This document shows positions 1 to 64,000 of a stretch of 64,000 nt of DNA, one piece after another. A program made the position numbers and the translations under genes. Each line of letters opens with the position of its first letter. Position 1 is the first letter of the stretch. The stretch comes from an uncultured Rhodobiaceae bacterium. GTDB taxonomy: Bacteria > Pseudomonadota > Alphaproteobacteria > Rhizobiales > TMED25. The notes beneath the pieces are model-generated. The model did not search any database. It saw nothing but the letters and a program-made list of their open reading frames with translations, and was not told where the DNA came from. The stretch covers positions 35,225-99,224 of the forward strand of contig CAJWEW010000001.1 of the NCBI GenBank assembly GCA_913030915.1, read 5' to 3'.

Positions 1-874
1 CAACATCATCTGAGCTGAATTTAATTTGTTTTGTTTGAGTCATATTCTTTGTAACTTGTATAGCCTCAAGCAGACCAGATTTCACATTAGCGGGCAAATC
101 AATCTGTGTTGGATCTCCAGTAATTACCATCTTGCTATTGATGCCAAGCCTTGTAAGAAACATTTTCATTTGAATTGAATTACAATTTTGCGCCTCATCT
201 AAAATTATAAATGCATTTTCAAGTGTTCTGCCTCGCATAAATGCAAGAGGCGCAATTTCAATAATATTACTATCCAGTCCTTTTTGAACTTTATTTGATG
301 GAAGGCAGTCGTAAAGTGCGTCATATAGTGGACGTAAGTAAGGATCTATTTTTTCTTTTAAGTCCCCAGGTAAAAAACCAAGTTTTTCACCAGCTTCAAC
401 AGCGGGTCTTGATAATATAATTCTATCAACCAATCCAGCTTCCAAAAAATATGCAGCAGATGCAACAGCAAGGTATGTTTTTCCAGTCCCTGCTGGGCCA
501 ATACCAAATGTCAAGGGGTTATTGTAAATTGAATTTATATATTCGTCCTGATTTAATGATCTGGGAAGTATCGTTTTAATTTTTGTTTTTATTATGCTTT
601 TGTCCGACTTTTTGTGGTCAGATTTAATATTTTTAACTCTTATAGATCCCGAAACTTCATCAATATTATTATTTACACCTAAATTATCTCTTTCCACCAT
701 ATCAAGAATAATACTCTTCGCTATATTTATATTTGAGTTGTCACCCGAGATTTGTACTGTATTTCCATGAGGTATAATCTCAACTGATACTTCCTTTTCT
801 ATTAATCTCAGATTTTCATCATTTTTACCAAAGATATTAACCAATTTACTTGAGTCATTAATTACAATATTCAT
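1..874 (-). CDS. phoH: PhoH/YbeZ-like ATPase (partial; C-terminus runs off the window start)
   Basis: Minus-strand frame is open from ATG at 872-874 to position 1; it is absent from the ORF track because there is no stop in the window. My translation contains Walker A 'GIGPAGTGKTYLAV', 'FIILDEAQN' and 'VITGDPTQIDLP', typical PhoH signatures. It lies next to miaB, as is usual. Confidence 0.85.
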   Translation of the reverse strand, partial: MNIVINDSSKLVNIFGKNDENLRLIEKEVSVEIIPHGNTVQISGDNSNINIAKSIILDMVERDNLGVNNNIDEVSGSIRVKNIKSDHKKSDKSIIKTKIKTILPRSLNQDEYINSIYNNPLTFGIGPAGTGKTYLAVASAAYFLEAGLVDRIILSRPAVEAGEKLGFLPGDLKEKIDPYLRPLYDALYDCLPSNKVQKGLDSNIIEIAPLAFMRGRTLENAFIILDEAQNCNSIQMKMFLTRLGINSKMVITGDPTQIDLPANVKSGLLEAIQVTKNMTQTKQIKFSSDDV

Positions 875-917
875 ACAAGATTTTGATACTCGGTTCACGG
901 TTAGGCTCTGTTTACTC

Positions 918-2249
918 TTAACTGCTTTCAATTAACTCACCACTCAGATTATTAACTTTCATAGAATTTATTTTAATATCAATAAATTCTCCTATTTTAT
1001 ATGATTTTCTAGTATCCTCAAAAAAAACTGATTGTAAATGAGGAGTTTTACCAACTAAATGACATTCCTCTTTACCAAACTTTTCTATTAATATGTTTAC
1101 AGTTTTGCCAATAAACTGATTATTAAATTGGAATTGCTGCTCTTTTAAAAGACTCTGAAGCAGGTTTAGCCTTTCAGACTTTGTGACTTGAGGGATCTGG
1201 CCCTCATATTCGGCGGATGGTGTTCCGGGCCTTGGGGAATAATGAAATGAGAAGGCCTGCGCAAATTCAATTTTTCTCACAAGCTCCATGGTGTCATTGA
1301 AGTCCTCATCTGACTCACCTGGAAATCCCACAATAAAATCTGATGAGATTGCTATTCCTTTTTTTGCTGAGCGAATTTTATCAATTATATCTATATATTT
1401 TTCAACACTATGCTTTCTATTCATTGACTTTAATATTTTATTTGAACCTGATTGTATTGGTAGGTGCATATAAGGCATTAACTTTTCAATGTCCCTATGT
1501 GCATAAATTAATTCGTCATCAACATCATTTGGGTGATTCGTTGTATACCTTAATCTTTTAATTCCGGATATTTTAGATAATTCATAAATTAAGCGCGCTA
1601 AGTTAGAGGTACTATTTGTTAAACTCTCTCCGTGGTAGGCATTTACATTTTGGCCAAGTAATGTTAATTCAACAACGCCCTGATCAACAAGTGACTTTGC
1701 CTCCTCGATCAATTCTGCCGTTGTTCTAGAATATTCTGAACCTCTTGTGTAAGGCACAACGCAAAAGGTGCAAAATTTATCACAACCCTCTTGTATTGTT
1801 AAAAAGGCAGTAGGCTTTTTTTCAATTCTTTTTCTTCTTGCAAGCAAATTAAACTTATTTTCAATTGGAAAGTCTGTTTCGATAATTTTCTTATTTTTAT
1901 CCAATTTAGATACTAATTCAGGAAGCTTGTGGTAAGTTTGTGGACCTATTACCATATCAACATCAGGCATTCTCCTAATAATCTCACTATCTTCCGCTTG
2001 TGCAACACATCCAGCTACTACAATTTTTTTTGTATTACTTTGTTTTTTTAATCTTCCGATATCAGAATATAATTTTTCAGCAGCCTTTTCTCGTATATGG
2101 CAAGTGTTGAATATGATGAGGTCACTTTCATCAGAGTTTTTTGTTTCAGTAAAGCCCTTCTTGTCTAGAGATTCTAATATTCGTTCGGAGTCATATACAT
2201 TCATTTGGCAGCCATATGTTTTGATGAATACTTTTTTCACAGTTATCAC
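918..2249 (-). CDS. miaB: tRNA-2-methylthio-N6-dimethylallyladenosine synthase MiaB
   Basis: 443 aa. N-terminal MTTase motif 'KTYGCQMNVYDSE', radical-SAM 'GCDKFCTFCVVPYTRG', and a C-terminal TRAM-like segment. Confidence 0.95.
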   Translation of the reverse strand: MITVKKVFIKTYGCQMNVYDSERILESLDKKGFTETKNSDESDLIIFNTCHIREKAAEKLYSDIGRLKKQSNTKKIVVAGCVAQAEDSEIIRRMPDVDMVIGPQTYHKLPELVSKLDKNKKIIETDFPIENKFNLLARRKRIEKKPTAFLTIQEGCDKFCTFCVVPYTRGSEYSRTTAELIEEAKSLVDQGVVELTLLGQNVNAYHGESLTNSTSNLARLIYELSKISGIKRLRYTTNHPNDVDDELIYAHRDIEKLMPYMHLPIQSGSNKILKSMNRKHSVEKYIDIIDKIRSAKKGIAISSDFIVGFPGESDEDFNDTMELVRKIEFAQAFSFHYSPRPGTPSAEYEGQIPQVTKSERLNLLQSLLKEQQFQFNNQFIGKTVNILIEKFGKEECHLVGKTPHLQSVFFEDTRKSYKIGEFIDIKINSMKVNNLSGELIESS

Positions 2250-3019
2250 ACTCCTCTGTTAAGAGACTGCAGGAATCCATCTCGCACAATAGCTTCGCAT
2301 TCACTTGCAATATCTTTTCTAGATTTTTTTTCGGATATGTCAATTCTATTATGAAAAGTTACTTCTACCTCAAACGAGCCTGAGCGTATTATGTTATATA
2401 AGTGGCTAAGCAAATCCATATCCCCATACCAAGCGATTAGCATTCGCTCAATTCTATTCATACTTAATCCGTTGTATTTAGTGTAAGCGATTGATATTGG
2501 TTGGATGTTAAGTTTACTGTCATCTGAAAGTTCACATAATATAAATATTGATGATTTAAACGGAAGGACTCTATTTCCATCACTTGATGTTCCTTCGGGG
2601 AACAGGACAACATTTTGTTTATTAGATATTCTATCTTGTATTTTACTTGCTGTTTTAGCAAGTTCCTTATGGTTATTCCTATTTATAAATATTGTCCTTT
2701 GGAGTTTTGCTAACCAGCTTATGAGAGGCCACCTTGATACCTCGCTTTTAGATACAAAGGACGTTTTAATTACTGAGCTAATTATAAGTATGTCTATCCA
2801 CGAGGCATGGTTTGAGACAATTAGTGACCCATCTTCACCCAAACTTCCTTTTACAACAATTTTTATTGATAGCAATCTTAGAATGATTCTGTGATAAATC
2901 ATCGGGATTATTTTTGAGAACCGACTTTGAAATACATGCAGTAATACTTGAACCGGAAGTAGTAAAGTAGTTATCACAATGATGAGAAAAATAATTAAAT
3001 AGCTTTTAAGAAATGACAT
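2246..3019 (-). CDS. Lysophospholipid (1-acyl-glycerol-3-phosphate type) acyltransferase family protein
   Basis: 257 aa with an N-terminal TM helix. Acyltransferase HX4D motif 'NHASWIDI' and 'FPEGTSS' block. 4-bp overlap with miaB. Confidence 0.8.
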   Translation of the reverse strand: MSFLKSYLIIFLIIVITTLLLPVQVLLHVFQSRFSKIIPMIYHRIILRLLSIKIVVKGSLGEDGSLIVSNHASWIDILIISSVIKTSFVSKSEVSRWPLISWLAKLQRTIFINRNNHKELAKTASKIQDRISNKQNVVLFPEGTSSDGNRVLPFKSSIFILCELSDDSKLNIQPISIAYTKYNGLSMNRIERMLIAWYGDMDLLSHLYNIIRSGSFEVEVTFHNRIDISEKKSRKDIASECEAIVRDGFLQSLNRGV

Positions 3020-3035
3020 AATTAATTACTTCTTA

Positions 3036-3449
3036 TTACTTATTTTTTTTTACTGCATATATTTCAAGACGGTGATTTATAATACTATAGCCCAATTTAT
3101 TGGCAATTTTCTCTTGCAGTTTTTCAATCTCCTCATCCCTAAATTCAACCACCTTTCCAGTTTCAATATCAATCAAATGATCGTGGTGATCCTTATAAAC
3201 CATTTCATAACGAAATTTACCATCTTTAAACTCATGCTTTTCTAATATACCATTATCGTTAAAGAGTTTGAGAGTCCTATATATTGTTGCAAGTGAAATA
3301 CTGTTGTTTATTGAGGTGGTTCTTCTGTATAACTCCTCCGCATCCGGATGATCATCAGATGATGAGAGCACTTGAGCAATAACTTTACGCTGCTCTGTCA
3401 TTCTCAAGCCTTTTTGTATACATTTTTGTTCTATTCTATTTTTAACCAT
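3036..3449 (-). CDS. fur: Fur-family metalloregulator (Fur/Mur type)
   Basis: 137 aa. Winged-helix 'ATIYRTLKLF' and metal site 'HHDHLIDIETGKVVEF...HRLEIY'. It sits in the conserved position between rimI and the acyltransferase. Confidence 0.85.
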   Translation of the reverse strand: MVKNRIEQKCIQKGLRMTEQRKVIAQVLSSSDDHPDAEELYRRTTSINNSISLATIYRTLKLFNDNGILEKHEFKDGKFRYEMVYKDHHDHLIDIETGKVVEFRDEEIEKLQEKIANKLGYSIINHRLEIYAVKKNK

Positions 3450-3494
3450 CCGATTTTGGTCATCTCTTTGTTTGCTGTTATCTTCAATATAACA

Positions 3495-3959
3495 TCAATT
3501 TTTCGTGTTGGCCATTTGATATAATGCTGCATCAATCATTGTTTCGTTGTACTTGTAGTATGACTTTCTGGTACTAATTTTTCTAAACCCAATTTTCTCG
3601 TAGAGATTTATCGCGTGGATATTATTCACAGCAACCTCTAGGTAAATATTTGTGATACCCATGCCTTTCAATGCACAAAGCGTGTTGCTCAGTAATAAAG
3701 ACCCAAAACCTTTTTGCCGACTTTTGATGTCAATTACCATCATAACGATATCGCAGTCTATCTCCGATATCATACCTGCAATAAAGCCAACCACGCACCC
3801 CCTTTTTTTCAGTATGTATAGAATTGAATTTTTATTTTTTATTGAATTTAAAAAAAATTTTTTGTCCCAACATTCATGATATCCACTCCTCATTATTTTT
3901 AGGATTTTTTCAATATCTCCTTTGCTAGCACAACTAAAACACGTACCTACATTATCCAT
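3495..3959 (-). CDS. rimI: GNAT acetyltransferase, RimI-like (ribosomal-protein-alanine N-acetyltransferase)
   Basis: 154 aa. GNAT acetyl-CoA motif 'RQKGFGSLLL'. Overlaps tsaB by 8 bp, the usual tsaB-rimI pairing. Confidence 0.75.
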   Translation of the reverse strand: MDNVGTCFSCASKGDIEKILKIMRSGYHECWDKKFFLNSIKNKNSILYILKKRGCVVGFIAGMISEIDCDIVMMVIDIKSRQKGFGSLLLSNTLCALKGMGITNIYLEVAVNNIHAINLYEKIGFRKISTRKSYYKYNETMIDAALYQMANTKN

Positions 3960-4629
3960 AAATATCCTTTTTTTTATATTTCACAAAATTTGGGGTTTTA
4001 ATGTATTTTGCTTCGATATTATTGGCAATATTTGAGTTTAATTCACAAATTTTACCTAAATTAGTATCTGGGATTATATAATTACTTGTAAGATTTTTAA
4101 CGCTGAAATTATTTTTAATTAGATAACTCAGAAATTCATTTCCAGTCTCAATTATGTTGATTTTTCTTTTATCAATTTTATTTAGTACTTCATCTGCGTG
4201 GAGTAGAATAGGATCATTCCGATCGGGAACAGTTGCATTAAATTCTTTGTAGTAAAAATTGTTATTTGTCGAATGTGTTATAATAGCAAGGGTGCTAGAG
4301 ATAGCAGAAGATCGATAAGTTTGTGCAATAAGTTCATGCTGCGTTATGCCATATGCATCTATGTTATTTACTAAAGAAATACTTTTTGCAACTGCCAGAC
4401 CTGTTCTTATGTTTGTGTAATTTCCAGGCCCAATCACGCAAACCACTTTTTTAATATCTAAATAACTAAAAGTGCTCTTATCAATGATTGACTCTAGTGC
4501 GGGAACTACGTTTTCACTGTGTAATTGTTTGCTATCAAGATTTATTTTTTCGATAGTTTTAGGTTTATTATCGGTTATTAAGGCAATTATTGAGTTGTTT
4601 GACACAACATCAACCAGCAGTGTAATCAT
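3952..4629 (-). CDS. tsaB: tRNA t6A biosynthesis protein TsaB (YeaZ family)
   Basis: 225 aa. ASKHA-fold motif 'VIGPGNYTNIRTGLAVAKS'. Context is with rimI. Confidence 0.75.
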   Translation of the reverse strand: MITLLVDVVSNNSIIALITDNKPKTIEKINLDSKQLHSENVVPALESIIDKSTFSYLDIKKVVCVIGPGNYTNIRTGLAVAKSISLVNNIDAYGITQHELIAQTYRSSAISSTLAIITHSTNNNFYYKEFNATVPDRNDPILLHADEVLNKIDKRKINIIETGNEFLSYLIKNNFSVKNLTSNYIIPDTNLGKICELNSNIANNIEAKYIKTPNFVKYKKKDIYG

Positions 4630-4635
4630 AGCAAA

Positions 4636-5187
4636 CTACACAGCTTCAACTTCCATTACTTCAGGGATGTAATGTTTTAGTAAATTCTCAATACCATTTT
4701 TTAAAGTCATCGTCGAACTTGGGCATCCAGCACAGGCTCCCTGCAGGTTTAAGTAAACAGTCCCTGATTTAAATCCTTGAAAAGTGATGTCACCGCCATC
4801 GTGTGCTACAGCCGGGCGAACTCTAGTCTGTATGAGATCTTTTATTTTATCAACTGTATCGCTATCTTTGGGGTCAAAAAATTCCTCTTGTTTTTCATGA
4901 CTAACTCCAACGATTATAGGTTTATTTGATAAAAAATGATCCATAATTTCACCAAGTATAATTGGCTTAAGTTGTGGCCATTCGTATGCAGACTTTGTCA
5001 CCGTTATGAAATCATCAGAGAGGAAAACACCAGATACTCCGTCGATTAAAAATATCTTTGCTGCTAGAGGCGACTCCTCAGCTTCTTTTGAATTTTTGTA
5101 CTCCCTTGTTGATCCAGGAAGAACATCACAACCAGGTATAAACTTAAGTGTATTCGGGTTTGGTGTTGATACAGTTTCAATAAACAT
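4636..5187 (-). CDS. NifU/Nfu-type Fe-S cluster assembly scaffold protein
   Basis: 183 aa. Nfu N-terminal domain 'TPNPNTLKF' and C-terminal NifU domain with 'GACAGCPSS'. Confidence 0.85.
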   Translation of the reverse strand: MFIETVSTPNPNTLKFIPGCDVLPGSTREYKNSKEAEESPLAAKIFLIDGVSGVFLSDDFITVTKSAYEWPQLKPIILGEIMDHFLSNKPIIVGVSHEKQEEFFDPKDSDTVDKIKDLIQTRVRPAVAHDGGDITFQGFKSGTVYLNLQGACAGCPSSTMTLKNGIENLLKHYIPEVMEVEAV

Positions 5188-5260
5188 AATTAATTCCCTT
5201 CTATTCCTAATTTAAATATTAAATATTTACAATTCAAGTTTTATATTTATACCGTTCAGT

Positions 5261-5737
5261 CTAGTTTGCGGTTAATTCTAGAATGGCATCTTTGGTGATT
5301 TGCCCTGGTATAATTGTTATCGGGATCGGGAAATTTGATGCTCTTGATCCTGTAAATTGTGACACAAGTGGCCCTGGGTTTATGCTATCTGTAGCAGCAG
5401 CCAACACAAGAAGTGAAATGGAGCCATCTTCATTTATAAAATCAATAATTTCTGTGGTCGGCTGCCCGAACCTTACAACTAGCTCTGGAACCAGACCAGT
5501 GTCTACATTTACATTCTCGGAATATGTTTTTAGTATTTCCCTAGCGTTTTCTTCGGCCTCTTCTTTCATAATAGCTTCAACTCCATAAACATTTTTGAAA
5601 TCAGATGTGTTCACAACTCTAAGTAAAGTTATCTTTCCTTTTGTCTGCATGGCCCTTCTGGAAGCATAGCTGATTGCCCTATGACATTCTGAAGTGTCGT
5701 CAACAACTACTAAAAATTTTCTTATCTTTTTAGGCAT
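5261..5737 (-). CDS. Universal stress protein family
   Basis: 158 aa with USP-like layout ('KFLVVVDDT...', C-terminal 'PIPITIIPG'). Conserved neighbour of nifU/trpS in alphaproteobacteria. Confidence 0.7.
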   Translation of the reverse strand: MPKKIRKFLVVVDDTSECHRAISYASRRAMQTKGKITLLRVVNTSDFKNVYGVEAIMKEEAEENAREILKTYSENVNVDTGLVPELVVRFGQPTTEIIDFINEDGSISLLVLAAATDSINPGPLVSQFTGSRASNFPIPITIIPGQITKDAILELTAN

Positions 5738-5785
5738 CTAATTTAATAAAAATATTAACTCAATACCAATATTATAGGCATAAAT

Positions 5786-6805
5786 TTATGTTAAACCTAT
5801 TATTTTTTTTGTTTCTTCTAAAACAGGCTGCGCGATTGCTTTTGCTTTTTCGGCTCCATCTTTAAGTATGTTTCCGATATACTCTTTTTCGTTAATTATC
5901 TTATTCATTTCATTACCGATTGGACAAATTTTTTGAACTAATAAATCGGTAAGGCCCTTCTTTAGATCAGAGAATTGTTTCCCAGAAAACTCACAAAGTA
6001 TATCATCTTGGCTTTGGCCACTTACTCCTGCGTATATTGATAATAAATTTATCAATTCATAACGATCCTTGATTTCAATTATATTCTCCGGAATGGCTGC
6101 AGAGTCTGTTTTGGCCTTTTTTATCTTATTAGAAATTTGATCTGCAGTATCTAGCAAATTAATTCTTGTCATATCAGATAATTCTGAACTCGACATTTTC
6201 TTCTGACCATCTCTCAATGACATTACTCGAGTTACAGGTCCAGTTATCATTGGCTCAGGTAATACAAAAAACTCATCCTTCGAGGTAATTTCAAGTATCC
6301 TATCACGAAAATCAATATTAAATTTTTGTGCTATATCTCGAGATAACTCAATATGCTGCTTTTGGTCCTCCCCAACAGGCACATGGGTGGCTTTGTAGGC
6401 AAGAATATCAGCCGCCATCAATATCGGGTAAGTGTATAGGCCAACAGACATTTTTTCCTTATTTTTTCCTGCTTTTTCTTTAAATTGAGTCATTCTATTC
6501 AACCAACCAACTCTTGCGACACAATTTAAAAGCCAAGATAGTTCAGCGTGTTCTTGAACACTGCTCTGATTAAAGATAATACTTTTTTTTGGATCAAGAC
6601 CCGAGGCAATGAATCCCGCAGTTATTTCGCGAATATTTCTTTTTAACTTATTGGGATCTTGCCATACTGTAATTGAGTGTAAGTCTACAACACAATAAAT
6701 ACATTGATTTGTATCTTGTAATTCAACAAAATTTACAATTGCGCCAAGGTAATTACCTATATGTAGGTTACCTGATGGTTGTATACCGGAAAAAACTCTC
6801 ATCAC
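5786..6805 (-). CDS. trpS: Tryptophan--tRNA ligase
   Basis: 339 aa. HIGH-type '[10 protein letters not shown]', KMSKS-type 'KMSSS', and '[10 protein letters not shown]'. Confidence 0.95.
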
Positions 6806-6806
6806 T

Positions 6807-8351
6807 TTATCGCATGTATCTAAAAAAGGACTTTAATTCAATAATTTTGAGTAAATGACAAATTATTCCATAAAAAATTATTCCAAAAATAACATAGCAT
6901 AAAAGTATTAAAAAATTAACAATATATCCTTCTGAAAATTCTAAAATTGATGAACTTTTTTGAATTAAAAATAGGATAAATGTCATACCTATTGAGGCTG
7001 TAATAATTTTTATTATACGATTAAATAATCTTCTATTGATAATAAAGTATTTTTTTGCAGCAGATTCTCGATAAAGTAAAAAAAGATTTATCCATGAGGA
7101 AATAGTTGTGGCGATTGCAATTCCTAGATAACCTAAATATTTGAATAGTAGCAGCGATATAATTACGTTTGCTAGGACGGTTATACCAGCGAAGATCATC
7201 GGAGACCTTGTGTTTTCTCTTGAAAAAAACATCACTTGAAAAATTTTAATACAAACAAAAGCGGGTAATCCCAAGGCAAAAACAATTAATGCACTAGAGG
7301 TTGCAATTGTATCTACATACGTAAAGAAAGCGCGCTCAAATAGAACCATTATAATTTCTTGAGCTAGAAAAATTAGGCCAAATGCAGCTGGAGTTGCAAG
7401 AAGGAGTGATATTTCAAGTGATTTTTCCTGAATGAGATTAATATTTTTTGAATTTTTTTGTGCGATTTCTCTTGATAGCTCTGGAAGAAGTATAATCCCC
7501 ATAGAGATGCCAATCATAGCGAGTGGAAGCTGGTATATCCTATCCGCGTAATACAAATAAGACACAGCTTTGTCTTCATATGATGCAATAATACTGCCAA
7601 TTAGAATATTAATTTGAATAATGCCCCCGGCACCAATAGCAGGGAAGCTTAAAATCATAAATTTTTTTATATTATCTGAAATTTTTGGTAGTTTTATCTT
7701 CGGGAAGAAGCCATGTTTTTTGCATCCATGAATACATACAGCTAGCTGTAAAATACCTGAGAGTAAGAAACTTACCATCAATAATAGTGCTGCCGCACGA
7801 GTATTTTGTATTTCCATTGTCTGCACATGTAATAAAGCTATTATCATTGAAATATTTACAAATGTTGGCATTGATGCCGCGAGCAGGTATTTTCCTAGTG
7901 AATTCAAGACCCCACAGAGGAGTGTTATAAGAGATATAAAAAAAAGATATGGGAAGGAAATACGGGCTAAATCAATAACTAAATCTATTTTTTTTGGATC
8001 TTGCAAAAATCCGGGTGCGATTAAGTATACTACTGCTGGCATGAGTATTTCAAATATGCTGACAATTAGCAGTAAGGACCAGAATAAGAAGTTAAAAATC
8101 TCCCTAAAAAAAATATTTGCTTCGTCCTTATAGGGTAGTTTTTTTGAAAATATTGGTATAAAGGACATATTTAGAGTGCCTTCTGCCATAATTCTTCTAA
8201 AAATATTTGGAAACTTTAAAGCAATAAAAAAGGCATCAGCGATACTGCCTGCACCAAATGTTGCGGCAATTAGTATATCCCTGATAAATCCTAGTAATCG
8301 GCTTATGAGCGTCATACCAGAAACTCGAAACAATGGTTTGATTATATTCAT
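6807..8351 (-). CDS. murJ: Lipid II flippase MurJ (MviN)
   Basis: 514 aa polytopic protein. N-terminal '[25 protein letters not shown]' is the MurJ signature. Confidence 0.9.
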
Positions 8352-8359
8352 AAATTAGG

Positions 8360-11110
8360 TTACTTATTTTCTTCCATTGAAGATAGCAACATACTTTTTA
8401 TTAGTAAAAGCTTTTCAGGTGAAGAAATTTTTTCTCCAAACAGATTTGTTATATAAAAGATATCATTTGCCTTCTCTCCAAAAGTAACAATGTGTGCTGA
8501 TTTAATATTGACGTTTGTCTCTTTCAATTTATTAGCAATTTGATAGAGCAATCCGGGTCTATCCCTACCCTCAATTTCAATTACAGTCGAGTTATTTGAA
8601 AATTCATTCGTTATGTTGACTTCATTTCTGACTTCAAAAGTTTTCTCGTAGCGAATTTTTGTGCTTTTCTCTGATATCTCACTATCTAGCGATAATTCAC
8701 CACCTAAGCTTTTTTTTATGCAATCTGAAATTCTTATCATTCTCCTATCTTCATCATGATCTTGGAAATCTCGATTGACAGATATAGTATCAATTGCAAT
8801 TCCATCTATAGTAGTTTCGATCTGGGCATCAATTATGTTCGCATCATAGAGTGAGCATGCACCGGCTAGTGTTTCTAATAAATTAGGATAGTCAGGTCCA
8901 ATAAGTGTGATCGTTGTTGTATTATTTTTGGTATTTTTTTTACAATAAATTTCAAGGGAGATATTTTTTGAGTCTTTATCTTTTAAGATCTTTGCATGTT
9001 CGATTTGTTGATCAATAGAGGTCGTAAGCCAGTAGTTATTACTAAATCTATGAACGTATGAATTTATGAGTAGTTTTGGCCAGTCAGATACTACTTCTTT
9101 AAATTTATTTTGAGCTTTGATGCAGTTATTTTCATTTTCAATATATTTATTTTTATCTCCGCTCAAATAATTTGATGTCTCGTTATAAAGTGTACTAAGG
9201 AGACCACTTTTCCAAGCATTCCAAATGCTTGGACCAACTGACATTATATCTGCGACAGTAAGTGCTAAGAGGTAATCCAAATTTTTCTGATTTTTCACAA
9301 TTTTAGCAAAATCTACTATTGTCTTTGGATCATACAAATCTCTTTTTTGAGCAATATCACTCATAACTAAATGATTTTTCACGAGCCATGCTGTCTGGAA
9401 AACTTCGGTTTTATTCATTCCAATTCTAGTACATAGTTTTTCTGTTATCTGGGATCCAAGGATACTATGGTCTTGCTTCCTTCCCTTACCAATATCATGT
9501 AGAAAAGAAGAGAGAAGCAGCACTTTTTTATTATCAAGTTTATCATTAAAATTTGAAGAAAATGGATGAGGTTGGCTAAGAGTATTATTTATTATTTGAC
9601 TCATAAAACCAACTGTCTTGAGAAGGTGTTCATCCACAGTATAATTATGATAGAGGTTGAAAAGTGACATACCCTCAACTTTTGCAAAATCAGGTAGAAA
9701 TTTACCAAGAACCCCAGCATCGTTCATGTTTCTCAGTATAGTTTCAGGTTCTCTCGAATTTGAAAATAGGTCCAAAAAAACTTTATTTGCGGGTTTACTA
9801 TTTCGTAAATCATTATCAATAATCTTGAGTGAGCGATTAATGGATTGAATTATTTCGGGGCTAAGCAATACATTATCTCGATCGGCTATGACGAAGAGTC
9901 TTATCAAATCTAATTTATTCTTATTGAAGCTAAAATTATCTTTTGTATGAAGCCTACCTTTCTTTATGTAAAAATTCGACTCACGGTTATCCTTTTTTCG
10001 AAAAGACAAAATATTATCTAGAACTTCATAGACAGCTGGATCCTTTTTTATCGATTTTTCTTCAAGAGAAGCACAAACTATTCTTGTTAAATTTCCAACT
10101 TCCTTCGCAGTCATAAAATAATGCTTCATGAATCGTTCAACATCTTTTTGACCAGGTCTCTTGGCGTATCCCAACCGTGATGCGAGTTCGAGTTGTTTGT
10201 CAAAGGTTAGCACTTCGTTATCTCTATTTGAGATAAAATGCAAGTGGCATCGTACAACCCAAAGAAAATCTTCTGCTTTTTTGAAGCTATTTAATTCGGA
10301 TGAGGTAAGGAATTGATCGTTTTTTGTTAGATTATCTAGAGCCTGAGTTCTAAAAAGATACTTACCAATCCAAAATAGTGTATGTAAGTCTCTAAGGCCT
10401 CCCTTACTCTCCTTGACATTTGGCTCAACAAGGAAGCGTGATGAACCATATGTACTATGTCTTTTATCTCTCTCATCTAACTTCATCTCTATAAATTCAT
10501 CAGCTGTCTTGGCAACAATTTCTTTGTTGAACCTTTGAACTAATTTTTCATATAAATCCAAGTGTCCGTATATATATCTTGCTTCTAAAATTGATGTTCT
10601 TATGGTGAGATCGGATTTTGAGAGTTCAAGACATTGATCTAAGTTTCTTGTAGCATGACCAACCTTAAAGCCTAAGTCCCAAAGAATATATAGCATGTAT
10701 TCAATGACGGACTCTGTCCAATCACTAAGTTTATTTGAATGCAAGAAGAGTAGATCAATATCTGAAAAAGGAGCAAGTGTTCCTCTGCCGTAGCCACCAA
10801 CAGCCACGAGGCATATTTTATCAAAATTCTCTTGGTCTGTTGGTAAATGTATGTTTTGGACTATAAATTCATAAATTTTTTCTATGAGTATATCTTGGAA
10901 TTTTGATATGCTTCGAGCTGTTCGAATACCACTCCCATGCCTTATTAGTGCGCTTTCAGCTTTTCTTCTCGCAGATTCTATTATGTCAGATAATTCTGTG
11001 ATTAAGCTCTCACGGGTTTTTGAGATATTATCTCTATATTTCGATACAATTTTGTCTATGCACAAATCAAGAGACTTCTGATTTACTAATATGTCTATGT
11101 CTTTGTTCAT
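8360..11110 (-). CDS. glnD: [Protein-PII] uridylyltransferase/uridylyl-removing enzyme GlnD
   Basis: 916 aa. Nucleotidyltransferase 'GGYGRGTLAPFSDIDLL', HD domain 'FLHDIGKG', and two C-terminal ACT-like domains ('IEIEGRDRPGLLYQIA'). Confidence 0.9.
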   Translation of the reverse strand: MNKDIDILVNQKSLDLCIDKIVSKYRDNISKTRESLITELSDIIESARRKAESALIRHGSGIRTARSISKFQDILIEKIYEFIVQNIHLPTDQENFDKICLVAVGGYGRGTLAPFSDIDLLFLHSNKLSDWTESVIEYMLYILWDLGFKVGHATRNLDQCLELSKSDLTIRTSILEARYIYGHLDLYEKLVQRFNKEIVAKTADEFIEMKLDERDKRHSTYGSSRFLVEPNVKESKGGLRDLHTLFWIGKYLFRTQALDNLTKNDQFLTSSELNSFKKAEDFLWVVRCHLHFISNRDNEVLTFDKQLELASRLGYAKRPGQKDVERFMKHYFMTAKEVGNLTRIVCASLEEKSIKKDPAVYEVLDNILSFRKKDNRESNFYIKKGRLHTKDNFSFNKNKLDLIRLFVIADRDNVLLSPEIIQSINRSLKIIDNDLRNSKPANKVFLDLFSNSREPETILRNMNDAGVLGKFLPDFAKVEGMSLFNLYHNYTVDEHLLKTVGFMSQIINNTLSQPHPFSSNFNDKLDNKKVLLLSSFLHDIGKGRKQDHSILGSQITEKLCTRIGMNKTEVFQTAWLVKNHLVMSDIAQKRDLYDPKTIVDFAKIVKNQKNLDYLLALTVADIMSVGPSIWNAWKSGLLSTLYNETSNYLSGDKNKYIENENNCIKAQNKFKEVVSDWPKLLINSYVHRFSNNYWLTTSIDQQIEHAKILKDKDSKNISLEIYCKKNTKNNTTTITLIGPDYPNLLETLAGACSLYDANIIDAQIETTIDGIAIDTISVNRDFQDHDEDRRMIRISDCIKKSLGGELSLDSEISEKSTKIRYEKTFEVRNEVNITNEFSNNSTVIEIEGRDRPGLLYQIANKLKETNVNIKSAHIVTFGEKANDIFYITNLFGEKISSPEKLLLIKSMLLSSMEENK

Positions 11111-11241
11111 ATTGTATACTTATAGCTTTTTACAAACATTTATATCCGCAAATAATGCTTTTACATCCGAACGCTCAATTGCCGTACTTTGATATAGCCT
11201 ATAATCGTCAAATTTCATGTGATACAATCTTTTTAATGTTC

Positions 11242-12120
11242 TCACAAAGTGAATTTATCTACGAATCTTTTTTCAATCAGCTCACGAGGCATTACAATAA
11301 AAACATCGATTGTACCAAACTGCTTATCAATAACCGCCCCATCTCCAACGTAGGCTCCTAACCTCAAATACCCCTTAATCAGCGGAGGCATAATTTTTAG
11401 AGCTTCTTTAATGTTTATCTCTTCTTTTTTCATCATATTCATATTAACGTATCTATTTTTTTTTGCCTTGACTCGCCACTCTTCCGGCGCTAATGCGTGA
11501 TGATAAAGGAAGCTTAATGCCTTATCAATTTGCTCAGGTTTCGTTGCCTGAAAGCTTGCGCACCCGATCATTACATCAAAATTATTTTCCAATATATATT
11601 TCCAAACACCCTGCCAAAGAAGTTCAATCGTTGATTTTTTACGATACGAACTCAGGACGCATGAGCGCCCAAGCTCAAGAAATTTTCTTTCTTTATGCTG
11701 CTCAATAAGCGGTTTAATGTCGTACTCATCTTGGCTATAAAATCCTTTATTAGACTCTGCATCTCTCTGAGGGAGAAGCCTGTAAGTGCCCACCACATTT
11801 TCTTTCTTTTTTCCTATTAATAATATCCCCCTCTTTTTGTTTGATTTATCAATAACGAGCATGTGTTGGCAAATCTTATCGTATGTATCTCTATCTCTAC
11901 GTGTAAATCTTGTGAGTATGCTCGGGTGCGCCGATAACTCTTTATAGAATACTTTAAATCTTAATTGTTGAGCCGCTTTTATCTCATTTTTTGTTCTTGC
12001 TAATCTTGCGTCCAAATCTATATTTTTTGGCTCTTTGGTTATTTTCTTGCGAATACTTAGAATTTTATTTTTATATTTTTGTGAATTATATTCTTTAATT
12101 TTTTGAGTTATTTTTGGCAT
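11242..12120 (-). CDS. GNAT-type N-acyltransferase, OlsB-like (aminolipid / ornithine-lipid N-acyltransferase family)
   Basis: 292 aa. 'AQQLRFKVFYKEL' and 'GTYRLLP' resemble the hemolysin-like/OlsB Acetyltransf_5 family. The assignment is by motif memory only. Confidence 0.55.
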   Translation of the reverse strand: MPKITQKIKEYNSQKYKNKILSIRKKITKEPKNIDLDARLARTKNEIKAAQQLRFKVFYKELSAHPSILTRFTRRDRDTYDKICQHMLVIDKSNKKRGILLIGKKKENVVGTYRLLPQRDAESNKGFYSQDEYDIKPLIEQHKERKFLELGRSCVLSSYRKKSTIELLWQGVWKYILENNFDVMIGCASFQATKPEQIDKALSFLYHHALAPEEWRVKAKKNRYVNMNMMKKEEINIKEALKIMPPLIKGYLRLGAYVGDGAVIDKQFGTIDVFIVMPRELIEKRFVDKFTL

Positions 12121-12146
12121 GTGAGTGTGTATAAAATTATATCATT

Positions 12147-13085
12147 CTAATCATTTAGTTTTTTTTCGGCCTGATCCCAAAATATTTTTGCAACATCAAT
12201 GCCGCTTAGTTGAAGTATTTCTCTTATTCCAGTTGGAGAGGTAACATTGATCTCAGTTATAAGATTATCAATTATGTCTATTCCGGCAAAAAATAAGCCA
12301 AAATCCTTCAAGTCTTGTGAGATAGCATTACATATTCTAGCATCTCCCTTTGTTATTTCAGTTTTAGTAGGTACCCCCCCAACATGCATATTTGATCTAA
12401 TTTGTCCATGTTGTGGCAACCTGTTTATCGCCCCTGCAATTTCCCCATCAATGAGAATTATTCTCTTATCGCCCTCTTTGACTTTCGGAATAAACTGCTG
12501 AATTATAAATGGTTCATTATTCAATTCCAGAAAATTTTCAATTATTGATCCAAAATTTCTATCAGCACCTTCTGAATAAAAAACATTTGCACCACCATTG
12601 CCATATAATGGTTTTATTATTATTTTTTCATGTTTGTCTCGAAATTTTATAATTTCATTTACATTTCGAGTTATTAATGTGTTTGGCATAAAATCCATAT
12701 ATTTATTTACAAAAATCTTTTCGGGACAGTTTCGAACAAAAAATGGATTATTCAAGATAAGAGTCTTATGTTGAATTGTTTCTAAAAGATGGGTTGCAGT
12801 AATGTAGCTCATATCAAAAGGTGGGTCTTGTCTCATCAGCAAAACGTCATACTGATCTAGCATCACAGATCTTGGATCATTTAATTTTTCTATTCTATCA
12901 GGGCTATGGTAAACTTTTATCTTCTGTGCTTCCGCAGATAATAATCCATCGCTTAGGGTCAGCATATTTGGGGTATATATATCTATTTCACAACCTCTTC
13001 TCTGTGCTTCTAAAAGAAGGGCAAAAGTGCTATCACCAGACAAGTTTAGTCTCTCTATGGGGTCCATTTGTACTATGATTTTCAT
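12147..13085 (-). CDS. gshB: Glutathione synthetase (prokaryotic ATP-grasp type)
   Basis: 312 aa. N-terminal 'DPIERLNLSGDSTFALLLEAQRRG' and ATP-grasp 'IIKPLYGNGGANVF'. Confidence 0.9.
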   Translation of the reverse strand: MKIIVQMDPIERLNLSGDSTFALLLEAQRRGCEIDIYTPNMLTLSDGLLSAEAQKIKVYHSPDRIEKLNDPRSVMLDQYDVLLMRQDPPFDMSYITATHLLETIQHKTLILNNPFFVRNCPEKIFVNKYMDFMPNTLITRNVNEIIKFRDKHEKIIIKPLYGNGGANVFYSEGADRNFGSIIENFLELNNEPFIIQQFIPKVKEGDKRIILIDGEIAGAINRLPQHGQIRSNMHVGGVPTKTEITKGDARICNAISQDLKDFGLFFAGIDIIDNLITEINVTSPTGIREILQLSGIDVAKIFWDQAEKKLND

Positions 13086-13126
13086 ATTATATTTTCTATG
13101 CTTATTTTTTTTTAAAATTAAAAATA

Positions 13127-13966
13127 TTATTTAGTTTTTTTTGATTTGAGACACAGATCATATACCATTTTTTTTGGCAGGTCATATTTCATATGAATCA
13201 TATTTGCAATTTGTTTCACAGGCAAATCATTTATTAGTTTTCTTATATCATTTTCTACTTCGGTAATATCGAGATTATTTGTAATTAATTCTGAGGTATT
13301 AAACAGTATTACCATTTCTCCCTTTACAGATTTATTATTTATTTCTGAAAGAATATTACTAATTTTATTTGTAATAACTTCCTCAAATATCTTCGTCAGT
13401 TCCCGTGTTATTACAATCTCAATATCACCAAAATAATTTTGAATTTCATTTAAAGTTTTGTATATTTTTTTCGCACTCTCGAAGATGACAACTGTCGCAT
13501 CCAGTTTTTTTATTTTTTGAAGTTCATTCTTTCTTTTTGATGCAGTGCCAGGAAGAAATCCCAAAAAATAGATCTTATCTGTTGGCAATCCCGATACGAC
13601 CACAGATGAAGTCAACGCTGATGGACCCGGTATTGTGTATATTGGTATTTTTTTTTGCTTGCATAATTTGACTAATTTATAACCAGGGTCTGATATTAAA
13701 GGTGTTCCCGCATCAGAAATCAGCGCTACCGCTTTATCATCCATGAGTATACTTAAAATTTCATTGCGGGATATTTCGCCGCTAAAATCATTGTACACGA
13801 ATAGCTGCTTTTTGATTTGATAATGGTTGAGAAGTTTCTTTGATACACGAGTATCTTCACAATAAATCATGTCAACAGAGTTTAATATTCTCACGGCACG
13901 ATGCGAAATGTCTTCAAGGTTTCCAATAGGTGTGGATACAAGATATAATCCTGGGGTAATTTCCAT
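13127..13966 (-). CDS. rsmI: 16S rRNA (cytidine1402-2'-O)-methyltransferase RsmI
   Basis: 279 aa. 'LYLVSTPIGNLEDIS...IYCEDTRVSKKLL' and 'SDAGTPLISDPG'. Confidence 0.9.
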   Translation of the reverse strand: MEITPGLYLVSTPIGNLEDISHRAVRILNSVDMIYCEDTRVSKKLLNHYQIKKQLFVYNDFSGEISRNEILSILMDDKAVALISDAGTPLISDPGYKLVKLCKQKKIPIYTIPGPSALTSSVVVSGLPTDKIYFLGFLPGTASKRKNELQKIKKLDATVVIFESAKKIYKTLNEIQNYFGDIEIVITRELTKIFEEVITNKISNILSEINNKSVKGEMVILFNTSELITNNLDITEVENDIRKLINDLPVKQIANMIHMKYDLPKKMVYDLCLKSKKTK

Positions 13967-13988
13967 CTTTCATTATTTCCAATTATTT

Positions 13989-15137
13989 TTAGTCTGCTAA
14001 ACTAGATATTATACTATCGCAAACTAGTGATCCTTTTCTCGTAACTTTTATATTTTCTTCCGTTTTATCTTTGCTCAAATAGCCATTGGATATGAGTAAA
14101 TTAATGTTGTCCTTATTTAATTTACCACCTAAGTTTTCGTACTTATTGATGTTTAGACCATCCCTTGTTCGCATCGACATTACAATATATTCGTCTTGGT
14201 TCTGTTCGTCTGTGAGAATACTGTTTTGGATTAAAGAGTGACCAAATTTTCTAATTCTTTTACCCCAATTATATGGGTCATATTCGTTTACTAGAGACCT
14301 TCTATGTTTTTTTTCCTCTCTAACGCGTGAGTGAGCACCTGGACCAATACCTATCCATTCTCCGCAATTCCAATAATTTAAATTATGCTTGCACTCGAAT
14401 CCTCTTTTTGAAAAATTTGATATTTCGTATTTCCTCAGTGAGAATTTATCACAAATCTCTTCAGTAATTTGATACAACTCATTAGAAAGTGTTTCATCAG
14501 GTAGTTTAATTTTTCCCGATTTATATAACTTCTCATACATAGTTTTAGGTTCAATTGTTAGCTGGTATAAAGACAAGTGTTGTGTTTGAAGGGACAGCGC
14601 TCTTTCTAATTCCAACTTCCATGCCGTTTCATCCTGACCCGGTCGAGCGTAGATTAAATCTATAGAAACCGATTTAAAGTATTTTTGTGCAATGCCAATT
14701 GCTTCAATTGCCATCTCAGCTGTATGAGTTCTTCCTAGATTTTTTAAATCATTATTATTTAATGACTGAACACCAATTGATATTCTATTTATGCCAGTAT
14801 TTGAGTAATCTCTAAATTTCTGTGACTCCACACTGGTAGGATTTGCTTCCATGGTAATTTCCGTATCATTCGCAATATTGGATCGGGCGGATAGATGAGT
14901 TAAAATTCTCTCTATAATATTAGGATACATTAAGGATGGTGTTCCCCCGCCAAAAAAAATAGATGAAATTTTTTTGTCATCTATGTATTTACCATGGTAA
15001 TCTATCTCTTTTTCAATGAGGTCCAGGAACTCTTCTTGATCAATTTTTTTATTTGAAACATGACTATTGAAGTCACAATATGGACACTTAGACAAACAAT
15101 AGGGCCAATGGATATAAATACTTAATTCGGACATCAT
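13989..15137 (-). CDS. hemW: Radical-SAM heme chaperone HemW (HemN-like, oxygen-independent coproporphyrinogen oxidase family)
   Basis: 382 aa. 'YIHWPYCLSKCPYCDF' radical-SAM cluster motif and 'FFGGGTPS'. Confidence 0.85.
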   Translation of the reverse strand: MMSELSIYIHWPYCLSKCPYCDFNSHVSNKKIDQEEFLDLIEKEIDYHGKYIDDKKISSIFFGGGTPSLMYPNIIERILTHLSARSNIANDTEITMEANPTSVESQKFRDYSNTGINRISIGVQSLNNNDLKNLGRTHTAEMAIEAIGIAQKYFKSVSIDLIYARPGQDETAWKLELERALSLQTQHLSLYQLTIEPKTMYEKLYKSGKIKLPDETLSNELYQITEEICDKFSLRKYEISNFSKRGFECKHNLNYWNCGEWIGIGPGAHSRVREEKKHRRSLVNEYDPYNWGKRIRKFGHSLIQNSILTDEQNQDEYIVMSMRTRDGLNINKYENLGGKLNKDNINLLISNGYLSKDKTEENIKVTRKGSLVCDSIISSLAD

Positions 15138-15772
15138 TCACTTTTTTTCTGAGATAGATAACTTACAAATTTTGCAAATGCTTTTGCTCGATGTGATAAC
15201 CCAACTTTTTCTGGTGTCCATGAGTGTTTTTCACTAGATGTTATTTCTCCAAATGTTTTGTTCATATTAATTGGCTCGAATATTGCATCATAACCAAAAC
15301 CATATTTACCGCGTGGTGGCCAAACTACCCTGCCTTCAACTTTTCCTACAAAAAAATGATATTCCCCATTTGGATGAAAAAGACATAATGCACAGACAAA
15401 TCTTGCTGTTCTCTCTGCAAATGGTATTTTTTTCTCATCCAGTAATCTTGTAACTTCACGCATTGCAAAATTAAAATCTTTATTTGGCCCTGCCCACCTT
15501 GCGGAGTATATACCGGGCTGTTTGTCCAATGCATCAATTTCAATACCAGAGTCATCAGACAGAGAAATTAAATTAGATAAATTGGATGCAGATTTTGCTT
15601 TAATTAGTGCATTATCCTCGAATGATAGGCCGTCCTCAACCGGTTCGGGCAGCATTAATTCCTTAGATGATGATATGTCTATTTTCAATAATCCAAGAAG
15701 TTCACGAAATTCAGATATTTTGCCCACATTGTGACTGGCAATTAGCAGTTTATCTTGATTAAGGTCATACAT
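15134..15772 (-). CDS. rdgB: dITP/XTP pyrophosphatase (RdgB/HAM1)
   Basis: 212 aa. 'ASHNVGKISEF', 'SDDSGIEIDAL' and 'GFGYDAIF' motifs. 4-bp overlap with hemW. Confidence 0.9.
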   Translation of the reverse strand: MYDLNQDKLLIASHNVGKISEFRELLGLLKIDISSSKELMLPEPVEDGLSFEDNALIKAKSASNLSNLISLSDDSGIEIDALDKQPGIYSARWAGPNKDFNFAMREVTRLLDEKKIPFAERTARFVCALCLFHPNGEYHFFVGKVEGRVVWPPRGKYGFGYDAIFEPINMNKTFGEITSSEKHSWTPEKVGLSHRAKAFAKFVSYLSQKKSE

Positions 15773-15774
15773 TT

Positions 15775-16488
15775 TTATGAAGTTGCCTTTTTTTGAGCTT
15801 CAAAAATTTTCTGGGAATTTACTCTGACCAAATCTAACATTTTATTCAAATCTTCAATTTTAAAAGTTTGCTCTTCACCGGTTGACTGAACTTCAATTAA
15901 CTCAAAATCACTTGTAAATACAAAATTTGCATCCACTTCAGCTGCTGAGTCTTCTTCATAATCAAGATCAATAAGCACCTCGCCGTTCAAAATACCACAA
16001 GATATGGCAGCAATCTGTTTTTTTATTGGGCTTTTATTTATTATCCCTTGCCTCATCATTTGTTCTACGCAAAATTTTAGTGCAAGCCAAGCACCTGTTA
16101 CAGATGCAGTTCTTGTGCCTCCATCTGCTTCTATTACATCACAATCAATAATAATCTGTTTTTCAGGAATTAACCTCAAATCCGTGCAAGCCCTCAGGCT
16201 TCTCCCGATGAGCCTTTGGATTTCTTGGGTACGTCCTGCTTGCTTACCAGATTTTGCTTCTCTCGACATTCTCTGATTTGTTGATCTTGGTAGCATACCA
16301 TACTCAGCTGTGATCCAACCTTTCCCTGAATTTTTTAGCCAAAATGGAATCCTGTTATCAATTGAAGCTGTGCATATAACTCGTGTCTTACCGATTTCAA
16401 TCATACAGGAGCCATCAGCGTTATCTATTATGCCTGGCGTTATTTTTATCGGGCGAATTGCCGTTATCTCCCTCTTATTTGCTCTCAT
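15775..16488 (-). CDS. rph: Ribonuclease PH
   Basis: 237 aa. 'ADGSCMIEIGKTRVICTAS', 'GRTQEIQRLIGRSLR' and 'CDVIEADGGTRTA'. Confidence 0.95.
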   Translation of the reverse strand: MRANKREITAIRPIKITPGIIDNADGSCMIEIGKTRVICTASIDNRIPFWLKNSGKGWITAEYGMLPRSTNQRMSREAKSGKQAGRTQEIQRLIGRSLRACTDLRLIPEKQIIIDCDVIEADGGTRTASVTGAWLALKFCVEQMMRQGIINKSPIKKQIAAISCGILNGEVLIDLDYEEDSAAEVDANFVFTSDFELIEVQSTGEEQTFKIEDLNKMLDLVRVNSQKIFEAQKKATS

Positions 16489-16575
16489 TTATGTCTCTTG
16501 ATTTTATGTTATTTTTTTTTATCAATATAAGGTATAAAAATGAAGAATTAAAATAGAAAAAGAATAACAAGAGAA

Positions 16576-17637
16576 ATGGCTATTAAAAATTCAGATCTGC
16601 ATCATCTCGACGATAGGTCGCGGGATATTTTTAAGAGAATTGTTGAAGAGTATTTGGACAAAGGTTTGCCAATCGGATCTAGAACCATATCACAAATGGA
16701 CAAAATAAATTTATCTGCCGCTTCCATTAGAAATGTTATGCACGATTTAGAATCTCTTGGGCTTATTTATTCGCCTCATACAAGTTCGGGAAGGATACCA
16801 ACGGAGGGTGGCCTCAGATTATTTGTAGACGCAATGCTGGAGATTGGCAATCTCACCGATACAGATCAAGCTGCTATGAAAGAGCAGGCCTTGACAAATA
16901 ATATGACATTAGAGGATGCCTTGAGTAAAACGAGCGAGATGTTATCAGGTTTAACAAATTGCACGGGGGTTGTTTCGGTGAATAAAGATGTAAAATATGT
17001 CAAGCACATCGAATTTGTGTCCCTCGATAAAACAAAAATTCTTGTCATCCTTGTAGATGAGGATGGTAAAGTTGAAAATAGAATTATAAATAATTCAGAG
17101 GGACTTACAGCATCTAGTTTGGCATCTGCGAGCAACTATCTTAATCATCATATGAGAGGCCTTACATTGAGTGAGGCTATAGTAAGGATAGAGTCTGATT
17201 TCCGACACAAGAAAAATGAACTTGATAGGGAAACAAAAGATTTATTAACTCAAGGCCTAGCAACATGGAGCAATTCAAATTATAATAAAGATGATAAGAT
17301 CTTAATCGTCAAAGGCGCATCGAAGTTAATCGCAAACATTGAAGCAAGTGATGATCTTGAAAAGGTCCGGCATCTCTTTCAAGATTTAGAAAATAAGCAA
17401 GAAATTATGGAATTGCTTGGAATGGCAGAAAAAGCTGAAGGAGTGAGAATTTTTATTGGATCTGAAAATAAATTATTTTCATTATCAGGCTCATCTATGA
17501 TAGTTACACCTTATAAGAATGAAAAAAAACAGGTTATTGGGGTTCTTGGAGTGATTGGTCCAACGAGAATGAATTATGGTAAAATAATACCGATGGTGAA
17601 TTATACAGCAGAGCTTATGAAGAAGATTTTAGGATAA
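16576..17637 (+). CDS. hrcA: Heat-inducible transcription repressor HrcA
   Basis: 353 aa. N-terminal winged-helix 'GSRTIS...ASIRNVMHDLESLGL' and C-terminal 'GVIGPTRMNYGKIIP'. Confidence 0.9.
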   Translation: MAIKNSDLHHLDDRSRDIFKRIVEEYLDKGLPIGSRTISQMDKINLSAASIRNVMHDLESLGLIYSPHTSSGRIPTEGGLRLFVDAMLEIGNLTDTDQAAMKEQALTNNMTLEDALSKTSEMLSGLTNCTGVVSVNKDVKYVKHIEFVSLDKTKILVILVDEDGKVENRIINNSEGLTASSLASASNYLNHHMRGLTLSEAIVRIESDFRHKKNELDRETKDLLTQGLATWSNSNYNKDDKILIVKGASKLIANIEASDDLEKVRHLFQDLENKQEIMELLGMAEKAEGVRIFIGSENKLFSLSGSSMIVTPYKNEKKQVIGVLGVIGPTRMNYGKIIPMVNYTAELMKKILG

Positions 17638-17708
17638 ATTTGTGATATTGAATATAATAAGATCAATGGTTATGATGAATTTAGATAAATTAAAAGATTG
17701 GCAAGTTA

Positions 17709-18305
17709 ATGAAAGATAAAAAGGATAGACAGAAAGAACCAGAATTACGTGAGGATAGTGAGAACACTGCGGAGGAATCCACAACAGTGAATGAGTCTGA
17801 CCTTGCAGATATGAGCTCCATGAATGAGGTGACCAAGGATGAGTCTGATTTAACTGAAATGCTAGAAGAGGCAAATGATCGGATCTTGAGAATGGCAGCT
17901 GAGATGGAAAATTATCGAAAAAGAAGTCTCAAGGAAAAAGAAGATGCGATTAAGTATTCAACCACAAAATTTGCACGGGATATAGTTACCGTTGCTGATG
18001 ATTTAGAGAGAGCATTAGATAGCATCAAGGACATTAACCTTGATAATAACGAAACAACTAAAACCTTATTTGAAGGCGTGCAATTAACAATGAGGTCACT
18101 AACCCAAATACTCGAGAGAAATGGTATTGAGAGATTTGACCCTACAGGTGAAAAATTTGACCCTACTTTACATGAAGCAATGTTCGAGGTTCCTGACACG
18201 GAAAAAGAAACAGGAATAATTGTTCATCTAGTAGAACCAGGCTATCGTATAAACGACAGAATTCTTAGACCTGCAAGAGTCGGTGTCAGTAAGTCTAATA
18301 AATAA
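17709..18305 (+). CDS. grpE: Nucleotide exchange factor GrpE
   Basis: 198 aa. 'LRMAAEMENYRKR', 'FDPTLHEA' and 'GYRINDRILRPARVGV'. Confidence 0.9.
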   Translation: MKDKKDRQKEPELREDSENTAEESTTVNESDLADMSSMNEVTKDESDLTEMLEEANDRILRMAAEMENYRKRSLKEKEDAIKYSTTKFARDIVTVADDLERALDSIKDINLDNNETTKTLFEGVQLTMRSLTQILERNGIERFDPTGEKFDPTLHEAMFEVPDTEKETGIIVHLVEPGYRINDRILRPARVGVSKSNK

Positions 18306-18338
18306 TTAAAATTACTTAATCTGGCTATAATATATTTT

Positions 18339-19505
18339 ATGAATAATGTAGAAAAAACAGCCTCAAGTTATGTTGATATTAGCAAATTGAATCTGACAGA
18401 TTTCCGAAATCATAGTTTCACAAAAATAGAAACCGATAAAAAATTTATTGCTCTCGTTGGAAGAAACGGGTCGGGAAAAACAAATATCATTGAGGCTATC
18501 TCAATGTTTTCTTCAGGAAAAGGCTTGAGAGGTGCGCAATTATCTGAGCAATCAAATATCAATGGGAACGGTGGATGGTCAATATTTATGGAGGTAAAAA
18601 CAGCTAAGGGAATAACAAAATTAGGAACAGGGATAGGCAATTCACAAATGATAGAGGGTAAAGCTAGGCAATGCCGTGCGGATGGTAAATTTTTAAAAAG
18701 CTCCCGAGAGTTTAATGATTACATTGGGATCATTTGGCTTACACCTCAAATGGATCGACTTTTTATTGGGCAAAGAACAGAAAGGCGAAAATTCTTTGAT
18801 AAGTTGGTCTGTTTAATCGAACCAAGCCATGAGCAAAATATTAAAGATTATGATCGACTAATCATGCAAAGAAATAAGGTTCTAGTGGACTTGGACAATA
18901 AGAAAAGTTGGCTTGATAAAATAGAGAAACAGATATCAAAAATTGCTGCAAACATACTTATATCACGCCAAATTGCAACAAATAGACTCAATAAAATTAT
19001 GGACGCAGAAGTAAAAAATAATTTATTCCCATCTGCTAAGATTGTCATGCGGGAGGAGCTTGGTGATATAAATACACGATCGTCAATGATAGAAATAGAA
19101 GCACAGCTTCAAGAATTATTTTTTCAATCCCGTATAAGAGACCGAGATACCTTCAGAACTAACGTAGGTCCTCATAGAACCGATTTTACACTTTATTATA
19201 ATAAAAACGATATGTATGCAGAGAACTGTTCAACTGGAGAACAAAAAAATCTTCTTGTTTCAGTGATTTTGGCTGAAGCCCGAGTATATCAAGAAATTAA
19301 TAATGGTATTTCACCAATACTTTTATTGGATGAGATTACTGCCCATATGGATAATGAGCGAGTTTCAAATTTATTTGAGCAGATTGGAGAGATTGGTTCA
19401 CAGACTTGGTTAACAGGTACATCAGAACCTTTATTTGACTTTATAAGTGATAAAGCAGACATATTTAATATTAATAATGGAAAACTGAGCTATAAAGGGG
19501 TCTAA
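18339..19505 (+). CDS. recF: DNA replication/repair protein RecF
   Basis: 388 aa. Walker A 'GRNGSGKTNIIEA', signature 'STGEQKNLL' and Walker B 'ILLLDEI'. Sits upstream of gyrB. Confidence 0.9.
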   Translation: MNNVEKTASSYVDISKLNLTDFRNHSFTKIETDKKFIALVGRNGSGKTNIIEAISMFSSGKGLRGAQLSEQSNINGNGGWSIFMEVKTAKGITKLGTGIGNSQMIEGKARQCRADGKFLKSSREFNDYIGIIWLTPQMDRLFIGQRTERRKFFDKLVCLIEPSHEQNIKDYDRLIMQRNKVLVDLDNKKSWLDKIEKQISKIAANILISRQIATNRLNKIMDAEVKNNLFPSAKIVMREELGDINTRSSMIEIEAQLQELFFQSRIRDRDTFRTNVGPHRTDFTLYYNKNDMYAENCSTGEQKNLLVSVILAEARVYQEINNGISPILLLDEITAHMDNERVSNLFEQIGEIGSQTWLTGTSEPLFDFISDKADIFNINNGKLSYKGV

Positions 19506-19557
19506 TCGATTATAAACTTGCAGAATCACGTTTTTTTTTATCTAATATAATTACTGA

Positions 19558-22014
<2,457 letters not shown>

Positions 22015-22030
22015 TTATTATCAAATCAAC

Positions 22031-23224
22031 TTACAGCTCAATATATCCCATCTGGAAGCTATGCATTCTAACTGATTTATCTTTTTGTATATGAACTAAT
22101 TCACCAGTCTGAATACCAGCCTTATGGTCATTTGTTATGACATTAGGCTGAATAACAACCGTCATATTTTCCTTAAATGTAAACCCCTCATAGCTACTAG
22201 CTGGCCGGCTTTTTGTCCCGAGTACTGGGTCTAAATAGCCACCTCCATAACCATGAATTAAGTCATCCCAAATTGAAAAGCTGCCATCCTCAATCTTAGA
22301 TGAGACTGCATTGATTTCTTCAATCGTAGTCCCATCTTTTAGAATTGAAAAAATACTGCTGAAGACCTCATCACCTACAGCGTGCAACTCATTATATAGT
22401 GGAGTCATTTTTTTAAAGCCAATAGTCCTTAATACCTGACCCGGATAATTCCAAAAGTGCGAGCTTATCTCGGTTGTAATTATATCATTTTGTGTAATAT
22501 TTTTATTTGATGTATACTGATACGGAACACAATTTTCTGGATTATCCATATCGGTGATTCCAAAGAAATTGATTATTTTGTGACCTCCATGCTTTAAATA
22601 ACCGCACTGCGTTATCTGAGACATCTCGTGTTCATTGAGCCCTGGCTCTAGGTTTGAGACAATATTATTTATACCCTCGTCTGTGAGTGCAGAAGCAATT
22701 TTCATCCACGATATTTCCTCATTACTTTTTATTGATCTCATCAAGTTATAGTCTTTGGAGATATCAATGATTTTTATATTTTTTTGCTGAAGCTGGGTTA
22801 CATAGCTGTATGGCAATCTCCCAATTATTCCTATGGTATTATTTTGACCGAGGTCATCTATCATTTCAGGTAATATTTTATTTGCGAGTTGTCTTTGCCC
22901 CCAAAATAGTTTTGTTCTATCATTGATAAGCTTCTCAGCCATTGGGAGGTGATTGTAATGTTCTACATACAAATTTAAATTTTCATTTTCTCTAATCTCA
23001 ACAAGAGCTTCTTGTGTTGTATGCCATCCAGTAAAGTATTGGACAGCATTACCTGAGCCAAGTGCTTCATATATGATAACTTTATCTAATTTTTTTTGGT
23101 TGATGACAGTCTCAATAAGGGAAAATCTTCTTTGATATTCTGCCTCACTAAAAAGAGGGTATTTCTCTTTTAAAATTGCTTTACATGTATCATCAAGATC
23201 ATTAATGAATTGAGCATTATTCAT
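22031..23224 (-). CDS. M24-fold (creatinase/prolidase-like) hydrolase, substrate unknown
   Basis: 397 aa. Creatinase-N-like N-terminus plus a pita-bread C-terminus ('YPGQVLRT', 'IHGYGGG', 'MTVVIQPNV', 'GIQTGELVHI'). Several canonical metal carboxylates appear to be replaced (see finding). Confidence 0.65.
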   Translation of the reverse strand: MNNAQFINDLDDTCKAILKEKYPLFSEAEYQRRFSLIETVINQKKLDKVIIYEALGSGNAVQYFTGWHTTQEALVEIRENENLNLYVEHYNHLPMAEKLINDRTKLFWGQRQLANKILPEMIDDLGQNNTIGIIGRLPYSYVTQLQQKNIKIIDISKDYNLMRSIKSNEEISWMKIASALTDEGINNIVSNLEPGLNEHEMSQITQCGYLKHGGHKIINFFGITDMDNPENCVPYQYTSNKNITQNDIITTEISSHFWNYPGQVLRTIGFKKMTPLYNELHAVGDEVFSSIFSILKDGTTIEEINAVSSKIEDGSFSIWDDLIHGYGGGYLDPVLGTKSRPASSYEGFTFKENMTVVIQPNVITNDHKAGIQTGELVHIQKDKSVRMHSFQMGYIEL

Positions 23225-23265
23225 AATTACACCAATATATCCCTATCAATATTTTAAAATTCTAA

Positions 23266-24186
23266 CTAGGACAATCCATATAAAAGTTTGCCCGCAACCG
23301 GTAATGAAGCCCTCATTATCCGTCCATTCATTGAGTCAGTTATATAGAGCGTTTTTCTATCTGGACCACCAAATGCCGTATTTGTCATCAAACTATGATT
23401 ATCCGTATAAATCAGATGTGTTGGCAGACAATTACTATCAAATCTCCAAACACCAACCCCTAAGTGATTCACAATCATTCCATCTTCGGAGTCCATTTCA
23501 AGTCCATCTGGTCCAGCATGGCCCCCAGATAACTGTATTGCAACACCGCTTTTGCTCACACTGTTATCTGCCATTAGAGGCAGTCGCCATATTTGTTGAG
23601 ACCTTGTTATAGCTACATATACTTGATTTTCGGAATTATTCACCGTTATACCATTTGGGCTCGGTGCGTTTGTCACAAGTTTATGTAATTCACCACTGGC
23701 CGTTAACCTAAATACCCTCCCAGTTGGATCTATGATTCCCGTCTGACCTTGGTCAGTAAAATATAGATCCCCGTTTGATGTAAAGTGAAGATCATTTAGG
23801 CCTTTGAATCCCTCGGAATACATAGTCTCTATAATTGGCTCAATCGAACCTGAGCTTACGTCTAATTTCATTAAACCTTGTTTATAGCAGGCAATATAAG
23901 CGGAGCCGTCTTTGTGGAATTTTAATCCGTTTGGCCAACCATCGTATTCGCAAACAATATCCCATTCACCGTCTGGAGTTATTTTAAAAATTCTGCCGAA
24001 AGGAATATCTGTTACATATAGATTACCCTTTCTGTCAAAAGAGGGGCCTTCAAGAAATTGATTTACTTTTGCGCCTTGTCTATTCGGGTTTGACCATGCT
24101 GTTTGTTTTGTATCCCTGTATTTCTCTGGCAGCTCTGTGAATACTTCAGCTTTTATAAGCTCTGGTTGATTAAACGGATTTAACAT
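23266..24186 (-). CDS. SMP-30/gluconolactonase/LRE-family beta-propeller hydrolase
   Basis: 306 aa. Repeated propeller-blade motifs ('EGPSFDRKGNLYVTD', 'NGLKFHKDG', 'NDLHFTSNGDLYFTD', 'PNGITV', 'PDGLEMDSEDG'). Confidence 0.7.
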   Translation of the reverse strand: MLNPFNQPELIKAEVFTELPEKYRDTKQTAWSNPNRQGAKVNQFLEGPSFDRKGNLYVTDIPFGRIFKITPDGEWDIVCEYDGWPNGLKFHKDGSAYIACYKQGLMKLDVSSGSIEPIIETMYSEGFKGLNDLHFTSNGDLYFTDQGQTGIIDPTGRVFRLTASGELHKLVTNAPSPNGITVNNSENQVYVAITRSQQIWRLPLMADNSVSKSGVAIQLSGGHAGPDGLEMDSEDGMIVNHLGVGVWRFDSNCLPTHLIYTDNHSLMTNTAFGGPDRKTLYITDSMNGRIMRASLPVAGKLLYGLS

Positions 24187-24311
24187 TGAATTTCCTCACG
24201 GTAAATTTTAATTGGTTGAACATGTAAAGTAACATATAAAATATTTTTTATTATACATAGATTTTTTTTTATACATATATAAAATAATACAGATAATTAT
24301 TTTTATTTTTT

Positions 24312-24761
24312 ATGGATAAAATTATGAATAATAATGAGAACGAATTGAGTCATTCTAATTTTAGTGTAGACCATATTGCGCATGCAGTTCCAGATATTGA
24401 AGAGGCGATAAACCAATATAAAAGAGTTTTCGGCGCTAGAGTATCGGATATCAAAACAATAGAAAAGCAAGACATAAAGATTGCGATTGTATCTTTTGCA
24501 AATTTAAATATTGAGCTTATGGAACCCTTGAGTGATAAATCACCTATCGCTAATTATTTGCAAAAAAATCCAAAAGGTGGATTGCACCATTACTGTCTTT
24601 CTGTTGGGGATCTCAAGCAGGCGTATGGAGACCAAAAAGAAAAGAAAATAAATATCTTATCAGAGCCAACAGCAGGCTATCATGGAAGAAATTTATATTT
24701 TATTCACCCAAGTGAGGTTTGTGGTGCACTGATAGAGGTTGAAGAGCATGAAAAAGAATGA
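24312..24761 (+). CDS. Methylmalonyl-CoA epimerase-like VOC-family protein
   Basis: 149 aa. 'VDHIAHAVPDIEEA', 'IELMEPLSDKSPIANYLQKNPKGGLHHYCLSV' and 'YFIHPSEVCGALIEVEE' match the MCE subfamily pattern. Confidence 0.75.
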   Translation: MDKIMNNNENELSHSNFSVDHIAHAVPDIEEAINQYKRVFGARVSDIKTIEKQDIKIAIVSFANLNIELMEPLSDKSPIANYLQKNPKGGLHHYCLSVGDLKQAYGDQKEKKINILSEPTAGYHGRNLYFIHPSEVCGALIEVEEHEKE

Positions 24762-24806
24762 TAATTTTCATTTGTCAAAAATTTAATAAAATTAACAGAG
24801 GTAAAA

Positions 24807-25673
24807 ATGTCAAAAGCTGGTGGTGAATACAAAGAAGTATTATTTGAAATTAGAAATAAGGTCGCATGGATTTCAATAAATAGACCTGAAGTAAGAAATG
24901 CATTCCGTGAGCAGACTCTGGATGAGTTAACTGACGCTGTACTATCTACGCGTAACGATCCATCAATCGTGTGCGTTGTTATTAATGGGGTCGGTGATAA
25001 GGCTTTCTCTGCGGGGGGTGATTTTCACGCAATGATGAGGTTAGATTGGATTAACGCGGCGCACTGGAATGATCGCATGTTAGCGTTAGCAATGGCGATT
25101 AGAGGCTTACCAATACCAGTAGTTGCATCTGTTCATGGCTACTGTATGGGTGGTGGTCACGAGCTTGCACTTTGGTGTGATTTGGTTATTGCTGCGGATG
25201 ACGCAATATTTGGGCAAAGCGGTGCAGTAGTCGGGGCCTGTCCTACTGTTGGGGCAACTCAATATCTTCCGCAACTAATTGGGTCAAGGTTAGCAAAGGA
25301 AATGATTTTTATGGCGAGAAGATTCACTGCAGAAGAAGCTGTAAGCATCGGATTAATCAACAAAGTGGTTCCAAAAGATAAATTAGACGAAGAAACCCAG
25401 AAGTGGTGCGAGGGGCTTATCGAAAGAAGTGGTCAGACTATAAGACAGACAAAGAAATCACTCAATCATGACTCCGACACACTATATGCAAGTTGGCAGC
25501 ATGGTATGGAACTTCTTGCTCATGTATGGGGTTCTGAAGAGTCTCTTGAAGGCATGAATGCATTTCTTGAAAAAAGAAAGCCTGACTTTCAGCAGTTCCG
25601 TGAAAGAAGAAAAGAAAATGTTGAGGCATATCTTGACGGGCTTGATAATGATGAGAATGAAAGACCTAATTAG
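24807..25673 (+). CDS. Crotonase-superfamily enzyme of the MenB/BadI subfamily (function unknown)
   Basis: 288 aa. 'ISINRPEVRNAFRE', 'GVGDKAFSAGGD', 'GYCMGGGHELALWCDLVIAADDAIFGQSG' and C-terminal 'EGMNAFLEKRKPDFQQF' parallel E. coli MenB blocks as I recall them. Confidence 0.8.
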   Translation: MSKAGGEYKEVLFEIRNKVAWISINRPEVRNAFREQTLDELTDAVLSTRNDPSIVCVVINGVGDKAFSAGGDFHAMMRLDWINAAHWNDRMLALAMAIRGLPIPVVASVHGYCMGGGHELALWCDLVIAADDAIFGQSGAVVGACPTVGATQYLPQLIGSRLAKEMIFMARRFTAEEAVSIGLINKVVPKDKLDEETQKWCEGLIERSGQTIRQTKKSLNHDSDTLYASWQHGMELLAHVWGSEESLEGMNAFLEKRKPDFQQFRERRKENVEAYLDGLDNDENERPN

Positions 25674-25690
25674 CACAAAAAGGACAATTT

Positions 25691-26890
25691 ATGGCTAAAA
25701 AAGAAAAAGGCCCTCTAACTGGCATTAAGGTGCTAGACTTAAGCAGAATATTGGCGGGTCCATTTTGCACTATGAACCTTGGGGATATGGGCGCAGAAAT
25801 CATCAAGATAGAGCAACCTGGAAAAGGTGATGATACAAGAGCATGGGGCCCTCCATTCGCAGGAAGTGAAGCTGCATATTTCCTCGGTATTAATCGAAAT
25901 AAAAAAAGTGTGACATTAAACTTAAAATCTGAGGAAGGCATAACTATCCTAAAGCAACTTCTTAAGGATGCTGACGTGCTGATAGAAAATTTTAAGTATG
26001 GCACAATGGATAGTTATGGAATCAGTGACGAATGGAGAGAGAAAGAAGCACCTCAACTTATACATTGTCAGATTACCGGATATGGCGGAAGAGGTCCAAG
26101 AGGTAAAAGACCGGGGTATGACTTTCTACTACAAGCTGAAAGTGGGCTAATGAGTATCACAGGGGAAGAAAATGGGGAACCCATGAAAGTTGGTGTTGCA
26201 TTAGTCGATATATGCACAGGGATGAATGCAACAATATCTATTTTAGGAGCATTAAATTCCAGATACAATACTGGTAAAGGGCAAAAAGTAGAGACCAGCC
26301 TGTATGCAACCAGCATTTCAATGTTAGTTAATGTTGCGGCAAATCACCTAGTTAGCGGTAAGCCCGCCAGAAGATTTGGCAACGGGCATCCAAATATTGT
26401 ACCCTACAGGACATTTGAGGCGAAAGATGGCAGTATTGCTATTGCTGTTGGAAACGACACTCAATTTGCAAAATTTGCCACATGTTTGAACAAAGAAGAG
26501 TGGGCAACAGATACAAGGTTCACTAAAAATGCTGATAGAGTAATAAATAGACAATTAATCGATCAGGAAATACAGAATGTCATTGCTGGCAAAACAGTTA
26601 CAGAATGGCTAGAGAAATTGTTAAGTTCAGATATTCCTGCAAGCGCTGTGAATTCTGTTGAAAGCGCATTAGCAGATGAACAGACTATAGCTAATGACAT
26701 GGTCGTAAATATAGAGCATTCAGAAGCTGGAACACTCAAGATGTTAGGTGTTCCATATAGATTTTCTGATACACCAGCTCAGATAGATAAAGCACCACCA
26801 CTTCTAGGAGAAGATAATAATGACGTCTTATCCTCTCTTGGATACGAGGAAGATTATATAAAAGAACTTCGTTCAAAAAACGTTATTTAA
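25691..26890 (+). CDS. Class III (CaiB/BaiF family) CoA-transferase
   Basis: 399 aa. 'GPLTGIKVLDLSRILAGPFCTMNLGDMGAEIIKIE' and 'GYDFLLQAESGLMSITG' (catalytic Asp region). Confidence 0.85.
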   Translation: MAKKEKGPLTGIKVLDLSRILAGPFCTMNLGDMGAEIIKIEQPGKGDDTRAWGPPFAGSEAAYFLGINRNKKSVTLNLKSEEGITILKQLLKDADVLIENFKYGTMDSYGISDEWREKEAPQLIHCQITGYGGRGPRGKRPGYDFLLQAESGLMSITGEENGEPMKVGVALVDICTGMNATISILGALNSRYNTGKGQKVETSLYATSISMLVNVAANHLVSGKPARRFGNGHPNIVPYRTFEAKDGSIAIAVGNDTQFAKFATCLNKEEWATDTRFTKNADRVINRQLIDQEIQNVIAGKTVTEWLEKLLSSDIPASAVNSVESALADEQTIANDMVVNIEHSEAGTLKMLGVPYRFSDTPAQIDKAPPLLGEDNNDVLSSLGYEEDYIKELRSKNVI

Positions 26891-26903
26891 AAATCAAATT
26901 TTT

Positions 26904-27797
26904 ATGATTGATAAAACTTCAACATCACAAGACGCAATAAGGAATAATGTGAATGCCGGAGATACTATATTTATTGGTGGTTTTGGTCACTTAATACCAT
27001 TTCATCTCTCGCATGAGCTAATTCGCCAAAAAATATTAGATTTAACCATTTGCCGATCGGGGGCAGATATACTATTCGATCAATTAATTGCATCTGAAAT
27101 TGTTAAAAAAGTTATTTTTGGTTATGTTGGAAATCCGACGGTTGGTCTGTCCCACTCATTCAGCAGAGCATACAAAAAAAAATCAGTAGAAATTGAAGAG
27201 TGGACAAACCAGTCGATCATAATGAGATTACATGCGGCAAGGATGGGTGTGAGTTTTATTCCATCGAAGATTCTTCAGATTGGAGATAAGCCAAGTAATA
27301 TTGATTATCTAAAACAAATTAAATGTCCATACACAGATCAAAAATTTTCAGCGATTCCATCGCTAAAGCCTGATATTGCAATAATACACGCGCAATTAGC
27401 TGATAAGTATGGAAATATTCAAATGTGGGGTATTGATGGTGACACTATCGAAGGGGCGCTGGCATCAGATAAGATTATTGTCAGTGTAGAAAAAATTATT
27501 AGTAATTCAAAAATAAAAGAGTCACCAGAAAAAACAGTTATACCATCACACAGAGTTTCTAATATCATTGAACTTCCATGGGGTGCATACCCGTCATATG
27601 TTTCAGGTCATTATTCACGGGATGATAATCATTATATAGAATATGATACAATATCACGGGATGAGGATAAGCTATCTAGCTACCTTAAAAATTGGGTTCA
27701 TGATGCTAGAAATATCGAAGCATATAAAAAGTTAATTGGAAATACAAAAATCAAAGAGCTTGAACAGGGGCTTTGTGGAGTAAAAAATGAAAATTGA
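26904..27797 (+). CDS. Class I CoA-transferase, subunit A (glutaconate-CoA-transferase-like)
   Basis: 297 aa. 'AGDTIFIGGFG' N-terminus and 'ELPWGAYPSYVSGHYSRD', typical of GctA-like alpha subunits. Overlaps the B subunit by 11 bp. Confidence 0.75.
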   Translation: MIDKTSTSQDAIRNNVNAGDTIFIGGFGHLIPFHLSHELIRQKILDLTICRSGADILFDQLIASEIVKKVIFGYVGNPTVGLSHSFSRAYKKKSVEIEEWTNQSIIMRLHAARMGVSFIPSKILQIGDKPSNIDYLKQIKCPYTDQKFSAIPSLKPDIAIIHAQLADKYGNIQMWGIDGDTIEGALASDKIIVSVEKIISNSKIKESPEKTVIPSHRVSNIIELPWGAYPSYVSGHYSRDDNHYIEYDTISRDEDKLSSYLKNWVHDARNIEAYKKLIGNTKIKELEQGLCGVKNEN

Positions 27798-28527
27798 TTT
27801 CAGAGAATATAGCCCAAATCAGCGGATCGCAATAATTGCAGCATCCGAACTTGTGGGATATAAGTCCTGTTTTGTTGGAATTGGTATTCCGTCCGACGCA
27901 GCATGCCTGGCAAAACTTAGTGTTGAGCCTGAACTCAACCTTATTTATGAGTCTGGGGCAATTGGTGCTCTACCACTTTCTAAATCTTATTCGACTGGTA
28001 GCCCATCAATCGCACATGGTGCGGATATGATAACAGATAGCCTCTCTGTGTTTTCAGACTTGCAGGCTGGACGAATAGACGTTGGTTTACTATCTGCAGC
28101 CCAAATTGATATATTTGGAAATTTAAATTCAACCGTTATTGGAGACTATGACGATCCAAAGATAAGGATGGTTGGGTCGGGTGGGGCGCATGATATTGCA
28201 TGTTTAATACCAAATCTAATCATTCTGATGCCTCATGATCCGAGGCGGTTTGTTGATAGTGTCGATTTTGCAACTAGCCCGGGTTCTGGAAGAGATATTA
28301 AGAAAATTAGAGACCAATTAAATCTGGCAGAAGGTCCCTCTATTCTTATTACCGATAAAGCAAAATTTATAATGTCGGATGAAGGTTGGTTGCTACATAG
28401 TATACTTGATAATTTTACTTTTGCAGAGGCAACTGAAGGACTGCCATGGTCATTAAAACCTCCTATTACCGGTCCAATTGAGACAGATCCAGCCATAATT
28501 TCTGCATTGGAACAAATTAATTATTAA
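27787..28527 (+). CDS. Class I CoA-transferase, subunit B (GctB-like)
   Basis: 246 aa. 'NLIYESGAIG' places a Glu at residue 55, where GctB carries the catalytic glutamate; also 'GSGGAHD'. Confidence 0.75.
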   Translation: MKIDFREYSPNQRIAIIAASELVGYKSCFVGIGIPSDAACLAKLSVEPELNLIYESGAIGALPLSKSYSTGSPSIAHGADMITDSLSVFSDLQAGRIDVGLLSAAQIDIFGNLNSTVIGDYDDPKIRMVGSGGAHDIACLIPNLIILMPHDPRRFVDSVDFATSPGSGRDIKKIRDQLNLAEGPSILITDKAKFIMSDEGWLLHSILDNFTFAEATEGLPWSLKPPITGPIETDPAIISALEQINY

Positions 28528-29887
28528 TTATTTCATCTATACTTTGAAGGGTTACATCAAGTATAGTATCAATTTCATCATTATTAATACAAAAAGCAGG
28601 TGCGAAACCAATTGTATCACCTGCTGGCATTGCTCGAGCTAAAACGCCATTTTTTGCCATCCTCATAACTATCTCTTGGGATAACTGCCCCTTTTTTTCA
28701 AAAAATTTCCTATTTTTCTTATCTTTAACAAGCTCTATAGCAGATAGCAATCCAATGCCCCTAACATCACCTATTTGAGGGTGATCTTGAAATTTCTCCT
28801 TTAGTTTGAAATTAAAGTATTTGGATATATCCTTACCTTTTTTGATAAGTTGATGATTATCTATATGATTTAAATTCGCGACTCCAGCTGCACAAGATAT
28901 TGGGTGGGCAGAATAGGTTGAACCATGTGTCCACACACCGTATTTATCTGTTGCATCTCTTATTACATTCGATATTTTTTCTGATAATATTGATCCTGAT
29001 AGAGGAGAGTATGCTGAGGTGATGCCCTTGGCGACAGTGATCATATCAGCTTCAATCCCAAAATAATCAACACCAAACATTTTTCCGAGTCTGCCGAAGC
29101 CTGTCACAACCTCATCTGATATTAGTGCAATATTGTATTTCTCCAACACATTTTTAATTCTAGGCCAGTAATTATGCGGCGGAGGTACCAGTCCACCATT
29201 TCCTATAACAGGCTCAGCAATAAACCCAGCTATAGTGTCTGGATTTTCTTTTAAAATAAGCTCTTCAAGCTGATCCGCACAAAATTGGGAATATTCATCT
29301 TCTGTTTGATCAAGATCAGCTCTGTGGAAATAAAATGCATCCTCCGTATGAAGTATCCCCTCGATAGGTAAATCATAATTAAAATGATATGTTTCTATTC
29401 CTGTGAGGCTACCCGTAAAAATACTCGCTCCGTGGTACCCACCCCTCCTTGATATTATTTTCTTTTTCTTCGTATGACCGATAAGATTGTTGTAGTACCA
29501 TAATAATTTAATATTGGTATCATTAGCGTCAGAGCCAGATAAACCAAAATATATTTTTTTCATATTATTTGGTGACCTTTCAATTACCATGTCAGATAAT
29601 TTGATTGAAGCCTCCGTGGCATTTCCATAATAACAATGGTAATATGCAAGCTCTTCAGCTTGTTTTTTTATCGCGTCAATAATATCTGTGCAACCATAAC
29701 CAACATTAACACAATACAGACCAGAAAAAGCGTCTATAAATGAGTTACCTTGGGCATCTATTATCTCTACACCCCTTGCAGTTTTCATAATTCTATTATC
29801 GATTTCACCGCGTTCAAACTTTGCAAGGTGAGTCATAGGGTGAATAAGATATTCTCTATCTATTTTTTCGTATTCGTTTAAATTCAT
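28517..29887 (-). CDS. Class III (omega-) aminotransferase, PLP-dependent
   Basis: 456 aa. 'SGLYCVNVGYG', 'LISDEVVTGFGRLG' and 'TVAKGITSAY' (PLP lysine). Confidence 0.85.
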   Translation of the reverse strand: MNLNEYEKIDREYLIHPMTHLAKFERGEIDNRIMKTARGVEIIDAQGNSFIDAFSGLYCVNVGYGCTDIIDAIKKQAEELAYYHCYYGNATEASIKLSDMVIERSPNNMKKIYFGLSGSDANDTNIKLLWYYNNLIGHTKKKKIISRRGGYHGASIFTGSLTGIETYHFNYDLPIEGILHTEDAFYFHRADLDQTEDEYSQFCADQLEELILKENPDTIAGFIAEPVIGNGGLVPPPHNYWPRIKNVLEKYNIALISDEVVTGFGRLGKMFGVDYFGIEADMITVAKGITSAYSPLSGSILSEKISNVIRDATDKYGVWTHGSTYSAHPISCAAGVANLNHIDNHQLIKKGKDISKYFNFKLKEKFQDHPQIGDVRGIGLLSAIELVKDKKNRKFFEKKGQLSQEIVMRMAKNGVLARAMPAGDTIGFAPAFCINNDEIDTILDVTLQSIDEIINN

Positions 29888-29977
29888 TGTTGTGTTAATG
29901 TTTATAGTGAATATTATACCTTAATACGTATGTGTAAATCTTTCAATATTTGATAATTAAATTAAAGGAATATAGTT

Positions 29978-30307
29978 ATGAGTTTTTTTGAAAAAATGAA
30001 GTTGGCAAGAGAAAATAAAGATCACATTGCATTTGGTGAGCTACTATCTGAAAGCTACACATTTGTTAGACATCAGACTGGGACAACAATGAATAAAGAA
30101 GAAACCTTAGCAATGATTGAGGGGTTTTTTAACAGTGACGCTTTTGATGTTGAAAGTCACAGATGCGTTTATGAGAATGATGATATTCTTGTTGAACACA
30201 TGGTAATTGCTTTCCCTGATAATACAAAAGAAGCTGTTTTAGCGGCATACACTAAAAAAGATGACAAATTTATTCAATGTGAAACTGGGGCAACAAGGAT
30301 TGAGTAG
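29978..30307 (+). CDS. Small hypothetical protein, possibly NTF2/SnoaL-like fold
   Basis: 109 aa with an RBS-like 'AAAGGAA' upstream. The fold guess rests only on size and alternating beta-like pattern. Confidence 0.4.
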   Translation: MSFFEKMKLARENKDHIAFGELLSESYTFVRHQTGTTMNKEETLAMIEGFFNSDAFDVESHRCVYENDDILVEHMVIAFPDNTKEAVLAAYTKKDDKFIQCETGATRIE

Positions 30308-30312
30308 GTATA

Positions 30313-30428
30313 GTGTGGGTAAGTGAAATCAACCTTTAGGGATTTATAGGGATATGTTGATATAGTTTGTAAGATGAGGTTTGGTAATACTAACTATCAT
30401 CTACCCACACAACAACTTAACGGTGTGG
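30313..30428. repeat. GTGTGGG-motif inverted repeats in a convergent intergenic region
   Basis: 'GTGTGGGTA' at 30313-30321 is the exact reverse complement of 'TACCCACAC' at 30402-30410. A third copy, 'GTGTGG' at 30423-30428, can pair with 30405-30410 instead and is followed by 'TTTCATCTTT'. Confidence 0.6.
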
Positions 30429-30448
30429 TTTCATCTTTAGATCACTTT

Positions 30449-31267
30449 TTATATATTTTTTCCTTCACCATGTACATGTTTTTCAATATGTCTTGACGGT
30501 GACTGGCCATTTATATCAACACCCATAGGCGACCAAGTGCAAACATTGGTTGTTTTTGTCCATACTGTTTTATTTTCTCCTGGTACAAAAAACTCTACAA
30601 AATCGCAGCTGTTTTCATCTGTATAAAACCAATGTGGCTCGTTCTCAAAATTGTATAAAACATCATACTTTTCAAGTTTTGTCTCTTTGCCATCCAGAAC
30701 TGCAATGACTTCACCCTCAGTAATTAACTGGTAGTGCTGTGCTCCAACATGATAGTGCTCAGGACAGGATGTATTTTTTGGGTATATTATCAACTCACCT
30801 TTAACTGAGTCTGTGCCTGCAAGGAGTTCTGATAACAAATATACCCTCTTTCTATCATCATGCTCGGATTTTAGAATTGGTTCATTCCCCCAATTAATTA
30901 TGTTAATTTGCGAGTCATAGGAATCTGAAGCATTGCTTTCAAATATTTTATAATTATTAATTTTTGTTATTGCCAACTCCGTATCGCTGATTGCGCTTAA
31001 TTGCACTTCTCCTTTGCCCTTAATTAATACAATCTGATCCTTATTTAAGTTAGCGTCAGATATCTTTACACCTCCCGATAATATTTGTATCCAGCTAATA
31101 TCGCTATCTTTATTTAAATAATCTAAATGGGATTTATTTGATAGTTTATAATAATCAATTGTTATTCTGCTATCATCAAGGTCATCTTTTCGGAGTAAAT
31201 TTTTACATTTAATATCTTGATCAATGATAATGTATTCAGCATCATTAAATTTCTTAACAATTGGCAT
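30449..31267 (-). CDS. Two-domain cupin protein (C-terminal metal-binding cupin)
   Basis: 272 aa. C-terminal cupin motifs 'CPEHYHVGAQHYQLITEGEV' and 'FENEPHWFY'. The N-terminal half looks like a degenerate second barrel. Confidence 0.6.
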   Translation of the reverse strand: MPIVKKFNDAEYIIIDQDIKCKNLLRKDDLDDSRITIDYYKLSNKSHLDYLNKDSDISWIQILSGGVKISDANLNKDQIVLIKGKGEVQLSAISDTELAITKINNYKIFESNASDSYDSQINIINWGNEPILKSEHDDRKRVYLLSELLAGTDSVKGELIIYPKNTSCPEHYHVGAQHYQLITEGEVIAVLDGKETKLEKYDVLYNFENEPHWFYTDENSCDFVEFFVPGENKTVWTKTTNVCTWSPMGVDINGQSPSRHIEKHVHGEGKNI

Positions 31268-31359
31268 TTTTTTGTCCTATTTGCATGTATTTAATTATAA
31301 GGATATAATTTTTATTGAACCTAGTAAACTCTTTTAAGATGCCTATATGAGAAGATAAT

Positions 31360-31572
31360 ATGATAGACGAATTTAAATATACATTGATATTATTAGCAAT
31401 TTTTCTTTTATCTGGATATATCTTTCATAAGATTAAGTCCCGCGAAATTAAAAATATAGAGGTGCCACATTTTCTAAGTAGGATTGCAAGCATCCTTGGG
31501 TTGGTGATAATAGTATCTTTCGCATTAGGTATTACTATGGCAGTTATTACAGTAGTAAAATTACTAGGTTGA
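31360..31572 (+). CDS. Small two-TM membrane protein (hypothetical)
   Basis: 70 aa with two hydrophobic helices. It lies 9 bp upstream of the pirin gene on the same strand. No recognisable family. Confidence 0.35.
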   Translation: MIDEFKYTLILLAIFLLSGYIFHKIKSREIKNIEVPHFLSRIASILGLVIIVSFALGITMAVITVVKLLG

Positions 31573-31581
31573 AGGATTGAT

Positions 31582-32484
31582 ATGTCGTTTAGACCAATAA
31601 CAACAATCTCAAAACCGAAATCTGTTATTGAAGGTGCAGGGGTCTCTCTAGATAGAGTTTTTGGCTTCATGGAGCCAGAGAAATTTGACCCATTTTTACT
31701 TTTAGATGATTTTAGAAATGATGACCCAGAATATTATAAGGCTGGGTTTCCGTGGCATCCACACAGAGGTATTGAGACGATAACATACGTCTTGGAGGGA
31801 ACTGTTGAACACAAAGATAGTTTAGGAAATACAGGATTATTATCGGGTGGTGATGTTCAGTGGATGACTGCTGGGTCTGGAATAATGCATCAAGAAATGC
31901 CCCAGGGTAATAAGAACGGTCAGATGCATGGCTTTCAATTATGGGCAAATCTCCCCTCAGAAAAAAAAATGATAACGCCAAGGTATCAAGATATTAAGAT
32001 ATCAAGTATACCCGTTATTGAGGATGACGATGGATCAAAAATTAAAGTTATCGTTGGTAATTATAGAGGGATTCTAGGACCAGTTGATGGCATTGCAGCC
32101 GAGCCAGAGTTTTTGGATGTATCCATACCGCCACATACTCATAAAGTAATAAAAATAGATACATATAAGAAGACTTTTGCATATATTTTTTATGGAAAGG
32201 CAGATTTCAAATATGCTTCAGCTCCAGCTGGAATAAAAGTAGAAAAAGAGTTTGGGGGGAGGGAATTAAATATAAGAGATTTATCGGGTAATAAAACCTT
32301 GATATACTTTGATCCCGGAGAATTTGTCTCTCTTCATACAGGTGAAGAAGGTGTTAGGTTCCTTCTTGTTTCAGGAAAGCCGATCAGGGAGCCGATTGCA
32401 TGGCACGGTCCAATCGTCATGAATTCACGAAATGAGCTGATGCAAGCGATGCATGAATTAAATACAGGTCAGTTTATTAAATAA
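31582..32484 (+). CDS. Pirin family protein (bicupin, quercetinase-like)
   Basis: 300 aa. 'GFPWHPHRGIETITYVLEGTVEHKDSLGN' is the pirin signature; C-terminal 'IAWHGPIVMN'. Confidence 0.9.
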   Translation: MSFRPITTISKPKSVIEGAGVSLDRVFGFMEPEKFDPFLLLDDFRNDDPEYYKAGFPWHPHRGIETITYVLEGTVEHKDSLGNTGLLSGGDVQWMTAGSGIMHQEMPQGNKNGQMHGFQLWANLPSEKKMITPRYQDIKISSIPVIEDDDGSKIKVIVGNYRGILGPVDGIAAEPEFLDVSIPPHTHKVIKIDTYKKTFAYIFYGKADFKYASAPAGIKVEKEFGGRELNIRDLSGNKTLIYFDPGEFVSLHTGEEGVRFLLVSGKPIREPIAWHGPIVMNSRNELMQAMHELNTGQFIK

Positions 32485-32510
32485 TTAAAAAGCAGCAAAG
32501 AGGAGAAAAA

Positions 32511-32891
32511 ATGATCAAAAACAAATTATTTGTGAAGGGGGGCTGTCCTTTTTCATATAAGTTCATAATTTTTCTGAATGAGATAGATAAACTTGAAGAT
32601 TTTGATATTAATGTGGCTCATGCCGATGAACCTTCATACGAGGAAATTACTATGTATATACTTGATAAATCAGGTCAAAAGGCAAGTTTCCCAACCGTTG
32701 AAACAGATGATGGTATCTTCCTAGTGGGGTCTGACGAGTTAATTTTACATTATTCTGAAATTTATAAAACAAACAGGGATGATATAAAAATGCTTAATTA
32801 TTGGGAAAAAAATATGATGCCGAGAATGCGGAATGTAATAAAGCAATTGAGAGAAGCAAACGAGAGAATTGAAAGCATAAGTCAAAAATAG
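32511..32891 (+). CDS. Thioredoxin-fold protein (glutaredoxin / GST-N-terminal-like)
   Basis: 126 aa. 'GGCPFSYKF' active-site-like motif and 'FPTVETDDGIFLVGSDELILHY', typical of the GST-N/Grx fold. Confidence 0.5.
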   Translation: MIKNKLFVKGGCPFSYKFIIFLNEIDKLEDFDINVAHADEPSYEEITMYILDKSGQKASFPTVETDDGIFLVGSDELILHYSEIYKTNRDDIKMLNYWEKNMMPRMRNVIKQLREANERIESISQK

Positions 32892-32899
32892 TGTGAAAT

Positions 32900-33550
32900 G
32901 TGAATCTTAGTCAGAGTATTGATATATATTGTGAGAGAGTATCTTCTGAAGTATTCTCTGAACCAATAAACTTTTTCACTAATCTTGCTTTTTGGGTCGC
33001 CTTCTTTTTATTGCTAAAAAAATATAATAAAAAAAATTATGAACATCTAAACCTGAGAATTTATTCCTCAATACTTATATTTCTTGTTTTTATAATAGGT
33101 ACGGGCAGTTTTCTTTTCCATTTATTCGGAAATCTATGGTCATTAATAGCTGATACGGTTCCAATATTGATTTTTATAATCTTATACCTTTATCTCGCCG
33201 TCCGATTCTATCTTGAACAAACTCAAGTTATTTCTTTTTTTTCAATATTTTTATTTTTATTTTTAAATTATTCATTGAGTTATTCTGGCGTTGAGGAGGT
33301 ATCCTCATACCTGATGGCTCTATTTTCTATGTTAATTATTGCATGTGTTGCATATAGAAAAAATAAAAGGGATATCTCATATGGACTATTTCTCACATCT
33401 CTCATCTTCATGGTATCACTTGGATTTAGGCAGCTTGATTTATTTACTTGTGCACAATTTTCACATGGCACACATTGGATATGGCATATATTGAACTCGA
33501 TATTGTTATATACTCTCGTTATATTATTTATTGAAAGAAAAATTCGTTGA
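32900..33550 (+). CDS. Ceramidase-domain (CREST-type) 7-TM membrane hydrolase-like protein
   Basis: 216 aa with a GTG start and about 7 TM helices. N-terminal 'IYCERVSSEVFSEPINFFTNLAF' and C-terminal 'HGTHWIWHILN' (HxxxH) match the bacterial ceramidase-domain family pattern as I recall it. Confidence 0.55.
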   Translation: MNLSQSIDIYCERVSSEVFSEPINFFTNLAFWVAFFLLLKKYNKKNYEHLNLRIYSSILIFLVFIIGTGSFLFHLFGNLWSLIADTVPILIFIILYLYLAVRFYLEQTQVISFFSIFLFLFLNYSLSYSGVEEVSSYLMALFSMLIIACVAYRKNKRDISYGLFLTSLIFMVSLGFRQLDLFTCAQFSHGTHWIWHILNSILLYTLVILFIERKIR

Positions 33551-33870
33551 ATTTTATTATGATTTATACGACATGTACGTCAGAAGACGAAGCGGCACAT
33601 ATTTCAAAGATTTTATTGGATAAGAATTTGATTGCGTGCAGTAATATCATTCCAAAGACCTTATCCATCTTTGAGTGGGACAGCAAGATTTCTAGTCAAA
33701 GTGAGTGTGCGTTACTACTAAAGACAATTGAAGAAAATTTTGATGGGGTATCTGCACTCATTAAAGAAAATCATTCATATGAAATGCCGTGTATTTTGAG
33801 CTTTCCTATCAAAAATATTGATAGTGATTTTGGTGATTGGGTAGAGAAAATAACAAAAAAACAGGTTTGA
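33547..33870 (+). CDS. cutA: Divalent-cation tolerance protein CutA
   Basis: 107 aa in the track (TTG). The likely true start is the ATG at 33559 ('MIYTTCTSEDEA...'). 'LIACSNIIP...SIFEWDSKI' and 'HSYEMPCILSFPI' are CutA1-like. Confidence 0.8.
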   Translation: MNFIMIYTTCTSEDEAAHISKILLDKNLIACSNIIPKTLSIFEWDSKISSQSECALLLKTIEENFDGVSALIKENHSYEMPCILSFPIKNIDSDFGDWVEKITKKQV

Positions 33871-33874
33871 ATTT

Positions 33875-34561
33875 ATGAGTAAAAGTTTATTCGAAAGGAT
33901 AAAGAATAATCGATTTTTCCAAGCTTTTGTTATTATTGCAATTATATTATCAGCCTTCCTGGTTGGTGTTTCAACATATAATATACCTGCACCAACAGTT
34001 GCATTTATTTACTTTTTAGACACTCTAATTACAATTTTCTTTGTTATCGAAATTTGTATAAGATTCTTTGCAGAGGATAAAAAATTATATTTTTTTAAAA
34101 ATGGCTGGAATGTTTTTGATACTTTAATTGTGATAATTTCGATCATTCCAATTGGCCCAAACTCATCAATACTGGTGCTAAGATTATTGAGAATATTCAG
34201 AGTTTTGAGATTAATATCTGCCATACCTGAGCTTAAAGAACTGATAGAGGCACTATTAAAATCAATCAAAAGAGTATTTTATGTATCCTTGCTCCTATTC
34301 ATAATAATTTATGTTTATGCTTCATTTGGAAGCATTTTGTTCGGACAATCAGATCCTCAGAGATGGGGAGATCTTGGAATATCGATGATTACCCTTGTTC
34401 AAGTTCTCACACTATCAAGTTGGGAAAATGTAATGTTACCTATGCAGGAGATATTTTGGTGGGCATGGGTATACTTCTTTAGTTTTGTCGCAATAGGATC
34501 AATAACAATCCTAAATTTGATTATTGCAGTTTTAGTTGACGTAATAACAAAGCAAAAATAG
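33875..34561 (+). CDS. Voltage-gated cation channel, BacNaV (NaChBac/NavRh) family
   Basis: 228 aa with six TM segments. S4 'LVLRLLRIFRVLRLISAIPELK' has four Arg at every third position; pore 'LVQVLTLSSWENVM'; S6 ends at 'LVDVITKQK', so there is no C-terminal coiled coil. Confidence 0.9.
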   Translation: MSKSLFERIKNNRFFQAFVIIAIILSAFLVGVSTYNIPAPTVAFIYFLDTLITIFFVIEICIRFFAEDKKLYFFKNGWNVFDTLIVIISIIPIGPNSSILVLRLLRIFRVLRLISAIPELKELIEALLKSIKRVFYVSLLLFIIIYVYASFGSILFGQSDPQRWGDLGISMITLVQVLTLSSWENVMLPMQEIFWWAWVYFFSFVAIGSITILNLIIAVLVDVITKQK

Positions 34562-34596
34562 TTAACATAAAGTTACTACTTTTTTATAAAAAAACA

Positions 34597-34672
34597 TTGT
34601 TTTTAGCATATTTTTCCAATATTTTAGGTGTAAGGAAATAAGGGGTTATATAGTTAATTTTTAAAAGGGAGA
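34597..34672 (+). promoter_or_regulatory. Candidate sigma70-like promoter and strong Shine-Dalgarno for the rhodopsin gene
   Basis: 'TTGTTT' (34597-34602), a 17-nt spacer, then 'TATTTT' (34620-34625). 'AAGGGAGA' at 34665-34672 lies 6 nt before the ATG. The promoter match is weak evidence in an AT-rich genome; the SD is clear. Confidence 0.3.
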
Positions 34673-34678
34673 ACTATT

Positions 34679-35368
34679 ATGACAACAGGACAACTCAATC
34701 CAGCTGATTACGTCGGCGTAAGTTTCTGGATTATATCTGCAGCTATGGTTGCAGCAACATTCTTTTTCTGGGTAGAAAGAGATCGCGCAGTTGGTAAATG
34801 GAAAACATCTCTAACTGTAGCCGCAATGGTTACAGGTATTGCTGCCATCCACTATTTCTACATGCGTGATGTTTGGGTTAGCACAGGCGAGTCCCCAATC
34901 GTATTCCGATATGTAGACTGGCTTTTAACCGTACCACTTCAAATTGTTGAATTCTACTTAATACTGGCAGCTATTGCTGTGGTTGCAGCGTCGCTATTCT
35001 GGCGCCTGCTGATCGCATCAATTGTAATGCTAGTTGCCGGTTATCTCGGTGAAGTTGGTGCAATGAATGTCTGGCTTGCGTTCATTATCGGAATGGCAGG
35101 TTGGATCTACATCATTTACGAAATATTTGCTGGTGAAGCAAGTAAAATTAGTGCAAGTGATGGTACTCCAGCATCTCAACGAGCATTTAATGCTTTGAGA
35201 ATCATTGTAACAGTCGGTTGGGCAATTTACCCACTCGGCTATGTACTTGGTTATGCTGGTGCCGGAAGTGCAGATGCGCTTAACATCATATACAACCTTG
35301 CTGATTTTGTTAACAAAATCGCATTTGGTGTTGTTATATGGGTTGCTGCTACATCTGACGCAAAATAA
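34679..35368 (+). CDS. Proteorhodopsin (light-driven proton pump), blue-tuned Gln105 type
   Basis: 229 aa with 7 TM helices. It aligns by eye along its whole length to green PR. 'FRYVDWLLTVPLQIVEFYLIL' gives Arg94, Asp97, Thr101, Gln105 and Glu108; 'IHYFYM' gives His75; 'YNLADFVNKIAFG' gives Asp227 and the Schiff-base Lys231. Confidence 0.95.
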   Translation: MTTGQLNPADYVGVSFWIISAAMVAATFFFWVERDRAVGKWKTSLTVAAMVTGIAAIHYFYMRDVWVSTGESPIVFRYVDWLLTVPLQIVEFYLILAAIAVVAASLFWRLLIASIVMLVAGYLGEVGAMNVWLAFIIGMAGWIYIIYEIFAGEASKISASDGTPASQRAFNALRIIVTVGWAIYPLGYVLGYAGAGSADALNIIYNLADFVNKIAFGVVIWVAATSDAK

Positions 35369-35375
35369 TAACAAC

Positions 35376-35404
35376 GTTGGTGGTTGTCTAGTACAACCAC
35401 CAAC
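35376..35404 (+). terminator. Perfect 12-bp stem hairpin immediately after the rhodopsin stop
   Basis: 'GTTGGTGGTTGT' (35376-35387), loop 'CTAGT', then 'ACAACCACCAAC' (35393-35404). It starts 8 nt after the TAA. No U-tract follows ('ACTTATAACC'). Confidence 0.5.
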
Positions 35405-35431
35405 ACTTATAACCCCCTAAACTTCCTTCTT

Positions 35432-35791
35432 ATGAAAAAGCCTACCATTCAAGTAATTTATAATCATTCTTGCTCGATCTGTAGGTTCGAAATTAATCAC
35501 TATAAAAAACAAAATACAGATACAATTCAGTATCTAGATTTGCATCAAAATTTACCTGAGAAATTGGGCTCAATCGATAAAGCTAAATTGATTAGAAAAC
35601 TTCATGTATGTGAAGGGGATAAGGTTTATATTGGCGTAGATGCATTTAAGTTAATTTGGTCAAAGATTGATCGCTATAAGCTTCTTGCAAAACTGCTTGA
35701 CTTTAAAGTTGTATATTTTCTCGCAACGCATTTATATGAAGTGCTGGCTTTTTTTTTATATCTAAAAAACCGGAAACAAATTAATGAGTAA
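35432..35791 (+). CDS. DCC-family thiol-disulfide oxidoreductase (DUF393)
   Basis: The track ORF starts at 35384 with a non-ATG codon inside the hairpin. The ATG at 35432 gives 'MKKPTIQVIYNHSCSICRFEINHY...' with the DCC CxxC motif and 'IGVDAFKLIWSKI'. Confidence 0.65.
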   Translation: MKKPTIQVIYNHSCSICRFEINHYKKQNTDTIQYLDLHQNLPEKLGSIDKAKLIRKLHVCEGDKVYIGVDAFKLIWSKIDRYKLLAKLLDFKVVYFLATHLYEVLAFFLYLKNRKQINE

Positions 35792-35909
35792 AAATCTGCC
35801 TGAAAAAATTTGTGTTAGGTGCAAAAAACCTTTCAGCTGGAGAAAAAAGTGGAAACTAAATTGGAGTGACGTCAAATATTGTTCAAAGCGATGTAGGGAT
35901 AATAAGTAA
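35784..35909 (+). CDS. DUF2256 zinc-ribbon mini-protein (41 aa), not in the ORF track
   Basis: Hand translation: 'MSKNLPEKICVRCKKPFSWRKKWKLNWSDVKYCSKRCRDNK*'. The pattern CxxC...F.WRKKW...W..VKYCS.RC is the DUF2256 pattern. Its ATG overlaps the DCC stop by 8 nt (35784-35791), in a different frame. Confidence 0.7.
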   Translation: MSKNLPEKICVRCKKPFSWRKKWKLNWSDVKYCSKRCRDNK

Positions 35910-35912
35910 TCT

Positions 35913-37664
35913 TCATGTTGAATATAGCGCTCTCAAAGCCTCCTCATATTTTTCAAGCACCTTATACCTTTTTATTTTCATAGATGGGGTCATCATTTCA
36001 TTTTCTACTGTAAATTCTTCATCAACAATAATATAGTTTTTTACTTTTTCGATAGTTGAAAGTTGATCGTTAACTCTTTTCAGTGCTTCATCAATAATCT
36101 TTTTTGAGGGCTCCATATCATTTATAAAACTTTTATCAATAACAATAATTGCTACTAGATATTTTTCTCCATCTCCATATACCATTGCCTGATTTATTCC
36201 AGGCTCCATTACCAGCATGGTTTCTATTTTCGTAGGAGAAATATTATCCCCACCAGAATTTACGATGATGTCTTTCATTCTATCTGTAATAACTAAGTAG
36301 TCGTCCTTATCAAAAACCCCAACATCACCAGTTTTTAACCATTCTCCTGAAAATGCATTTTTTGTTGCATCCGGATCTTTAAAATAGCCATTCATTACAT
36401 TTTCACCTTTGACAAGAATCTCGCTCTCATCTGATATCTTCACATCAGTATTAGGCAACAATCGACCTACGGTATCGATCTTGTTATTTTTTGGGTAATT
36501 TACAGATATTACGGGTCCACTCTCTGTTTGCCCATATCCTTGGTAGATTGGAATACCAAGAGAGTATAGAGATATTCCAACATCATAATTTAGAGCAGCA
36601 CCACCCGAGATCAGCCCTACCAATCTGCCCCCAAATCTATTTCCGATCTTTTTTCGAACCAAAAGAGATAAAATTTTATTATACATTTTACTCCCAAGTG
36701 AGAGTTTATCATACTCATACAATTTCCGCCCTAATGCGATTGTGTCATTAAATAATTTCTGTTTTAATTTACTTTCTTTGCTCATTTGTAGAGAAATCTT
36801 CTGTAAAAGGCTTTCATAAAACCTAGGAACCGCAGACATCAAGTGAGGCCTTACCTCACTAAGATTTTGAAGTAGCTTGTCTAGACTTTCTGCATAGTAA
36901 ATCTGGTTACCCGAATATAAATTATAAAACTGCAAGGTATGCTCGTATGAATGTGACAGTGGGAGCCATGATAAAAAAAGTACATTCTCAATATCATTTA
37001 GCTCCGGTCCGAGTATTTTGAAGGCACCTTCGCAATTATGAAGAATTGAACCATGACTTAACATCACACCCTTTGGGAAGCCAGAAGTTCCTGAGGTATA
37101 TATGATGCATGCAATATCTTTTCTATTTTTTCTTATTGCCTGATAAGAGATATGATCTATATTATTGTCAGCAGGCTTGCTCTGAATTTCATCCCATTTA
37201 TGTATTGTAATTAAATTATTTTTTTTTGGTCCAAAATCATCGATAATTATTACATCCCGTTCTATGTTCAGTTTATTTAAAGCTAACTCAACTTTTGAAT
37301 ATAACAACTCAGAGGATACAATTATAACTTTTGTTTCGGAGTGGCTTATTAAATATTCATAGTCTTGCGATGTAATTGTTGTGTATGCTGGGACTGATAT
37401 CCCATCTGCTGCCATTATGGCTAAGTCACTTATTTGCCATTCAGGCCTATTTTCTGAGACAAGCATCACTTTTGAGTCACTTTCAACACCTATTTTTTTT
37501 AGATAGTTTGCTAATTTTTTAACTCGAAGGTATGTGTCATTCCAACTCAGGAATTGATAATGCTTGTTATTTTTTGACCAAAGATATGGCGCATCACCAT
37601 ATTTCTCCGTTTGGTCACAAAAAACAGACAGTAGATTTCGATATTTTTGGATAGAGTCAGACAT
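35913..37664 (-). CDS. Long-chain acyl-CoA synthetase (AMP-forming ligase, FadD-like)
   Basis: 583 aa. AMP-binding 'IIYTSGTSGFPKGVMLSH', 'GYGQTESG' and 'WLKTGDVG'. Confidence 0.85.
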   Translation of the reverse strand: MSDSIQKYRNLLSVFCDQTEKYGDAPYLWSKNNKHYQFLSWNDTYLRVKKLANYLKKIGVESDSKVMLVSENRPEWQISDLAIMAADGISVPAYTTITSQDYEYLISHSETKVIIVSSELLYSKVELALNKLNIERDVIIIDDFGPKKNNLITIHKWDEIQSKPADNNIDHISYQAIRKNRKDIACIIYTSGTSGFPKGVMLSHGSILHNCEGAFKILGPELNDIENVLFLSWLPLSHSYEHTLQFYNLYSGNQIYYAESLDKLLQNLSEVRPHLMSAVPRFYESLLQKISLQMSKESKLKQKLFNDTIALGRKLYEYDKLSLGSKMYNKILSLLVRKKIGNRFGGRLVGLISGGAALNYDVGISLYSLGIPIYQGYGQTESGPVISVNYPKNNKIDTVGRLLPNTDVKISDESEILVKGENVMNGYFKDPDATKNAFSGEWLKTGDVGVFDKDDYLVITDRMKDIIVNSGGDNISPTKIETMLVMEPGINQAMVYGDGEKYLVAIIVIDKSFINDMEPSKKIIDEALKRVNDQLSTIEKVKNYIIVDEEFTVENEMMTPSMKIKRYKVLEKYEEALRALYST

Positions 37665-37717
37665 AAAGAATTATCTCATAATTATGGATATATTGAAAGT
37701 CTGGTTATTTTGCACTC

Positions 37718-39196
37718 TCAATTATTTTCTCGACAAATTTTGCTAATTGTTTGTCTTAGGAAACTATTTCTGTCAACTGCCACTTCTTGATGGTAACAAC
37801 GTGTTCTTGGGTACCAAATATTAATACCATCTAGCCATCTCCAGTCCCAAGGCCTGTTAAGAAGTACATGTGTGTTAATGCCTGCTGCGCCGGCAATGTG
37901 TATTGTTGTGTTGTCAATAGATACAATAAAATCACAAGCGCCTGCCAAATTTAGTAGGCCATCGATGTCATTAAAAAGATCTATTGCTTCATCGTTATAA
38001 ATGGTTACACCAAGTTTACGGCTCACTTGGTTGATCTCTTCGATTGACGAGTTATATTGAAGATTTACGTAGACATAATCATGCATTGAATTTCCAAATG
38101 ATTTTATAAAGTTTAACAAACTATAACTGCGATCTTTGCCAGACTGATTATTTTCAGAAAACCAGCTAATGCCACAAATCTTTTTTTCACCTTTTAATTT
38201 TCCTTTTATCCTGTTTACCTCCTTATCATCAAAATTCAATATGACTTGGTTTGTTTTTGGATCTTGATCTGGCTTTGCATTATATTTTAGTAGACCAAAC
38301 ATTGATAAATGCTCATCATATTTAATTTTTTTAATATCATAATCATTCGGTAAAAACGTAATATTTTTATCAAAACTCCTGCTAAAAATTCCCTGTAGCC
38401 GTGGATCGCACAAAATAAATATCTCATCAAAATTGTTCATAGGCTTATTAAAAAAAAGTGAGCACATGATCTGATCTCCAGGTCCTTGTTCATCCCATAT
38501 CAATAACTTCTTTCCACGGGAAGAGCCATTCCATTCTGCTGTCTCAAAATTATATCTCTTCGATAAGAATGATGGGCTATTCCAGCGATGATCAAATAAT
38601 TCCCAGCCTATTTCGAAATTTTTTTGTTTTAAATTGGTAAAACCCCTGAAGTACATTGCCTCATAATGCTGAGGTTGTGACTTTATAATCTCTTTAAATG
38701 TATGATCCGCCGCTTCAAGTTGGTCGAGCTTATATTCTACAAATCCTTTGGTAACTAATATATCCGTATCTTCGGGGCGTATTTTTATGGCCCTCTCAAT
38801 TTGTTTAAAAGCTGATTGCCATTCACCCTCTCGACCAAGAGCTTTCGCATAATTGTGAATACATGATGCATTATTCGCATTCAAACTTAATGATTTCCTA
38901 TAATCAATGATTGCACGCAAATTGTCATTTTTTCTCCCATATGATAGCGCTCTCCAGAAATAATAGTCAGAATTATTTTTTTTATATTTAATTGCAGAGG
39001 ACAAATAATGGATTGCCTCTTCATAAAATCCTTGGAAAAATTTTACACAGCCCATTTGATGCAGAAGCTCGGAATTATTGCTTGAACTCTTCAATAATTC
39101 TTGAAGTCGAGGCTCGGCATCTCCAATTTTTCCTGAAGATATCAAAGTTCCGATAAAATTTATTTGTTTAGTAATGTTGTTGTCAGAGTTTATCAT
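37718..39196 (-). CDS. TPR-repeat protein with C-terminal GT9-like (heptosyltransferase-fold) domain
   Basis: 492 aa. The N-terminal half has TPR-like repeats ('YEEAIHYLSSAIKYKKNN', 'WQSAFKQIERAIKIRPED'). The C-terminal 'LLIWDEQGPGDQIM' and 'SIDNTTIHIAGAAGINTHVLL..PWDWRW' resemble GT9 motifs. Confidence 0.6.
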   Translation of the reverse strand: MINSDNNITKQINFIGTLISSGKIGDAEPRLQELLKSSSNNSELLHQMGCVKFFQGFYEEAIHYLSSAIKYKKNNSDYYFWRALSYGRKNDNLRAIIDYRKSLSLNANNASCIHNYAKALGREGEWQSAFKQIERAIKIRPEDTDILVTKGFVEYKLDQLEAADHTFKEIIKSQPQHYEAMYFRGFTNLKQKNFEIGWELFDHRWNSPSFLSKRYNFETAEWNGSSRGKKLLIWDEQGPGDQIMCSLFFNKPMNNFDEIFILCDPRLQGIFSRSFDKNITFLPNDYDIKKIKYDEHLSMFGLLKYNAKPDQDPKTNQVILNFDDKEVNRIKGKLKGEKKICGISWFSENNQSGKDRSYSLLNFIKSFGNSMHDYVYVNLQYNSSIEEINQVSRKLGVTIYNDEAIDLFNDIDGLLNLAGACDFIVSIDNTTIHIAGAAGINTHVLLNRPWDWRWLDGINIWYPRTRCYHQEVAVDRNSFLRQTISKICRENN

Positions 39197-39202
39197 GATT
39201 GA

Positions 39203-40444
39203 TCAAAGTAATTTATGTATGATTTTCCTCTGCTCTTTTTTTGGCTTTTCCATAAAGATATCGATCATCTCATAGAATTCATTCATGCTCATTCCGAATG
39301 AAACTTCGAATGCTGACTCCCAGCCAACTATTGGTACATTGCCGTAGTATGATTTAAAACTATCTATAAAGTTCTCATTACCAATTTGGCTCTCAAGGAC
39401 CGCTAATGCAATAGCTGCGGTCTCATACTGCAGCCACCCTTGGCATTCTTCACAAATACTTCTCACGTTTGCTTGATCTTGCCGCGTCGCAATATCACGG
39501 AGAGTAAATTTGTGGATCCTATTGACTTTTATTGCAGCATCTAGTGCCTCATTGAGGAAATCTTTATAATGATTGTTATAGCCATCTTGGTAGGTAAATT
39601 TTTGAGCTAATCCTTCAGCAAATCCTTCTTCAAGCCATACTGGTCCATGAGAGTATTCTTCTGTCAACCCTGCTTGCTCGGCAGCAATGTCATTACCCCA
39701 TAAAAAGAACCCATTCTGATATACGTGAATATATTCGTGCGCACTGGTAATGATGGAGCGGCCTTCTTTTGTAGATCTATTATCTTCACTAAAAACTGCG
39801 GATTGGTATCTGATATTCTGACCGATCCCATGTGAAGGATTATGTGCTGCGCCACAACATCCAAAATTCGGGAAATCATTCATAGCATTTTCAAAGCAGT
39901 TTTCAAATGGCTCTTCGGTATATTTATCAGCAGAATTACAGTAGATTTTAGCAATTTCTTCAACGTCTACAACAAACCCTTTTTCTTCGTTATTGCCAAC
40001 TAAGTAGACGTGATAGGGACCATAATTGCCGAGACGACTTGATACGATTTCAATTCCTCTAGTTACAGCGTTTATTGACTCATCACTAAATACACTCGTA
40101 GCAAAGATTAGCGGGGGGTATTCCGTCTTTGCGCTATTCATCAAGCACTCCGCTATTTTAACTTTATCCTTTTCAGGGGGAACACCGTTTTGAGCATCTC
40201 TAAGATTATCTAGTATATCCTCGTATCCATGCCAACAATCATATCCTACATAATTAGGAAGACTATTATCTAAAGCCATGAATAAGGGTTTTATATTATT
40301 TGAATATTTTTCAGTAGAATTAGAAGCGTTTGCCCATAGAACCAAAAGCCAAGAAAACACTGTTAACCAAATTAAGTTATTTTTTTTCACTCTACTCATT
40401 AGATGCTCACTATTGAATATATCACATATGTTCTTGCTGTCCAT
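39203..40444 (-). CDS. Putative secreted gluzincin-type zinc metalloprotease (HExxH...WLEEGFAE)
   Basis: 413 aa. The probable real start is the Met at 40399 ('MSRVKKNNLIWLTVFSWLLVLWANA', signal-peptide-like). 'SAHEYIHVY' followed 32 residues later by 'WLEEGFAEGLA'. The gene lies 6 bp upstream of the TPR/GT9-like gene in transcription order. Confidence 0.55.
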   Translation of the reverse strand: MDSKNICDIFNSEHLMSRVKKNNLIWLTVFSWLLVLWANASNSTEKYSNNIKPLFMALDNSLPNYVGYDCWHGYEDILDNLRDAQNGVPPEKDKVKIAECLMNSAKTEYPPLIFATSVFSDESINAVTRGIEIVSSRLGNYGPYHVYLVGNNEEKGFVVDVEEIAKIYCNSADKYTEEPFENCFENAMNDFPNFGCCGAAHNPSHGIGQNIRYQSAVFSEDNRSTKEGRSIITSAHEYIHVYQNGFFLWGNDIAAEQAGLTEEYSHGPVWLEEGFAEGLAQKFTYQDGYNNHYKDFLNEALDAAIKVNRIHKFTLRDIATRQDQANVRSICEECQGWLQYETAAIALAVLESQIGNENFIDSFKSYYGNVPIVGWESAFEVSFGMSMNEFYEMIDIFMEKPKKEQRKIIHKLL

Positions 40445-40494
40445 CGGACTGATTTTATTGTATCATGTTATTTTTATAGGTGTTAGGCAAAGCA

Positions 40495-41481
40495 ATGAAA
40501 AAATTATTAGCAATTCCACTTATCTTATTTCTATTTATTTCACCTTCGATATCTCATGATGAGGAAGTTTACACCTTGGAGGGCCAATGGATGGTCTATT
40601 CAAATGATGATAATTTCATACATTATAAGGATCAGAATCAGTCATTACAAAGAGAAGATGGTGATGATATAGATGGCAGATCCTTTTATGATGAAGCGGA
40701 CACAAGCAGCGATTATCAAGTCCATGCCATTTATATCCTAGCTGCTGACTCAAAGGATAAAAAATATGATGTCAACGGAACGATTGAAGATATTGTTTCT
40801 AAAGGTAATGTTCATCTAAAAAAATACACAAATCAGCAACAATTCAGATTAGATTATAAAGAAAACGGAAAGTTGGATGTTAGTTTCATTAGAGTCAGCA
40901 AAACGCGTAAAGAAATCAATAAAATAGAAAATGGTGCAGGCTATTTTACAGGAATGGCAATCAGTCGTGGCTTCAATAATCCGAGAAAACTATATGCGAT
41001 TTTTTACCAGGATAAATACAAAAGAGAGTGGGGACAAGTGGGGGATTCGATTCTCGAAACACCAAATGGGAGTATTGAGATTAATGCTGGTGTTGTATAT
41101 CTTGGAGCAGAGAAGACAAGTGATGCTTGGGTTCCTCATTTGCATGAACTATTCCATGCAATAGGTTTTGTACAATTATGTGCGCCAGGTGCAGTGACAG
41201 AAAGAAACTCTCGTTGGGGGAAAAATGATCATCTTAATTACAAGAATGACATAATGAGTGATAGGGGTGGAGACAAAAAGTATATTGATAAGAAAAGAAG
41301 TGAATATTATAGCCATTCCAATCTAAATTGCGAGCTTGATATTGAAAAAAGTGCATTCATGGAGCCCACAAAAGAAGATTATCAATTACAGCCGTTTTCG
41401 CCATCATGTAAGCTTACTAGGTGGCAGCCAAATTATAATCATCAGAGATCACTAGATTGTCTAGCAAAATTAGACTTTTAA
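40495..41481 (+). CDS. Putative secreted metzincin/astacin-like metalloprotease with non-canonical third ligand
   Basis: The track ORF starts at 40480 (GTG). The ATG at 40495 gives the signal peptide 'MKKLLAIPLILFLFISPSISH'. The motif 'HLHELFHAIGFVQ' follows HExxHxxGF but has Gln where metzincins have His or Asp. Confidence 0.5.
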   Translation: MKKLLAIPLILFLFISPSISHDEEVYTLEGQWMVYSNDDNFIHYKDQNQSLQREDGDDIDGRSFYDEADTSSDYQVHAIYILAADSKDKKYDVNGTIEDIVSKGNVHLKKYTNQQQFRLDYKENGKLDVSFIRVSKTRKEINKIENGAGYFTGMAISRGFNNPRKLYAIFYQDKYKREWGQVGDSILETPNGSIEINAGVVYLGAEKTSDAWVPHLHELFHAIGFVQLCAPGAVTERNSRWGKNDHLNYKNDIMSDRGGDKKYIDKKRSEYYSHSNLNCELDIEKSAFMEPTKEDYQLQPFSPSCKLTRWQPNYNHQRSLDCLAKLDF

Positions 41482-41498
41482 AATTTAAAACTTTATGA

Positions 41499-41574
41499 TG
41501 GTGGAGCCAGGGGGGCTCGAACCCCCGACCTCTTCGCTGCCAGCGAAGCGCTCTCCCAACTGAGCTATGGCCCC
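41499..41574 (-). tRNA. tRNA-Ala (anticodon GGC), CCA encoded
   Basis: The reverse complement 'GGGGCCATAGCTCAGTTGGGAGAGCGCTTCGCTGGCAGCGAAGAGGTCGGGGGTTCGAGCCCCCCTGGCTCCACCA' folds as a 76-nt cloverleaf: 7-bp acceptor with the G3:U70 Ala identity pair, anticodon loop CTGGCAG, and T-loop TTCGAGC. Confidence 0.95.
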
Positions 41575-41658
41575 TTATTAGCAAAATAACATAAATATAA
41601 GTTTCATTAAATACAGAATCTTTTTTTGATAATATTTAATCGCAATAAAAAATATATC

Positions 41659-42093
41659 TCATTTACAATAGCTCGGAAGGGGTAATTCTCTTGACGCCTC
41701 TGTCTCGAAGATTTTATACTTCCCTTTTGAATATCTTTTGCAATCTCTCGCGCAACCATTCTCTATTATTTTTTGTTGTAAATCTTCGGTTTTACCTTTT
41801 TTTGAGACTGCACAAATACCAACATGCCGGTCGTAGGTCATATCACCTGTTAATTTGCATGAGATAGCATCGAATTCAGAGATAATTTTTTCTACTGTAT
41901 TTTTGCAAGATTTATAGGTCTTATGACCTCTTTCTGCGGCGGATATCCCATTCAAGCGTATTTTTATATCGCAAAGTTTTATTGTGTCTGCATCTATTAC
42001 ATTCACATTACGGGAAGCGCAATTAATTTCTTTACTATGCGAAAGAGAGGTATAACTTATTAGAATAATTATTATGTAAGCCAGTCTTTTCAT
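41659..42093 (-). CDS. Secreted thermonuclease (SNase)-like protein, Cys-rich
   Basis: 144 aa with signal peptide 'MKRLAYIIIILISYTSLSHS'. 'VIDADTIKLCDIKIRLNGISAAERG' parallels the SNase 'DGDT...RL.GIDAPE' block, and 'YDRHVGIC' parallels 'DRYGR'. Confidence 0.6.
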   Translation of the reverse strand: MKRLAYIIIILISYTSLSHSKEINCASRNVNVIDADTIKLCDIKIRLNGISAAERGHKTYKSCKNTVEKIISEFDAISCKLTGDMTYDRHVGICAVSKKGKTEDLQQKIIENGCARDCKRYSKGKYKIFETEASRELPLPSYCK

Positions 42094-42154
42094 GATTCCA
42101 TATTCATTTGGATTGTGTAGTATCTTATCATATTAGAATTAGAGAAAAATAAAA

Positions 42155-42814
42155 TTGAAAATGAACAAAGCAGAACGCGTAAAAAATATTCTTGAAATAT
42201 TGGACAGGATATATCCTGATCCTCCCATCCCGCTTGATCATAAGAATATATTTGAATTGCTCATCTCGGTACTGCTAAGCGCTCAATGTACGGACATTAG
42301 AGTGAATCAAGTTACGCCGAACCTCTTTCAGTTAGCAAATAATGCGAAAGATATGAGTCGTCTTGATTTAAATGTAATTTATGAAATAATAAGACCCTGT
42401 GGCTTAGCGCCCCAAAAATCATCAGCGATAAAGGAGCTGTCCAAAATATTGATCAGAGATTTTAATGGTCAAGTACCGGATACTTATGAAAAGTTAGAGA
42501 TTTTACCTGGTGTGGGTCATAAGACCGCATCAGTTGTAATGTCTCAAGGCCATGGCTACCCTGCTTTTCCAGTTGATACTCATATTCACCGGCTAGCTCA
42601 GAGATGGGGTCTCACAAATGGAAAAAGCGTTGTTCAAACAGAAAAAGATTTGAAGAGGTTATTTCCGAAAGAAAACTGGAATAGATTACATCTACAAATT
42701 ATATTTTATGGTCGTGAATATTGCCAAGCCAGAGCTTGTTTTGGTATTGATTGCGAAATCTGCACAACTTGTTACCCTGGTAGAAAAAAACCAATCAAGG
42801 TTAGGAAACCTTAA
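42155..42814 (+). CDS. nth: Endonuclease III (HhH-GPD DNA glycosylase/AP lyase)
   Basis: 219 aa. 'LISVLLSAQCTD', HhH 'LPGVGHKTASVV', 'FPVDTHIHR' and a C-terminal Cys cluster. Confidence 0.9.
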   Translation: MKMNKAERVKNILEILDRIYPDPPIPLDHKNIFELLISVLLSAQCTDIRVNQVTPNLFQLANNAKDMSRLDLNVIYEIIRPCGLAPQKSSAIKELSKILIRDFNGQVPDTYEKLEILPGVGHKTASVVMSQGHGYPAFPVDTHIHRLAQRWGLTNGKSVVQTEKDLKRLFPKENWNRLHLQIIFYGREYCQARACFGIDCEICTTCYPGRKKPIKVRKP

Positions 42815-42889
42815 GGGATAATATGAAATGTAAACCATTAAACTATCTAAAACGTTTTATTGATACAAATTTTTACAAGGACAAATAAT

Positions 42890-43327
42890 ATGAATAGATT
42901 TACGCTGTTTTTTACTCTAGTCACCCTGTTTTTTATACATAATAACGTGTTCGCTGCAACATATGATGTCGAAATGTTAAATAAAAGAGATGATGGGGAA
43001 AAGATGGTTTATTCTGAAGATGTTTTATATGTTGACCTAAATGATACAGTTAATTGGCTAACTACTTCGCCTGGACACAACGTAGAGTTTATTAGCGCCC
43101 CAGAAAGCGCGGTTCTTCCAAAGAAACCATCTAAGGTGAATAAAGAATTCAGTTATACCTTCGATGAGCCTGGTATATATCTATACCAATGTTCTCCGCA
43201 CAAGAGCATGGGCATGATCGCATTGGTCGTTGTGGATGGGGATCTCTCAAATATCGATGATATTGCATCTACGAGAGTTGTTGGAAAAAGTAAGAAAAAG
43301 CTCGAAGCACTCATAGCTGGCTTGTAG
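42890..43327 (+). CDS. Pseudoazurin (type-1 blue copper protein)
   Basis: The track ORF starts at 42860 (TTG). The ATG at 42890 gives the signal peptide 'MNRFTLFFTLVTLFFIHNNVFA'. Copper ligands are in 'PGHNVEF' and 'YQCSPHKSMGM'. Confidence 0.85.
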   Translation: MNRFTLFFTLVTLFFIHNNVFAATYDVEMLNKRDDGEKMVYSEDVLYVDLNDTVNWLTTSPGHNVEFISAPESAVLPKKPSKVNKEFSYTFDEPGIYLYQCSPHKSMGMIALVVVDGDLSNIDDIASTRVVGKSKKKLEALIAGL

Positions 43328-43357
43328 TATAACCATATATTAAAATCTGGTGAAACT

Positions 43358-44335
43358 ATGGATAAAGTCGCCGTAATTGGAGCCGGTATATCTGGCCTTG
43401 CCTTAGCTAACAAGTTAAAAAAACATTTTGAAGTTGTCGTTTTTGAAAAATCACGCGGCTATGGGGGACGTGTTGCCACAAGAAGAGCTGGTGAATTTAT
43501 ATTCGACCATGGAGCTCAGTTTTTCAAAGTTAAAACAGATGAATTTAGGGAATACATAAAACCTATGATTGATCAGGGCGTCGTCGATATTTGGAAAGCA
43601 CGTTTTGTTGAAATTGATAATGGTAAAATTACGAATAATCGCATCTGGGGGGATGACCCATCAAATTACATTGGAACGCCCTCCATGAATTCTATTGGAA
43701 AGTATATGGCAGATGGATTGGACGTAAGGTTGTCAGACAAAGTAGCAAATGTTGCCCAAGGTACAAAATGGGAACTATATGATGAAGCTGGTGCTAACAT
43801 TGGTGAGTTTGATTGGGTAGTTTCTGCAATACCGCCCAAGCAAGTAATTGAAATGATACCTGATGTGATTAATTTATACAGTAAAATCAGTAGTTACGAG
43901 ATGCTTGCATGTTACTCGCTAATGCTTGGTTACGAAGAAAAAATGGATATAGGATTTGATGCCGCACTAATAAAGGGAGCAGATATTAGCTGGCTATCGG
44001 TAAACTCATCAAAGCTCCCAGGCGCAAATAATACAACTTTTCTGATTCACTCAACCAACAAATGGGCATCACAGAATATTGATAGGGATAGGGATTGGGT
44101 AAAGGGTTATCTCTGCAATGAATTATCAAACTTAGTTCCGATAAAAACAGAAAGCGCGAATTATATTGGTTTACAAGGCTGGCGTTATGCAAATATAAAG
44201 AAACAAAATAATATTGAATTTTTTTTGGATAAAGATAATAAATTTGGTCTTTGTGGAGACTGGTTTGTTCAAGGTAGGATTGAAGCCGCTTATTTAAGTG
44301 GTTCTCATTTAGGCGATCAAATGCTGATATCCTAA
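43358..44335 (+). CDS. NAD(P)/FAD-dependent oxidoreductase (amine-oxidase/renalase-like, COG3380-type)
   Basis: 325 aa. Dinucleotide fold 'VAVIGAGISGLALANKL...VVVFEKSRGYGGR' and C-terminal 'CGDWF..GRIEAAYLSG'. Confidence 0.75.
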   Translation: MDKVAVIGAGISGLALANKLKKHFEVVVFEKSRGYGGRVATRRAGEFIFDHGAQFFKVKTDEFREYIKPMIDQGVVDIWKARFVEIDNGKITNNRIWGDDPSNYIGTPSMNSIGKYMADGLDVRLSDKVANVAQGTKWELYDEAGANIGEFDWVVSAIPPKQVIEMIPDVINLYSKISSYEMLACYSLMLGYEEKMDIGFDAALIKGADISWLSVNSSKLPGANNTTFLIHSTNKWASQNIDRDRDWVKGYLCNELSNLVPIKTESANYIGLQGWRYANIKKQNNIEFFLDKDNKFGLCGDWFVQGRIEAAYLSGSHLGDQMLIS

Positions 44336-45136
44336 TTACTTTGCCTTATTCCAATATTCCAATATTTTTGGGAATGCATCTTTACCATTTTGAGCCCTCT
44401 GATCTGCAGTGACATCTCCCCAATCATATATTGCTTTTTTATATGCAGATCTTTTTTTAATTTTCTCATACCAATTATCAAGATATTTGAAATCTTTCCA
44501 TAAGGGTCTCATCATAAAGGAGTCCAGTCGATGTAAATAAACAACAAATGAGATATCCGCCAACGAGTAGTTATCACCAGATAGCCACGTATTTTTACTT
44601 AAATGTTCATCCATTTCCACGAAGAGTGACTTAAATTCAATCATTGCCTCTTCTAGAAGGGGCGACTCTATTCCCATTTCAATATTTATTTGGTCATTTT
44701 TTTTGCGAACTTTATCTTTCATTTCTTTGTAGTATTTTTTAATCTGCCCTGGGTCTTTCTTTTTATAAATATGCCTGTTCACGAGACATACACCAATTGT
44801 TCGACTTGCGACGTGGATCCCTTCATCTATTTTACGCATCCAAAGACGCATCTGGGCAAGATCTTCTGGCTTTGATGGTTTTAATTTCGGATTTCCGCCA
44901 TATTTTTCCTCAAGGTATTCAATAATTACTAAAGATTCGGGTATTGCAAGGTTATCATCGATAATCACTGGAACAAGGCCTTTGGGATTTAGCTCATAAA
45001 AATTTTTTGGAAGCTGATCAATATCTCCCAGCGCGGTATCTACAATTATACTTTCCCAGGGAATAGATTTTTCTTCGAGACACAGACGCACCCTTTGAGC
45101 TGCACTAGTTCTGTCGTAATGAAAAAGAGTAAGCAT
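44336..45136 (-). CDS. Glutathione S-transferase family protein
   Basis: 266 aa. GST-N 'NPKGLVPVIIDDNLAIPESLVIIEYLEEKY' and a GST-C-like helical half. Its stop abuts the convergent upstream gene's stop (44335/44336). Confidence 0.75.
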   Translation of the reverse strand: MLTLFHYDRTSAAQRVRLCLEEKSIPWESIIVDTALGDIDQLPKNFYELNPKGLVPVIIDDNLAIPESLVIIEYLEEKYGGNPKLKPSKPEDLAQMRLWMRKIDEGIHVASRTIGVCLVNRHIYKKKDPGQIKKYYKEMKDKVRKKNDQINIEMGIESPLLEEAMIEFKSLFVEMDEHLSKNTWLSGDNYSLADISFVVYLHRLDSFMMRPLWKDFKYLDNWYEKIKKRSAYKKAIYDWGDVTADQRAQNGKDAFPKILEYWNKAK

Positions 45137-45138
45137 TA

Positions 45139-46617
45139 TTAGATTTCTTTTGACGGTGTAGTTAGGTTTATGCTTATATTTTTTCTTTGAGTGAAGCTAT
45201 CAAGCATCCCTTCAAGTGAAAATTCACGACCAATACCTGATTGCTTAAATCCACCATACGAATGTCCAGGGGCCTGTGCTAGACCTTGATTAACCTGTAC
45301 CCATCCAGACTCAATTGCATGAGCTGCATTTATGCCTCTTGTTATGTCTCTTGTCCAAACGTATGCGGCTAAACCATAGTGACTTTGATTTGCCATTTTT
45401 ATGACTTCCTCCTCGTCATCCCACGGAATTGCAACAAGTACGGGACCAAAAATTTCTTCCTTTGCAAGACGCCATTCATTTGATTTATTTCTGAAGATAG
45501 TTGGTATTGTGAAATACCCTTCACTAAGTGGTCCATCTTCCGGGGGCATGCCTCCACAAATAACCTCAGTGTTTTTATTATCTAAACCGTCTGAAATGTA
45601 GTCACAAACTTTTGTAAATTGTTTTTTATTTATGATAGTTCCTATATCAGTATCTTCATCGAGTGGATTACCGATGATTAGTTTATCAAGTTTCTCCGAC
45701 AATTTACCAATAAAACTATCAAATATTTTTTTGTGTAGGAATAATCTTGAACCTGCTGTACAAGATTGGCTTTGCCTTGTAAATCTCATGGCGCCAATAA
45801 TCCCATCAACTGTCCAATCTTCATTTACATCAGGATAAACAACCGAAGGACTTTTTCCTCCTAGCTCAAGAGATACAGGTAAAATTCGCTCCGCAGCTGC
45901 CCTCATGACAAGTTTTCCAACTTCCGTTGATCCCGTGAAGGATAACTTGTTTATTTCAGGGTGATATGCAAGCGGCTCACCACATTCAGGACCAGTTCCC
46001 GTTAAAAGGTTTAGAACGCCAGGTGGTATGAATTTTTGACAAATTTCAGCTATTTTTAGAATTGCCAACGGGGCGTCTTCAGCAGCCTTCATTACAAGTG
46101 TATTTCCAGCGCATAATGCGGGTGCAATTTTGCAGGCACCAAGCATAACAGGGGCATTCCATGGAATTATTGCACCAACTACACCTAAGGGTTCACGCCT
46201 TGTATAACTTAATACATGTTCTCCAAGTGGGATAGTCTCACCCTTCAATTCTGAGGATAATCCACCAAAATATCTGAATATATCAACTACAAGATTAATT
46301 TCCGGTCTTGCTTGGGTTTTTATTGCATTTCCGGTTTCAGTTGCAATAATTTTTGCAATATCTTCTTTTTCAATTTCTATGGCATCCGCTATCTTGAGAA
46401 GTATTCTGCCTCTCTCTTTAGGCATTACTTTTGACCAAGATCCGAATGCTTTCAGAGACGATTTTACAGCTATATCAACGTCAGACTCATTACCCCGCGG
46501 AACACTGGCAAATATCCTCTTATTTGCAGGGCACTCAATTCCAATCGTCTTTTCTGTTGCGCCATTTGTAAACTTACCATCTATGATCATTTGGTGATTT
46601 TTTATTTTCTGACTCAT
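45139..46617 (-). CDS. NAD(P)+-dependent aldehyde dehydrogenase
   Basis: 492 aa. 'LELGGKSP', 'RFTRQSQSCTAGSRLF' (catalytic Cys region) and 'EEIFGPV'. Separated from the GST gene by a 2-bp gap. Confidence 0.9.
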   Translation of the reverse strand: MSQKIKNHQMIIDGKFTNGATEKTIGIECPANKRIFASVPRGNESDVDIAVKSSLKAFGSWSKVMPKERGRILLKIADAIEIEKEDIAKIIATETGNAIKTQARPEINLVVDIFRYFGGLSSELKGETIPLGEHVLSYTRREPLGVVGAIIPWNAPVMLGACKIAPALCAGNTLVMKAAEDAPLAILKIAEICQKFIPPGVLNLLTGTGPECGEPLAYHPEINKLSFTGSTEVGKLVMRAAAERILPVSLELGGKSPSVVYPDVNEDWTVDGIIGAMRFTRQSQSCTAGSRLFLHKKIFDSFIGKLSEKLDKLIIGNPLDEDTDIGTIINKKQFTKVCDYISDGLDNKNTEVICGGMPPEDGPLSEGYFTIPTIFRNKSNEWRLAKEEIFGPVLVAIPWDDEEEVIKMANQSHYGLAAYVWTRDITRGINAAHAIESGWVQVNQGLAQAPGHSYGGFKQSGIGREFSLEGMLDSFTQRKNISINLTTPSKEI

Positions 46618-46668
46618 TCTTCCCTCAGCATATTTAAACTTTTTGATATCATATACTCACAGTAAATT

Positions 46669-47073
46669 TTAATCAATTGCTTGGTTGATAGTTTTACAAA
46701 TATCCTCTTTGCATTCCATTCGCTTTATTATTTGATTATTGGAGTCATAAATTAGTCTAACACCATTCATTTTTCCGTCGCGGTAATTTATTTCTGATTT
46801 TTTAGTTGAGTCAATATTATAGAAAGTCCACAAGCCTTCCTTTAGCCCATCTTTATAATTACCCTCATACCAAACAGTATTATTAATATCCCAGATACAC
46901 AAACTTTTTCCCGTATACGGTTTTTCAGATTCCTTGAGAAATAGGACTCCATATCTTTTTTTTCCATCGAGATCATCGCATATTGTTTGTGAACTGACTA
47001 TAGCAAAAAAAATAAGGATGAGTATCAGAAAGAAAAAAAGAAGATATTGTATTTTTTTTTCAAATTTAATCAA
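46669..47073 (-). CDS. Membrane-anchored MORN-repeat (YwqK-like) protein
   Basis: 134 aa with an N-terminal TM helix. Repeats 'YEGNYKDGLKEGLWTFY' and 'INYRDGKMNGVRLIY'. 4-bp overlap with the upstream alkA-like gene. Confidence 0.6.
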   Translation of the reverse strand: MIKFEKKIQYLLFFFLILILIFFAIVSSQTICDDLDGKKRYGVLFLKESEKPYTGKSLCIWDINNTVWYEGNYKDGLKEGLWTFYNIDSTKKSEINYRDGKMNGVRLIYDSNNQIIKRMECKEDICKTINQAID

Positions 47074-47705
47074 TATTCCACAAGCTCATCATCTATGACC
47101 TGCCAGAGATACCATGTAGCTACAGTTCGATACGGTCGCCACTTATCTGATATTTGACTGATTTTCTCAATTTGGCTGATTTTCTCAAAATGATCCAAGT
47201 TGTAAACTTTCTTTATTGCATTGATCAAGCCTATATCCCCGAGTGGGAGGATGTCGGGACTCATTTTAAAGAATATGAGGAACATCTCTATTGTCCATGG
47301 ACCAATACCTTTGATGGCAATAAGGTTTGACTTTATTGTTTCTTCATTCGCATTTAAAAAATATTCTTTTGAAGAGATATCTGGATTTTCTTTAAAGTAG
47401 CTTGATATGTTGTAAAGATAATTGATTTTTTGACGCGAAAGCCCACTCTCTCTGAGTGCTTGATTGTCAATGGATAAAACCATACTCGGTGAAACATCTC
47501 CTAATAATAGTTGTGAGAGCTTTTTATGGATACTCTGCGCCGCCTTAACTGAGATTTGTTGTCCAACAATCGATTTTAGTAAAGTCCCAAAGGGGTCCAC
47601 TCTTGATTTAAGGATATTTTCTTGATTTCGTTCAATAACTGATTTAAGGATTGAGTCTTCTTTTTTGAGCTTTATGATCGCTCTTTTCCAGTATTCAGGT
47701 TCCAT
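47070..47705 (-). CDS. DNA-3-methyladenine glycosylase II family (AlkA-like HhH-GPD)
   Basis: 211 aa. 'IVGQQISVKAAQSI', HhH 'IAIKGIGPWTIEMFLIF' and 'DILPLGDIGL'. Confidence 0.8.
   Translation of the reverse strand: MEPEYWKRAIIKLKKEDSILKSVIERNQENILKSRVDPFGTLLKSIVGQQISVKAAQSIHKKLSQLLLGDVSPSMVLSIDNQALRESGLSRQKINYLYNISSYFKENPDISSKEYFLNANEETIKSNLIAIKGIGPWTIEMFLIFFKMSPDILPLGDIGLINAIKKVYNLDHFEKISQIEKISQISDKWRPYRTVATWYLWQVIDDELVEY
47154..47189. repeat. 18-bp tandem duplication (2 copies, 1 mismatch) inside the alkA-like gene
   Basis: 'TTTGACTGATTTTCTCAA' at 47154-47171 is followed by 'TTTGGCTGATTTTCTCAA' at 47172-47189. On the minus strand this encodes 'EKISQIEKISQI'. Confidence 0.9.
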
Positions 47706-47733
47706 CTGCTGATCGCGTCAAAGTGAAGTTGTG

Positions 47734-48183
47734 TTACTCATCGTCACTTTTTGGGGTGATAATCAAATCGGACTCTTCAATGTCATCTTCTTCAACCAGA
47801 AAGTCATTATCGTCATCTTCAATCAATTCTTCATTCTCTATATCTGGGATATCGATATCATTTTCATTTATAAGCTCTTCTTCAGCTTCGTCGTCGAGAA
47901 TATCATCATCATCCATAATAATCGGATTATCATCTTCGATAACGCCTTTTTCCAAATTATTATCTAACGACTTTATTTCTGGCTGATCCCCTGTGTCATC
48001 TTGAGTAATTTCATCGATGATAGGAGTCTCTTGGGTCTTGAATTGAACTTTTGGTTCTTCAACTCCTTGTTGAACTTTTGTCTCACATACTGGACAAATA
48101 ATTTCATTTTTATTTAGATCATAGAATTTAACACCACATTCTAAGCAGGTGTGTTTGTTCCCTAATTCAGCTCTAGCCACCAC
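47734..48183 (-). CDS. FYDLN_acid (TIGR02300-type) zinc-ribbon protein with acidic tail
   Basis: 149 aa. 'GNKHTCLECGVKFYDLNKNEIICPVCETK' is followed by a D/E-rich tail. This is a conserved alphaproteobacterial neighbour of aroA. Confidence 0.8.
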   Translation of the reverse strand: MVARAELGNKHTCLECGVKFYDLNKNEIICPVCETKVQQGVEEPKVQFKTQETPIIDEITQDDTGDQPEIKSLDNNLEKGVIEDDNPIIMDDDDILDDEAEEELINENDIDIPDIENEELIEDDDNDFLVEEDDIEESDLIITPKSDDE

Positions 48184-48261
48184 AAAACCCTTTTTATATT
48201 TTATGCCAATTTAATACTATGTTATATAATGTAATATTATAGTATCTACATCTATATATAC

Positions 48262-49611
48262 ATGATCATGAAAATAAACAACAAAAATAATCCAGTCATT
48301 ATAGAGCCATCACATGGACTATCTGGCAGTATCGACACACCAAGTGATAAATCGATTTCCCATCGGGCTCTAATTCTTGGTTCTCTATGCCTTGGGGAGA
48401 CGAAAATTCATAATTTACTTACGTCGGAGGATATTTCTTCCACAATTTGTGCTTTGGTGCAGTTTGGTGCGAATATCAATATTAGCGAAGAGCAAAACAT
48501 TACAAAAATATACGGTATTGGTATTGGTGGATTATTGCAACCCAGTAAAAAAATCTATTTAGGAAACTCAGGTACTTCTGCGAGATTGCTCATTGGCCTT
48601 ATGTCAAGTTGTGATGTTTGTGTAGAGTTTGAAGGTGATCCATCACTGTCTAAACGGCCAATGGATAGAGTATTAAATCCTCTAAAGAAAATTGGTTTAG
48701 AAATTGTGAGCAATAAGCAAGAACATTTACCATTAAATCTGAAGGGCGCAGTTTTCCCTGTTCCGATAAATCATAAACTTGTTGTTCCATCAGCTCAAAT
48801 AAAGTCAGCTCTAATGCTCGCAGCACTAAACATTAAAGGCCGCTCTACAATAATAGAAACTATTAAAACTCGTGACCATTCAGAGAAATTATTTGAGTAT
48901 TTCGGTGCAGATATTCAAATAAGGATGAATGATATGGGCCATAAGGAAATAATGATAAATGGGCAAAAAAGACTCTCTCCGCGAGAGCTAGATATTCCTG
49001 GTGACCCAAGTTCAGCTGCGTTTTTTATCGTTGCAGCACTTATATCAAAAGGTTCTAAGCTGAGGATAAAAAATGTAATGATTAATCCAACGAGGTCATT
49101 GTTTATTGACTATTTGATCTCGATGGGGGCAAAAATAGACTTCTTGGATAAATATTCAAAATGTGGGGAAGAAGTTTCAGATATTGACGTTACTGCAAGT
49201 GATTTAAAAGGAGTTACAACAAGTTTGAATGACGCCCCAGCAATTATTGATGAATTTCTAATATTATCTGTTGCGGCAGCCTATGCAAAGGGTGAAAGTA
49301 AATTCTGCGGGGTTTCTGAATTAAAAGTAAAAGAGAGCGATCGCCTCGAAGCCATAATTAATATGTTAACAGCTTCAGGTGTTAAGTGTGAGACGAAGGA
49401 TGATGATCTCATTATATATGGGAATGGCGAAGTTCCCGGTGGCTCTACAATAAATTCCAATTATGATCATCGTGTGGCTATGTCAGCGTTTATTCTGGGG
49501 CTCGGTTCAAAAAGTCAAATTAGGATTGATGATGTTTCCCCTATCGCAACAAGTTTTCCAAATTTTATGGAAATTTATCAAGAAATAGGAGGAAATTTTC
49601 ATAGTGGATGA
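48262..49611 (+). CDS. aroA: 3-phosphoshikimate 1-carboxyvinyltransferase (EPSP synthase)
   Basis: 449 aa. 'PSDKSISHRALILGSL', 'LGNSGTSARLL' and 'ELKVKESDRL'. Confidence 0.95.
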   Translation: MIMKINNKNNPVIIEPSHGLSGSIDTPSDKSISHRALILGSLCLGETKIHNLLTSEDISSTICALVQFGANINISEEQNITKIYGIGIGGLLQPSKKIYLGNSGTSARLLIGLMSSCDVCVEFEGDPSLSKRPMDRVLNPLKKIGLEIVSNKQEHLPLNLKGAVFPVPINHKLVVPSAQIKSALMLAALNIKGRSTIIETIKTRDHSEKLFEYFGADIQIRMNDMGHKEIMINGQKRLSPRELDIPGDPSSAAFFIVAALISKGSKLRIKNVMINPTRSLFIDYLISMGAKIDFLDKYSKCGEEVSDIDVTASDLKGVTTSLNDAPAIIDEFLILSVAAAYAKGESKFCGVSELKVKESDRLEAIINMLTASGVKCETKDDDLIIYGNGEVPGGSTINSNYDHRVAMSAFILGLGSKSQIRIDDVSPIATSFPNFMEIYQEIGGNFHSG

Positions 49612-50227
49612 AAAAATAATCATTGCAATTGATGGCCCTGCTGCAAGTGGCAAGGGTACAGTTGCAAAAAAACTTGCAAAAATTTTCAACTTACCCCACT
49701 TAGACTCGGGTCAGCTATATAGGTACATCGCATATCAAGCGATAAAAAGTACAATCAATCCAAATAATAAGCCGGCACTCATAGAGTTAACTAATAAACT
49801 TGATTTTGATATCAGTGAAATTGAAGATTTAAGGAATGATGAAATATCGACTATTGCTTCAATTATATCACAATACAGTGAAATTCGTGACCAACTAATA
49901 GAATTCCAAAGAGACTTTGCTTCAAATGGAGCGGTTGTTGATGGCAGAGACATTGGGACCATAATTTTTCCGAATGCCGATTATAAATTTTATATAACTG
50001 CATCATTGGATCAAAGAACAGAAAGAAGATACCTGCAACTAAAGAAAGATAATGCCGAAATAGATAGAAATAATATCAAAAATGATATAAGTAATAGGGA
50101 TCTTAGGGATATTAATAGAGAAATTGCTCCTCTTAGGAAAGCGGATGACGCAATTGAAATTGATACAACTAAGATGAAAATTGATGATGTAATTGACTTT
50201 ATTGTAAAATACATACATAAAGGTTAA
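49604..50227 (+). CDS. cmk: Cytidylate kinase
   Basis: 207 aa. P-loop 'IAIDGPAASGKGTVAK' and 'VVDGRDIGTIIFP'. 8-bp overlap with aroA. Confidence 0.9.
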   Translation: MDEKIIIAIDGPAASGKGTVAKKLAKIFNLPHLDSGQLYRYIAYQAIKSTINPNNKPALIELTNKLDFDISEIEDLRNDEISTIASIISQYSEIRDQLIEFQRDFASNGAVVDGRDIGTIIFPNADYKFYITASLDQRTERRYLQLKKDNAEIDRNNIKNDISNRDLRDINREIAPLRKADDAIEIDTTKMKIDDVIDFIVKYIHKG

Positions 50228-50257
50228 AATTCTATACGAATTGGAGAATATTTATAA

Positions 50258-52093
50258 ATGGCAAAAAAAGAACTCGATAAGTTAAATCCGTCTGTTGATG
50301 ATTTTGCAGCTCTACTTGAAGAGAGTATGAGTAAAATAAACCTTTCTGAAGGAACTGTAATAAAAGGCAAGGTAACCGCTCTTGAGAATGACTTTGTGAT
50401 AGTTGATGTGGGGCTTAAAACAGAGGGTAGGATACCTGTACGAGAATTCAAATCAGCTTCCGGGCAAAGCATACCCAATATTGGTGATGATGTTGATGTT
50501 TACTTAGATAGAGTTGAAAATTCTAATGGAGAAGCTGTATTAAGCAGAGAAAAAGCAAGAAGACAAGAAAGCTGGAATAATCTAGAGAAACTACATGCGG
50601 ATGGTGTTCGAGTCGAGGGGGTAATTTTTGGTCGAGTGAAGGGTGGGTTCACCGTGGATCTTGACGGCGCAATCGCATTCCTTCCAGGAAGTCAAGTCGA
50701 TGTAAAACCTGTAAGAGATATTGGCGGCATGTTAAATGTATCTCAACCATTCCAAATCTTAAAAATGGATAGGAAAAGAGGTAATATTGTCGTTTCCAGA
50801 AGGGCAATTATTGAAGACTCAAAAGGGGACTACAATCACGAGCTTTCTGATAATCTTGAAGAGGGTCAGACCCTTGATGGTATTGTTAAAAACATAACAG
50901 ACTATGGAGCATTTATTGACCTCGGTGGAATGGATGGTTTACTGCATGTAACGGATATCTCATGGAAAAGAGTTAATCACCCAAGTGATTTATTAAAGGT
51001 AGGTCAATCAGTCAAAGTTCAAGTTACCAAAATAAATGCAGAAAGTAAAAGAGTTAGCCTTGGAATGAAGCAACTCGAGGCTGACCCATGGGAAGGCATT
51101 GCCGAAAAGTATCCAATAAATACAAAATTAAAGGGTAACGTTACCAATATTACGGACTATGGTGCTTTCGTTGAAATTGAACCTGGGATCGAAGGTCTTA
51201 CACATGTCTCAGAAATGAGTTGGACTAAGAAAAATATACATCCAGGGAAAATTGTATCCAGCTCACAAGAGGTAGATGTTGTGATTTTGGAGATAGATTA
51301 TGAAAAAAGAAGAATTTCTCTCGGGATGAAGCAGTGTGTAGAGAATCCATGGGCAAAATTTGCAGAGAATTATCCTATTGGCTCGGTTGTAAACGGTGAA
51401 GTAAAGAATGCAACAGAATTTGGTTTATTTGTAGGACTGGAGGGTGATCTTGATGGTATGATTCACCTGTCAGATTTAGACTGGAATGAGAAGCCCGAAG
51501 TCTCTCTTGAGAGGTATGTAAAGGGAGATACAATCAATGTAAAAGTGCTTGATATTGATGTAGAAAAAGAGAGAATAAGTCTTGGTGTTAAGCAATTATC
51601 TGACGATCCTTTTTCTGGTCTCAGCCAAATTAAAAAAGGAGATACGGTAACATGTTACATAACTAATATTCGAGATGGCGGCTTGGATGTTACAATTGGT
51701 AAGGACGGGGTTCCAAGTTCTATCAAAAGGACAGACTTATCCGTAGATAAATCTGAGCAGAAACCAGACAGATTTGATGTTGGTGAGATGGTTGATGCAA
51801 AGGTAACCCAGATCGATGCAAAAAGTAATAAACTCACATTATCAATAAAAAGTTTACAAATTGATCAAGAAAAAGAAGCTGTAGAACAATACGGATCTGC
51901 AGACTCTGGCGCTTCACTGGGTGATATCCTAGGGGAAGCATTAAATATCGCCAACGAGCAGGGAGAAATTGAAGCTCCTGCGGACTCTGCTGATACGGCT
52001 AAGAAAACAGTGAAGAAAGCAAATCCAAAAGCTGAAAAAAAAGATAAAGCAGAAAAGGAAGAAAAAACTAAAGACTCAAAGACTTCAAAATAA
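50258..52093 (+). CDS. rpsA: 30S ribosomal protein S1
   Basis: 611 aa with six S1 OB-fold repeats ('GIVKNITDYGAFIDLGGMDGLLHVTDISW' and similar), plus a Lys/Glu-rich C-terminal tail. Confidence 0.95.
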   Translation: MAKKELDKLNPSVDDFAALLEESMSKINLSEGTVIKGKVTALENDFVIVDVGLKTEGRIPVREFKSASGQSIPNIGDDVDVYLDRVENSNGEAVLSREKARRQESWNNLEKLHADGVRVEGVIFGRVKGGFTVDLDGAIAFLPGSQVDVKPVRDIGGMLNVSQPFQILKMDRKRGNIVVSRRAIIEDSKGDYNHELSDNLEEGQTLDGIVKNITDYGAFIDLGGMDGLLHVTDISWKRVNHPSDLLKVGQSVKVQVTKINAESKRVSLGMKQLEADPWEGIAEKYPINTKLKGNVTNITDYGAFVEIEPGIEGLTHVSEMSWTKKNIHPGKIVSSSQEVDVVILEIDYEKRRISLGMKQCVENPWAKFAENYPIGSVVNGEVKNATEFGLFVGLEGDLDGMIHLSDLDWNEKPEVSLERYVKGDTINVKVLDIDVEKERISLGVKQLSDDPFSGLSQIKKGDTVTCYITNIRDGGLDVTIGKDGVPSSIKRTDLSVDKSEQKPDRFDVGEMVDAKVTQIDAKSNKLTLSIKSLQIDQEKEAVEQYGSADSGASLGDILGEALNIANEQGEIEAPADSADTAKKTVKKANPKAEKKDKAEKEEKTKDSKTSK

Positions 52094-52147
52094 GTAAGTC
52101 AAATATTGGGCAACTCGTGATATGGACTCAAGTCAAGCAGTGATAAA

Positions 52148-53086
52148 ATGGTCTTTAATAACTCAGCAGAAATAAAATGGTATCGTAGAAAACTATTTAT
52201 ATGGCGGATCTTCTCATTCGTTTTAATAGTATCTCTATTCTTCATTTTTTTTACTAACCCAAACACAAATATTAGCTCGAAACCGCACATTGCAAACTAC
52301 AGTATTGATGGTTTACTTGTAAACGCAGATCAGATTTTAGAAGATTTAGAGTATTTGGAATATGAAGATAGCGTTAAAGCAATAATCATTACTGTCGATA
52401 GTCCAGGCGGAACAACTGTTAGTGCAGAAGAGATTTTTTTAAAAATCAGATCTATATCATCAAAAAAACCAATAGTTGTGGTCATGAAGAATATCGCAAC
52501 TTCCGGAGCATATTTATTTTCCATTGGTGCAGACAGAATATTTGCACGTGAGAATACGATTACCGGGTCAGTTGGTGTCCTGCTTCAATGGGCAAGGATT
52601 GATCAAGGACTCGAAAAGCTGGGCGTTGAGATGAAAGAGGTTAAGAGCGGTAATTTAAAAGCAGAGCCAGATCTTTTTGGTGAGTCTGATGAAGAGGCTA
52701 TAGCATTAACCCAAAGAATCGTTGACGAAACTTATACATGGTTTCTTAATCTAGTTAAAGAACGCAGAGAAATTGGAGAATATGTAGTTAGACAGATATC
52801 AGACGGGAGAATTTTAACAGGTAGGCAAGCTCTAGAATTAAATTTGATCGACGAGATAGGTGGTAATAATGAAGCAAAATTGTGGTTAATTGAAAATAAA
52901 GCAGTAAATACTGATCTCGAAATTCTGATCTATGGTCAAAATAAGAATACTAATTTTATTGAACTAAGTGTTGCAAAAATCATGGATTATTTTAATATAA
53001 ATTCATCATATGGGAATGGTTTAAAGAATAATCTCTCACTGATAAATATTGACGGTCTTTTATCCATTTGGCAGCATCCAAGTTGA
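52148..53086 (+). CDS. sppA: Signal peptide peptidase SppA (36K type)
   Basis: 312 aa with an N-terminal TM helix. 'VDSPGGTTVSAEE' and 'ATSGAYLFSIGADRIFA...GSVGV'. Confidence 0.85.
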   Translation: MVFNNSAEIKWYRRKLFIWRIFSFVLIVSLFFIFFTNPNTNISSKPHIANYSIDGLLVNADQILEDLEYLEYEDSVKAIIITVDSPGGTTVSAEEIFLKIRSISSKKPIVVVMKNIATSGAYLFSIGADRIFARENTITGSVGVLLQWARIDQGLEKLGVEMKEVKSGNLKAEPDLFGESDEEAIALTQRIVDETYTWFLNLVKERREIGEYVVRQISDGRILTGRQALELNLIDEIGGNNEAKLWLIENKAVNTDLEILIYGQNKNTNFIELSVAKIMDYFNINSSYGNGLKNNLSLINIDGLLSIWQHPS

Positions 53087-53103
53087 TAACTTCTGGGGAA
53101 AAT

Positions 53104-53388
53104 ATGAAGAAATCAGAATTAATTGACCAACTAGCTAGAGAGTATCCTCACTTATATCATAGGGATATTGAAAAAGTGGTTGACGTATTTTATAACTCAA
53201 TCTCCGAGGCTTTAGCTAATGGTCAAAGAGTGGAACTCAGAGGATTTGGTGCATTTTCAATAAAAGAAAGAGGCCCTCGGATAGGAAGAAACCCAAAAAA
53301 CGGTGAGAGAGTTGCGGTACCAAAGAAAAAATCAGTTTATTACAAGCCAGGTAAAGAACTCAAGGAACGTATCAATAGCAGCAGCTAA
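53104..53388 (+). CDS. ihfB: Integration host factor subunit beta
   Basis: The track ORF starts at 53068. The ATG at 53104 gives 'MKKSELIDQLAREYPHL...RVELRGFGAFSIKERGPRIGRNPKNGERVAVP', the HU/IHF fold. Confidence 0.9.
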   Translation: MKKSELIDQLAREYPHLYHRDIEKVVDVFYNSISEALANGQRVELRGFGAFSIKERGPRIGRNPKNGERVAVPKKKSVYYKPGKELKERINSSS

Positions 53389-53414
53389 TAATCTAATCAA
53401 AGAGGAGTGGTAGT

Positions 53415-54131
53415 TTGACTTTTAAAAATAAAAATGCCCTTTTCTGCGCTCTTGATATGCGAAGTATCGACCAAGCGGTGACTTTCACAAGTAGCATTAA
53501 AGATTACATTGACGGCATAAAGATTGGAATGGAAGCTTTTTATTCAATGGGTATTGATGGGTATTTAAGATTACAAGATTTAAATATACCAATATTTTTA
53601 GATTTAAAATTACACGATATTCCCAACACAGTAAAATCAGCAATAAAATCCTTAATCCCACTTAATCCGTTTATGATTAATGTTCACATATCGGGGGGCG
53701 CCGAGATGCTAAGAGCTGCAGTTGGTGCAATTCACGAAAGTAAAGAGAGCAAGCCAAAACTGGTTGGAGTAACAATATTGACTAGTATGAATGAGTATAG
53801 CTTTGAAGAACAAGGAATGAAACTTAATGTCCAAGATCAGGTAATTAATCTTGCAACTTTAGCTGCTGATTGTGGACTTGACGGTGTTGTTTGTAGTCCA
53901 TATGAGGCAGGTAAGGTGAAAAGTAAATGTGGTAAGGACTTTTTAACAGTGGTTCCGGGTATTAGGCTAGACAAAACAGAGTCTGATGATCAAAAAAGAA
54001 CGCTGACACCATATGAAGCTGTTCGGAATGGTGCAGACATACTCGTTGTTGGAAGACCGCTCACAAAAGCGAATGATCCACTGGAAGTTGCCAAAATAAT
54101 CAGAAAGAATATCGACGGTTATGCGAATTAA
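53415..54131 (+). CDS. pyrF: Orotidine 5'-phosphate decarboxylase
   Basis: 238 aa with a TTG start. 'FLDLKLHDIPNTV' and 'DILVVGRPLTKANDP'. Confidence 0.9.
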   Translation: MTFKNKNALFCALDMRSIDQAVTFTSSIKDYIDGIKIGMEAFYSMGIDGYLRLQDLNIPIFLDLKLHDIPNTVKSAIKSLIPLNPFMINVHISGGAEMLRAAVGAIHESKESKPKLVGVTILTSMNEYSFEEQGMKLNVQDQVINLATLAADCGLDGVVCSPYEAGKVKSKCGKDFLTVVPGIRLDKTESDDQKRTLTPYEAVRNGADILVVGRPLTKANDPLEVAKIIRKNIDGYAN

Positions 54132-54774
54132 AATAAAGATTTGTGGGGTCAGTGAAGAAGATAACATCAAGTGTTGTATAGATAATTCAATAGATATGAT
54201 TGGATTCGTATTCTATCAAAATAGCCCGCGTAATATTTCAATTTTAAAGGCTAAAAATTTATATCAAGAGTTTGGTCGAGATATTAACATTGTGGGGCTA
54301 GTAGTTGATCCTGATGAAAGCCTAATAGAAACACTAGTAAATGAAATTGGGATAAAGATGATACAGTTTCATGGTGATGAAGATTTAGGAAAATTACTGA
54401 ACTTAAAATCAAAATATAATATACAAATTATCAAGGCCATAAATATAAATGAGAGTACTGATAAAACGCAATTGATGGAACTTCAAAGTAATATAGATTA
54501 TTTATTATTCGATGCTCCCCAACCTAAAGCAGCCACCAGACCGGGTGGTAATGGTAATCGTTTTGATTGGAACTTAATTAATAACTACAAAATATACCCC
54601 AATTGGATACTATCAGGCGGATTAAGTCCTGAAAATATCGGTGATGCCATCGAAGCCACTGGTGCGAATTTTGTTGATGTATCATCGGGGGTTGAGAATA
54701 TTGATGGCATCAAAGATAATGATTTGATAACAAAATTTATTTATAATGCAAGAAATTACATGGAGAAAAATTAA
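54121..54774 (+). CDS. trpF: Phosphoribosylanthranilate isomerase
   Basis: 217 aa. 'IKICGV', 'IQFHGDE', and 'LSGGLSPENI...VDVSSGVE'. Confidence 0.9.
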   Translation: MRIKIKICGVSEEDNIKCCIDNSIDMIGFVFYQNSPRNISILKAKNLYQEFGRDINIVGLVVDPDESLIETLVNEIGIKMIQFHGDEDLGKLLNLKSKYNIQIIKAININESTDKTQLMELQSNIDYLLFDAPQPKAATRPGGNGNRFDWNLINNYKIYPNWILSGGLSPENIGDAIEATGANFVDVSSGVENIDGIKDNDLITKFIYNARNYMEKN

Positions 54775-54777
54775 GAG

Positions 54778-55989
54778 ATGGATAAGTTAAACTCTTATAA
54801 ACTTGGGCCCGATCAAAATGGAAGGTTCGGGATATTTGGGGGAAGATTTGTTGCTGAGACATTGATGCCTCTTATATTAGATCTTGAGAAGTCATATCAG
54901 CTAGCAAAGAAAGATGATAGTTTCCAATCTGAGCTGGCTTATTTAAATAAATATTATACAGGGAGACCAAGCCCACTTTATTTTGCGGAAAGATTAACTA
55001 ACTACCTCAATACAGCAAAAATTTATTTTAAAAGGGATGAACTTAATCATACAGGTAGTCATAAAATTAATAATTGTTTAGGCCAAATATTATTGGCAAG
55101 AAGAATGGGAAAAACAAGAATAATCGCAGAGACAGGTGCAGGACAACACGGGGTTGCCGTTGCCACAGTATCTGCAAGATTTGGACTTCCATGTGTGATT
55201 TATATGGGGGCAAAAGATATTGAGAGACAAAAGCCAAATGTCTTTAGAATGAAGCTACTTGGAGCTGAGGTTGTTCCTGTAAGATCTGGCAATGCAACAT
55301 TAAAAGATGCCATGAATGAAGCCCTAAGAGATTGGGTAGCAAATGTTAATGATACATTCTATATAATTGGAACTGTGGCCGGACCTCACCCATACCCTGA
55401 AATGGTTCGCGATTTCCAGTCAATAATTGGGAAAGAAACAAAAGAGCAGATTCTTGATCAGGAGGGACGTCTACCAGATCAACTGATAGCGTGTATTGGT
55501 GGAGGATCTAATGCAATGGGTCTATTTTATCCCTTTCTAGATGATACAAGCGTGAAGATAACAGGAATTGAGGCTGGGGGCATGGGGCTTCAAGGAGAGA
55601 AGCATTGTGCCAGCCTAACAGCAGGAAGACCTGGTGTTTTACATGGAAATAGAACTTATCTTTTGCAAGATGATGATGGGCAAATAATTGAAGGTCATTC
55701 AATTTCCGCTGGTCTTGATTATCCGGGGATCGGTCCAGAGCATGCTTGGCTTAAAGAGTCAGGGAGGGTTGAATATATTGCAATTACAGATAGTGAAGCC
55801 GTCGAAGCCTTTAAAATATGTACAAAAACAGAGGGAATAATACCTGCACTAGAGCCATCTCATGCAATAGCTCACTTAATAAATATAGCGCCGAACTTAT
55901 CAAAGAATGATCTTGTGGTTATGAATTTGTGTGGAAGAGGCGATAAAGATATTTTTACCATAGCGGAACACTTGAATATGGAGATATAA
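54778..55989 (+). CDS. trpB: Tryptophan synthase beta chain
   Basis: 403 aa. '[15 protein letters not shown]' (PLP lysine), '[10 protein letters not shown]' and 'GGGSNAMG'. Confidence 0.97.
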
Positions 55990-56787
55990 TTGACTGAGCG
56001 CATCGATAATTGTTTTAATAAACTTAAACTAATCAATAAAAAAGCCTTAATAACTTTCTTAACTGCGGGCGATCCAAATTATGATCTATCACTGGAGCTA
56101 ATAAAGTCATTACCAGAAGCTGGCGCGGATATTGTTGAAATTGGAATGCCGTTTAGTGATCCAATGGCTGATGGACCCGCAATACAGGCGTCATCACTCA
56201 GGGCGATAAACTCGGGTCATAAAATGGAAAAGACCTTTGAAATGATTGAGAGTTTTCGGAAAAATAATTCCCACACACCAATAATTTTGATGGGATATTT
56301 TAATCCAATATATAATTATGGGGTTAGGAATTTTATAGAAAAGATTATAGATATTCAGGTTGACGGCGTCATAGTAGTTGATTTACCTCCAGAAGAGGAT
56401 AATGAACTTTGTGACGCACTTGAAAGTGCTAATGTTTCATTTATTAGATTAGTTACTCCCACAACAACACCGGACAGACTCAATAAAATTCTTCAAAAAA
56501 CATCAGGATTTTTATATTATGTATCCATAGCTGGGATTACGGGTTCAAAGAGACCAGAGATTAATGAAGTTAAGACTGCAGTCCAAGTTATAAAAACAAA
56601 AACAAAAATCCCAGTAAGTGTCGGATTTGGCATTAGGACAAAAGAGGATGTTAAGAGGGTTAGTATTTTTTCAGATGGGGTGATTGTAGGCTCAGTATTA
56701 GTTGACATAATAAAAGATAATCAGCGAGAGGCTGACATTAAAAATAAAATAGTAAAAACAGTAAAAGAATTTGCAAGCGCGGTATAA
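55990..56787 (+). CDS. trpA: Tryptophan synthase alpha chain
   Basis: 265 aa with a TTG start abutting the trpB stop. 'GADIVEIGMPFSDPMADGPAIQ' and 'YYVSIAGITG'. Confidence 0.95.
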   Translation: MTERIDNCFNKLKLINKKALITFLTAGDPNYDLSLELIKSLPEAGADIVEIGMPFSDPMADGPAIQASSLRAINSGHKMEKTFEMIESFRKNNSHTPIILMGYFNPIYNYGVRNFIEKIIDIQVDGVIVVDLPPEEDNELCDALESANVSFIRLVTPTTTPDRLNKILQKTSGFLYYVSIAGITGSKRPEINEVKTAVQVIKTKTKIPVSVGFGIRTKEDVKRVSIFSDGVIVGSVLVDIIKDNQREADIKNKIVKTVKEFASAV

Positions 56788-56807
56788 TTTTCAATTAGGA
56801 ATGATGA

Positions 56808-57653
56808 ATGAGCTGGATTAATAATATAGTCACACCAAAAATAAAGCAGATTTTGACAAAAAAGGATGTCCCAGACAATCTTTGGATAAAATGCCCTGAG
56901 AGTGGAGAAATGGTATTTCATAAGGATTTAGAGGCAAATCAATGGGTAGTTCCAGGATCGAACTATCATATGAAAATCTCTGCAAAAAAAAGACTCGATC
57001 TTCTTTATGACGACGAATACAGCGTTATTGGTGCTGATGTTGACGTTTCAGATCCTCTCAAGTTTAAGGATGAAAAAAAATATATTGACAGATTAAGGGA
57101 TGCTAGAAAAAAAACTGGTTTAGTTGACGCAGTTGTTGTATCTCGCGGAAATCTTGGTGGTATTCCAGTCATTTGTGTTGTTCAAGATTTTTCATTCATG
57201 GGCGGATCTTTGGGGGTAGCTGCCGGGGAAGCCATCATAAAAGCCATGGGTACAGCACTACAGACGTCTTCACCTGTGATTTTATTTGCTGCAGCGGGGG
57301 GTGCCCGTATGCAGGAGGGTATATTATCTTTGATGCAAATGCCAAGGACAACAATTGCTGTACAAAAATTGAATGAGGCAAAAATACCATATATTGTTGT
57401 TTTAACAAATCCAACAACAGGTGGGGTAACAGCCTCATACGCAATGTTAGGCGATATACATATAGCTGAGCCAGGCGCTTTAATCGGGTTCGCGGGGCCA
57501 AGAGTTATAGAACAAACAATCAAAGAAAAATTACCTGAGGGCTTTCAGAGATCTGAATATCTCTTAGAACATGGTATGATTGATATGGTAGTTCACAGGC
57601 ATGATCTCAGGAGTAAGCTTATTACTATTTGCAAACACCTTCTCAATAAATAA
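56808..57653 (+). CDS. accD: Acetyl-CoA carboxylase carboxyltransferase subunit beta
   Basis: 281 aa. 'FSFMGGSLG', 'GGARMQEG' and '[15 protein letters not shown]'. The N-terminus '[23 protein letters not shown]' is the alphaproteobacterial form without the Cys4 zinc ribbon. Confidence 0.93.
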
Positions 57654-57670
57654 TACATCAATCACACTTT

Positions 57671-58972
57671 ATGTTATTTGAAATAAAATCTTTCCAAGAT
57701 CGAATTGCCCATTTATATCCAAAAGTAATGGATTTATCACTGGGAAGAATTGAAAATCTTCTTAATAAATTAGGTAATCCACAAGACGGTATAGAGAAGA
57801 TTATTCATATAGCTGGAACAAATGGGAAAGGCTCAACACTTACATATATTTCAAGCATTCTTACCGCAGCTGGCTTCTCGGTTGATTCATATACATCGCC
57901 ACATTTAGTTCATTTTAATGAGAGGATCAAGATTGGAAAAAAAGGGTATCAGGAGGATATAGATGATGCTTCCCTGGAGGAGATACTCTTAGAGTGCGAG
58001 CAAGTAAATGATGGTGATCCAATAACAATTTTTGAATTAATCACAGCAGCAGCATTTCTGAAATTTTCAAAAACAAAATCTGATTTTCTCATACTTGAAA
58101 CAGGTTTGGGCGGCAGACTTGATGCAACAAATGTTATCCAAAATCCACTTGTATCTGTGATTACACCAATAGGAATTGATCATCAGCAATTTCTCGGAAA
58201 TTCTATACAAGAGATTGCGTTAGAGAAAGCAGGCATCATAAAAGACGGATGTAAAACTGTATTATCGTATCAGGATAAAAATATAATTCCAATATTTCAA
58301 GATATAATCAATTCTAGAAATAACATCTCTAAAATTTGGAACAAAGATTATTCTGTTATTGATAACGGGGAATATTTTTCATATTCCGATCAAAAATATC
58401 AGATGTCACTCCCACTACCAAATTTATACGGTAGGCACCAGATTATGAACGCTGGAACAGCGATCGCAACAATTGCAGCAATCGATAATATTTCCATTAC
58501 GAAGGAGTCCTTTATTGAAGGCATACAAAATGCTGAATGGCCAGCAAGATTAGACTTTTTGGAGAGAGGTCCATTGCATGGGCATGTACATAATGATACT
58601 GAAATATGGTTAGACGGAGGACACAACAGTCATGCTGCAATCGCGATAGCCGATGCAATAAGCGCATTAGATAAAAAAAAGTTAATCTTAATTATTGGTA
58701 TGTTAAACACAAAGAATTGCCGTGAATTTCTGGAGCCTTTTAAAAATATCACAGAGACTGTGATAGCAATTAAGATACCAGATAATATTAACTCACATAC
58801 ACCAGAAAAAATAGTTGATGATGCTGAATCACTTGGTATTTCCGCAATAGCAGAAATAGATCTTCATAATGCACTTATGCACACACGTAAGTATTTTGAT
58901 GACTCTATGAGGATACTGATATGTGGATCTCTGTACCTTGCTGGTTATGCACTGAAAATACACAGAGGGTAA
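57671..58972 (+). CDS. folC: Bifunctional folylpolyglutamate synthase / dihydrofolate synthase
   Basis: 433 aa. P-loop 'HIAGTNGKGST', 'ETGLGGRLDATN' and 'LDGGHN'. Confidence 0.9.
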   Translation: MLFEIKSFQDRIAHLYPKVMDLSLGRIENLLNKLGNPQDGIEKIIHIAGTNGKGSTLTYISSILTAAGFSVDSYTSPHLVHFNERIKIGKKGYQEDIDDASLEEILLECEQVNDGDPITIFELITAAAFLKFSKTKSDFLILETGLGGRLDATNVIQNPLVSVITPIGIDHQQFLGNSIQEIALEKAGIIKDGCKTVLSYQDKNIIPIFQDIINSRNNISKIWNKDYSVIDNGEYFSYSDQKYQMSLPLPNLYGRHQIMNAGTAIATIAAIDNISITKESFIEGIQNAEWPARLDFLERGPLHGHVHNDTEIWLDGGHNSHAAIAIADAISALDKKKLILIIGMLNTKNCREFLEPFKNITETVIAIKIPDNINSHTPEKIVDDAESLGISAIAEIDLHNALMHTRKYFDDSMRILICGSLYLAGYALKIHRG

Positions 58973-58980
58973 TGGTTATA

Positions 58981-59301
58981 TCAAATATTTTCGTCAATCC
59001 ACTCAAGCAGTGTTAGTTTTGGGAAAGCTCCAACTTTTGTTGATACTAGCTCTGCATTTTTAAATAGTAACAGAGTTGGTATGCCTCTAACACCATAGTT
59101 TGTAGGCGTAATGGGATTTTCATCAATGTTAACTTTGACAATTGATAATTTACCCTCGTAGTCAGATGATATCTCTTCGAGTATGGGGCCAATTTGTTTG
59201 CAAGGACCGCACCATTCGGCCCAGAAATCTACAAGTACTGGAACCGATGAAGTATCTATCTCTGATTGAAAGTTATCGTCAGTAAGTTGTTTTGTTGCCA
59301 T
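58981..59301 (-). CDS. trxA: Thioredoxin
   Basis: 106 aa. '[18 protein letters not shown]' and '[10 protein letters not shown]'. Confidence 0.95.
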
Positions 59302-59337
59302 CTTATTACCTCGTTTTTAAAAAAGTAACATGTTAAT

Positions 59338-60810
59338 TTAAGAAGTCAATAAACTACTTTCGTATTGCTTGAATATTTCCTCAAGATTATCATTATAATC
59401 ATCGAGAAACTTTAGCTTATCATTATCCTCATCATATTTCTCTCTTAAATCATCAACAGCAGCAAATGCCTCAGGTATGGTAAGCCATTTTTCAGTATTA
59501 CTGCTTGTTAGTCTTTTAGATATATCTTTATCTATTGATCTACGGTCTTGTTCATCCAATAGGGATGAGTCATATTCATAAATTATTTTTTTTGCAAAAT
59601 ATTTGTATCCTTCTTGCTCAAATTCTTCTGAGATAATAGGTTTTTGGCTCCAGTCAGCTGTATGAAATTTTTCCATTAACATCTTATCCTTGTTTGAAGC
59701 AAATCCCACAGAGTATAGGCTCTCTTCCCAGAAAGGATCTAGTTGCGATATTTGTTGTTCGAAATCGCTGCTCTCGTTCTGATGCCAGTCCAAAATTTTC
59801 ATCTTAAAATCATTATTATTTTTTATGATGCCTGCCCTTTGATTAAGTTCTTCCATTCCAATAGCCTCATATTGTGGGAAGCTCATGGCGTAGTCTTTAT
59901 CCATGAATATTGGATGTCTATTAAATCTTCGCGTTCTTAAAAATTTTGTTTTGCTGTCGCTATTTATCTGCTTCAGCTCGGTTATATTGAGATCTAAAAG
60001 CTCTTGGGGATCTCTTTTTAAATCAAAAAAAAGATTTATTTCTGCATTATTTCTATTGGAGTAGGATCCAATGTGCGCTGTTGCATAAGCATATACCTTT
60101 CCATAGTAGGCCTCATGATGGCATAAAATATCTCGATCTTGGATATAATTTGTAACATCGCTTTTCGAAGCAGTTTCAAGGGATTTTGACCAAAAGTCAG
60201 GTGTTTTCCGTTTTATTATTTTACATATATCGATTGTTGTTTCAACATCAGCCATAGCATCATGCGCATTTGAATGATCAATATTATTCGCCTTAGCGAG
60301 ATTTTCTAGAGAAAACTGCTTTTTTACATCGAGAGTCTTGACACAAGATGGGTTAAACACAGAGGATGCGCGGACTATATTAAGTGCGTCAGCTCTTTTG
60401 TTGCCGTTTATCTGGGTAAAATATGGATTATGCAGATTTTGAAACAAAGAATTCCTTAAAAACTCTTCGTCAAAATCTATTGAATTAAAGCCAATATATA
60501 TTGCACTGCCCCATTCTCTGAATTTATCTAGCATGTTACAGATAAGTCTATAGTTAGAAATATCATTTGTGTTACGAATTGACGTCATTGACAAATTGTT
60601 AACGAGTAATGCCGATGGATTTGGTATTAGTGTCTTATTTAAGTTACATTTAATTTCAAAACGATCCCTCTCGACCATGTTCTCGTCGCAAAAAATTGCT
60701 CCTACCTGAAGTATCTGGTCCCACTGACCATGTCGGGTTTTTTTCTGAATTTCTCCCCTGCCGGATGTTTCTAGGTCATAAAATATTAAATTACTCATCT
60801 TTAATTTCAC
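59338..60810 (-). CDS. sbcB: Exodeoxyribonuclease I (DEDDh 3'-5' ssDNA exonuclease)
   Basis: 490 aa. 'IFYDLETSG', 'IGFNSIDFDEEFLR' and 'FSLENLAKANNIDHSNAHDAMADVETT' parallel the E. coli ExoI blocks 'FRLEHLTKANGIEHSNAHDAMADV' as I recall them. Confidence 0.85.
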   Translation of the reverse strand: MKLKMSNLIFYDLETSGRGEIQKKTRHGQWDQILQVGAIFCDENMVERDRFEIKCNLNKTLIPNPSALLVNNLSMTSIRNTNDISNYRLICNMLDKFREWGSAIYIGFNSIDFDEEFLRNSLFQNLHNPYFTQINGNKRADALNIVRASSVFNPSCVKTLDVKKQFSLENLAKANNIDHSNAHDAMADVETTIDICKIIKRKTPDFWSKSLETASKSDVTNYIQDRDILCHHEAYYGKVYAYATAHIGSYSNRNNAEINLFFDLKRDPQELLDLNITELKQINSDSKTKFLRTRRFNRHPIFMDKDYAMSFPQYEAIGMEELNQRAGIIKNNNDFKMKILDWHQNESSDFEQQISQLDPFWEESLYSVGFASNKDKMLMEKFHTADWSQKPIISEEFEQEGYKYFAKKIIYEYDSSLLDEQDRRSIDKDISKRLTSSNTEKWLTIPEAFAAVDDLREKYDEDNDKLKFLDDYNDNLEEIFKQYESSLLTS

Positions 60811-61553
60811 TCAGAAAACTGGTTAGCAAGATTAATTGCTTCTACATTGCCCGCATGGTACCAAGTGTTTTCAAATACCAAACCGTAGCATGTTCTTTTT
60901 TTTATGAGTTTACTCCAAATTTGAACGAGAGAAAATCTGTCATCGTTAATAAGCTCTAGAGTTTTTGTATTGAGAACTGAAATACCCATAAATACCATTT
61001 TATCTGATCGATCGCTTTCAATCACAGTACCATCTTCAGTGATAATAAAATCACCACCACCAAAATACCCAACAGCATTTTTTGGTGATGAAAAGGCTAA
61101 CAATGCATCCATTTTATCTGGATTAAATTTTTTTTGTAAGTCTTGAAGCAAATTTGAATAGTTATTTAATAATATGGCATCACAATTGATAATCATAATA
61201 GCTTTAGTAGTGTTCAGATCTATTGCATTCTTTATCCCTCCGCCTGTATCAAGTAATCTAGTCTCGTGGGAAATATGGATATTCGATATTTTTTTCCTTT
61301 CAATAAATTCGAAGATTTTTTTATGCTGATAGTGTGTATTGATATATATTTTATTTATACCAATCGTTGTTAGTGCATCAAAGATATAATCAATCATTGG
61401 TTTTTGGTTAATTTCAACCAAGGGTTTTGGCATATTTTTTGTGAGAGGCATAAGCCTCCTGCCAAATCCTGCTGCAAGAATAAAGGCATCCTCCACTGTT
61501 TTTTTATAATCAATATGTTTATTTGTTTTGAGATCCATCTTCACTAAATTCAA
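60807..61553 (-). CDS. Sugar-phosphate nucleotidyltransferase, MurU-like
   Basis: 248 aa. '[26 protein letters not shown]' and 'DTGGGI'. It occupies the conserved position downstream of the tsaE-linked kinase (the AmgK/MurU-type pair). Confidence 0.7.
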
Positions 61554-62763
61554 TTTTAGATAAGCTTTTTCCTAATAATGTTGACTCAAATGTTTGCAGT
61601 CTTTTAAAAATTGAAATGAGCTCAATGATGGTTGGCCATGCGTTTACAATATATTGGAAAGAATTAGAAACTTGACCGAATGCAGTGAGTATTTGCTGCA
61701 ATATCCCAAAAGTTATTTTACCAGCAACAATTGTAGGGATAAGTATTAAGTAGGCAAAAATATTGTCAGCTTGTAAATAGAAGCTTCTTGCAACGTTAAA
61801 ATATAAATAGTGAAAATACAGACGAAAATAATTTCTTCTTACGTTGCTGAAAAGCTCATTTATTGATTGAGGGGTGGCGCGATCTTCATAGTCTTCCCCA
61901 TAGACTAATTCCTTTCGAAGAGAAGCCTCAACCCTCTGGTTTCGGAATTCCAAACCGGGCAATTTTATTCCCACTATTGCTAAGAATATTGTTCCAAATA
62001 ATGACCAGAATATCGCGGCATTTAATAACGGTGCCGGTATTTCACCCAGTATCGGTAAAACTGTAACATATTCAGACAAGGCAAGGAGGACCGGCAAGAA
62101 TGCAATTAATGTCATTACAGCATCAATTATTGAGACTCCAAGACCCTCCATGATGGCCGCAAACCTCATTGTGTCCTCTTGGACACGTTGCGCTGCACCC
62201 TCTATTCTTCTGAGCTTTGACCACTGATCAGTGTAATAAAAATTCATAGCAGTGCGCCACCGAAAGATATAGTGGCTGACAAAAAACCTCGTTAAAACAA
62301 ACACAGCAAGTGAAACGAAAGCAATTTGTGCAAATATAAATAGAAGAATATACAGATCTTCCGAATAGACGGTAATTTCATTTCCCAAAGCATTTTGAAT
62401 AGCGTCAAAGAATGGCCTTCTCCAATTATTGATTGCAACTGCAACTTGTACTCCAAAATATGTCGAAAAGATTATCAATGATGAGCCCAGAATTGACCAA
62501 TTTTGCCATTTATGAGGCGAATATCTAAACCAAAAACCAGCAAATATAAGTGTGGCAATGAGATAATATAAATAGAACCAGATAAACTTATTAGATATGA
62601 AATACCCAAGACCAATTATTGGCTCTGCATCTTCATTAATATTAAAACCAAAGATTTTTGCTATATCAGGTCCAATCCAGAACCAGATTACTGTTGATAA
62701 AATAATCCAAATTATGGCAGACGGAAAAAAAATTTTTGGTATGGGGAAGAAAGATCTAAACAT
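61519..62763 (-). CDS. sbmA: SbmA/BacA-family inner-membrane peptide transporter
   Basis: 414 aa. Near-collinear with E. coli SbmA as I recall it: 'MFRSFFP', '[14 protein letters not shown]', '[16 protein letters not shown]', '[23 protein letters not shown]' and '[13 protein letters not shown]'. Confidence 0.85.
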
Positions 62764-64000
62764 TCAACGTTTCCTTGAAATTCTGATTTAGCCAATTTGC
62801 TAGCCTTTGTATTTTACCTGATTGCATTATACGTTTGATGTAACAAATTACTCGTGGCATATGAACTAAATAATTCTGATTGGTCTCAAGTATAGCAAGT
62901 CTTGCAAAGATTCCCAATATCTTAATTGATCGCTGAACTCCCAGAATATGATATTGCTGCATAAATGATAAACTATCAAATTGGAAATTACTGAAGGGAA
63001 AATCTTTTCTGAATAATTCAATTAAATATTTTTCTTGGTATTCATCTATCGTAATCCTTGCATCATTTGTAAGGGAGACAAGATCGTAAAGAGGGTGTCC
63101 GAATAGCGCGTCCTGAAAGTCAATCACTGCACATTTTCTGAAGCCATTTTCATTTTCTAAAAATAGAAGGTTTGGTGAGTGAAAGTCTCTCAACATTAGC
63201 GTCTTATCATTTGAAAGATTTGAATATACCTCTTCCATAATATCTTTAAATTCTTGTTTTTTATCTGCATTACATTGTTTTCCATGAACGAAGGGCCAAT
63301 AGTAATCGATGAATATCTCTGCCTCATTAAGGTATATATCCAAATCAAATTCTTTTAAGTAATGTGGGTTTGAGTTTGTACTAATATTTTTTGGGTGATT
63401 AATATTAGAAATATGTATTAGTGTCTTTATTGCAGGATTATAGAGTTCCTGATAATTCTGTTTTGTTAACACATCTGTATAAGAATATTCTCCTAAATCC
63501 TCTTCGAGGATAATATTATCAATCTTATTTCTCGCTATTAAGTTTGGAACGCGTACGTCAATACTATCTAGGTATTCTTGAATTTTAATGAAATCATCAA
63601 TACCGTTGGTTAGGCCGGTCTTACTTTTGATGTCACTTTCTTGGGTTGCATCCATCAGTATCATAGTATTATCTGAGCTCATAATCCTGTAGTATCTTCT
63701 TTTTGAGGCATCACCCGGTAATCTTTGTAATTCAGTGAAGTTTATATCCAGATCGCTGAGGAAATTTTCTATCTTAGCCCGATTATTAACAATATCCCCG
63801 AATTTGCCGAGAGGGTTTATTCTATAAAGTCTCTCATTTTCTATGCACTTAATTGAAATTTCAATACGGTCTTTAGGCAGTAAGTCCTGAAATTTTTCTG
63901 CCCACTCTATAATGCATATCTTATCCGTGAAGGAGTCGTTAAGGTCAATTTCAGGGAGCTCTATCTCACTCTCAATTCTATAAAAATCGTAATGTGCAAT
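62756..64000 (-). CDS. TsaE-like ATPase C-terminus fused in frame to an APH-fold (AmgK-like) sugar/antibiotic kinase domain (partial; N-terminus beyond window end)
   Basis: The track ORF starts at Met 63682, but I translated codon by codon from 64000 down and found no stop: '[12 protein letters not shown]...[10 protein letters not shown]...' (TsaE C-terminal motifs) runs directly into '[27 protein letters not shown]...' (kinase N-lobe). Later come 'RDFHSPNL' and 'IDFQDA' (the APH catalytic/Mg motifs). Confidence 0.75.

Follow-up and report, generated by a model that had tools for sequence, protein, structure and literature searches.

A widespread crotonase and CoA-transferase pair in a marine OCS116-group bacterium suggests a CoA shuttle for a short dicarboxylic acid

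We describe a gene module whose combination of enzymes is not covered by any curated family, solved structure or paper. Its signature enzyme is a crotonase from a subfamily that is both distinct and tightly conserved, and its minimal mobile unit is this crotonase plus a CoA-transferase. Judging from sequence, and with confidence somewhat above even, we take the module to be a self-contained CoA shuttle for a short (~C5-C6) di- or tricarboxylic acid, which would probably be lactone-derived, unsaturated or branched. Any single named substrate, such as itaconate, mesaconate, hydroxymethylsuccinate or a muconolactone-type acid, is quite unlikely at best.

An ORF check of the window, by which we mean the whole 64-kb stretch of DNA analysed, recovered the six genes of the cluster, five on the plus strand and one convergent with them (Table 1), placed and spaced as in the initial annotation: the gaps within the plus-strand set are 45, 17, 13 and -11 bp, and the aminotransferase overlaps the last plus-strand gene by 11 bp. 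Every gene of the cluster is intact, no intergenic terminator was found inside the operon, and the surrounding window genes are housekeeping. The earlier domain assignments (VOC/MCE, ECH_1, CoA_transf_3, two CoA_trans proteins, Aminotran_3) hold, as does the description of a co-oriented, conserved, CoA-dependent cluster; since the arrangement is found again in many independent genomes, chance juxtaposition is excluded. As previously stated, an ACAD, a thiolase, a lyase, a transporter and a regulator are all missing from the cluster, and the same is true of the larger scanned ORFs of the window; neither holds a lyase, thiolase, dehydrogenase or transporter that would complete a pathway. Profile and structure comparison of the proteins with characterised families, together with the NCBIfam equivalogs, the PDB and the literature, likewise agreed with the earlier view that the set matches no described pathway.

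Table 1. Features of the locus, in window positions
Feature	Position	Strand	Basis
M24-fold hydrolase	22031..23224	-	Peptidase_M24 4e-17
SMP-30/gluconolactonase/LRE-family beta-propeller (SGL), probable lactonase	23266..24186	-	Pfam SGL 7e-36
Conserved intergenic block (ATACATAG-T9-ATACATAT...), candidate promoter/operator	24253..24297	+	overlaps promoter-like site
Methylmalonyl-CoA epimerase (MCE)-type VOC protein	24312..24761	+	TIGR03081 equivalog, 126.6 bits vs cutoff 114.95
Crotonase (ECH), distinct tightly conserved subfamily	24807..25673	+	ECH_1 3e-70
Class III (CaiB/BaiF-family) CoA-transferase, SUGCT-like	25691..26890	+	CoA_transf_3 2e-130, full length
Class I CoA-transferase alpha subunit, GctA-like	26904..27797	+	CoA_trans 2e-24
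Class I CoA-transferase beta subunit, GctB-like	27787..28527	+	GctB 1poi_B 2e-25
Class III aminotransferase	28517..29887	-	Aminotran_3 2e-78

The crotonase had been read as a MenB/BadI-type enzyme of C-C-bond chemistry, of which the scaffold stands and the chemistry is not supported. MenB (DHNA-CoA synthase) and BadI (2-ketocyclohexanecarboxyl-CoA hydrolase) are its nearest scaffolds, sharing the oxyanion-hole glycines and the C-terminal EKRKPDF motif; its best PDB match is MenB 2iex (7e-64), far ahead of MMCD (1ef8, 3.5e-30). However, it scores below every NCBIfam cutoff (MenB 236 against 380, BadI 218 against 468 bits), and on a residue map to E. coli MenB the essential Asp163, and with it Ser161, Tyr97 and Tyr258, become P146, A144, I82 and W241, while an invariant Glu119 occupies the position of hydratase Glu144. 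BadI-type ring cleavage is therefore unsupported, and men or bad genes do not accompany the module. Across 106 sequences, E119, W87-N-D-R90, A144-C-P-T147, Q152-Y153, Y227, W230-Q231 and W241 are invariant, and the loss of the four MenB residues holds throughout. The subfamily, which carries a conserved C-terminal extension, maintains 60-77% identity across phyla, with the nearest outside sequences at no more than 44%, and clusters with sequences that bear the Glu in a GGG[HN]E motif, whereas the true MenB/BadI-type outgroup retains GSVD and GGGHV. G139 is kept at the Gly position next to C-alpha where type I MenB binds bicarbonate (PMC3637252). The AlphaFold model (pLDDT 66) was too poor for examining the pocket. 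With a single Glu, a crotonase could just as well work as a decarboxylase or an isomerase.

The closest solved homologue of the class III transferase is human SUGCT (9br6, 1.6e-103), and its nearest characterised relatives include the succinyl-CoA:mesaconate transferase model; the succinate-glutarate CoA-transferase model NF052585 gives 372 bits where its cutoff is 750. Its catalytic Asp, D173, is invariant in 86 homologues. For the class I enzyme, the alpha subunit matches GctA (1poi_A, 6e-36) well ahead of IpdA (4.5e-18), 5mzw (presumably AibA) and SCOT. The beta subunit, the first 11 bp of whose gene lie within that of the alpha subunit, retains the catalytic Glu, as E55 aligns with the ESG of GctB and E55-S-G is invariant in 49 homologues. 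Sequence comparison thus finds the catalytic residues of all four enzymes intact, including the transferases and the epimerase; among 46 homologues of the epimerase, H21, E68, H92 and H93 do not vary. The latter protein is matched by human MCEE (3rmu, 6e-30) in the PDB search, and gene callers prefer its ATG at 24324 (145 aa) over a start at 24312. An MCE gene is found no more than 2 kb away from the crotonase in about one third of unbiased loci (11 of 31; nearly all marine loci). A simple hydratase scheme leaves this enzyme unexplained. The intergenic block upstream of it is kept in L007 and L015, where identity of the MCE protein is only 56-65%, and contains a promoter-like match at 24270-24297 (TATACA-16-GATAAT); since the promoter scan as a whole showed no enrichment over shuffles, the match is no more than suggestive of a promoter or operator of the operon.

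Conservation redraws the boundaries of the unit. In an unbiased set of soil, freshwater and marine metagenome loci, CaiB lies directly downstream of the crotonase in 39 of the 44 that could be assessed. Soil and freshwater metagenomes carry this core pair just as often, which makes it unlikely that the previously suggested marine osmolyte describes the substrate in general. All five genes are present together in 24 GTDB species loci, which belong to OCS116, other Hyphomicrobiales, Rhodospirillaceae and cultured Ancylobacter, the class I alpha subunit being co-located with the crotonase in the same number, and recurs in permuted order in Acidobacteriota and one actinomycete MAG. In L008/L024 transposase genes flank the module, and all other window neighbours are missing. 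Minimal contexts are MFS-ECH-CaiB (L164) and MFS-ECH-MFS-CoA_trans A/B (L165). Instead of the cluster first delimited, the invariant unit is the crotonase with the class III transferase, and GctAB has been added to it in marine Alphaproteobacteria or takes the place of CaiB.

Outside the span first annotated, the divergent SGL gene probably belongs to the system. It adjoins the crotonase operon divergently in OCS116 clades, in L077/L163, in freshwater L118/L131/L132 and in L047. In four or more lineages the two genes co-vary, the identity of SGL tracking or exceeding that of the crotonase. The nearest solved structures are lactonases (Drp35, gluconolactonase and 7ris, ~1e-19), and a signal peptide was not found in the protein. 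The M24 protein appears to be a hydrolase fold without prolidase metal ligands: aligned to Pyrococcus prolidase 1pv9, D220 becomes Q and H284 becomes G, which we take to be metal-ligand positions. A homologue of 38-39% identity divergently adjoins the module in Rhodospirillaceae L029/L030/L043, and the gene is missing from all 15 long ECH-anchored loci; we would call it an accessory gene with low confidence. The transaminase, initially counted in the cluster, is probably a neighbour and no member, because it adjoins the module only within OCS116 synteny, which also carries SnoaL and cupin genes; the window type is missing from L008/L024, Rhodospirillaceae, Ancylobacter, L163 and the metagenome loci.

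Other neighbours vary widely between lineages. Of the 82 clustered loci anchored on ECH, 31 encode a TctC/Bug binding protein, and in L080/L082 a complete TctCBA adjoins a trio of module genes. Elsewhere, an MLE-type cycloisomerase directly follows CaiB, a 4-sulfomuconolactone-hydrolase-like Amidohydro_2 recurs, and dienelactone-hydrolase-like and carboxymuconolactone-decarboxylase-like neighbours were assigned by reading sequences. A 3-hydroxyacyl-CoA-dehydrogenase-family gene lies directly upstream of ECH in L118/L132, and a thiolase and a pair of CoA_trans genes stand beside the trio in L081. None of these accessory genes attains a curated equivalog cutoff, so the lactone inference rests on family-level similarity.

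How might such a module work? Likely, the cytoplasmic SGL protein would open or interconvert a lactone and so release the free acid, and the SUGCT-like transferase, its catalytic Asp intact, would move CoA from succinyl-CoA to one carboxylate. The crotonase oxyanion hole would then stabilize the thioester enolate, and Glu119 may act on the dicarboxylyl-CoA in a step of the hydration, beta-elimination or isomerisation type, with the vacant second-base position at G139 perhaps filled by the substrate's own carboxylate; decarboxylation seems less likely, and the scheme does not involve the MenB/BadI Dieckmann/retro-Dieckmann reaction. Subsequently, the MCE-type epimerase would invert an acidic C2 centre, either of a 2-substituted malonyl-type intermediate or of methylmalonyl-CoA derived from a propionyl-CoA end product. 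Finally, the GctAB-like enzyme would make a second CoA transfer, from the product onto incoming acid or acetate, or to activate a second acid. A dicarboxylate substrate, already considered in the initial annotation, is plausible because the nearest transferase relatives are SUGCT, the mesaconate and glutarate models and GctAB, and TctC/Bug or TctCBA often adjoin. The lactone theme follows from SGL co-variation and the MLE, Amidohydro_2 and lactone-related neighbours, and the hint of a hydratase-type step from invariant Glu119 and the dehydrogenase-family and thiolase genes.

An unlikely alternative is a decarboxylation cycle in which a 2-substituted malonate (methyl-, ethyl- or carboxyalkyl-) would receive its CoA from the class III transferase, the MCE would convert the "wrong" C2 epimer, the crotonase would remove CO2 from the malonyl-type thioester and leave an ordinary acyl-CoA, like E. 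coli YgfG or mammalian ECHDC1, and GctAB would recycle CoA. MCE chemistry requires a C2-H that is doubly activated, as it is in a malonyl-type thioester, and the epimerase is genuine, above its curated cutoff and with invariant metal and acid-base residues. Furthermore, the crotonase Glu stands three residues past the second oxyanion Gly with no Glu at +23, which we take to be the pattern of the methylmalonyl-CoA decarboxylase YgfG; tricarboxylate-type TctCBA transporters often adjoin, and the retained G139 pocket could hold an alpha-carboxylate (PMC3637252). Yet the MMCD match is much weaker than that to MenB, MCE is missing from about two thirds of unbiased loci, and the cycle does not account for neighbours of the lactonase, MLE, dehydrogenase and 3-hydroxyacyl-CoA-DH types. 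We also know of no abundant natural substituted malonate that would account for the soil, freshwater and marine distribution. The E. coli sbm-ygfD-ygfG-ygfH operon, which encodes methylmalonyl-CoA mutase, decarboxylase and CoA-transferase functions, is reminiscent in its methylmalonyl-CoA chemistry and in its CoA cycle, to which both a crotonase-family enzyme and a CoA-transferase belong, but the module has no mutase, its transferases come from other families, and the E. coli operon has no epimerase.

Along the lines of the initial annotation, which suggested a dicarboxylic or cyclic beta-keto acid, the crotonase would be a BadI/EchA20-type retro-Dieckmann or retro-Claisen hydrolase that opens a beta-ketoacyl-CoA, either cyclic or linear, with the epimerase racemising C-alpha between ketone and thioester and the two transferases activating the beta-keto acid and handling the dicarboxylate product; we regard this as distinctly improbable. 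The replaced MenB residues, the outgroup motifs and the BadI score described above speak against it, bad/ali or steroid genes are missing nearby, and an epimerase would be needless, as C-alpha centres of beta-ketoacyl-CoAs racemise spontaneously. IpdAB, as Crowe et al. reportedly found in 2018, is a hydrolase without the beta-subunit catalytic Glu, whereas this Glu is invariant in the module; IpdA is also the weaker match, and other KstR2-regulon genes are missing. For this model speak the MenB and BadI scaffolds, the typical 3-oxoacid substrates of class I transferases, the thiolase and CoA_trans genes in L081, and steroid C/D-ring cleavage, where a GctAB-like heterodimer (IpdAB) is likewise paired with a MenB-like crotonase, EchA20 (PMC5380842). 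An amino-acid or osmolyte pathway, with the transaminase (and M24 hydrolase) feeding an amino-substituted substrate to the CoA enzymes, would fit the 11-bp overlap, the M24 adjacency in two lineages, RidA-like and aminotransferase genes near the trio in some lineages, and the class III aminotransferase directly after CaiB in L132; but the latter is only 30% identical to the window's enzyme, and the synteny-bound transaminase, the M24 absences and the carboxylate-type transporters (TctC, MFS) render it very improbable. That unrelated neighbours or housekeeping enzymes, for instance the cell's general MCE, were packed by chance is hardly credible: tight packing is the norm in a streamlined genome (related MAG contigs ~1.4 Mb) with housekeeping genes all around, but the recurrence of the set in unrelated contexts, varied orders and different phyla, once transposase-flanked, largely refutes this already.

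The dicarboxylate shuttle can also be set beside known systems. AcuN/AcuK is the acrylate CoA-transferase and crotonase pair, and like CaiB/CaiD (carnitine) it places a class III transferase beside a crotonase, with the same logic as the ECH-CaiB pair and the minimal loci of transporter, ECH and transferase, as a free acid is converted as its CoA ester and CoA is recycled. However, the L-carnitine CoA-transferase model scores the window's transferase at 153 against a cutoff of 413, the crotonase belongs to another, MenB-like subfamily, transporters and transferase homologies suggest dicarboxylates and not betaines or acrylate, and neither system has a counterpart to the MCE or class I transferase. 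GctAB of Acidaminococcus fermentans, the best PDB match of the class I enzyme, shares the two-subunit class I architecture and ESG Glu, but sequence similarity is modest, hgd/gcd glutamate-fermentation genes are missing from the window's system, and the organism is an aerobic photoheterotroph. Itaconate and methylsuccinate systems (Ict-Ich-Ccl with Mcd, MmgE and the PA0880 lactonase in bacteria; SUGCT/AUH/CLYBL in mammals) use a class III transferase followed by a hydratase, AUH being a crotonase, and include a VOC-fold protein and lactone handling; they differ in citramalyl-CoA lyase, Mcd and MmgE, which cluster and window lack, in a VOC protein of 127 aa (PA0880 type) against the 149-aa MCE type, and in having no GctAB. 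Ict-type and SUGCT-type transferases are succinyl-CoA-dependent and act on a branched dicarboxylate (PMC12290011, PMC9875883, PMC9153040). For instance, SUGCT converts itaconate to itaconyl-CoA and AUH is linked to mammalian itaconate conversion (PMC9153040; bioRxiv 10.1101/2025.09.29.679238), and bacterial branched C5-dicarboxylate clusters pair the transferase with a hydratase (PMC12290011), one such cluster also carrying a VOC-family lactonase (PMC9875883).

An abundant marine OCS116-group bacterium thus carries a widespread, highly conserved and unstudied crotonase/CoA-transferase pair. If our reading is true, a small dicarboxylic acid, possibly derived from a lactone, would probably be degraded by a route so far undescribed.

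The locus holds a genuine catabolic module, both conserved and mobile, that is built from familiar enzyme families and whose logic, the catabolism of acids by a CoA-transferase and a crotonase, is already known; it is not a new category of system. The five plus-strand genes of the initial annotation are found in the ORF table where it had placed them, with exactly the spacing it gave (45, 17 and 13 bp, then an overlap of 11 bp), and the transaminase gene overlaps the last of them by 11 bp at its 3' end. Pfam and NCBIfam likewise bore out the families it had named, i.e. VOC/MCE, crotonase, class III transferase, two CoA_trans subunits and class III aminotransferase. Its claim that the cluster comes without an acyl-CoA dehydrogenase (ACAD), thiolase, lyase, transporter or regulator is correct, and extends to the scanned genes of the 64-kb window.

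Positions and sequence assignments of the module, its flanking features and other loci of the window
Feature	Position	Strand	Assignment
M24 'peptidase' homologue	22031-23224	-	aligned with Pyrococcus prolidase 1pv9
SGL	23266-24186	-	SMP-30/gluconolactonase/LRE beta-propeller; PF08450, 124.4 bits (gathering score 26.3)
Intergenic block	~24253-24286, within 24253-24297		SGL-MCE intergenic; conserved where proteins diverged
MCE	24312-24761	+	VOC/MCE
Crotonase (ECH)	24807-25673	+	ECH_1, 3e-70, full length
CaiB-like	25691-26890	+	PF02515, 435.9 bits (2e-130), full length (profile positions 1-366 of 366)
GctA	26904-27797	+	CoA_trans, A subunit
GctB	27787-28527	+	CoA_trans, B subunit
Transaminase	28517-29887	-	class III, PRK07482-like (668 vs 687)
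Ion channel	33875-34561	+	small, voltage-gated type
Proteorhodopsin	34679-35368	+	
Aldehyde dehydrogenase	45139-46617	-	no equivalog; best BADH, 432 bits vs 669

The AT-rich window (GC ~35%) was assigned to the OCS116 cluster of marine Hyphomicrobiales/Rhodobiaceae, as 91-92% identical loci occur in OCS116 SAGs and MAGs, and identical contigs are present in Tara Oceans assemblies. On one side the cluster is bounded by recF-gyrB and on the other by a proteorhodopsin region, and the remaining scanned genes are housekeeping. The aldehyde dehydrogenase gene adjoins GST and flavin amine-oxidase-like genes and is the sole other clearly catabolic-looking spot of the window, unlinked to the cluster in other genomes. 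The proteorhodopsin gene follows directly 3' of the ion-channel gene, with CutA, ceramidase-family and DCC1-like thiol-disulfide oxidoreductase genes nearby, an arrangement that, but for small rearrangements, is shared by a 72%-identity relative (L007; L-numbers denote loci in other genomes and metagenomes). An Rfam scan of 21.0-31.5 kb found no RNA family, and a promoter/terminator scan yielded counts at or below the shuffled expectation and no intergenic terminators in the operon. On identical contigs, the MCE start chosen by gene callers is the second ATG (24324, 145 aa) instead of 24312 (149 aa).

The window proteins were mapped onto 70 GctA-anchored loci, surveyed with one genome per GTDB species. 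The five genes occur together in 24 of them, including several OCS116 clades, other Hyphomicrobiales, Rhodospirillaceae, and the cultured Ancylobacter sp. Lp-2 and A. sonchi VKM B-3145. A Bauldia MAG divides them into two divergent units, while the order ECH-GctA-GctB-CaiB was found in Acidobacteriota ('Marinacidobacterales'), an actinomycete MAG and two unclassified MAGs. At L008/L024 the module is flanked by transposase genes and lacks any other window neighbour: in this Hyphomicrobiales MAG (L008 2764-5107, = L024), transposase fragments DDE_Tnp_1 and DDE_Tnp_1_4 border it upstream and split caspase-like (Peptidase_C14) ORFs downstream, borders that suggest a recent horizontal insertion.

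Since the GctA-anchored set is biased towards GctAB, the survey was re-anchored on the crotonase in metagenome contigs, where a pattern search gave at least 600 matches from soil, lakes and sea. Among the matches listed, 65 loci other than OCS116-like ones were counted: in 39 of the 44 that could be assessed, the crotonase gene is directly followed by that of a class III transferase, and an MCE lies within 2 kb in 11 of 31. An ORF family spanning 59 loci ('c3') was rejected as MCE, being an antisense shadow ORF of the crotonase gene. Fifteen loci among the matches listed have at least 5 kb on each side; GctA and M24 are present in none of these, and an aminotransferase in a single one (L132), with 30% identity to the window enzyme. 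Outside this subset GctAB does appear in a few crotonase-anchored loci (L139, L163, L165), in L165 and L139 without CaiB, and the leanest contexts are MFS-ECH-CaiB (L164) and MFS-ECH-MFS-CoA_trans A/B (L165). Hence, what stays invariant is the pairing of the crotonase with a CoA-transferase; MCE often joins as a third member, nearly universally so in marine lineages, and GctAB is an add-on or alternative transferase. The cluster boundaries drawn by the initial annotation were therefore wrong, and the transaminase it had included is not a member: this gene, like the SnoaL-like and cupin genes, follows the module only within OCS116-lineage synteny.

The crotonase ranks with the best-conserved proteins of the locus, its identity being 60-77% across Alphaproteobacteria, Acidobacteriota and an actinomycete MAG. 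MenB and BadI are its best-scoring models, although it falls far under the cutoffs of both (MenB, 236.6 vs 380 bits for NF005637 and 221.1 vs 342.7 for TIGR01929; BadI, 218.5 vs 467.6 for TIGR03210), and no CoA ligase, ACAD, hydratase and dehydrogenase set as in the bad/ali context adjoins the cluster. In MenB, Asp-163 is catalytically essential, Ser-161, Tyr-97 and Tyr-258 are located in the active site, and the bicarbonate of type I enzymes occupies the catalytic-base site of other crotonases (Sun et al. 2013, PMC3637252). Alignment with E. coli MenB (4els) places P146 at D163, A144 at S161, I82 at Y97 and W241 at Y258 in the window enzyme, in addition to A69 at S84, E119 at V136, G139 at G156 and K256 at K273. 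Across 106 subfamily sequences (60-100% identity), A144, P146 and W241 do not vary but position 82 does; the oxyanion-hole glycines and the type I bicarbonate-site Gly are retained (G71, G116 and G139, all invariant). E119, W87-N-D-R90, W123, the whole A144-C-P-T147 stretch, Q152-Y153, Y227 and W230-Q231 are invariant as well, and the motif series FSAGGDF...WNDR...GGGHELALWCD...GACPTVGATQY can serve to delimit the subfamily. Fold and best-scoring models point to MenB and BadI, but the catalytic residues and the equivalog cutoffs do not; the crotonase had been over-read, and Dieckmann or retro-Dieckmann chemistry of the BadI type finds no support.

In a representative library clustered at 50% identity the subfamily forms an isolated island, its nearest real neighbours being at most 44% identical. 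Two library sequences, P0241 and P0253, were rejected as intermediates because they are frameshifted members; several subfamily 'representatives' in this library are frameshifted or chimeric translations, so that the family looks falsely more divergent. The nearest neighbours form two groups, a MenB/BadI type (GGGHV, GSVD, FYG) and an uncharacterised Glu-bearing type (GGG[HN]E, GSxP), and the window crotonase resembles the latter; GSVD is kept in the MenB/BadI-type outgroup P0260 but is missing from the subfamily. E119 lies three residues past the second oxyanion glycine, at the site of Glu144 in hydratases, and a Gly occupies the second hydratase Glu position. This pattern fits a one-base enolate enzyme, either hydratase/eliminase, isomerase or decarboxylase, possibly with the help of a bound anion or of a carboxylate on the substrate itself. 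An AlphaFold model built from a 10-sequence alignment had a pLDDT of 66, too low for fold or pocket comparison, and a search of the plasmid collection gave 44-45% matches only (Rhodococcus jostii RHA1, Paraburkholderia), with no annotated close relative among them. The subfamily is without structure, curated family or literature.

The other enzymes of the module look catalytically competent, judging from their conserved residues. MCE passes the TIGR03081 equivalog (126.6 bits, cutoff 114.95) and is closest in structure to human MCEE (3rmu, 6e-30). Its H21, E68, H92 and H93 do not vary among 46 homologues and E142 is conserved wherever aligned; by analogy with MCE structures, these presumably serve as metal ligands and in acid-base catalysis. 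In a cluster of related kind, the small VOC protein PA0880 proved to be a lactonase (PMC9875883). The CaiB-like protein is closest to human SUGCT (9br6, 1.6e-103), yet reaches only 371.6 of the 750 bits of the SUGCT equivalog NF052585, and 153.1 of 413 for the L-carnitine CoA-transferase CaiB (NF002914). D173, invariant in 86 homologues, is by its position presumably the catalytic Asp of class III transferases.

The GctAB-like pair consists of separate PF01144 A and B subunits that match 1poi_A (6e-36) and 1poi_B (2e-25) well ahead of SCOT/AtoDA types; IpdAB, SCOT and 5mzw, a 'glutaconate CoA-transferase family' entry that is probably AibAB, match more weakly. E55 of the GctB-like subunit aligns with the ESG of GctB, and E55-S-G is invariant in 49 sequences. 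IpdAB reportedly lacks the catalytic Glu of the beta-subunit; retention of an invariant Glu therefore argues for a true transferase, and the IpdA match is weaker than that to GctA. Neither steroid-gene context nor hgd or gcd genes were found around the cluster. Elsewhere (L009 8001-12955, = L057), a GctAB-like pair adjoins a 795-aa protein that has a DddD-like architecture of two class III CoA-transferase domains. A cyclase-family protein, an alpha/beta hydrolase and an ABC transporter accompany them, and the whole makes up a different CoA system, likewise uncharacterised.

SGL, which lies outside the coordinates of the initial annotation, is probably an extra member of the system, as suggested by its distribution and conservation. 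It adjoins the crotonase operon divergently in at least four lineages (OCS116 clades, L077/L163, the freshwater loci L118/L131/L132, and L047), and across lineages its identity follows or surpasses that of the crotonase. In L022/L023, SGL is 93-94% identical, ECH 88%, CaiB 75-76%, GctA 66-67% and M24 52-53%; in freshwater loci the values are 66-68% for SGL, 67-68% for ECH and 50-51% for CaiB; and between OCS116 clades SGL is 93-99% identical, above almost every neighbour. Its nearest solved structures are lactonases (~1e-19), and no signal peptide was found in it. The intergenic block overlaps a promoter-like TATACA-16-GATAAT site and may be a promoter or operator of the operon; no regulator gene is located near it. 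The sequence is AT-rich, with two ATACATA half-sites 19 bp apart.

On the far side of SGL, the M24 homologue has 38-39% identical counterparts adjoining the module in Rhodospirillaceae (L029/L030/L043), and is possibly accessory to it. Compared with 1pv9, the prolidase metal-ligand positions appear replaced (D220 by Q, H284 by G), and the protein may be a creatinase-like non-metallo hydrolase. Its identification as DddP was rejected owing to these apparently unconserved ligands and the lack of an NCBIfam match.

In other lineages, carboxylate uptake, lactone-forming or -opening families and beta-oxidation-like follow-up steps are the common threads around the core pair. TctC/Bug binding proteins occur in 31 of 82 clustered crotonase loci, with full TctCBA in L080/L082, and an MLE-subgroup enolase, closest to muconate cycloisomerase (PDB match 7e-41; TIGR02534, 166 bits), directly follows CaiB in 18 loci. 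Gfo/Idh/MocA dehydrogenases and SDRs are recurrent partners, as are Amidohydro_2 proteins, one type of which is closest to 4-sulfomuconolactone hydrolase (228 bits vs 500); dienelactone-hydrolase-like and carboxymuconolactone-decarboxylase-like neighbours were identified by reading the sequences. None of the recurrent neighbours reaches a curated equivalog cutoff. In freshwater loci a 3-hydroxyacyl-CoA-dehydrogenase-family gene is placed directly upstream of ECH (L118 4787-5707; L132 8026-8952). It fills the slot held by MCE in marine loci, and its best NCBIfam match is the pyridoxine-pathway FHMPC dehydrogenase (192 bits vs 500), followed by 3-hydroxyacyl-CoA dehydrogenases. At L081 a thiolase adjoins a CoA_trans pair, which was rejected as orthologue of the window GctAB, being a 34-37% paralogue. 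A menaquinone-like MenC-MenE-MenB analogy (MLE, transferase, crotonase) was dismissed because the MenB catalytic residues are absent, and so was a Liu/MCC link: ACAD and carboxyltransferase genes do lie near the MCE-crotonase-CaiB trio in a few soil loci, but a two-component system separates them from it and they reach no equivalog cutoff. SAR116-type loci (L064, L066, L067, L076), as well as L105 and L113, carry MCE-ECH-CaiB-MLE and GctAB within a much larger island, which also holds a ThDP enzyme, a 393-aa OsmC-like fusion, an FrsA-like hydrolase, two Amidohydro_2 proteins, a putative cyclase, an ILVD/EDD dehydratase, an SDR, an EamA exporter and an ABC transporter.

A literature search found no paper on this gene set. 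CaiB/CaiD-type pairs of transferase and crotonase share its logic, and C5-dicarboxylate catabolism is its nearest likeness in substrate class, represented in bacteria by Ict-Ich-Ccl with Mcd, MmgE and the PA0880 lactonase (PMC12290011, PMC9875883) and in mammals by SUGCT/AUH (PMC9153040; bioRxiv 10.1101/2025.09.29.679238). In contrast to these C5-dicarboxylate systems, the module has another hydratase family, no lyase, an MCE-type VOC protein, and a GctAB without counterpart; it is a member of none of the three. By sequence criteria its proteins qualify as MCE, class III family, GctAB-type class I transferases and SGL, but not as MenB, BadI, CaiB, the SUGCT equivalog or IpdAB.

Gene order, conservation, families and intact catalytic residues are observations, while all reactions are what we infer. 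We propose, as a general scheme that we place just on the probable side, that the module is a CoA-shuttle acting on a short acid, a di- or tricarboxylate of lactone-derived, unsaturated or branched type. The open acid would be supplied by SGL or, in other lineages, by MLE/Amidohydro_2, and from it the SUGCT-like transferase would form the CoA ester with succinyl-CoA as donor; the crotonase would hydrate, eliminate or isomerise this ester via Glu119; MCE would invert a C2 centre that is acidic and belongs either to an intermediate or to methylmalonyl-CoA arising after a propionyl-CoA product; and GctAB would perform a second CoA transfer. The idea that amino substrates are fed in by the transaminase or M24, two genes missing from the well-flanked crotonase-anchored loci but for one distant aminotransferase, appears very improbable, and a merely coincidental packing of the genes, which recur together in 24 loci, barely credible.

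A substituted-malonyl-CoA decarboxylation cycle would account best for MCE but leaves the neighbours unexplained, and we consider it unlikely. Cleavage of a beta-keto ring as by BadI, suggested by the initial annotation and in keeping with the best-scoring models, is contradicted by the active-site residues and seems decidedly unlikely. More tentatively than the CoA-shuttle scheme, we envisage that crotonase and CoA-transferase, with or without lactonase and MCE, might constitute an undescribed central funnel for lactone-forming or branched short dicarboxylates, in use from soil bacteria to streamlined ocean photoheterotrophs, with a crotonase reaction new to the superfamily. For this reaction, a substrate-carboxylate-assisted hydratase-lyase, a lactone-opening beta-eliminase, or a CoA-ester decarboxylase using the MenB bicarbonate pocket could be imagined. 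That the crotonase catalyses a superfamily-new reaction on an unrecognised environmental substrate is, taken by itself, a similarly speculative suggestion.

The module is of interest for how extremely conserved and how widespread its unstudied crotonase subfamily is, for having been retained in streamlined ocean genomes, and for its cultured hosts. Genomes of OCS116 relatives appear to be of ~1.4 Mb, with single MAG contigs of 1.38-1.42 Mb (L017, L021), and keeping a five- or six-gene island beside recF-gyrB in all sampled clades at such a size argues that the substrate matters in surface seawater. Once known, the crotonase reaction would give an annotation to thousands of genes that at present wrongly carry the label 'dihydroxynaphthoic acid synthetase', would add a new function to the MenB/BadI scaffold, and would name a carbon source common to soil, lake and ocean bacteria. 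If the funnel reading were true, the identity of the substrate would represent a new compound class in the labile carbon pool of seawater.

Follow-up and report, generated by a model that had tools for sequence, protein, structure and literature searches.

The locus described here raises the question of whether a short bacterial voltage-gated channel, encoded directly upstream of a proteorhodopsin gene, works in partnership with that light-driven pump, or whether the two genes are neighbours for reasons of ancestry. We examined this in a window of 64,000 nucleotides, the whole stretch of DNA that was analysed, and in the loci of its relatives. The reading that we favour, with a probability of about 78%, is that the gene encodes a NavRh-subfamily channel and ends an upstream gene array, that the rhodopsin is a separate cassette, and that the adjacency of the two is inherited clade synteny.

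The channel gene lies at 33875..34561 on the + strand. In the six-frame ORF list it has an ATG start and encodes a single-domain protein of 228 amino acids with six transmembrane segments. The Pfam family Ion_trans (PF00520) matches residues 12-227 with an E-value of 2.7e-44, and the protein aligns over its full length with NavRh, NaChBac, NavAb and NavMs, so that the description of the gene in the first-pass annotation as a complete six-transmembrane BacNaV is borne out. When all PDB chains were searched, the top match was 4dxw_A (NavRh, 229 aa), with an E-value of 3.2e-91. Residues 5-228 of the channel pair with residues 4-227 of this chain without a gap, at 67% identity over 224 residues, and a wide margin separates this match from the bacterial channels ranked after it (NaChBac, 4e-41; 4bgn, 9e-40; NavMs, about 3e-37; NavAb, about 1e-34). 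The dN/dS ratio against five to six relatives is 0.04-0.08, a sign of strong purifying selection over the whole gene, which argues that the gene is real. The family to which it belongs is widespread in OCS116, HIMB59 and SAR11-type genomes and is highly conserved, at 64-93% identity. Among the best 120 homologues from a collection of 5.8 billion proteins, which are 227-263 amino acids long and come from OCS116, Hyphomicrobiales-like MAGs, HIMB59 and Pelagibacterales, the motif QVLTLSSWE is invariant.

The features that define the subfamily could be located from the translation, the residue indices and the NavRh alignment. The S4 voltage-sensor helix, LVLRLLRIFRVLRLIS, spans residues 98-115 (34166..34219, + strand) and carries Arg103, Arg106, Arg109 and Arg112, one at every third position; the whole stretch is identical to the S4 of NavRh, and the register is the same. 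The pore loop, QVLTLSSWENVM, contains the selectivity filter TLSSWE at residues 179-184 (34409..34426, + strand), and the longer motif QVLTLSSWE is again identical in NavRh. In the pore alignment with NavAe1 (4lto), TLSSWE- stands opposite TLESWSM. This pairing places Ser181 where the canonical glutamate would be and shifts the acidic residue, Glu184, by three positions towards the C-terminus, with one residue deleted after it. At the C-terminus, residue 228 is only 2-4 residues past the aligned S6 and there is no C-terminal domain, while NaChBac (274 aa), NavAb (285 aa), NavMs (277 aa) and 4bgn (298 aa) extend 37-60 residues beyond that point. Four evenly spaced S4 arginines, a displaced filter glutamate and a missing neck and coiled coil were what the annotation had read from the letters when it assigned the gene to the NavRh type, and each of these readings holds in the alignments; the pore motif had not been misread, and 4dxw is the best match. 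All of the sequence-level defining features of BacNaVs and of the NavRh subfamily that we checked are present. Judged by its sequence, ORF 33875-34561 is an intact new member of the known and already crystallised NavRh subfamily of short BacNaVs.

The likeness to NaChBac, NavAb, NavMs and NavAe1 extends to the single six-transmembrane Ion_trans domain, the four S4 arginines, the T-L-x-S-W motif, the S6 asparagine and the architecture of pore helix, filter and pore helix. The channel departs from these canonical BacNaVs in its filter, which reads TLSSWE instead of TLESWS/A and has the deletion after the displaced glutamate, and in having none of their cytoplasmic C-terminal domain of 37-60 residues. 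NavRh (4DXW) similarly has no C-terminal neck or coiled coil and aligns with the channel from end to end. Nevertheless, one-third of the residues differ between the two proteins, chiefly in S1-S3 and S5.

A mechanism for this channel can be proposed by analogy with the crystallised NavRh and with the BacNaV family at large. Four copies of the ORF product would make up a NavRh-subfamily voltage-gated cation channel, a homotetramer in which depolarisation would shift the four S4 arginines outward and open the S5-S6 pore. Four Glu184 carboxylates would form the outer high-field-strength site, reaching it from three residues later in the chain than in TLESWS channels, and a TLSSWE filter built in this way is expected to be Na+-selective. 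Because the protein stops just past S6, the tetramer would assemble and gate with neither the neck nor the coiled coil found in NaChBac and NavAb. Opening of such a channel in seawater would let Na+ in and so depolarise the cell.

The literature on NavRh gives this mechanism a partial basis. NavRh comes from HIMB114, has the filter TLSSWET and was silent in both mammalian and insect cells, where it gave no current (PMC4225499). Once transplanted into NaChBac, its filter proved selective for Na+, and the filter glutamates of NavRh and NavAb start from different positions and occupy the same space (PMC4225499). Since no native current is on record for any NavRh-type channel (PMC4225499), selectivity and gating are extrapolated here; Na+ selectivity, voltage gating and tetramer formation are properties that we infer for this channel by analogy. 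A channel named 'NavRhi' (PMC13082454) was considered as a source on NavRh and set aside, as it is a separate channel from a Rhizobiales bacterium. It could be argued that the protein is a NavRh homologue by sequence and yet fails to act in vivo as a voltage-gated channel selective for Na+, either because it is Ca2+-permeable or non-selective or because it needs a partner or a lipid. The silence of NavRh in the two expression systems (PMC4225499) would fit this explanation, as would the absence of a C-terminal assembly domain and a displaced glutamate that makes the filter unlike those of the characterised channels. Against it stand the Na+ selectivity that TLSSWE confers once grafted into NaChBac (PMC4225499), the intact S4 charges, counter-charges and S6 asparagine, and the strong purifying selection gene-wide, and we consider it unlikely.

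The source of the DNA bears on how the neighbourhood is to be read. From the filter, the annotation had taken a taxonomic hint that pointed to HIMB114, and this proved wrong. The window is about 90% identical in nucleotide sequence to, and syntenic with, single-amplified genomes (SAGs) and MAGs of the OCS116 cluster / 'Rhodobiaceae'. Loci L001-L005 rank highest, with channel proteins 91-93% identical to that of the window; they belong to OCS116-cluster SAGs and 'Rhodobiaceae' MAGs, and their gene order matches that of the window throughout more than 10 kb, at a nucleotide identity of about 81-99%. The GC content of the window is 35%. On synteny and nucleotide identity, the window is an OCS116-type genome, and HIMB114 is rejected as the source organism, as is SAR11. 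The inference from the filter went wrong because the family with TLSSWE is far wider than HIMB114. The present gene and NavRh thus come from different groups, the OCS116 cluster and SAR11 subclade IIIa, respectively. The NCBI taxonomy lists OCS116 among the Alphaproteobacteria as an unplaced clade.

Upstream of the channel gene lies a compact co-directional array. ORF coordinates and Pfam matches (Pirin/Pirin_C, Ceramidase) place a 70-aa membrane ORF, a pirin gene, a glutaredoxin-like gene of 126 aa and a ceramidase-like gene with seven transmembrane segments at 31360..33550 (+ strand). These are followed by cutA (CutA1 family, PF03091; Pfam E-value 5e-30) at 33547..33870 (+ strand), which overlaps the ceramidase-like gene by 4 bp. 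The distance of 4 bp between cutA and the channel given in the annotation is exact, with cutA ending at 33870 and the channel ATG at 33875. From the membrane ORF to the channel, the gaps in the six-gene array are 9, 26, 8, -4 and 4 bp. Apart from cutA, the order of the upstream array is kept in all 11 OCS116-type loci that have an upstream flank (L010 begins at the channel gene); cutA itself is kept in nine of the 11 and is missing from L006 and L007. The array, which runs from the membrane ORF through pirin, the glutaredoxin-like protein, the ceramidase-like protein and CutA, probably ends with the channel.

Downstream, the co-directional proton-pump rhodopsin that had been placed 117 bp from the channel is indeed there, at 34679..35368 on the + strand. 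It matches Pfam Bac_rhodopsin (PF01036) with an E-value of 9e-49, and its top PDB matches are the proteorhodopsins 4jq6 and 2l6x (E-value 1e-84). The D97/T101/E108 motif of a proton pump is found in RYVDWLLTVPLQIVEF, the Schiff-base lysine lies in FVNKIAFG, and glutamine at the tuning position makes the protein a blue-type proteorhodopsin like 4jq6. The gene resembles the proteorhodopsin cassettes of other marine bacteria in its blue-type DTE sequence, its strong ribosome-binding site and its 3' hairpin, and differs from them in that no retinal or carotenoid genes were found between about 22 and 48 kb in the window. In one relative, L006, crtI and crtB lie 3' of the rhodopsin.

The spacer between the channel and the rhodopsin (34562..34678, + strand) is 117 bp long, has a GC content of 21% and contains both a promoter-like block and a Shine-Dalgarno sequence. 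The block is the 31-nt stretch ATTGTTTTTAGCATATTTTTCCAATATTTTA at 34596-34626, with TTGTTT and TATTTT separated by 17 nt. It is a weak sigma-70 match, and the case for it is one of conservation: the pattern ATTGTTTTT..TTTTC.AATATT(T/C)TA is kept 5' of the rhodopsin in seven of nine aligned loci (L011 and L012 are without it), whichever gene precedes the rhodopsin, be it the channel, DCC1 (L006) or a LuxC-like gene (L008/L009). A Shine-Dalgarno sequence, GGGAG, follows at 34667-34671, 7 nt before the rhodopsin ATG. The consensus promoter and terminator scan called nothing in the spacer 34562-34678, and promoter sites were no commoner than in shuffled sequence. When the window was scanned for Rfam families and tRNAs, the only hit was a tRNA-Ala, and the spacer therefore holds no RNA element recognised by these scans. 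An AT-rich stem at 34555-34590 was considered as a terminator of the channel gene and rejected, as it is not significant (z -0.11) and the consensus scan was empty. Given that no convincing terminator lies between the two genes, co-transcription of channel and rhodopsin by read-through is possible.

Directly 3' of the rhodopsin stop codon there is a 12-bp stem-loop (35376..35404, + strand) with a minimum free energy of -19.3 kcal/mol and a z-score of -4.85; none of 200 shuffled sequences was equally stable. A hairpin occurs at the same site in 11 of 11 related loci with differing stem sequences, and in L011 and L012 it is followed by a T-run. This element probably terminates the rhodopsin transcript or marks its 3' end. 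The next gene encodes a DCC1-like thiol-disulfide oxidoreductase (35432..35791, + strand; Pfam E-value 2e-14), which probably starts at the ATG at 35432 and not at the TTG at 35384, since its homologues begin MSKTKISVIYN or MKVYYNEKCS and the TTG lies inside the hairpin.

With its upstream block kept regardless of the gene on the 5' side and its 3' hairpin kept through sequence change, the rhodopsin appears to form a cassette complete in itself, made up of the promoter-like block, the ribosome-binding site, the gene and the hairpin, which was relocated, set apart or lost without the channel. Synonymous divergence points in the same direction. Against L001-L005, the rhodopsin has a dS of 0.10-0.13 and the channel one of 0.50-0.95, while cutA and the ceramidase-like gene lie at 0.36-0.80; a tract from about 34400 to 35500 has 96-99% nucleotide identity against a background of 81-93%. 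The very different synonymous divergence of the channel and the rhodopsin argues that the histories of the two genes are uncoupled.

The distribution of the adjacency itself was surveyed by a scan in which the channel protein was run against a single genome from each GTDB species, a procedure that reaches only loci sharing an exact 8-residue word and that yielded 80 loci. All loci were searched with the neighbouring proteins of the window, and all flanking ORFs were clustered. The HIMB114 locus fell outside the scan and NavRh was not among the best 120 homologues, so that loci 86-88% identical to NavRh served as proxies for it. An OCS116/Hyphomicrobiales-like group of 14 loci, with channel identities of 78-93%, contains every case in which a rhodopsin is found near the channel. 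The channel is followed directly by the rhodopsin in eight of the 14 (L001-L005 and L010-L012); the remaining six show a modified arrangement or have lost it. In L006 the order is channel, DCC1, rhodopsin and then the two crt genes, and in L007 DCC1 follows the channel and the 6 kb on the 3' side contain no rhodopsin. L008 and L009 have a 3.3-kb insert between channel and rhodopsin that encodes a 139-aa membrane protein, a 443-aa protein and a LuxC-like reductase. The context of L014 and L017 is different altogether, with ABC-F and CbiX upstream and dihydroxy-acid dehydratase, photolyase and HIT downstream. A remnant of the 3' end of the L008/L009 insert is retained in L010. The eight loci with immediate adjacency reach down to 78% channel amino acid identity, where dS is saturated, which amounts to some persistence.

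Outside this group, none of 82 loci of other lineages, in about nine other neighbourhoods that include that of NavRh's own clade, had a rhodopsin within the flanks available. The genome loci among them comprise 55 intact SAR11-like SAG and MAG loci together with the partial locus L069, four from HIMB59 and seven from Pelagibacter; in the available flanks of these 66 loci, up to 5-6 kb per side and less on some shorter contigs, there was no rhodopsin. The same was true of 16 metagenome loci from six further channel clades, again in flanks of up to 5-6 kb with some contigs shorter. The neighbourhoods seen instead include one with EamA, a fatty-acid desaturase and bactofilin followed by ureG- and ureC-like genes (identified by sequence inspection), and others with cupredoxin, SDR, DUF2805, a photolyase-like gene, DCC1 and DPRP; with ABC/FtsX, GDSL, TPR and SRAP; with DUF1330, in some cases DPRP, and TauD; with Bac_luciferase and rhodanese; with a GST and a restriction-modification island; and with his genes and Maf. 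In the loci nearest to NavRh (86-88% identity), the channel has the fatty-acid desaturase, EamA and bactofilin as neighbours and no rhodopsin, unlike the present locus. Overall, the NavRh-family channel occurs in about ten different neighbourhoods and has no constant partner gene. The adjacency is present in the nearest relatives, eroded within the clade and absent elsewhere; it is therefore a clade-specific (OCS116) synteny by descent and not a conserved functional module.

These results bear directly on the suggestion, made when the locus was first annotated, that the channel and the proteorhodopsin form a functional pair. The two would be co-expressed, so that depolarisation-gated entry of Na+ or Ca2+ works together with a light-driven pump that sets the membrane potential. 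Light-driven hyperpolarisation could, for example, lift inactivation of the channel. Both proteins act on the membrane potential, the two genes run in the same direction, 117 bp apart, in a gap that contains no significant terminator, and the adjacency is retained in eight OCS116-type loci, even at 78% channel identity. However, conservation of the adjacency in relatives was the check that the annotation itself had proposed, and in most respects the pairing fails it. Within the same clade the arrangement is broken in four ways (L006, L007, L008/L009 and L014/L017), giving eight of 14 loci within the group, and it occurs in 0 of 82 loci of other lineages that have the same channel family, although those lineages commonly carry proteorhodopsin. 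The upstream block and the 3' hairpin travel with the rhodopsin, the dS of 0.10 for the rhodopsin against 0.50 for the channel indicates uncoupled histories, and the channel is packed more closely against cutA, at 4 bp, than against the rhodopsin. A partnership of the channel with proteorhodopsin is not supported, and we regard a functional pair as very unlikely.

A broader association with light can also be envisaged, in which NavRh-family genes sit in an old light- or UV-response neighbourhood (photolyase-family genes, DPRP, DUF2805, DCC1, rhodopsin) and are light-regulated along with it, the adjacency to rhodopsin being its local form. In four of the roughly ten neighbourhoods, a gene of this kind does lie no more than three genes away from the channel. 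Directly 3' of the channel in the HIMB59 loci are DUF2805, a photolyase-like FAD_binding_7 gene, DCC1 and DPRP; a full DNA photolyase lies two genes downstream in L014 and L017; DPRP lies two or three genes upstream in the P0060/P0083 clade; and the OCS116 loci have rhodopsin and DCC1, to which L006 adds crtI/crtB. However, the pattern was noticed post hoc with a flexible gene list, and the HIMB59, P0060 and Pelagibacter contexts probably represent one ancestral arrangement and not independent cases, since SDR, SRAP and DPRP are common to them. Sister loci of the P0060 clade are without DPRP, and the largest clade, the 56 SAR11-like loci, among which are the closest relatives of NavRh, has nothing light-related near the channel, and neither have four other contexts. 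We judge this explanation quite unlikely. That NavRh-family genes are found preferentially in light or UV neighbourhoods across several marine alphaproteobacterial lineages (OCS116, HIMB59, a SAR11-like clade with DPRP and a Hyphomicrobiales-like MAG group) is improbable to the same degree, and an enrichment of such neighbourhoods was dropped as a finding, the contexts being few, partly non-independent and chosen post hoc. The recurrence of photolyase-family and DCC1 genes near channels in several lineages is a weak lead. The reading that we prefer remains a NavRh-subfamily channel at the end of its own array, beside a rhodopsin cassette with which it shares a clade-specific position.

A literature search found no paper on the genomic context of NavRh-type channels, and none pairing proteorhodopsin with a voltage-gated sodium channel in SAR11. 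Since the former has no precedent among the papers found, the present survey of neighbourhoods is new, though essentially negative. Had a partnership with proteorhodopsin been conserved, it would have offered a hypothesis that could be tested, in which a membrane potential set by light gates the entry of Na+. If the association with light and UV genes were true, it would place the channel in a light-responsive regulon and would link electrical excitability in bacteria with the photic physiology of oligotrophic plankton. What this work provides is a documentation of the genomic contexts in which the NavRh family occurs and a correction of the taxonomy of the window, together with a rhodopsin that, at this locus, looks like an unusually conserved and self-contained cassette.

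Across window positions 34400-35500, nucleotide identity to five other species-level genomes rises to 96-99% over a background of 81-93%. This tract takes in the 3' end of the NavRh-family channel gene (33875-34561, forward strand), the spacer, the entire proteorhodopsin gene (34679-35368, forward strand) and the 5' end of the gene for a DCC1 (thiol-disulfide oxidoreductase-like) protein. At synonymous sites the rhodopsin gene is likewise set apart, with a dS of 0.10 against 0.36-0.95 in the neighbouring genes. The low value can be read either as very strong synonymous constraint in a highly expressed gene or as recent homogenisation of the cassette across species by recombination. Directly after the rhodopsin stop codon lies a strong stem-loop (35376-35404, z -4.85), whose position is kept in all relatives (L001-L012) while the stem sequences themselves differ (GTTGGTGGTTGT, CTAGTGGAAC or TTGGTGA). 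The TTG start of the DCC1 reading frame as mechanically called (35384) falls within this stem-loop, and the real start is probably the ATG at 35432.

The interval between channel and rhodopsin is not the same in every relative. In L008 (6702-9928) and L009, three inserted genes separate the two. One encodes a 139-aa membrane protein and another a 480-aa LuxC-like acyl-CoA reductase; the remaining product, of 443 aa, matches no Pfam family. In L010 (about 700-866), all that is left of the LuxC-like gene is its last ~25 bases, including the stop codon, upstream of rhodopsin, which implies a later deletion. Downstream of rhodopsin, L006 carries crtI-like (Amino_oxidase) and crtB-like (SQS_PSY) genes (8456-10764); no carotenoid or retinal genes were found among the larger window ORFs run against Pfam between about 22 and 48 kb. 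Farther along the window, a segment of about 4 kb (37718-41600) is missing from three of the closest relatives (L001, L003 and L004), and L002 and L005 have part of the segment. Encoded there are a 492-aa TPR protein, proteins of 413 and 333 aa that both lack a Pfam match, and a tRNA-Ala(GGC) at 41499-41574. In the other genomes the acyl-CoA synthetase gene is followed directly by the genes that start at 41659 in the window, and the segment looks like a variable island adjoining a tRNA.

In lineages where the channel has no rhodopsin beside it, photolyase-family genes recur in its vicinity. DUF2805, FAD_binding_7, DCC1 and DPRP genes lie close to it in HIMB59 (L070-L073, 6739-10132), a full DNA photolyase is encoded two genes downstream in the Hyphomicrobiales-like MAGs L014 and L017 (8840-10267), and DPRP is found upstream in a SAR11-like clade (L084-86; L097).

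A 613-aa ORF in the partial SAR11-like locus L069 (76-1917), on a 3-kb single-cell-genome contig, joins channel residues 53-228 to the ORF cluster 3 protein, presumably a urease alpha subunit given its size and apparent urease-operon context. At other loci the cluster 3 gene sits several kb farther downstream and is transcribed in the opposite direction, and the L069 ORF is probably an amplification chimera rather than a real fusion. NavRh-family proteins (L001-L080) share 64-70% identity between OCS116, HIMB59 and Pelagibacterales genomes, a level that looks high for membrane proteins from lineages so distant. Together with about ten unrelated gene neighbourhoods, this sequence similarity suggests that the channel family may have spread horizontally among marine oligotrophs, or that it may be under exceptional constraint.
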